Assembly (NCBI GenBank): GCA_030390025.1 | Contig: JASTWF010000033.1 | Coordinates: 1,180,001-1,244,000 of the forward strand | Source of the DNA: Squalus acanthias | Lineage: Eukaryota | Reading direction: 5' to 3' | Length of the DNA stretch: 64,000 nt | In this document: piece after piece, positions 1 to 64,000 of the stretch | How the letters are laid out: every line of letters begins with the position of its first letter | Numbering within the stretch: the stretch's first letter is position 1 | Translations under genes and position numbers: made by a program | The notes under the pieces: model-generated | What the model was told of the DNA's origin: nothing | The model's database searches: none | The model's input: the letters and a program-made list of their open reading frames with translations, nothing else

Positions 1-240
1 GTACAGCAAACAGTTAGGAAGGCGTTTGGCATGTTCGCCTTTATTGCAAGGGGGTTGGAGTACAAGAGTAGAGAAGTCTTCCTGCAATTGTTTGGGGCTT
101 TTAGACTTTAAGAGAATCAAGGGATATGGGGATTGGGCGGGAAAGTGCAGTTGAGGTGGAAGGTCAGCTATGATCTTATTGAATGGCGGAGCAGGCTCGA
201 AGGGCCGAATGTGCTACTCCTGCTCCTACTTCTTATGTTC
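1..240 (+). mobile_element. CR1-type LINE 3' fragment and tail
   Basis: RT C-terminal remnant followed by the CR1-family tail gaatggcggagcaggctcgaagggccgaat...cttatgttct seen many times in the window. Confidence 0.75.
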
Positions 241-2325
241 TTATCTCCTCTGGAGATCTTCCCACCATTGGCCGCCAATCTCATAATTCCCCAACCCCAC
301 ACAGCCCGCTTCTACGTCCTTCCCAAAATCCACAAAGAGGACTGCCCTGGTAGACCCATCGTTTCAGCCTGTTCTTGCCCCACGGAACTTATCTCTTCCT
401 ATCTCGACTCGATTTCTTCTCCCCTTGTCCAGTCTGTTCCCACCTACATCCGCGACTCTTCCAACGCCCTCCGCCACTTTTAACACCAGTTTCCAGTTTC
501 CTGGCCCAACCGCCTCCTTTTCACTATGGACGTACAATCCCTCTACACCTCCATCCCCCACCAGGATGGCCTAAGGGCGCTCCGCTTCTTCCTTGAACAG
601 AGGCCCAACAATTTCCTATCCACCAGCACCCTCCCCCGCCTGGCTGAACTTGTTCTCACATTGAACAATTTCTCCTTTGACTCCACTCACTTCCTCCAAA
701 TTAAAGGTGTTGCTATGGGAACCCGTATGGGTCCTAGCTGTGCCTGCCTTTTCGTGGGATATGTGGAACACTCTTTGTTCCAGTCCTACTCGGGTCCCCT
801 CCCTCACCTCTTTTTCCAGTATATTGATGACTGCATTGGTGCTGTTTCCTGCTCTCGCCCTGAACTAGTTAATTTCATTCACTTTGCTTCCAATTTCCAC
901 CCTTCCCTCACCTTCACATGGTCCATCTCCGACTCTTCCCTTCCCTTCCTCGACTTCTCCGTCTCCATCTCTGGGGATAGGTTATTGACAGACATTCACT
1001 ACAAGCCCACTGACTCTCACAGCTACCTGGACTACAGTTCCTCTCAGCCCGCCTCCTGTAAGGACTATATACCATTCTCCCAGTTTCTCTGCCTCTGCTG
1101 CAACTGCTCTGACGATGCCACCATTCATACCAGTGCTTCCGACATGTCTTCCTTTTTACTCAAGCGAGGATTCCCCTTCAATGTGGTTGACACTGCCCTT
1201 GACCGTGTCTGTTCTCTCTCCCGCAATTCTGCACTCACCCCATGCCCCTCCCTCCCGAAACCACGATAGAGTTCCCCTTGTCATCACTTTTCACCCTACC
1301 AGCCTGCATTTTCAACGGATCATTGTCTACGATTTCCGCCACCTCCAGCGTGATACCTCCACCAAACACATCTTCCCCTCACCTCCCCTTTCAGCATTCC
1401 GAAGGGACCGCTCCCTCCGCTACAACCTGGTCCACTCCTCTATCACCCTCAACACCCCTTCCTCTTCACCCGGCACCTTCCCGTGCAAGCGCAGGAGATG
1501 CAACACATGCCCTTATACCTTCCCCCTGTCCAAGGCCCGAAACTCCCCTTCCATGTGAAACAGCGATTTACTTGTACTTCTTGCAAGTTAGTACACTGTA
1601 TTCGCTACTCACGATGTGGTCGCCTCTGCAGTGGGGAGACCAAACGCAGATTGGGTGACCGCTTTGCGGAACACCTCCGTTCAGTCCGTAAGGGGGACCT
1701 CGAGCTTCCGGTCGCCTGTCACTTTAATTCTCCGCTCCACTCCCACTCAGACCTCACCGTCCTCGGCCTCTTGCATTGTTCCACTGAAGCTCAGCTTAAG
1801 CTCGAGGAACAGCACCTCATCTTTTGATTAGGCACTTTACAGCCTTCTGGACACAACATAGAGTTCAACAATTTCAGATCATAACCTCGGCCCCGATCAT
1901 ATATATTTTTTGTCCACACCTATTGTTTGTGTCTTCTTTTCTTCTCTCCCACATGGCAGCTGTCTTTCATTCTGCCAGTTGAATTTACACTTCATCTACA
2001 GCCATCCTTTTTTTCTTAACCTGTCCCATTACCATCTCCTTTTGTCTTGAATATTTATCAATGACTCTTAACATCTGCAGCCTTGTATCCTATCACAGAC
2101 CTTCCCTTTTGTTCTTTCATCCCCTACCCACTTTCCCAGCCCCTACACTTGCTGGAAAATCTGTTACATTCCCTCTTTTTTCCAGTTCTGACGAAATGTC
2201 ATCGACCTGAAACGTTAACTCTGTTTTGTCTCTTCACAGATGCTGCCTGACCTGCTGAGTATCTACAGCATTTTCTGTTTTTATTTCAGATTTCCAGCAT
2301 CTGCAGTATTTTCTTTCTGTATTGA
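241..2325 (+). mobile_element. Penelope-like retroelement (probably Neptune-type), copy 1, frameshifted: RT + GIY-YIG endonuclease + 3' tail
   Basis: ORFs 133-483 (FYVLPKIHK..PGRPIVS), 526-1269 (MDVQSLYTSI, GVAMGTRMGP, YIDD) and 1483-1827 (LVHCIRYSRCGRLCSGETKRRLGDRFAEH, GIY-YIG). Confidence 0.9.
2182..2223 (+). ncRNA. Minimal type I hammerhead ribozyme motif in the Penelope tail (one stem II mismatch)
   Basis: AGTT-CTGACGA-a-atgtc/atc/gacct-GAAA-CG-TT-AACT: core boxes CUGANGA and GAAA, stem I AGTT/AACT. Confidence 0.7.
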
Positions 2326-2430
2326 AGTATGGACTCTCCCTCAGTTAGCATTTCTTTCATTGTGAAAAACAAGGTCATCGGTTCATGAATGACGCTTAGA
2401 AAGCAGCATAAAAGTTGAACGAAATGCTCC

Positions 2431-2487
2431 CGCCAACGTGGGGCTCGAACCCACGACCCTGAGATTGACCGACTGAGCTCGCCGGGC
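2431..2487 (-). pseudogene. tRNA-Lys(CTT) pseudogene with the anticodon region deleted
   Basis: Matches the reverse complement of vertebrate tRNA-Lys-CTT but lacks ~16 nt spanning the anticodon and the 3' side of the D stem. Confidence 0.85.
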
Positions 2488-2942
2488 CTGACAAGCCCGC
2501 ACGTCCTTGTCACTGATTGCAGCCAGGCGCCTGGTGGCTCCGCCCCAGGGGTTTAACTTGTTCTGCAAACCATGAACCAGGTTCTCCTGAGTTCCAAGGT
2601 GTGTAAGGAAATCAAGCATCAAAAGCCCTTTCATTAACCACAGGGATTCAGGCAATTTTCGGATCGCAAAGCGCTTTCAATCCTTGTCAATATCTCTTGT
2701 CCATTTCCCTGTGTTTCCCGATTCTGTCTTACTCTCTGGCTCTGTTTACTCTGTGTGTGGCCACCTGCAGGGTGATTTTGAACGAATGCCTGTGCTTGTG
2801 TCTTGTGACATTAAATAAATGAGGAATTGTGGCGCTTCTCTCCCTGACACTGGGCAATCAGTGAGACAGTCTTTGAAGCAAGGGTCTGGTTATTGTGAAA
2901 CAGCAAAGAAAATATAAACGACGGGATTATCGGGAAGAACAG

Positions 2943-3015
2943 TGACCCCGCCGTGATTTGATTACGCAGTTCTGCTAATCTGCAGTCAAACGAGCTACCT
3001 TTGCGCCACGAGGTC
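2943..3015 (-). pseudogene. tRNA-Trp pseudogene (anticodon mutated to GCA)
   Basis: GACCTCGTGGCGCAA...AAATCACGGCGGGGTCA body with many substitutions and a damaged B box. Confidence 0.8.
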
Positions 3016-3462
3016 CAAAATGTAACCCGGGATGTTTGTATATATGCACGTTCCACAAACACTGTTTCATTTCTCCTGCCTTCTCCTGTTTCCTCAGTGT
3101 CATGCACAGAAGCGCCTGATGACCTGATTTATTTAAAGTAACAAGCAGACACAAACGCAGGTATTCGTTCAAAATCAACCCGCAGGTGGCCACACACAGA
3201 TTAAACAGAACCAGAGACACAGACAGAATCGGGAATCTCCGGGAAATAGACACGAGACATTGACGAGGACTGAAAGCGCTTTGCGATCAGAAAATTGGCT
3301 GAATCCCTGTGATTAATGAAAGGGCTTTTGATGCTTGATTTCCTTATACACCTTGGGTTTCTGGAGAACCTCGTTCGTGGTTTGCAGAACAAGTTAAACC
3401 CCTGGGGCGGAGCCACCAGGCGCCTGGCTGCAATCAGCGACAAGGACGGGCAACTACATCAG

Positions 3463-3536
3463 GCCCGCCTAGCTCAGTCGCTGGAGCATGCGACTCTTAA
3501 TCTGAGTGGTCGTGGGTTCAAGCCCCACGTTAGGCG
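3463..3536 (+). tRNA. tRNA-Lys(CTT), degenerate
   Basis: gcccgcctagctcagtcg...gactCTTaatct...ggttcaagccccacgttaggcg. Confidence 0.8.
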
Positions 3537-4079
3537 AGTGCTTTTCGTTCAACTTGTATGTTGCTTTCACGGAAAAGCATCATTCATTAACCGATAATCT
3601 TCTGTTGCACAATGAAAGAAATGGTAACTGAGCGAGAATCGACACTTAAATCATTTTATTTGTGCTTTGCATGTTAACTGTTACCCATATCTCATTTTAC
3701 ACAATGTACTTTAGGAGTCTGGTTTAAAATGTTCCAATGCTGATGACACCAGGAATCTGGGGCAACTTTTGTCATATTGAACATGACCGGTTATTTCGAC
3801 CGTGCACAGAAAATAGAATCATCAGTGAACATCAAATCACCATGGTGTTGACTTTCAGATTCAACGCAGTCAGATTAGGAATAAAGTGATAAAATTTTAA
3901 CAGTGAAAATTTGGAAGTAAGTGTTCCTCGTATTTGTGCCTTTAATTAAAGTTTGTGGCGTCTGACTCCCGTTCATGTCTCTGAATAAGAAAGGAGGGGC
4001 TTGACGTTGACCAGACTGCACTGCGCCTGATGATTGTGAGCTCAGCCTTTATATTGAGCGGCTTCTCGTCCGTTACTCG

Positions 4080-4155
4080 GCGTCAGCTTTAGCTCAGCGG
4101 TTGATTCTTTGTAAGTTCGAACGCTGTCTCACCGCGGGCGCTGCCTGTCGGTTTT
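4080..4155 (+). ncRNA. VTRNA: Vault RNA-like gene, copy 1 (short)
   Basis: gctttagctcagcggtt (A box, vault RNA 5' signature), gttcgaac (B box), ccgcgggcgct (vault RNA 3' signature), TTTT terminator; TATA-like tttatatt at 4048-4055 and tgacgt at ~4002. Confidence 0.75.
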
Positions 4156-4270
4156 ATTATAATTTTCAATCACCTTCTTCAACACAGAAACACATTGCAG
4201 CAGTGATTTTAATTTAGCAGTGTGAACTTTTTCGTGGGCACCTTTAAATGATTCAATAACCTAGTCCAAG

Positions 4271-4308
4271 CATCGCGAGCTACACGGTTTCGATTCTCGG
4301 TTAGGGAA
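4271..4308 (+). pseudogene. tRNA-Glu 3'-half remnant
   Basis: ggtttcgattctcggttagggaa resembles the T arm/acceptor end of tRNA-Glu; paralogues at 19493 and 22058. Confidence 0.55.
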
Positions 4309-5453
4309 TTAATTTTGATATTTCCGTTTTTAATTCATGAATTCGAAGTAATTTTATTTCATTAATAACATGCATCTAATGTGATAAAATAAGAACTGCT
4401 TTAATCACCATTAATGAACCGATAACTTTCTTTTGCAGAATGAAGCAAATGATAACATGTTTACTGAGGGACAGTCGAAACTTCAGTCATTTATTTTGCT
4501 CTTTGCATGTGCTGAACTGTTAAACAAATCTCATTTTACACATTGTATGTTAGGTGAATGGTTTAAAATGTTCATTGCTTGTGAGAGCAGGGGTCTGGGG
4601 TAACGTTTGTTAAATTTAACGGGGCCGGCTATTTCACAGAAAAAAAAGTATTCTCTGACATGATGTTTTCAGACCATTACACTGACCGATCTTTGTTAGG
4701 CCCCAAGTGGATGATCTGACACTTGCCCGCGTTGAACTCCATTAATCATTGTTCAGGGGGGATTTAATAGAGCTGATCAAAATTATGGGGGCAACAGTTT
4801 CCACTGGCAGGAGTGTCAGCAGGGCTATGGGGGAAGAGCAGCGGACTGGGACTAATTGGATAGCTCTTTCAAAGATGCTACATCAATTGCTCATTTTAAT
4901 CTGCGATTGATAGATTTTAGTTAAACAACCGTATTAAGGGATCATTGCAGTCAGTGAGACACTTCATAGTTGTTTCTATTATATTTAATCAACGCACTAC
5001 ATTTTCTTGAACACTGCAGGAATTGCTAACATGTTTTACGGATGACAGTCAAACTTTAATAACTTTTTATATAATCATAGAAAATTGCCAGTACCCCTGT
5101 TGTTAATGAAAGGGATTTTAATGGTTGAGTTCCTTATACACCTTGGAATTCTGGATAACTTGGTTCGTAGTTTGCAGAAACGCGGCTTCGATCTGCTGTT
5201 GTGAACCGAGGCAAAGCTGCAGGATCCTTGAATAATCTTTCGCAATTCAACTGAAAACAGCCGGAATGTGCAGCTTTTAGAGGGGCTTTCTGCACCGTCA
5301 GGGCTGGAAATGGGAGTGAGCGAGCGACACTAGTGTTTTGAGTGTGTACAGAACTCCACAGAGAAACACAAATGTGACAGGACTTTGTTACATTGAATAA
5401 CAAATGCGAATTGTCCCATTTTTCAACTATTTAATTGAACATCAATTACGAAA

Positions 5454-5526
5454 TGCTTCCGCCCGGTTTCGAACCGGGGAATTTTCGCGTGTTAGGCGAA
5501 AGTGATAACCACTACACTACGGAAAC
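5454..5526 (-). tRNA. tRNA-Val(AAC), few substitutions
   Basis: Reverse complement GTTTCCGTAGTGTAGTGGTTATCAC...CTAACAC...GGTTCGAAACCGGGCGGAAGCA, 73 nt. Confidence 0.88.
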
Positions 5527-5734
5527 GCTGTGCTGATTAGACGGCTTCTGTGCTAAATGTATGATTCCATAAAAAAAGTTATTAAAGTTTGACTGTCACC
5601 CGGCAAACATGTTAGCATTTCCTTCAGTGTGCAACACAATTTTTTCTGGGTTGATTAAAACAATAATTTTGAGTCTCACAGACTTCAATTGTCTTTTTCA
5701 GAACTGAATTCCCTGACTGGGAATCAAACCTGAT

Positions 5735-6900
5735 TGATTCCTATGATGATGGGGTTGTCCTATGAGGAGAGATTGCGTAGGGTGGGCCCAAATTCTCCAG
5801 AGTTCAGAAGAACGAGAGGTATTCTCATTGAAAGGTACAATTTTCTTGGAGGGCTTGGTAGGGTAGACGCTGTGTTTCCCCTGGTGGGAGAGTCTAGAAC
5901 TAGGGGTAGAGTCTCAGGATAAGGGGCCGGCCATTTGAGACTGAGATCAGATGACATTTCTTCACTCAGAGGTTTGTGATCCATTGGAATTCTCAAACTC
6001 AGAGGGCAGTGGATGCTCAGTCATTGAGTATATTCAAGGATTTGGTTGTCCTTTTACACGGAATACAGAAAGATAGCGTGCATGTACAGCAAGCAGTTAG
6101 GAAGGTGTCAGGCATGTTCGCCTTTATTGCAAGGGGGTTGGAGTACAAGAGTAAAGAAGTATTGCTGCAATTGTTCGTTGCTCTTGGACTTTAAGAGAAT
6201 CAAGTGATATGGAGACCGCACGGGAATTTGCAGTTGACGTAGAAGGTCAGTCATGATCTTATTCAGGTTCAGTGAGTGGGCGAGAACATGGCAGATGGAT
6301 AATAATGTGGATAAATGTGAAGTTATCCATTTTGGAAGAAAAAACAGAAAGGCAGAGTATTTCCTAAATGGTGAAAAATTGGGGAATGCAGATGCTTAAA
6401 GGGACCTTGTCCTTGTACCTGAGTCACTGAAAGTGAATGTGCAGGTGTAGCAACCATTCGGAAGGCCAATGGTATGCTGACCTTCATTACAAGAGGATTT
6501 GAGTACATGTGTAAAGAAGTCTTATTCCAATTATATAGGGCCTTGGTGAGATCAGACCTGGAGTATTGTGTACAATTTTGGTCTCCTTGCCTAAGTAAGG
6601 ATATACTTGCCATAGATGGAGTGCAACGAAGGTTCACGAGATTGAGTCCTGGGATGGCGGGACTGTCCTATGAGAAAAGATTGAGTAAACTAGGCCTGTA
6701 TTCACTTGATTTCAGAACAATGAGAGGGGATCTCATTGATGCATACAAAATTATTACAGGGCTTGATAGGGTGGATGCTGGGAGAATGTTTCCCTTGTCT
6801 GGGGAGTCTAGAACCAAGGGCCACAGCCTCAGGATAAAGGGAAGGCCATTCAGGAAATTTCTTCACACAGAGGATGGTGAATCTTTGGAATTCTCTTCCC
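5735..6900 (+). mobile_element. Mosaic of CR1 LINE RT C-terminal fragments
   Basis: ORFs 5734-5922, 5976-6194, 6474-6941 (LYRALVR..LEYCVQFWSP, RMRGDLI motifs). Confidence 0.8.
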
Positions 6901-6904
6901 CAGA

Positions 6905-9835
6905 TGGTGGTATGGTCCTTGGTGTATTTATTATTATTTAATTTAAAGTAAGTAAATGGAGTAAATTAAGGGTAGGACATGGCAGGGCAGTTCGGCTGCA
7001 TGGAGTGCTCCTCCTGTGCTATGGGGGAAGTCAGGGACACTTTAGATATCCAGGGAGAACACATATGCAGGAAGTGTCTCCAGCTGCATCGACTCGAAAC
7101 CGGCGTTTCGGAGCTGGAGCTGCGGCTGGAGTCACGGTGGAGCATCCGCGAAGCTGAGATCTTCGTGGATAGCACGTTTTTTGAGGTGGTCACACCGCAG
7201 GTATAGAGTGCACAGGCAGACAGTTAATGGGTGACCACCAGACAGAGTAAAAGTACTCGGAAGGTAGTGCAGGATTCCCCTGGGTCCATCTCCCTCTCCA
7301 ACAGATTTTCCGTTTTGGATACTGCTGGGGGAGAAGGTTTCTCAGGGGAATGCAGCAAGAGTCAAGTCCGTGTCACTACGAGTAGCTCAGCTGCACAGGA
7401 GGGGAGGAAATAGAGTTGGAGAGCAATAGTGACAGGGGATCCTATCCAAAGGGGAACAGGTGTGATTCCAGGTTGGTATGTTGCACCCTTGTGCCAGGGT
7501 CAAGGATATCACTGATCGGCAGCAGGGCATTCTGAAGGGGGAGGCGAACAGTCAGAGGTCGTGGTTCACATTGGTACCAACGACAAGGGTAGAAAGAGGG
7601 CTGAGGTCCTGCAACTGGAATTTAGGGAGCTAGGTAGCAGATTAAAAAGCAGGACCTCAAAGGTTGTAATCTCTGGATAACTGCCAGTGCCACATGCTAG
7701 TGAGTATTGGAATAGAAAGATAGATCAGATGAATGCGTGGCTTAAGAGTTGGTGCAGGAGGGAGGGCTTTAGTTTCCTGGATCACTGGGTCTGCTTCTGG
7801 GGAAGATGGGAGATGCACAAGTCAGACGGGTTGCATCTGAACAGGAACGGGACCAACATCCTTGCGGGAGGTTTGTTAGTACTTTTGGGGGCGGGGGGGG
7901 GGGGGGGGGGCGGTAAACTATCTTGGCAGGGAGATGGGATACGGTTGTGGAGCCATAGTAGGGGGTGATGCACAGCCAAATATAGTGGAAAAAACAAGTC
8001 AGCTTGGAAGGCAGAGCAAATATATAATGGCACAAGGGAGTATGGCAAGGCTGGATGGCATTTATTTAATGCAAGGAGTCTTGTGAGTAACGCAGATAAT
8101 TGAAGGTGTTGATGAACACATGTGAGTATGATATTGTTGCTAACACAGAGACATGGTCGAGGGAGGGGCAGGACTGGCAGCTCAATATTCCACGGTATAG
8201 AAACTTCAGGCGAGACAGAGGGGGGTGTAAAAGAGGAGGGGGTGTCGCAATATTAATCAAGGAGTCAATTATTGCTGCAAGGTGGGATGGTATCTTAGCA
8301 GATTCCTCTAATGAAGCCATATTGGTAGAACTGAACAGCAAAAAGGGGATAAACACTTTGCTGGGAGTGTACTATAGGCCCCCAAAAAGTCAGGGGGAGT
8401 TCGAGGAACAGATATGTAGGCAAATCTCAGAGAAGTGTAGAAATAATAGGGTAATAATAGTAGGGGATGTCAACTTCCCCAATATTAACTGAGATAGTCA
8501 GAGTGTGAAAGGCTTAGAGGGTGCGAAATTCTTAAAGAGCATCCAGGAGTGCTTTTTGTGCCAGCATGTAGAAAGTCCTACAAGAGAGGGGGTGGTACTG
8601 GACCTAATTCTAGGTATGTGGGTGAGGGTAGTGCAGTTGATGTAGTCTACATGGACTTCAGGAAGGCTTTTGAGAAAGTCCATCATGGGAGACTGGTCAA
8701 GAAGGTAAGATCCCATGGGATCGAGAGCAATTTGGCACATTGGATCCAAAATTGGGTTAGCGGCAGGAGGCAGAGTATCATGGTCGAAGGTTGTTTTTGT
8801 GGCTGGAAGCCTGTGTCCAGTGGTGTTCCACAGGGATCGATGCTGGGTCCTTTGCTGTTTGTAGTGTACATTAATGATTTAGATATGAATGTAGCAGGTA
8901 TGATCAGTAAGTTCGCAGAAGGCACGAAAATTGGTGAAGTGGTAAATAGCGAGGAGGGAAGCCTCAGGCTAGAGGACGATATAGACAGGATCGTTAGATG
9001 GGCAGAACAGTGGCAAATGGAATTTAACCCTGAAAAGTGTGAGGTGATGCATTTTGGGAGGACAAACAAGGCAAGGGAATATACAATGAATGGTAGGATG
9101 CTAGGAAGGACAGAGGATCAGAGGGACCTGTGTGTGCATGTTCTTAGATCCCTGAAGGCAGCAGGACAGGTAGATAAGGTGGTTAATAAGGCATATGGGA
9201 TACTTGCCTTCATTAGCCGAGGCATAGAATATTAGAGCAGGGAGGTTATGATGGTGCTGTACAAAATGTTAGTTAGGCCACAGCTGGAATACTGTGTACA
9301 GTTCTGGTCACCACGCTATGGGAGTGAAGTGATTGCATTGGAGAGGCTGCAGAGGAGAGTCACCAGGATGTTACCTGGGCTGGAGCGCTTCAGCCATGAA
9401 CAGAGACTGGACAGGTTGGGGTTGTTTTCCTTAGAGCAGAGAAGGCTGAGGGGGGACCTGATTGAGGTGTACAAAATTATGAGGGGCACAGATAGGTTAG
9501 ATAGAAAGGAACTTTTCCCCTTAGTTGCGGGGTCAATAACCAGGGGCCATAGTTTCAAGGTAAGGGGCAGGAGGTTCAGAGGGGATTTGAGGAAAAGCTT
9601 TTTCACCCAGAGGGTGGTTGGATTCTGGAACTCACTGCGTGAAAGGGTGGTAGAGGCAGGAAACCTCACAACATTCAAGAAGCATTTAGATGAGCACTTG
9701 AAACGCCATAGCATACAAGGCTACGGATCAAGTACTGGAAAATTGGATTAGAATAGACAGGGCTTGATGGCCGGCGCGGACACGGTGGGCCGAAGGGCGT
9801 CTTTCTGTGCTGTATAACTCTGTGACTCTATGACT
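6905..9835 (+). mobile_element. CR1 LINE with ORF1 (Cys motif, coiled coil, SGNH esterase-like) and ORF2 (AP endonuclease + RT); internal deletion near 8612
   Basis: 6979 MAGQ..CSSCAM..HICRKC; VHIGTND and DGLHLN esterase motifs; TETW, GVYYRPP, VGDxNFP endonuclease motifs; SGVPQGSMLGP; tail tgactctatgact. Confidence 0.9.
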
Positions 9836-11399
9836 GTTAGAGGGCAGTGGAGGCTCAGTCATTGGGAATATTCAAAACAGAAGTAGATAGATTTCTGACG
9901 AGTAAGGGCTTCAAGGGATATGGCGAAAAGGCCGATGAATGGAATTGAGGCAGAAGATAAGCCATGATCTCATTGAAAGGCGGAGCAGGTTCGAAGGTGC
10001 GAATGGCCTACTCCTGCTCCTATTACTTATGTTCTTATGTTTTAATGGCCCATTCCTGCTCCTGATTCTTATGCATCTTACGTAACAGGGTTAGGGAGTT
10101 GGGGTTCCAGACGTCATTGGGTCCCCATTTTAAAGTCCCCACATTGTAGTTTACAACAAAGCTCAGGTAGCTACACTGGGTTGAACCAGAGAATGGTGTG
10201 CAGTGAGAAGCTGGGGCAGGTAAATATGTGCTGCTGCAGCGGCACCAAGTGGTGACATAGAGATTTGCCATTACAATTCTGGACAGAGCAATTTATTACT
10301 GTAAAGTTGGCACAGAAGTGTAACAAAAAAGGGACAGGAAGTTTTGTAGCACGGAACTGGCGCAGATGAATTTTTTTTTTCTCCATATTATTGAATCGAT
10401 AAATATATGGAATGAGTGATAGAGTAATGTGATACATTTCAACATAAATAAAGTGCAGGTGGGGACATTGAGAGGATTTGGATATAATCATTCTTGCATA
10501 TTCTGGACATTGTGCCCGGGTACGAGAACTAAATCAAGCAGGTTATAGTTCCTCAACATATCAAGTAAATTTAATATAATTATTCCTGCCTCTCGTCAAA
10601 AGTCAATTCAAAGTGAATATGTGTCATAAACACGTGGGTATATATAAATCAATTTAATATTTACTTAATAGATGTTTCAAGCCCAGCAAAACACACAACA
10701 CTGAGCATAACAGCATGAGATCATGGGGCAACCTTAACTTACAGGATATAGTCGTTAACACATCCTGGGAACATGGCCATCCAACATCTCTGCCCCGAAC
10801 TGAATACAATACTCCAGCTGAGGCCTAACCAGGGCTTTGTATGGCTGCAGCATAACTTCTACCCCCTTGTATTCTAGTCCTCTCGATATAAAGGCCAGAA
10901 TTCCATTAGCCTTTTGGATTATTTTCTGTAACTTTCCATGATATTTTAATAATCTCTGTACATAGGCCCCCAAGTCTCTTTGGACAGCAAAGGGATGCAA
11001 AGAACATTGTGAAAAGCGAATACGAGAATAAGCCTGTGAAAAGTTTTTACGAGTATATTGTAATAAAGAGGGAAGCGAAGGAGAAAGTGGCCCCCTTAAA
11101 GACAGAGCCTTGTGATACTGTAATTGAAAATAAGGACATGGCAGACATGCTAAATAATTACTTAGTATCGGTCTTCATAGTAGAGGATAAATTACCAGAG
11201 ACACGAGGAAAATGAAAACTGAATCAAGGGGAGGGATTTTCTTGATTTAATATGAGGACTTCCAGCAGGCATTTGATAAGTTTTCACACAAGAAACTGTT
11301 AGCAAAACATTGATACTATATTAAATTAGTAACTGTTAATAATATATTACATTAATAACTTTAATTAGATACATCATAGTCTTAATTTTCTGTAAAGTT

Positions 11400-23940: not shown

Positions 23941-25087
23941 TGTAGGGGTGGTAATTCTGACTCGACTCTCTCCCACGCCCCTGGTTGCTAGACTTTGGAC
24001 TTATTTAAGGGTTGTAAACAAAAATGCAGTAGATAACAGGTTCTGAAGAAAGAATGTTTACTTTATTAAAAGAAAAATGTAACAAACTTAAAACACACTT
24101 AATACTTAAACGCAGATTGGGGAGCACACGGTACAGGCGAGGGAGATTTACAATATACCAAACAAAAATCTTATCCCTCCCAAAGATCCCACTATCTAGC
24201 TAGGTTTTTGGTTTCAGGATATCAGGGATAATGCTCACCAACGAATCCTTGACAGGATTTTAGAGTCTTTTGATTAAAACATTTCGTAAGGCCCTTGTTG
24301 CTGCGAGGTGTCCGATGGTTACTGAGGCAGTCGCTCTGGTTTCTTCTTGTGTGATGGTCTGTTTGTTGGTCTTCCTCCTCGTGGCTTGTAGTGGTTTTGC
24401 TGGAGCAGGGCGAGAGCTGTACCGGCGTAATCAGGGAGTCCAAAAAAGAGAAAACGTTTTGGGACAGGCTTTCAATTATATTGTCTTTTTCGCGCCCAGA
24501 AACCCCTTACTAAAACGGTTTACTTTAGGTTGCAAATGAGCCTTGTCTAGTTTTGTCGGGCTTGCCAGTTCCGATGGCTTTAGCACAGTGTTAAACATGT
24601 CCTGATCGTTTTCCGATTTAACACAGCCTTTACGCTCCAAATCTCAACCCTATTGTCCTAGGTCTATTGGCGGGCTTTTAAACCTATCCTGTGGATACCT
24701 GGTTGATTGGTTTTTGATGAAGTAATCGGAGTACAAAATGTTATATTGATTTCAGGCTTCTGGTATCCTGTTTGGGCCGGGGAATTTCAAAAGGGGGTCT
24801 TGGATTATTCATAATTCGATGTGTGTGTGAGGCTTTGGGTTTGCCTCTTCCTCCTTGGTAGGATTGCAGTGTAAACAATTCCCAGACAGCTTGATTGGGC
24901 CCCAAAACCCAAAGCTGTCCACTACCTGGCCACGCCCCTCCACAGCCTGTCTTGTGTCTGTGAAAGGTGTCTTTCCCAACAGTAAGATTCAAAAGTCATT
25001 TTCCTCAGGGTTTTTTACTTGTGATCTTAAAAAATCACTTCACTTCGGGTTCTGTTCGAGATTCTGGGGGATTTTGCGAAGACATCA
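23941..25087 (-). mobile_element. Solo LTR (1147 bp) of an LTR retrotransposon/ERV
   Basis: TG...CA termini (tgtagggg...gacatca), 4-bp TSD gctt at 23937-23940 and 25088-25091, CR1 sequence resumes across it, AATAAA on the minus strand at 24062-24067. Confidence 0.8.
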
Positions 25088-25351
25088 GCTTACCTTCAGC
25101 GACTGGTGCACAAGGACACCCAGGTCTCGTTGCACTACCCCTTCTCCCAATCTATTGCCATTCAGATAATAGTCTGCCTTTCTGTTTTTGACACCAAAGT
25201 GGATAGCCTCGCATTTATCCACGTTATATGGCATCTGCCACGCTTCTGCCCACTCACCCAACCTGTCAAAATCATCCTGGAGTTTCTCGGTATCCTCCTC
25301 GCAGCATACACGCCAACCCAGCTTTGTGTTATCTGCAAACTTGGAGATATT

Positions 25352-26104
25352 TCGGCCGTTCTCGGGTGAGTAACCGTTGCGGACTGACCCGTATTCGGTC
25401 CCAAAGTGCCGGTTTCCTGCATGCACTGCGCATGTGCGGGAAACCGGCACTTCCGGTATGGCGGAGTGGGCGGTTCCTAGGTGAACCGCGTCCGCACCAG
25501 AGGCTGCGTGCACGCAGCACACTGAGGACTTTTTTTCAGGTTTCAACGCGAGGTTAAGAATTGCAGATTCTACAAAAGTAAAAAGGAGGCGTAAGACCCC
25601 TTTTGAACAAGGTAAGTAGTTAAGTAAGTATAATTTTAATTTTTTTTCAACAGGTTTATCTTTTTTAGAGACTTTAAAGAAAGGTAAGTTTATTTTTATA
25701 ACATTTAAAAAGAATTTAAATTTTTTCAAAAATGTTTATTTTTGTTTAAAGTGGTTAATTTATTTAACTACAGTTATTTTATTAATGTGATGGTTTTTTA
25801 AAAATTTATTTGAGGTTTAGCTGTTCTTTTGGGGCCGATTTAAATTCACAGATTTGACAGGTCTCCTGTCAACTCTATGAATGAAAGATGGTCTGCTGCC
25901 ATTGGCACTCCATGGCCCACGTGATCGCAGGGGTCGCATCGCACTAACTGTGCCCCTTGAACACGCAAGCACTGCGCGCCGGCACTAGGGAGAGGCCCAG
26001 GATCCGAAGTTCCTGCGGGGGCAAACAAGGACGGCAGACGCGGTAGATGATATCGCGCACGATCCTTACCCCCGCGGCAAGCCGACCACCAGAATTTCTA
26101 GGCC
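25352..26104. mobile_element. Non-coding insertion in the CR1, probably a non-autonomous DNA transposon
   Basis: Interrupts CR1 between ggagatatt and acatttag; GC-rich ends, AT-rich centre, right end gaatttctaggcc; left TIR not clear. Confidence 0.5.
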
Positions 26105-29100
26105 ATTACATTTAGTTCCCTTATCTAGATCATTAATATATATTGTGAATAGCTGGGGTCCAAGAACCGTTCCCTGCGTTACCCCACTAGTCACTGCCTA
26201 CCACTCGGAAAAAGACCCATTAATTCCTGCTCTCTGCTTTCTGTCCGCCAACCAGTTCTCTATCCAAGTCAATACCTTGCCCCCAATCCTATGTGCCTTA
26301 ACTTTACACGCTAATCTCTTATGCGGGACCTTATCGAAAGCCTTTTGAAAGTCAAAATATACCACATCTACTGGTTCTCCCAGGTAAAGGTAAACTATTT
26401 TCCCAGTTACATCCTCAAAAAATTCCAGTAGATTAGTGAAGCACGATTTACCTTTTGTAAATCCATGTTGACTTTGTCCGATCCTGTCACTGTTTTTCAA
26501 GTGCTCAGCTATTACATCCGTTATAATGGATTCTAGCATTTTCCCCACTACCGATGTCAGCTTTACCGGTCTGTAATTCCCCGCTTTCTCTCTGCCACCC
26601 TTTTTGAATAGTGGGGTAACATTAGCTACCCTCCAATCCATGGGTACAGTTCCAGATTCCACCGAATGTTGGAAGATGATCAGCAATGCATATATTATTT
26701 CTAGGGTCACTTCCTTATTACCCTAGGATGTAGATTATCAGGCCGTGGGGATTTATCGGCCTTCAATCCCGTCAATTTCCTAAGACCATTTCCCTGCAAA
26801 TACTGATTGCTTTCAGTTCCTCCCTTTTATCAGACCCTATGTTCTCCAACATCTCTGGGAGCTTATTTGTGTCCTCCTTTGTGAAGACAGAACCAAAATA
26901 TGCATTTAATTGGTCTGCCATTTCTTTGTTCCCCAATATAACTTCCCCCACTTCTGACTGCAAGGGACCAACACTTGATTTCACTAATCTTTTTCTCTTT
27001 CCATATCTATAAGAGCTCTTACAGTCAGTTTTTATGTTCCCTGGAAGCTTACTTTCATATTCTATTTTCCCCTTCTTAATTAATCCCATTGTCCTCCTTT
27101 CTTGAATCCTAAACTGCTCCCAATCCTCAGGGTTACCGCTTTTTCTGGCCAATTTATATGCCCTCTCCTTGGATCTTATGCTATCCCTAATTTCCCTTTT
27201 TAGCCACGGTTGAGTCACCCTTTCTGTTTTATTCTTATGCCACGCTGGGATGAACAAATTATATAGTTCATCCATGCAGTGTTTGAATGTTTGCCATTGC
27301 CTATCCACCGTTAACCCTTTGAGTGGCATTACCCAATCAATCCTACCAAATTCACGCCTCATACCATCGTAGTTTCCTTTATTTAAATTCAGGACCCTAG
27401 TCTCTGATTCAATTACTTCACTCTCCATCCTAATGAAGAATTCTATCATATTATGATCACTCTGACCCAAGGGGCCTCGTACAACAAGATTGCTAATTAA
27501 TCCTTTCTTGTTACATAATACCCAGTCTAAGCTGGCCTGATCTCTGGCTGGTTCCTCAACATATTGTTCCAGAAAACCATCCCGTAAACATTCTAGGAAT
27601 TCTTCCTCCACAGTATTTTTACTAATTTGGTTAGCCCAATCTATATGTAATTTAAAGTCACCCATGATGACTGCTGTGCCCTTACTGCATGCTTCTCTAA
27701 TTTACCTTTTAATGCCGTCCCCAACCACCGTATTACTGTTTGGAGGTCTACATAACACTCCCACTAACGTTTTTTGCCCCTTGTTATTTCTCAGTTCTAC
27801 CCATACATATTCCGCATCATCAAAGTTACTATCCTTCCTTTCAATTATGTTAATCTCCTCTTTAACCAGCAATGCTACCACACCTCCCTTTCTTTTTTGC
27901 CTATCTTTCCTAAATATTGAACTCCCCTGGATGTTGAGTTCCCCGCCTTGGCCACCCTGGAGCCATATTTCTGTAATCCCAATCAAATCGTATTCATTTA
28001 CCTCTATTTGCGCAGCTAATTCATCCACCTTGATCCGAATTCTCCTTGCATTAAGACACAGAGCCTTCAGGCTTGTATTTTTAACGCTCTCAGACCTATA
28101 TGAATTATTATTTACTGTGACCATGTTTGATATAAACCGTTGAGTTCTTTGCCTTCTACTTTGGTTTTTCTCCTTCCTTTCTTTAGCTTTTATCCTTGTT
28201 TCCCTTTCCTCTGTCTCCCTGCTCAGGTTCCCAACTCCCTGCCACTTTAGTTTAAACCGTCCCCAACAGTACTAGCAAACACTCACCCTAGGACATCGGT
28301 CCCGGCCCTGCCCAGGTGCAGACCGTCCCGTTGGTACTGGTCCCACATCCCCCCGAACCGGTTCCAAACTCCAAGGAATTTGAATCCCTCCCCCTTGCAC
28401 CATTCCTCTAGCCAGGTATTAATTTGAAATGTCCTCCTATTTCTACTCTTACTAGCGCGTGGCACTGGTAGCAATCCTGAGATTACTACCTTTGATGTCC
28501 TATTTTTTAATTTACTTCCTAACTCCCTATATTCTGCTTTTAGGACGTAATCCCGTTTTTTACCTATATCGTTGGTGCCAATGTGCACCACGACAACTGG
28601 CTGTTCGCCCTCCCCCTCCAAAATGTTCTGTTGCCTCTCCGAGACGTCCATGGCCCTTGCACCAGGGAGGCAACACACCATCCTGGAGTCTCGATTGCGG
28701 CCGCAGAAACGCCTATCTATTCCCCTTAAAATTGAGTCCCCTACCACTATAGCTCTTCCACAATTTTTCCTCCCAGCCTGTGCAGCAGAGCCACTCATGA
28801 TGACAGAGAGCTGTTCTCATTGAAAGGTACAATTTTCTTGAAGTGCTTGAAAGGGTAGATTCTGAGAGGGTGTTTCCCCTGGCTGGAGAGTCTAGAACTA
28901 GGGGATAGAATCTCAGGATAAGGGATTATTAAATTATTAAATTAATAACATGAATCTAATGTGATAAAATAAGAACTGCTTTCATCACCATTAATTAACC
29001 CATAAGTTTCTTTTGAAGAATGAAAGAAATGAGAATATTCTCTGACTAGATGTTTTCAGACCATACACTGACCGATCTTTGTTCGGCCCCAAGTGGATGA

Positions 29101-29694
29101 TCTGACACTTGCCCGCATTGAACTCCATTAATCACAGTTCAGGGGAGATTTAATAGAGGTGTACAAAATTATGGGGGAATCAGTTTCCACTGACAGGAGT
29201 GTCACCAGGGCTTTGGGGGTAGAGCAGCGGAGTGGGAGTAATTGGTACCTCTTTCAAAGATGCTGCATCAATTGCTCATTTTAATCTGCGATTGGTAGAG
29301 TTTAGTTAAGCAAAGGTATTAAGGGATAATTGAATTCTGTGAGACACTTCATAAGTGTTCCTATTTTCATTAATTATCGCAGAACATTTTGTTGCACACT
29401 GCAGGAATTGCTAGTAGTTTGCAGAAACGCGGATTACATCTGCTGTTCTGAACCGAGGAAGCGCTGCAGGATCCTTGAATAATCTGTCACTATTCAACTG
29501 AAAGCAGCCGGAATGTGCAGCTTTGAGAGGGGCTTTCTGCACCGGCAGGGCTGGAAACGGCATTGAGCGAGCGACACTGTAGAGTTTTGAGTATGTACAG
29601 AACTGTACAGAGAAACAACAAAATTAACAGAACTTTGCTACACTGAATCACAAATGCGACTTGTTCTGCTATTTTATTGAACACGTTTTCAAAT

Positions 29695-29767
29695 TGTTCC
29701 AGTCGGGTTTCGAATGGGGAACATTCCGCGTGTTAGCTGAACGTGATAACCACTAAACTACAGAAAC
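29695..29767 (-). pseudogene. tRNA-Val(AAC) pseudogene
   Basis: Degenerate Val body in the duplicated unit. Confidence 0.7.
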
Positions 29768-30777
29768 TCTGTGCTAGGTTATCGGCTTCTGCGTTGAATC
29801 TATGGTTGTATAAAAAAAGTTAGTAAAGTTTGACTGTCACACGGAAATGTGTTCGCATTTCCTTCAGTGTGCAACAACAATTTTGGTGTGTTGATTAAAA
29901 CAATTATTAAGTGTCTCACAGACTTCAATTGTGTGGTCAAAACTGAAGTCCCTGAGTGGGAATCAAACCTGATTCATTCCTGTAATGGTAGGGTTGCCCA
30001 TTGAGGAGATCTTCAGTAGATTGGGCCTATATTGTCTGAAGTCCAGAAGAACGAGAGGTGTTCTCATTGAAAGGTACAATTTTCTTGTAGGGCTTGGAAG
30101 GGTAGACGCTGAGAGGCTGTTTCCCCTGGCTGGAGAGTCTAGAACTAAGAGATAGAGTCACAGGATAAGGGATTATTAAATTATTAAATGAATGACATGA
30201 ATCTAATGTGATAAAATAAGAACTGCTTTCATCACCATTAATTAACCCATAACCTTCTTTTGCAGAATGAAAGAAATGAGAATATTCTCTGATTAGATGT
30301 TTTCAGACCATACACTGACCGATCTTTGTTAGCCCCCAAGTGGATGATCTGACACTTGCCCGCATTGAACTCCATTAATCACAGTTCAGGATAGATTTAA
30401 TAGAGGTGTTCAAAATTATGGGGGGAATCAGTTTCCACTGACAGGAGTGTCACCAGGGCTATGGGGGTAGAGCAGCAGAGTGGGCGTAATTGGTACCTCT
30501 TTCAAAGATGCTGCATCAATTGCACATTTTAATCAGCGATTGGTAGAGTTTAGTTAAGCAAAAATATTAAGGGATAATTGAATTCTGTGAGACACTTCAT
30601 AATTGTTTCTATTTTCATTAATCAACCCACAACATTTTGTTGCACACTGCAGGAATTGCAAGTCGTTTGCAGAAACGCGGATTAGATCTGCTGTTCTAAA
30701 CGGAGGAAGCGCTGCATGATCCTTTAATAATCTGTCACTGTTCAACTGAGAGAGGCTTTCTGCACCGCCAGGGCTGG

Positions 30778-30832
30778 AAACCGGGACTTTTCGCGTGAAA
30801 AGCGAATGTGAAAACCACTACACTCCGGGAAC
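30778..30832 (-). pseudogene. 3'-truncated tRNA-Val-body pseudogene (loop reads TTC)
   Basis: cgggacttttcgcgtgaaaagcgaatgtgaaaaccactacactccgggaac; 3' end lost at a deletion junction. Confidence 0.65.
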
Positions 30833-31179
30833 CGCTGTGCTCATCTTTTCAACAGAGGGGAACTGACCAGTGCTGATTGGTACACCTTAAACGGCATCAC
30901 TCAATATAAAGGATGAGCTCACATATATCAGGCGCACTGCAGTCTGGTCAATGTCATCCCCTCCTTTCTTATTCAACAGAGGAAGAAGAGACATGAACGG
31001 GAGTCAGACGCCACAACCTTTAATTAAAGGCAAAAATAGGAGTAACACATACTTCCTAATCGTTTCACTGAAAAATTATTTCACTTGATGTAAAATTTGA
31101 CTGCCTTGAATCTGAAAATGAGCACTGTGGGATATTTTCTACACTACTGATTCTATTCACTGTGCGCAATGGCAGAGCG

Positions 31180-31252
31180 GTTTCCGTAGTGTAGTGGTTA
31201 TCATGTTCGCCTCATACGCGGGAGATCACCGGTTCGAGCCCGGGCAGAAACA
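31180..31252 (+). tRNA. tRNA-Val body with CAT anticodon, probably a pseudogene
   Basis: gtttccgtagtgtagtggttatcatgttcgcctCATacgcgg...ggttcgagcccgggcagaaaca. Confidence 0.75.
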
Positions 31253-32386
31253 TTACATTTGCCAGAATTTCATTCCTTGCAGTGACCAGTTCTGTCAATT
31301 TTAACAAAAGTTGCCCCAGGTTTCTGCTTTCAGAAGCAATTAACATTTTAAACGAGATTCCTAAAATACAATGTGTAAAATGAGATATGGTTAACAGTTC
31401 ATTACTTACAAAGTGCCAAATGCGTTATTGAAGTGTGTTTCGCCTTTCGTTCATTCTGTAAATTATTGAAATCGGTTATTTAATGGTGATTGCAAAGATT
31501 CAACTGCAAGTTGAATAGTGGCCGGCAAAACGAACGCTCTTTTAGGATCTGAACCGCGGACTTCTCTGAAATTTAAACAAACACCGAACCGAAAATCGGA
31601 CCCCGAGAACGCCGGTACAAACCTTGCCGAGTGAGTAGCTAATAATTGTAAAACCATTTTGTTTGTGTGGCTATTCTTGATGATCAGAGCACTTGAGACC
31701 GAGACAGTGTCTTTGCCTTTTCGCCTGTCTTCGGAAGCGCCGTCCGGTCCCACTCCTACAGTTAATGAGCTGTTAAGACGTTAATGCACCCAGGCTGCAG
31801 AAGGCTACACCAGGCGCAGCAGAGGAGTCTCTGCATTAGTTCTGCGTGGAAACTGTATTTTTCCCCTTCTCTCTTCCTCTTCTCTATATCCCTGTGCTTT
31901 TATTTCTCTATTTCAACCCCCGTCTCAGTTTCCTGAATCAGAACGTGGTGGGGACATTTTTAGAGACGCGCTTTTTTATTACTTATTGAAAGGAAACTCA
32001 GACGGACCGATTGAAACTGCAATTTGAATCCTGTCGCTAATCTAATGTTTTCCTATTAATCTGTGTTGTTCTCATTCCACATTCTCAATGAGAAAGTTCC
32101 CAGCCTCAATTTTGAAATACAATAAGGCCCATCTCTTATGTTAGCGACACGCGAGGGGAGATTCCCTGAATCAGCCCCAACTTTCCCCAAATCCTACTTA
32201 CAGTGCCGCAAACAAAACTGTGTCCTCTATGGGAAATATCAATGAGAATTACTTCACTCATTGTAACGCTGCCATGTGAATGGCTTAATTCACCTGTCAA
32301 TGCGTATTTTATTTATACTGAACCAATCATTCAAATTATTCCAGTTTTCATATTTAGTAAACTTGAATGGAGAAAAGGCATTAAAT

Positions 32387-32459
32387 TGTGTCTACCCACA
32401 TTCGAACCGTGGAGTTTTCGTGTGTTAGCGGAATGCTGTAACCACTACACACCAGAAAC
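32387..32459 (-). pseudogene. tRNA-Val pseudogene, highly degenerate
   Basis: ttcgaaccg...tttcgtgtgttag...taaccactacac...gaaac. Confidence 0.65.
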
Positions 32460-32902
32460 CCTCCAGCACTCGGGTGCATTGCAGCGACTCCATAGGAACA
32501 GGAGAAGGCCATTCAGCCCCTCGAGCCTGTTGCGCCATTCGATTAGCTCAGGGTTGATCTGTATCTTTTCATCATCTACCCGCTTTGTTTCCGTAACCCT
32601 TAATATCCTTACCCAACAAAAATCTATCGGCAGTAGCGGGAACCTTGAGCCTTAAACCAGCTGCACTCCCGGATCCAGACAGAAAAGGCTTCGTACTGAC
32701 GGAAACCCTGCAGATTAATGAATTACATTTCTGAACTTCAGGGCTTCTGAGATTCCAGGGTTTAAAAGGGAACAAAAGATGAAATGGGTCTCACTGTGGA
32801 TCAGTTTTCTCTCACTCAAATGTATCTGATTTGTGAAGTGAAATAAAGAACAATCAAAGAAAAAGGGAGAAGCCGCTGTCGCCCTGTTGACAGGAGAATA
32901 AA

Positions 32903-33030
32903 CAGTTCGAACGAAGGGTAATCGACTTAAAACGGTCATACTGATTCTTTATTCACAAATACTGCCCGACCTCTTGAGAATTTCCAGCATTTTCCGTTTC
33001 TATTTGAGATTTAAAGCATTTGCAATAATT
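32903..33030 (+). mobile_element. Old Penelope 3'-tail remnant with a decayed hammerhead motif
   Basis: cagttcgaacgaagggtaatcgacttaaaacgg and cacaaatactgcccgacctcttgagaatttccagcatttt align with the tail at 17411-17530. Confidence 0.6.
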
Positions 33031-33089
33031 TTCTTTTGTCATTTGCAATAAAACCGCTGGTTGTTCATCCACAGCAAGTTTAAACATAA

Positions 33090-33162
33090 TGTCCCCGCCC
33101 GGGTTCGAACGGGGGACCTTTCGTGTGCAAAGCGAACGTGATAACCACTACACTACGGGAAC
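33090..33162 (-). tRNA. tRNA-Val body with TGC anticodon, possibly a pseudogene
   Basis: Reverse complement GTTCCCG TA GTG TAGTGGTTAT CAC G TTCGC TT TGC AC ACGAA AGGTC CCCCG TTCGAAC CCGGG CGGGGAC A. Confidence 0.8.
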
Positions 33163-33358
33163 CGCTGTGCAGACAGCTTTACCAGAGGGGAACTGACCAG
33201 TGAACTCCCTCTGTGCTGACTGGTTCACCTCAAACAGCATCACTCAATACAAAGGATCAGCTCACAAATATCAGGCTCAGTGCAGTCTGGTCAATGTCAG
33301 CCCCTCCTTTCTTATTCAACAGAGGAAGAAGAGACATGAACGGGAGTCAGACGCCACA

Positions 33359-34349
33359 CACAGCGCTGACACTCTGGAGTTCAGAGAACGCACAGCGTTA
33401 AGACTACTTATTTCAGAGAATACACAGCGCTAACACTCCCGAGTTCAGAGAACCCACAGCGTTAACACCACTGATTTCAGTGAACGCACAGCGCTAACAC
33501 TCTGGAGTTCAGAGAACGCACAGTGCTAACACCACTGATTTCAGGGAACGCACAGCGCTAACACTCTGGAGTTCAGAGAACGCATAGCGCTAACAGTACT
33601 TATTTCAGAGAACGCACAGCGCTAACACTCCCGAGTTCACAGAACCCACAGCGTTAACACCACTGATTTCAGGGAACGCACAGCGCTAACACTCTGGAGT
33701 TCAGAGAACGCATAGCGCTAACACTACTTATTTCAGAGAACGCACAGCGCTAACTAACTGGAGTTCAGAGAATGCACAGCACCAACACACTGGAGTTCAG
33801 AGAATGCACAGCGCTAACACTACTTATTTCAGAGAGCGCACAGCACCAACACACTGGAGTTCAGAGAATGCACAGCGCTAACACTACTTATTTCAGAGAG
33901 CGCACAGCACCAACACACTGGAGTTCAGAGAATGCACAGCGCTAACACTACTTATTTCAGAGAACGCACCGCGCCAACACACTGGAGTTCAGAGAATGCA
34001 CAGCTCTAACACACTGGAGTTGAGAGAATGCACAACACTAATACTACTTATTTCAGAGAACGCACAACACTAACACGACCGAGTCCAGAGAACGCACAGC
34101 GCTAACACACTGGAGTTCAGAGAATGTACAGCGCTAACACTACTTATTTCCGAGAACGCACAGTGCTGACACACTGGAGTTCAGAGAATGCACAACACTA
34201 ACACTACTTATTTCAGAGAACGCACAACACTAACACGACCGAGTTCAGAGAATGCACAGCGCTAACACACTGGAGTTCAGAGAATGTACAGCGCTAACAC
34301 TGCTTATTTCAGCGAACGCACAGTGCTGACACACTGGAGTTCAGAGAAC
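33359..34349. repeat. 32-bp minisatellite (~31 units), two mostly alternating variants
   Basis: Unit cacagcgctaacac[tctggag|tacttat]ttcagagaacg; period 32 (starts 33359, 33391...). Confidence 0.95.
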
Positions 34350-34541
34350 TAGGCTCCAGACGCTCCTGTTTCGAGGTGCATGCGAGGCCAGGATGGTGTG
34401 CACATATGTGGAAGTACTCAATCCCTGCCAATATATACATCGGTCAATTCCTGCTGTTCTATGGGATGATGCCTTGCTCCAGGGAAGTGGACCATTATTG
34501 CTCTCCTCCATCACCCTGCCAAATATGCAGACTTAACTTAC

Positions 34542-34641
34542 TCTGGAAACCATTTGGAATGCTCCTTCCATGGAGCAGCGCCTTCTTCCCAGTTTGCTAA
34601 GCTCCCACCACAGGAAAAGCACTGGACTTTATCCTTGATAC
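34542..34641 (-). CDS. NAIP: NAIP-like gene, coding exon 2 (100 bp, second half of BIR2)
   Basis: cag|GTATCAAG...CCAGA|gtaagt; reads (G)[32 protein letters not shown] (Cx2Cx16H), in phase with the exon at 43512-44115; absent from the ORF track. Confidence 0.9.
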
Positions 34642-35169
34642 CTGTTGGATGAGTAGTTAGGAACAATCATGGCTGGATAGGAAATTCTAGTTCGATGTTT
34701 CAGCCAACAGTCAGCGCTCTCTTGGTGAACCTGGCTTGTGATCAACAATTCCATTATTTGCTGGGTGTCGCATGTCATGAGGGATGAGGTGGTCTGATGG
34801 GTTAGAACACTGCACTATCACCTCTAGAACTTAGAGTTTCAAAAAGAAATCTTCCCTGCATGATGATTGTAGGATTTCTACCTAGAATGTGTTGGGACAA
34901 TCACAATATCACAACAACAACTTACATTTATATGGTGCCTTTAACGTAATAAATCATCACAAGGCGCTTCACAGGAGCATTAATAAAATACAAAATTTGA
35001 TACCTAGCCATATAATCATGGAATCATAGAAATTTACAGCACAGAAGGAAGCCATTCGGCCCATCTTGTCCGTGCCGGTCGACAAAGAGCTATCCACCCT
35101 ACTCCCACTTTCCAGCACTTGGTCCGTAGCCTTGTAGCTTACGGCACATCATGTCCATATCCAAGTACT

Positions 35170-35565
35170 TTTTAACGAATATGAGGAGATGTTAGTGCAT
35201 ATAGCCAAAAGCTTGATCAAAGAGGCAGGTTTTAAGGAGCACCTTAAAAGAGCAAAGAGAGGTAGCGAGGCGGAGAAGTTTAGGGAGGGAATTCCTGAGC
35301 TTAGGGCCTAGGCCGCTGAAGGCACGGTCGACAATCGTGGAGCAATTAAATTCAGGGCTGTTAAAGGGGCCAGATTTGGCAGAGCACAGATATCTCGGGG
35401 GATTATAGGGCTGGAGAAAATTACAGAGATAGGGAGGGGCGAGGCCATGGAGGGATTTGAAAACAAGGATGAGAATTTTAAAATCGAGGTGTTGCTTAAC
35501 TGGGAGACAATGTAGGTCAGTGAGCACAGGGGAGATGGGTGAACAGGACTTGGTGCGAGTTAGGA
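35170..35565 (-). mobile_element. L2-clade LINE 3' fragment
   Basis: ORF 35192-35527 LTDLHCLPVKQHLDFKILILVFKSLHGLAPPYL..RAFS..GPKLRNSLP. Confidence 0.8.
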
Positions 35566-38500
35566 CATAGAGTCATAGAGTCATAGAGTTATACAGCACA
35601 GAAAGAGACCCTTCGGCCCATCGTGTCCGCGCCGGCCATCAAGCCCTGTCTATTCTAACCCCATTTTCCAGCACTTGGTCCATAGCCTTGTATGCTGTGG
35701 CTTTTCAAGTGCTCATCTAAATGCTTCTTGAATGTTGTGAGGTTTCCTGCATCTACCACCCTTTCAGGCAGTGAGTTCCAGATTCCAACCACCCTCTGGG
35801 TGAAAAAGCTTTTCCTCAAATCCCCTTTAAACCTCCTGCCCCTTAACTTGAAACTATGCCCCCTTGTTATTGACCCCTCTACTAAGGGGAAACGTTCATT
35901 TCTATCTACCTTATCTATGCCCCTCATAATTTTGTACACCTCAATCAGGTCCCCACTCAGCCTTCTCTGCTCCAAGGAAAACAACCCCAGCCTGTCCAGT
36001 CTCTCTTCATAGCTGAAGCGCTCCAGCACAGGTAACATCCTGTTGAATCTCCTCTGCACCCTCTCCAATGCAATCATATCTTTCCGAGAGGGTGGCGACC
36101 AGAACTGCACACAATATTCCAGCTGTGGCCTAACTAGAGTTTTGTACAGCTCCATCATAACCTCCCTGTTCTTATATTCTATGCCTCGGCTAATGAAGGC
36201 AAGTATCCCATATGTCTTTTTAACCAGCTTATCTACCTGTCCTGCTGCCTTCAGGGATCTATGTACATGCACACCAAGTTCCCTTGATCCTCTGTCCTTC
36301 CTATGGTCCTACCATTCATTGTGCATTCCCTTGCCTTGTTAGTCCTCCCAAAATGCATCACCTCACATTTTTCACGGTTAAATTTCATTTGCCACTGTTC
36401 TGCCCATCTGACCAACCCGTCTATATCTTCCTGTAGCCTGAGGCTTCCCTCCTCGCTATTTACCACTCCACCAATTTTCGTGGCATCTGCGAACTTACTG
36501 AACATACCTCCTACATTCATATCTAAATCATTAATGTACACTACAAACAGCAAAGGACCGAAACAGATCCCTCCGATACACCACTGCACACAGGCTTCCA
36601 GTCACAAAAACAACCTTCGACCATCACCCTCTGCCTCCTGCCACTAAGCCAATTTTGGATCCAATGTGCCAAGTTGCCCTGGCTCCCATGGGCCCTTATC
36701 GTCTTGACTAGTCTCCCATGCAGGATTTATCAAAACCCTTACTGAAGTCCATGTAGAGCACATCAACTGCACGACCCTCATCCACACACCTAGTCACCCC
36801 CTCGAAAAATTCAATCAAATTGGTCAGACATGATCTCCCTCTGACAAAGCCATGGTGACTATCCTTGATTAATCCTTGCCTCTCCAAGTGGAGACTAATT
36901 CTGTCCCTCAGAATTTTTTCCAATAATTTCCCTGCCACTGATGTTAGGCTCACTGGCCTATAATTCCCTGGTTTATCCCTACTACACTTCTTGAATAATG
37001 CTACTACGTTAGCTGTTCTCCAGTCCTCTGGCACATCTCCTGTGGCCAGAGAGGTTCTGAAAATTTGTGTCAGAGCCCTTAGAATCTCCTCCCTTGCCTC
37101 ATAAAGCAGCCTGGGACACATCTCGTCTGGGACTGGGGATTTATCCACTTTTAAGCCCGCTAAAACCCCTAGTACCTCCTCCCTCTCAATACTAATTTGT
37201 TGAAGTATATCACAATCCCCCTGTCTAATTTATATGCCTACCTCGTCCTTCTCCATAGTGAACACAGATGCAAAATATACATTTAAACCCCCACCTACAT
37301 ATTTTAGGCTCTACACACAAATTGCCACTTTGGTCCCTAATGAGCCCTACTCTTTCCCTGGTTATCCTCTTGCCCTTAAAATACTTATAAAACACCTTGG
37401 GATTTTCCTTTATTTTGCCTGCCAGTGTTATTTCATGCCCCCCTTCGCTCTCCTAATTTCTTTTTTATATAGCCCCCTGCACTTTCTATACTCCTCTAAG
37501 GCTTCGACTGTTTTAGTCCTTTGTATCTGCCAAAAGCCTCACTTTTTTTTCCTACTCCATTCTCGTATATCCCTTGACTTCCATGGTTCCCTGGGCTTGT
37601 TGGTCCCACCCTTGACATTTACGGGAACATGTTGCCGTTGTAATCTATCTATTTCCTTTCTGAAAGACTCCCACTGCACTGATGTGGATTTTCCCACAAG
37701 TAGCTGATCCCAGTTCACTTTGGCCAGATCCTGCCTTATCATATTAAAATCGGCCTTCCCTCAATTTAGAACGTTTATTTCCGTTCCATCTTTGTCCTTT
37801 TCCATGACTACCTTAAATCTCACCGAATTATGGTCACTGTCAACAAAATGCTCTCCTACTAACTCTTCTACCACTTGCCCGGCTACATACACTAGAATTA
37901 GGTCCAGTACCGCGCCCTCCCTTGTAGGACTTTCTGCATGCTGGCTCAAAAAGGTCTCCTGGATGCACTTTAAGAATTCTGCACCCTCTAAGCCTTTCAC
38001 ACTCTGACTATCCAAGTTAATAGTGAGGAAGTTGAAATCCCCTACTATTATTACCCTATTAGTTCTACACTTCTCTGAGATTTGCCTACATATCTGTTCC
38101 TCTATCTCCCCCTGATTGTTTGGGGGCCTATAGTACACTCCCAGCAAAGTGCTTGCCCCCTTTTTGTTTTTAAGTTCTACCCATACGGCCTCATTAGAGG
38201 AGCCTGCTAAGATATCATCCCTCCTCATAGCAGTAATTGACTCCTTGATTAATATTGCGACACCACCGGCTCTTTTACACCCCCATCTGTCTCGCCTGAA
38301 GATTCTATACCCCGGAATATTGAGCTGCCAGTCCTGCCCCTCCCTCAACCATGTCTCTGTGATAGCAACAATATCATACTCCCATGTGTTCATAAACACC
38401 TTCAATTAATCTGCCTTACTCGCAAGAATCGTTGCATTAAAATAAATGCCACCAGACTTGCCATACTCCCTTGTGCCGTTACATATTTGCTCTGCCTTTC

Positions 38501-39640
38501 AGGCTGACTTGTTTTTTCCCCTAAAGTTGGCTGTGCATCAACCCCTACTGTAGCTCCACTCCATATCCCATCCCCCTGCCAACTTAGTTTAACCCCCCGC
38601 CTCCCCAACAGTACGAGCAAATCTCCCCGCAAGGAATTTGTTCCCGTTCCAGTTCAGGTGCAACCCGTCCGACTTGTACAGGTCCCACCTTCACCAGAAG
38701 CAGACCCAGTGATCCAGGAAACTAAAGCCCTCCCTCCTGCACCAACTCTTTAGCCACGCATTCATCAGCTCTATCCTCCTATTCCTATACTCACTAGCAC
38801 GTGGTACCGGGAGTAATCCAGAGATTACAAACTTTGAGGTCCTGCTTTTTAATCAGCTACCTAGCTCCTTAAATTCTTGTTGCAGGACCTCATCCGTCTT
38901 TCTACCCATGTCGTTGGTAGCAATGTGAACCACGACCTGTGACTGTTCGCCCTCCCCATTCAGAATGCCCTGCAGCCGTTCAGTGACATCCTTGACCCTG
39001 GCACCAGGGAGGCAACACTCCATCCTGGAGTCACGTCTGCGGCCACAGAAACGTCTATCTGTTCGCCTTACGATAGAATCCCCTATTACTATTGCTCTCC
39101 CACTCTTTTTCCTCATCTCCTGTGCAGCTGAGCCACTCGTAGTGCCACGGACTTGGCTCTTGCTGCATTCCCCTGAGAAACCATCTCCCCCATCAGTATC
39201 CAAAACGGAAATCTGTCAGAGAGGGAGATGGACTCAGGGGACTTCTGCACTACCTTCCTACTTCTTTTATTCAGTCTGGCGGTCATCCTTTCCCTGTCTG
39301 CCTGTGCACTCTTTACCTGCGGTGGGACCACATCGTTTAACGTGCTATCTGCGTAGATCTCAGCTTCGCGGATGCTCCACAGTGACTCCAGCCACAGCTC
39401 CAGCTCTGAAACGCGGATTTGGAGTAGCTGCAGCTGGTAACACTTACCTGTACATGTGTTCGCCCTGGACACCTAAAGTGCCCCTGACTTCCAACATAGC
39501 ACAGGAGGGGCACTCCACGCTGCCGAGCTGACCTGCCATGTCCTACCCTTAATTTACTCCCTTTAAATTTAAGAATATTAAATACACTAGGGACGTTACT
39601 TCCCTTTAAACGCTACTTACTCTAAACGAGAGCCCTTACT
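35566..39640 (-). mobile_element. Near full-length degenerate CR1 LINE (same family as 6905-9835) in the NAIP intron
   Basis: ORF1 ATG at 39539, esterase motifs 38853-39203, EN 37761-38405, RT 36708-37148, 36251-36589, 35655-36272, (tatgactc)n tail. Confidence 0.92.
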
Positions 39641-39814
39641 TTCACGTTTATGGAGGGCGGAACTAGGGTGGCCGGCCAGCAGTGCGTTTGAATAGTCAAG
39701 TCAAGTCATCATCAATAACAGAAATCATTGTCAGAAATCTTGTCCAAAGGGGACAATAGAGCAAAGGGCGCAGTAAAGTTTGAGCATATCAGCAATTCTA
39801 GTATAAAAACGATT

Positions 39815-42040
39815 AAGAGGCACTAACAACGGTGCAAAGAAGATTTACAAGGATGATACCCGGACTGCGAGAGTATACCTATCAGGAAAGTATGAACAGC
39901 CTGGGTCCCTTTTCTCTTGGAAAGAGAAGGCTGAGGGGTGACCTAATAGAGGTCTTTAAAATGATGAATGGTTTTGATAGATTGGATACAGAGAGTGTGT
40001 TTAAATACATACTTTGGTTCTGTCTTCACAAAGGAGGACACATATAACCTCCCAGAGATTTCGGGGAACATAGGGTCTAATGAGAGGGAGGAACTGAATG
40101 AAATCAATATTTGTAGAGAAATGGCGTTAGGGAAATTGACAGGATTGAAGGCCGATAAATCCCCAGGGCCTGATAATCTACTTCCTAGGGTAATTAAGAA
40201 AGTGGCCCTAGAAATAGTAGATGCATTGATGGTCATCTTCCAAAACTCTATAGACTCTGGAACAGTTCCCATGGATTGGAGGGTAGCTAATGTAACCCAA
40301 CTATTTAAAAAAGGTGATAGAGAGAAAACGGGGAATTATAGACCGGTAAGCCTGACATCGGGCGAAATGCAAGAGTCCATTATAAAAGATGTAATAGCAG
40401 AACAGTTGAAAAACAGTGACAGGATCGGACAAAGTCAACATGGATTGACAAAAGGTAAATCATGCTTGACTAATCTAATGGAATTTTTTGAGGATGTAAC
40501 AAGTAGAATAGATAAGGGAGAACCAGTGGATGTGGTGTGTTTGGAGTTTCAGAAGGCTTTCGATAAGGTCCCGCATAAGAGATTAGCGTGCAAAATCAAA
40601 GCACATGGGTATGGGGGTAAGGTACTGACTTGGGTAGAAAACTGTTTGGCAGACAGGAAGCAAAGAGTTGGAATAAACGAGTCTTTTTCCAAGTGGCAGG
40701 AAGTGACTAGTGGGGTACCGCAGGGATTGGTGCTAGGACCCCAGCTATTCACAATATATATTAATGATCTAGATGAGGGAACTAGATGTAATATCTCTAA
40801 GTTTGCAGGCGACACAAAGCTGGGTGGGTGTGTGTGCTGTGAGGAGCATGCAGAGAAACTCTAGTACGAATTGGACAGGTTGGGTGATTGGGCAGATACA
40901 TGGTAGATGTGTGGATAAATGCGAGGTTATCCACTTTGGGGGGCAAAAACAGGAAGGCAGATTAGTATTTGAACGGCAATAGATTGGGAAAAGGGGAAGT
41001 GCAACTAGACCTGGGTGTCCTTGTGCACCAGTCGCTGAAGGTAAGCATGCAGGTGCAGCAGGCGGTTAAGAAGGCAAATGGTACGTTGGCCTTCATAGCG
41101 AGAGGATACAAGTACAGGGGCAAGGATGTCTTGCTGCAGTTGTACAGTGCCTTGGTGAGACCACACCTTGAGTATTGTGTGCAGTTTTGGTCGCCTTATC
41201 TGAGGAAGGATGTTCTTGCCATGGAGGGAGTCAGCGAAGATTCACCAGACTGATACCTGGGATGGCAGGAATGATGTATGAAGAGAGATTGGGTCGATTG
41301 GGCTTGTATTCGCTAGAGATTAGAAGAATGAGAGGGGATCTCATTGAAACTTATAAAATTCTAACAGGACTAGACAGACTAGATGCACGAAGGATGTTCC
41401 CGATGGCGGAGGAGTCCAGATCCAGCGGGTCACAATCTAAAGATAAGGGGTAAGCCATTTAGGACTGAGATGAGGAGGAATTTCTTCACCCAGAGAGTGG
41501 TGAACCTGTGGAATTCTCCACCACAGAAGACAGTTGAGTCCAATTCATTAAATATATTCAATAAGGAGTTAGATATATTTCTTAAGGCTAAGGGGATCAG
41601 GGATATGGGGAGAAAGCCGGGACAGGGTACCTAAAATGGATGTTCAGCCATGATCGCATTGAACGGCGGAGCAGGCTTGAGGGGCCGAATGGCCTACTCC
41701 TGCTCCTATTTTCTTCTATGTTTCCACATGTGTGGAAGAGCAAAACTAGAGGCCATCAATATAAGATAGTCACCAAGAAATCCAGTAGGTAATTCAGAAA
41801 AACTTCTTTACTCAGAGAGTGGTGAGAATGTGGAACTCGATACCACAGGGAGTGGTTGAGGCAAATACTATAGATGAATTTAAGGGGAAGCTAGATAAGC
41901 ACAGGAAGGAGAAGGGAATAGAGGTGCTGGTAGAGTTAGATGAGGAAGGATGGGAGGAGGCTCGAGTGGAGTGTAAACGCCGACATGGGCTGATTGGGCT
42001 GAATGGCCTGTTTCTGTGCTGTACATTCTATGTAATCCTA
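39815..42040 (+). mobile_element. 5'-truncated CR1 (~40000-41720) nested in an older CR1 3' fragment
   Basis: ORF 39968-40864 RT (SGVPQGLVLGP, KFAGDTK); the host fragment resumes at tttccacatgtg ~41721. Confidence 0.85.
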
Positions 42041-42356
42041 TGCATTCATGAAGTTGGAAACAAGGAGAGGTTTGGGTATGTTGGCGGGGCAAAGGGGAAT
42101 TAACTGGTAGAGTGTCTATTCTTCATAGAAACACAGGAACATAGGAAATTCTAGACTAAAAAAGATCTAGTCCATCTAGTCCGCCTTCTACCATCCTGGT
42201 AGTCGCAAGATACAACGTCAGTGGAATTGTTGACCAATCGTGGCAATCAATCTCCATCAATGAGTCTACAACAGACTCAGACATGAGGCGAGGAAAACCC
42301 CCAGTGGTTCGAGATCTTTGGGAACCAGAGGTCCAAAGTAAAATGCTCCTCCCGAA

Positions 42357-43433
42357 CATAGAGTCATAGAGTTATACAGCACAGAAAGAGGCCATTCGGC
42401 CCATCGTGTCCGCGCCGGCCATCAAGCCGTATCTATTCTAATCCCATTTTCCAGCACTTGGTCCGTAGCCTTGTATGCTGTGGCGTTTCAAGTGCTCATT
42501 TAATGCTTCTTGAATGTTGTGAGGGTTCCTGCCTCTACCACCCTTTCAGGCAGTGAGTTCCAGATTCCAACCACCCTCTGGGTGAAAAAGCTTTTCCTCA
42601 AATCCCCTTTAAACCTCCTTCCCCTTACCTTGAAACTATGCCCCCTGGTTACTGACTCCTCTACTAAGGGAAAAAAGCTCCTTTCTATCTACCCTAACTA
42701 TGCCCCTCATAATTTTGTACACCTCAATCAGGTCCCACCTCAGCCTTCTCTGCTCTAAGGAAAACAACCCCAGCCTCTCAATCTCTCTTCATAGCTGAAG
42801 CGCTCCAGCCCAGGTAACATCCTGGTGAATCTCCTCTGCACCCTCTTCAATGCAATCACATCCTTCCTATAGTGTGGCGACCAGAACTGCACACAGTATT
42901 CCAGCTGTGGCCTAACTAGCGTTTTGTACAGCTCCATCATAACCTCCCTGCTTTTATATTCTATGCCTCTGCTAATGAAGGCAAGTATCCCATATGCCTT
43001 TTTAACCACCTTATCTACCTGTCCTGCTGCCTTCAGGGATCTATGTACATGCACACTAAGGTCCCTCTGATCCTCTGTCCTTCCTAGGGTAATACCATTC
43101 ATTGTGTATTCCCTTGCCTTGTTAGTCCTCCCAAAATGCATCACCTCACACTTTACAGGGTTAAATTCCATTTGCCACTGTTCTGCCCATCTAACCAACC
43201 CGTCTATATCGTCCTGCAGCCTGAGGCTTCCCGCCTCGCTATTTACCACTCCACCAATTTTCGTGTCATCTGCGAACTTACTGATCATACCTCCTACATT
43301 CATAGCTAAATCATTAAAGCACACTACAAACAGCAAAGGACCCAGCACCGATGCCTGCGGTACACCACTGGACACAGGCTTCCAGTCACAGAAACAACCT
43401 TCGACCATCACCCTCTGCCTCCTGCCACTAAGC
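42357..43433 (-). mobile_element. 5'-truncated CR1 LINE
   Basis: ORF 42755-43456 (SGVPQASVLGP, KFADDTK), (tatgactc)n tail. Confidence 0.9.
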
Positions 43434-43511
43434 ACGCCGCACTCACCACACATCATGTCTCCGATTACTCATATACTGTCTCCCAATGTGTTATTTGCTG
43501 ATTGTCAATAC

Positions 43512-44115
43512 CTGTAAAGAAAAATCCTGCTTTTGCCAGTAGATCAGGCTCCATCTTCACGTAGAAAGGCCAGCCTTTGAAGGTCTCAAGTCTGGCTTGT
43601 CGCCCTTTTAACTGTTCCGCTCGGTTGAGCGGAACACCCTCAGGTACCTGGACCCGCACAGCATACTTTGGAATGTTTCCAACATCCAACGTTTTCACAA
43701 AGCCACAGTCCGGCTCAAACTTCTGATGCTCTGACCCGGGTGATTTTGTGATGCCGGTACTGCAGGAAACTCCCCCACAGCAGAAGCATTGCACACTCAT
43801 CTTCAACCCCGTGTAATAAAAGTCCACGCTCGCCATCTCCTCGGGATTCCAGGTGGCAAAGGGATCGAAGCTCTCAAAGGTCTTGAGTCTCTTCAGTTCA
43901 CTTCTCATCTGATGGTTGAAGCCTCTCTTCCTTTTCCGGCAAATCACATGGTCGTCGATTTCAATCTGCTCCACCAATTTAGCTATGTCCAAGTTGGTGA
44001 AAGACATAATCGCCTGCAGATCCTTAACATCTAACTGACGATGGTGGGTCGAAGGCTCAGCTTCTTGTGTTTCCTTTGCTGTCTGAGGCAATGAGTCAGA
44101 GTGCTGGGTCGCCAT
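43512..44115 (-). CDS. NAIP: NAIP-like gene, first coding exon (N-terminus, BIR1, first half of BIR2)
   Basis: tag|accATGG; MATQ...GFNHQMRSELKRLKTF...CFCCx16Hx6C...DVGNIPKY...ARLETFKGWPFY...AGFFFT-G|gtatt donor; strongly resembles the mammalian NAIP N-terminus. Confidence 0.9.
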
Positions 44116-44369
44116 GGTCTAGATATCAAAGAGCAGAGGTTAATCGATTATCTGAACGTGACGCAGCCAAGTGAGGAGATTGACCAGAATGGCACCAGGG
44201 ATGCGGGACTTCAGTTATGTGGAGAGACTATCGTGGAACTGGGGTTGTTCTCCTTAGAGCAGAGAAGGTTAAGGGAAGATTTGATAGAGGTGTTCAAACT
44301 CATGAACGGTTTTTGTTGGAGCCAATTGGGGGAAACCATTTCCACTGGCAGGAGGGCCGGTAACAGAGA

Positions 44370-45428
44370 GTTGGGATAAATCGGTCATTTTCAGGTTGGC
44401 AATCAGTAACTAGTGGGGTGCCACAGGGATCAGTGCTGGGGCCTCAACTACTTACAATCTATGTTAATGACTTGGATGAAAGGACCGTGTGTACTGTAGC
44501 CAAATTTGCTGATGATACAAAGATAGGTGGGTTAGCAAGTTGTGAGGAGGACACAAGTCTGCAAAGGGATATAGATAGGTTAAGTGCGTGGGCAAAAATT
44601 TGGTAGATGGATTATAACGTGGGAAAGTGTGAGGATATCCACTTTGGAAGGAAGAATGAAAAAGAAAATTATTTTTTTAAATGGAGTGTGACTACAAAAT
44701 GCTGCGGTACAAAGGGATCTGGGGGTCCTAGTACATGAAACACAACAAGTTTGCAAGTAATTAGGAAGGCTAATGGAACGTTGGCCTTTATTGCAAGGGG
44801 TATGGAGTATAAAAGTAGGGAAGTTTTGATGCATCTTTACAGGGCGCTGGTGAGACCGCACCTGGAGTACTGCGTACAGTTTTGGTCTCCATATTTAAGG
44901 AAGGATATACTTGCATTGGAGGCAGTGCAGAGAAGGTTCACTAGGTTGATTCCTGGGATGAAGGTGTTAACGTATGATGAAAGGTTGAGCAGGTTGGGCC
45001 AATACTCATTGGAGTTTAGAAGAATGAGAGGTGATCTTATTGAAACATAGAAGATTCTGAGGGGGATTGACAGGGTGGATGCTGAGAGGATGTTTCTCCT
45101 ATTGGGGATATCAAGAACTAGGGGGTAGAGTTTCAGAGTAAGAGGTCGCCCATTTAAGACGTAGATGAGGAGGAATTTCTTCTGTCAGAGGGTCGTGAAT
45201 CTTTGGAATTCTCTACTCCAGAGAGCTGTGGAGGCGGAGTCATTGATTATATTCAAGGCGGAGATTGATAGACATTTTAACTACAAGGGAGTCAAGGATT
45301 ATTGGGAGAGAGCGGGAATGTGATGTTGAGGCCAAGATTGGATCAGCCATGATCTTATTGAATGGTGGAGCAGGCTCGAGGGGCCGATTGGCCTACTCCT
45401 GCTCCTATTTCTTATGTTCTTATGTTCT
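44370..45428 (+). mobile_element. 5'-truncated CR1 LINE
   Basis: VPQGSVLGP, KFADDTK, LEYCVQFWSP; (tatgttct)n tail. Confidence 0.9.
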
Positions 45429-45702
45429 TAACCAGAGGACCACAGATTTGAGATAATTGGCAAAGGAACCAGAGGGGGAGAAGATGAGAAATTCTGTTAC
45501 ACGGCGAGTTGTTGTGATCAGGAACGTGCGACCTGAAAGGGCGGAGGTAGCAGATTCAATAGTAGCTTTCAAAAGGGAATTGGAGAAATACTTGCAGGGC
45601 TATGGGGAAAGAATCATGGAATGGCTACAGCACAGGAGGAGGTCATTCGGCCCGTCGAGCCCGTGCCGGCTCTCGGCAAGAGCACTTCAGCTCGGCCCAC
45701 TC

Positions 45703-45760
45703 CCGCTCAACTGAGCTGAGCAGTTGAAAGGGAAACAAGCCAGACTTGAGAACTTTAAAG
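45703..45760 (+). pseudogene. Diverged 58-bp inverted copy of part of the NAIP exon
   Basis: ccgctcaactgagctgagcagttgaaagggaaacaagccagacttgagaactttaaag aligns without gaps to the reverse complement of 43575-43632. Confidence 0.75.
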
Positions 45761-46421
45761 ACCAGGGGAGTGGGTCTAATTGGATAGCTCTTTCAAAGAG
45801 CCAGCACAGTCACGATGGGCCAAATTGCCTCCTTCTGTGCTGTACCATTCTATGATTCTATCAAAACGCACATCAGAGAGAGGAAGACATGAAGCATCAA
45901 TATTAAATATAACCAATGTGATTATAAATAATATCAATATGATCTTATATTGAAGCAAATAACCTTGTGGAGGATGTTTTTTTTATTATTTCACTTGATG
46001 TGGGTGTCGGTGACAAGGCCAGCATTTAATGCCCATTCCTCGTTGCCCTGGAGAAGGTGGTGGTGAGCCGCCTTCTTGAACCGCTGCAGTCCGTGTGGTG
46101 AAGGTACTCTCACAGTGCTGTTAGGGAGGGAGTTCCAGGATTTTGACCCAGCAATATCAAATATTAAAGAAAAAATAATTTCCTTCTGCCTACTGCCATT
46201 TGCCAAAATGTACGAGGCAGAAGGAAAACGCAAATCTACCCCAGTGTCTTGCTTCGTCTGGGCTGAGGCATTTTCCGTAACTTACGGTCCTGACCATCAG
46301 GCCATTGCACAATTACCTGTAAAATAAGGCCTAAGTGGGAAAAGGAGTGTCATCAGAAAGTAACATACTTAACTGTTTCATATGAACACAAGAAATAGGA
46401 ACAGGAGTAGGCCGCTTGGTC

Positions 46422-49345
46422 CTGCACTGTCTGTGCTGCACTGTCGGAAGGGCTGTACTGAGGGAGCGCTGCACTGTCGGGGGGGCTGTACTGAGGGAGC
46501 GCTGCACTGCCAGAGGGGCTGTACTGAGGGAGCGCTGCACTGTCGCGGGGGCTGAACTGAGGGAGCGCTGCACTGTCGTAGGGGCTGTACCGAGGGAGCG
46601 CTGCACTGTCGCGGGGGGCTGTACTGAGGGAGCGCTGCACTGTCGAAGGGGCTGTACTGAGGGAGCGCTGTACTGTCGGAGGGGCAGTACTGAGGGAGTG
46701 CTGCACTGTCGGAGGGGCAGTGCTAAGGGAGCGCTGCAGTGTCCGAGGGACTGTACTGAGGGAGCGCTGCACTGTCGGAGGGGCAGTGGTGAGGGAGCGC
46801 TGCACTGTCCGAGGGGAAGTACTGAGGGAGCGCTGCACTGTCGGAGGGGCTGTCCTGAGGGAGCGCTGCACTGTCGGAGGGGCTGTACTGAGAGAGCGCC
46901 GCACTGTCGGAGGGGCTGTACTGAGGGAGCGCTGTACTGTCGGAGGGGCAGTACTGAGGGAGTGCTGCACTGTCGGAGGGGCAGTACTGAGGGAGTGCCC
47001 CACTGTCAGTGGGAAAGTACTGAGGGAGCGCCGAACTGTCGGAGGGGCAGTACTGAGGGAGTGCGGCACTGTCGGAGGGGCAGTACTGAGGGAGTCTCCC
47101 ACTTTCGGTGGGGCAGTACTGAGAGAGCGCTGCACTGTCGGAGAGGCAGTACTGAGGGAGTGCTGCACTTTCGGAGGGGCAGCACTGAAGGATGCATCAC
47201 TGTCCGAGGGGCAGCACTGAGGGAGTGCTGTACTGTCGGAGGGGCAGTACTGAGGGAGTGCTGCAATGCTGCACTGTCGGAGGGGCAGTACTGAGGGAGC
47301 GCCGCACTGTCGAGGGGCAGTACTGAGGGAGCGTCGCACTGTCGGAGGGGCAGTACTGAGCGAGTGCTGCACTGTCGGATGGGTAGTACTGAGGGAGTGC
47401 TGCACTGTCGGAGGAGCAGCACTGAGGGAGTGCTGTAATGTCGGAGGGGCAGTACTGAGGGAGTGCTGCAGTGCTGCACTGTCGGAGGGGCAGTACTGAG
47501 GGAGCGCCGCACTGTCGAGGGGCAGTACTGAGGGAGCGTCGCACTGTCGGAGGGGCAGTACTGAGGGAGTGCTGCACTGTCGGATGGGTAGTACTGAGGG
47601 AGTGCTACACTGTCGGAGGGGTAGTACTGAGGGAGCGCCGCACTGTCGGAGGGCCTGTACTGAGGGAGCGCCGCACTGTCGGAGAGGCAGTAGTGAGGGT
47701 GTGCTGCACTGTCGGATTTGCAATGCTGAGGGAGTGCTGCACTGTCGGAGGGGCAGTACTGAGGAAGTGCTGCACTGTCGGAGGGGCAGTACTGAGGGAG
47801 TTCTGCAGTATCGGAGGGGCATTACTGAGGGAGCGCTGCACTATCGGAGGGGCAGTACTGAGGGAGTGCTGCAGTGTCGGAGGGGCAGTACTGAGGCAGC
47901 GCTGCACTGTCGGAGGGGCAGTTCTGAGGTAGTGCTGCACTGTCAGAGTGGCAGTACTGAGGGAGCGCCGCACTGTCGGAGGGCCAGTACTGAGGGAGCG
48001 CCACACTGTCGGAGGAGCAGTAGTGAGGGAGTGCTGCACTATCGGATTTGCAATGCTGAGGGAGTGCTGCACTGGGGGAGGGGCAGTACTGAGGTATTGC
48101 TCCACTGTCGTAGTGGCTGTACTGAGGGAGCGCTGCACTGTCGGGGGGGCTGAACTGAGGGAGCGCTGCACTGTCGTAGGGGCTGTACCGAGGGAGCGCT
48201 GCACTGTCGGGGGGGCTGTACTGAGGGAGCGCTGCACTGTCGAGGGGGCTGTACTGAGGGAGCGCTGCACTGTCGGAGGGGCAGTGCTAAGGGAGCGCTG
48301 CAGTGTCCGAGGGACTGTACTGAGGGAGCGCTGCACTGTCGGAGGGGCAGTGGTGAGGGAGCGCTGCACTGTCCGAGGGGAAGTACTGAGGGAGCGCTGC
48401 ACTGTCGGAGGGGCTGTCCTGAGGGAGCGCTGCACTGTCGGAGGGGCTGTACTGAGGGATCGCTGTACTGTCGGAGGGGCAGTACTGAGGGAGTGCTGCA
48501 CTGTCGGAGGGGCAGTACTGAGGGAGTGCTGCACTGTCGGAGGGGCAGTACTGTGAGAGCGCTGCACTGTTGGAGGGGCAGTACGGAGGGAGTGCTGCAA
48601 TTTCGGAGGGGCAGCACTGAAGGATGCTGCACTGTCCGAGGGGCAGCACTGAGGGAGTGCTGAGGGAGTGCTGCAGTGTTGCACTGTCGGAGGGGCAGTA
48701 CTGAGGGATTGCTGCACTGTCGGATGGGCAGTACTGAGGGAGTGCTGCACTGTCAGAGGGTCAGTACTGAGGGAGTGCCGCACTGTCGGAGGGCCAGTAC
48801 TGAGGGAGCGCCGCACTGTCGGAGGGCCAGTACTGAGGGAGCGCCGCACTGTCGGAGTACCAGTAGTGAGGGAGTGCTACATTGTCGGATTTGCAATGCT
48901 GTGGGAGTGCTGCACTGTCGGAGGGGCAGTACTGAGGCAGTGCTGCAGTGTCGGAGTGGCAGTACTGAGGGAGCGCTGCACTATCGGAGGGCCAGTACTG
49001 AGGGAGCGCCGCACTGTCGGAGGGGCAGTAGTGAGGGAGTGCTTCACTGTCGGATTTGCAATGCTCTGGGAGTGCTGCACTGTGGGACGGGCAGTACTGA
49101 GGTAGTGCTGCACTGTCGGAGGGGCAGTACAGAGGGAGTGCTGCAGTGTTGGAGGGGCAGTACTGAGGGAGCGCTGCACTATCGGAGGGGCAGTACTGAG
49201 GGAGTGCTGCAATGTCGGGGGCAGTACTGTGGGAGCGCCGCAATGTCTGAGGGGCGGTACTGAGGGAGTGCTGCACTATCAGAGGGCCAGTACTGAGGGA
49301 GTGCTGCACTGTCAGAGGGGCAGTACTGAGGGAGTGCTGCGCTGT
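46422..49345. repeat. 33-bp tandem satellite (~2.9 kb)
   Basis: Unit gcactgtcggaggggcagtactgagggagcgct. Confidence 0.97.
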
Positions 49346-62340: not shown

Positions 62341-62765
62341 ACAAAGCGCACAACGGGTAGCCTCGCACCCAGCCTGGGGGATTGTTTTTCAGTCTCACAC
62401 TGGGTGACCGATTTACTGCACAAACATTGAACACACCACATCGCTTAAACATTGTCAACTGTTCCTGTATACATCTGGGCAGAGTGTCAATCGAAAGTTA
62501 CAGAGAAAGAGCTCTTTAATCTAACAAAACTCATTCTAAAATTTATTATCGCACCACCGCTGAACAGCCCCCCCCGCCCCTCCAACACTGTCCCGGTAAA
62601 AAGAGAGCCGGCGGGACCCCAACTGGATTCGAACCAGCAGCGGGCGGTTGGAGCCGGATCTAACGTAGTTCGGGCCCATTTCTTTGGTAGACGCGAGCTC
62701 AGAAGTGGAAAATCTCTCCTGAATCGTTCCTCTTATAGTGAAGGAGACAAAAAGTAACTAAAACC

Positions 62766-62838
62766 TGCCGAAATCCGGGATCGAACCAGGGACCTTTAGA
62801 TCTTCAGTCTAACGCTCTCCCAACTGAGCTATTTCGGC
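62766..62838 (-). tRNA. tRNA-Phe(GAA), near intact
   Basis: Reverse complement GCCGAAATAGCTCAGTTGGGAGAGCGTTAGACTGAAGATCTAAAGGTCCCTGGTTCGATCCCGGATTTCGGCA. Confidence 0.95.
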
Positions 62839-63716
62839 CTCACAGCAAATTCCATCTTGTGTCATTCTTTTGGAGGATTTTCTAACCCCGGGTGGCATTA
62901 CTCCTCCGGCTCATTCCTCACTTCGGGCAATGTGACCCGACCAGATCTCGGAGCTCAGGTTGTGTTCATGTAAAGCTGGGTTTTGGATAAAGATACAAAG
63001 CTGACACAGCCGGGGGGACCTCACCGTGTTGGACACAGCGTGGAATGAACCAATACAGTTACAGAACACAACACATGTGTAAAATTCAATGTTCTTTTCT
63101 CCGCACTGATGGGTTGTGAAGGGAGAGACGGGCCGAAGTCTCACTGAGCCGCACTGAGACAAGCTGAAATGATGTCAAGTTCAATCTTCAGCCGCAGGTA
63201 TGGTGCTCCCACACAGAACTGAAAATGCCCAGGCTGCATCCCGGCCTGTGGTCTCTTCGTTCCTCACTCAGTGGGCAATACAGGAAGGGCTCAGGCCTAA
63301 TGAATATCTTCATGCTCAGGTTAAGTTATCACTGCCCAGGCACTCTCTGATTCCAGTCTTGCACACGTTGCTAAGTTTCGAATGCTGCATTTTTCACACT
63401 GGCAACGAATTGATTGATAGCCGTGCCTGTAATAAGCTAAGTTTGTTAGGGAGATGCAGTGGGCAAGAAGATACACGGAAGACTGATAATAACCGTGACT
63501 GTCCTGACACTGTGAACTGCAGTTAAATGTTGGCAACATTTCAATGTCAATCGGCAAGTCTAAAAGTCGACATTTCCTGCTGCCTTTGAAACAGCATGCA
63601 TTTCACAGAAATCAAGGCAGTGTATTTTGCATAACTGTTGCGTTAGATCAGGGGCGAGCATCGTTTCGCGAATGTGCGTTGAATGGTGGCATTTCAAACA
63701 GCCCCAAAACGCACTG

Positions 63717-63780
63717 TTCCCTGACCGGGAATCGAACCCGGGCCGCGGCGGTGAGTGCGCCGCATCCTAACCACCAGGGA
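63717..63780 (-). pseudogene. tRNA-Glu(CTC) pseudogene, 8-nt D-arm deletion
   Basis: As 61679-61750 but missing ccactaga. Confidence 0.85.
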
Positions 63781-64000
63781 AGCTACAGCAAGCTCCCTGC
63801 CAGAAAGCACAGCAAGGCAGTCTTTCCTGCGTGCTCCTTTGAAATTCAGATGCTTTCGCGCCAGGCAAACTGTTCGTACAAAATGACATTTTTTAGTTGA
63901 GAACACAAAAGACGTGTTCGCGAAACCACGGCAGCAAGTGCTGATAGGCATGCACTTGAAATCGATTTCCTTCTGTGCTCTGGATGTTGCCTCTACTCGG

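Follow-up and report, generated by a model that had tools for sequence, protein, structure and literature searches.

The window, the whole 64-kb stretch of shark DNA that was analysed, carries on its minus strand the first two coding exons of NAIP, an immune gene whose product senses bacteria. The first coding exon (43512-44118, 607 nt) is made up of 3 nt of 5' UTR and 604 coding nt, starts with an ATG at 44115-44113 and carries the pre-BIR region, BIR1 and the first half of BIR2, ending in a phase 1 donor (GTATTG, after 43512). It is preceded by a pyrimidine tract and acceptor AG (44119-44140, minus strand), seen in the sequence and in the contig ends of related copies. As this AG lies at 44120-44119, the exon begins at 44118 and there is a non-coding exon upstream; the acceptor had been missed by the sequence-only reading made earlier of this DNA. 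The second coding exon (34542-34641, minus strand, 100 nt) carries the second half of BIR2, up to ...HSKWFP, with an acceptor (...CCAACAG) ending at 34642 and a phase 2 donor (GTAAGT). The exon coordinates, phases and in-frame splice proposed earlier are confirmed: the joined exons give 704 coding nt (234 codons) with no stop or frameshift, and all four splice sites are canonical. If the second-exon donor is unused, a TAA follows one codon inside intron 2 (34538-34540, minus strand), and the unspliced read-through product is 235 amino acids long and lacks the final Cys of BIR2.

The GT-AG intron between the exons (34642-43511, minus strand) is 8,870 nt long, its position is conserved relative to the NAIP gene, and it is packed with decayed LINE copies. 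It is 86% repetitive, with 72% covered by tblastn matches to retroelement ORFs from the window, in agreement with the 8.9-kb LINE-filled intron described before. Four of the five intron ORFs scanned match RVT_1 or Exo_endo_phos, and one of the five (42758-43468) sits at the exon-1 end of the intron.

By sequence comparison, the window peptide is NAIP rather than cIAP or XIAP, and lies inside the shark NAIP clade. In a search of solved structures, NAIP scored 150 bits against 54 bits for XIAP; the best four PDB matches are all NAIP (E 6e-57 to 5e-54), with XIAP next (1e-13). Database matches are named NAIP/BIRC1-like or have the NAIP domain set in 27 of 29 cases, and the best match of exon 2 is NAIP BIR2, where it is 67-85% identical to the corresponding half in the NAIPs listed. 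In a tree of 28 rows (IQ-TREE quick search only, a single XIAP outgroup on a long branch, P0020, P0023 and P0029 omitted), the peptide groups within an eight-row shark clade with strong support (SH-aLRT 99). Both the family assignment of the sequence-only reading and its cartilaginous fish host, a shark, are thus upheld. XIAP, cIAP1/2 and other RING-type IAPs have the BIR fold in common with the peptide (35% identity to fish XIAP over 137 amino acids), but the window BIRs are closer to NAIP, the pre-BIR region is unmatched in those proteins, and they are placed outside the NAIP rows of the tree. With XIAP (P0028) as tblastn query, only the two BIR exons match in the window at E < 0.5.

Shark NAIP itself is not new, as full-length models are annotated and the gene is in print (PMC11258412, PMC8455134), and the novelty implied earlier for cartilaginous fish does not hold. 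Seven shark models have BIR and NACHT domains: those of Scyliorhinus torazame (GCB78372.1), Mustelus asterias (XP_078061637.1), Carcharodon carcharias (XP_041034989.1), Stegostoma, Rhincodon, Hemiscyllium and Cetorhinus. They are colinear with the window through the pre-BIR region, BIR1 and BIR2, with 54-71% identity across the first exon, and the S. torazame model departs from the alignment at the same ...KWFP boundary as the window. However, the models are 1182-1428 amino acids long with NACHT, whereas the window holds only residues 1-234, with the changes G98D, F117S, D223A and D224A.

BIR1 (residues 76-141; 43693-43890, minus strand) keeps all four zinc ligands of the Cx2Cx16Hx6C site (C110, C113, H130 and C137), and BIR2 keeps three of four (C209, C212 and H229), lacking the last Cys, as originally read. 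Both exons match the Pfam BIR family (PF00653), exon 1 at E 9e-19 and exon 2 at E 9e-11. At codon 98 (43822-43824, minus strand), the A(A)GFY motif of BIR1 has Asp instead of its usual Gly, as also noticed earlier. All 481 intact BIRs that cover this column (532 aligned, 483 intact, two of those not covering the column) have Gly there, as do 27 of 27 NAIPs; BIR2 keeps the corresponding Gly (G197) of its A(A)GF(Y/F) motif. Changes that had escaped notice are F117S and, in BIR2, Ala-Ala replacing Asp-Asp at codons 223-224 (34574-34579, minus strand), where all other NAIPs that cover the columns have Asp (26 of 26 and 27 of 27). Deviations at conserved columns number 3 of 61, the most among the 8 shark rows and within the 0-6 range of all 28. 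The predicted structure of the first exon (mean pLDDT 59.7, pTM 0.46) is too weak for judging G98D. In place of the three BIRs of a working NAIP sensor, the window has one complete motif, one without its last Cys and no BIR3 exon.

Exon 1 is also present in public DNA runs of related organisms, where it is 97% identical with Gly98 intact (contigs compared over 43350-44420). Three related copies (runs X1, X5 and X12) keep both Gly98 and Phe117, and thus G98D and F117S are derived in the window copy. Run X12, probably RNA, has a 607-nt contig that is exactly 43512-44118; its contigs end at 44118, whereas those of the DNA-like runs X1 and X5 continue to 44202. The exon-1 contig of X5 has a depth of ~39x that of short LINE-variant contigs, with several minor variants, and the small run X1 has one intron-exon-intron contig of depth 26. 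The exon is uncovered in run X9, RNA by guess, which has no bearing either way on expression. For the window exon sequence itself, no public run matched half of its sequence words, and no RNA run is among the recorded matches listed. The window copy differs from all three related copies at only 12 sites, 6 nonsynonymous and 6 synonymous, too few to tell neutral from constrained evolution. This is no faster than the 10:5 ratio among the related copies (Fisher p 0.45); it is below the neutral nonsynonymous share of 79% (p 0.024) and not distinguishable from the transition-only share of 66% (p 0.19).

The exons lie in an island of ~20 kb (33362-53662), which we infer to be a duplicated segment. 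Downstream of the fragment is a tRNA and vault RNA array (1-33361) made up of duplicated units into which LINE and Penelope-like elements have inserted. The minisatellite and tRNA array reported before are indeed present on that side, but the array is not confined to it: a related tRNA array lies upstream (53663-64000), and its segment 53666-57355 is 89% identical to 13058-16794. None of the 22 Pol III gene matches (tRNA or vault RNA) falls inside the island, and both island edges cut array-related sequence. At the left edge, homology to three other array units ends at 33361, while an intact unit at 30900-31165 matches those three for ~150 nt further. The minisatellite (33359-34349), with 32/64/160-bp periodicity, lies at the putative downstream breakpoint. 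The upstream end of the island is a unique, CpG-richer stretch (52755-53662), a candidate promoter or first exon; two 500-nt bins reach a CpG o/e of 0.73 and 0.91, against 0.38-0.61 across 44100-52599. No literature on shark tRNA or vault RNA arrays was found among the matches listed.

No BIR3, NACHT, HD1-WHD-HD2 or LRR exon was found anywhere in the 64-kb window, including the 34.5 kb downstream of exon 2, where the sequence-only reading had likewise seen no BIR3, NACHT or LRR exons. Profile tiles for residues 241-1410 score at most 13.2 bits in the window in 37 of 39 cases (E 0.008 or worse), while a held-out positive control reaches at least 25 bits in 31 of those 37; two BIR3 tiles match only the two known exons. 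A tblastn search of the window with 29 proteins also found no later NAIP exon. Next to the exons, tblastn also linked two pieces of 19.6 and 21.2 bits, which were rejected as artefacts of sum statistics. For a third exon giving the last Cys of BIR2, there are 14 in-phase YAG-R-TGY sites, four with a pyrimidine tract, and none continues with C-x-F/Y-L. In the sturgeon NAIP model P0020, Pfam PF06003 (SMN) is fused to NAIP; as for an SMN neighbour of the window exons, this part of the model has no tblastn match in the window better than E 0.25.

As the search for later exons covered the window, the exons could be the start of a complete NAIP gene, with an intron 2 of more than 34.5 kb that contains the tRNA array and the remaining exons beyond. 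The open frame and canonical splice sites agree with this, as does a first intron already swollen by LINEs to 8.9 kb. However, the exons are flanked on either side by related array sequence that is cut at the island edges, and a gene with G98D and D223A/D224A would appear damaged even if it were whole. In another shark (P0007), most of the NAIP gene lies within a 29-kb contig, and the human gene spans ~62 kb by the coordinates in PMC2685007. A single intron of more than 34.5 kb would thus be out of scale, and a whole gene appears quite unlikely.

The sequence-only reading had also offered a short functional BIR-only paralogue. Its pre-BIR region and BIR1, perhaps with the partial BIR2, would serve as a decoy or regulator, for instance binding bacterial rod protein without triggering NLRC4. 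The open frame, the 6:6 ratio and the candidate promoter inside the island are compatible with such a role. Mouse NAIP3 and NAIP4 are members of a tandem mouse cluster. PMC3376732 reports them as having only BIR domains, with a possible regulatory role, whereas the window copy has no more than one complete BIR, which is itself altered. For mouse NAIP2, the pre-BIR region and BIR1 contribute to ligand binding, but HD1 is also required (PMC5938239). Furthermore, the probably expressed related copy (X12) has Gly98, and no short shark relative was found among 75 near-length and 2 shorter candidates. The near-length search returned a single protein, P0030 (200 amino acids, 44%, from a 1.4-kb contig), which groups with lizards; the search of the two shorter candidates returned none; and among 150 of 2520 matches listed in a 50%-representative search, 10 of them checked by name, nothing was closer than P0006. 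With the invariant Gly of BIR1 lost, no downstream acceptor that would complete BIR2 in a BIR-like context, and no short form found in sharks, the case for a functional paralogue is weak, and it is judged very unlikely. Least probable is an assembly error that misjoined a NAIP locus to the tRNA array at the minisatellite: the junction falls on a tandem repeat of 1 kb with multi-copy sequence to either side, where misjoins are common, but the window is without any N, two misjoins would be required because the same family of array sequence resumes at the upstream edge, and the amino-acid changes are independent of the join.

The two exons are likely an unprocessed pseudogene, a 3'-truncated NAIP duplicate that reached the tRNA array within a copied 20-kb block and is now decaying. 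The partial duplicate or pseudogene suggested earlier is thus supported, and a decaying partial duplicate is likely here rather than a new sensor. As the intron is retained, the block would have arisen from a whole NAIP gene by duplication at the DNA level, with a break at the minisatellite ~190 nt into intron 2. As in unprocessed pseudogenes, the parent intron is present at its conserved position, and the later exons are absent from the window. G98D, Ala-Ala for Asp-Asp in BIR2 and the missing fourth BIR2 zinc ligand point to a dead copy, and an absence of selection would have permitted such changes at near-invariant residues. In a product ending after residue 235, BIR1 would be damaged, BIR2 could not bind zinc, and the NACHT, helical and LRR domains would all be missing; assembly of an NLRC4 inflammasome would therefore be impossible. 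The open frame, canonical splice sites, 6:6 ratio and 3 of 61 deviations within the overall range speak against a dead duplicate. Human psi-NAIP1 and psi-NAIP2 (5q13.2), assumed to be pseudogenes (PMC2685007), are 3'-deleted and, like the window copy, keep the 5' part of NAIP. They lie in the segmental duplications of the parent locus, whereas the window copy is in a tRNA/vault-RNA array.

Contig depth suggests that exon 1 exists in tens of copies in related organisms, which would far exceed the handful of NAIPs in mouse. For this shark lineage, a high exon-1 copy number has roughly even chances. As many near-identical exon copies apparently exist in relatives, the window copy is probably debris of a lineage-wide amplification. 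It is a more doubtful proposal that the lineage amplified NAIP to tens of near-identical copies, some expressed and whole, and so expanded its sensors of bacterial flagellin and secretion-system proteins, with the window fragment as a dead member. The literature searches turned up nothing on how many NAIP copies sharks have or on truncated shark NAIPs; in PMC4067322, NAIP is only a funding acronym.

The fragment alone matters little, since sharks have already been reported to have NAIP and NLRC4, and humans are known to carry partial duplicates of NAIP. What it adds is that the shark NAIP locus also yields truncated copies, here into a Pol III gene array. Its importance would be greater if the hint of many copies from contig depth is true: as the range of bacterial proteins that the NLRC4 inflammasome detects depends on the NAIP paralogues, tens of copies in a single shark lineage would offer a natural test of the diversification of sensor specificity.

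Both minus-strand coding exons lie at the positions proposed in the sequence-only reading, and their coordinates and splice sites held on rechecking. The first has its ATG at 44115 and ends at 43512 (donor GTATTG), and starts at 44118, as an acceptor AG is found in the sequence at 44120-44119. The second, of 100 nt, spans 34641-34542 (acceptor ...CCAACAG, donor GTAAGT). Spliced together, the exons give 704 nt and 234 codons with no stop; without use of the second donor, a stop follows one codon on, giving a product of 235 aa. The BIR1 zinc site is intact (C110, C113, H130, C137) and BIR2 lacks only its last Cys (C209, C212 and H229 are present), both as first described. The intron between the exons is 8,870 nt long, with 72% under matches to the window's own retroelement ORFs, and reverse-transcriptase and endonuclease domains were confirmed in four of five scanned intron ORFs. 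At 43433, 78 nt past the first donor, lies the start of a young LINE copy that is truncated at its 5' end and shares 92-93% identity with 8757-9832 and 35574-36649. A contig from the public sequencing run X1 extends a mere 17 nt over this junction.

The assignment to NAIP over XIAP was upheld. The top four solved-structure matches are mouse and human NAIP (~150 bits), followed by XIAP (54 bits); the NAIP matches are colinear with the fragment from residue 23-27 to 201, and the best match of the second exon is NAIP BIR2. A search of longer proteins returned 29 matches, including seven shark NAIP models of 1182-1428 aa, each of which has a NACHT domain and is 54-71% identical to the fragment; the host shark has no close annotated protein. 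The other matches are NAIPs of sturgeon, amphibians, lungfish, reptiles and birds, plus one XIAP and an unnamed RING IAP. In a tree of 28 rows, from a quick maximum-likelihood search with a single XIAP as outgroup, the fragment peptide falls within the shark clade (SH-aLRT 99), with Scyliorhinus as its weakly supported neighbor (80). The host is a shark, in line with the cartilaginous fish originally guessed. Short BIR-only NAIP-like models occur in lungfish (P0013, 387 aa) and beluga sturgeon (P0200, 195 aa); each has an accession number adjoining that of a long NAIP model, which may reflect either a split annotation or a fragment of this kind.

Within the window, tblastn with all 29 proteins matches the two exons alone, in agreement with the earlier failure to see later exons. 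Profiles of 47 tiles of 30 residues, built from 19 NAIPs with the NAIP P0001 held out as a control, were run against 3,057 stop-to-stop segments of at least 12 aa. From residue 241 onward there are 39 tiles, two of which (BIR3) match the known exons only, and the remaining 37 score at most 13.2 bits anywhere in the window. The control reaches at least 25 bits in 31 of the 37, and 47 bits in the tile directly past exon 2; as it is unbroken by introns, very short exons may escape, but the NACHT region would not. That the exons belong to a whole NAIP gene with a very long intron is unlikely: the search extends 34.5 kb downstream of the fragment, to the window edge, and in S. torazame one 29-kb contig holds most of the NAIP gene.

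Several conserved residues are changed. Residue 98 in BIR1 is Asp, as had been noticed, in a column that is Gly in 27/27 NAIPs and in 481/481 covered intact BIR domains from 171 proteins (532 domains aligned, 483 intact, 481 covering the column). Residues 223-224 are Ala-Ala, where Asp is found in 26/26 and 27/27 NAIPs, respectively; Ala at 223 is also seen in 8/483 BIRs generally. In IAPs, the first Asp serves as the anchor for the N-termini of peptides bound in the groove. At residue 117 the fragment has Ser, whereas 27/27 NAIPs carry Leu, Phe or Met. Two points speak against decay: the fragment carries no stop or frameshift, and its deviation in 3 of 61 conserved columns, the highest among sharks, is inside the 0-6 range of all rows. 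A working decoy is slightly less likely again than a whole gene with a very long intron.

The region 43400-44300 is partially present in 20 public runs, below half in each, and these shares are partly LINE sequence at the ends. Contigs were compared in four of these runs, X1, X5, X9 and X12, with zero cover across the region in X9. In X12, a putative RNA run of the related organism B, a 607-nt contig corresponds exactly to 43512-44118 with 20 differences, and cover ends at 44118 (the bin mean of 36.9 equals a depth of 102 across 13 of 36 nt). The contig speaks for the two splice sites and for expression of a related copy rather than of the window copy. The relatives A (X1) and C (X5) contribute a 792-nt contig spanning intron-exon-intron and a 497-nt contig, respectively. 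Among 27 coding differences shown, 12 set the window apart from all three relatives, six synonymous and six nonsynonymous. At four of the latter (K61, N90, D98, S117) other sharks mostly agree with the relatives, and thus the window is derived. The nonsynonymous:synonymous ratio is 10:5 among relatives versus 6:6 for window-specific changes, with no difference between the two (p 0.45, from only 12 window-specific sites), and dN/dS thus favors neither decay nor constraint.

Depth in X5 is 462 for the exon contig and 525 for a flanking contig, whereas 22 short LINE-variant contigs of that run have a median depth of 12 (ratio 39); minor variants are at depths 49-77. X1 looks like a shallow DNA run (126 million letters in total, longest record 16.8 kb), and the exon is assembled whole at depth 26. 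These depths, over exon 1 and its flanks (43416-44399), hint at tens of near-identical exon 1 copies in related organisms, although depth is not copy number, LINE contigs are an indirect yardstick, and the pattern may be mimicked by enrichment or by pooling of samples. Annotated sharks have a single NAIP model each, and Hemiscyllium two, in the clusters looked up. The parts consulted of two papers report NLRC4 with an accompanying NAIP in sharks (PMC11258412) and include whale shark orthologues of BIRC1 and NLRC4 (PMC8455134); those of PMC9680067 hold nothing further regarding sharks. No paper on shark NAIP copy number was found in a literature collection that covers a minority of subscription journals; the supplements of PMC8455134 and PMC11258412 may list such copies.

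ARAGORN and Rfam gave 22 distinct tRNA/vault RNA matches, 13 left of 33362, nine right of 53662, and none in between, where the exons lie. Were the genes placed uniformly, a gap this empty would have a probability of 2e-4; as the boundaries were picked post hoc and the genes are clustered, the figure is descriptive of the island only. The flanks are related (13058-16794 and 53666-57355, 89%; 109-2866 and 56703-59484, 88%). At the left edge, similarity to three other array units ends at 33361, where a 1-kb minisatellite starts; the intact unit 30900-31165 matches those units ~150 nt beyond this stopping point. We infer that a 20-kb exon-bearing block went into the array, with a break ~190 nt inside intron 2; an assembly misjoin is the least probable alternative. 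The unique, CpG-richer stretch at the island's upstream end (52755-53662) may be a promoter or first non-coding exon of the block. Upstream of the first coding exon, a GC-rich 33-bp minisatellite of ~88 copies (46435-49350) gives rise to long spurious ORFs.

Three vault RNA matches (Rfam RF00006, 47-67 bits; 4080-4155, 19292-19380, 21866-21944) sit in tRNA-bearing duplicated units, and thus were co-amplified with the array. A recent ~2 kb tandem duplication (59603-64000, 94% identity) has tRNA-Tyr/Ile, Glu and Phe matches. An ARAGORN call with anticodon TCA (SeC) at 14489-14561 is more likely a mutated array copy, given its 73 nt and resemblance to the tRNA-Met unit at 31180. The array's duplication also carried along a second type of reverse-transcriptase element, now decayed and presumably Penelope-like from its ORFs (109-2866, 16136-17103, 56703-59484).

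The fragment is probably a decaying partial duplicate, in which a DNA-level duplication of NAIP with a break on the 3' side would have been followed by loss of constraint in the truncated copy. According to the parts consulted of the respective papers, human NAIP has one full and four partly deleted copies, two being 3'-deleted (PMC2685007), a fusion transcript contains a partial human copy (PMC12721320), and mouse NAIP3/4 are reported as BIR-only (PMC3376732). Any product would end at 235 aa and so lack the NACHT, helical and LRR regions. The pre-BIR and BIR1 of mouse NAIP2 aid rod protein binding, for which HD1 is also required, and the WHD-to-LRR region is required for inflammasome formation (PMC5938239, in part); by analogy, the fragment would therefore be unable to signal. 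It is a real, NAIP-derived member of the family by descent and, on the features tested, no working sensor.
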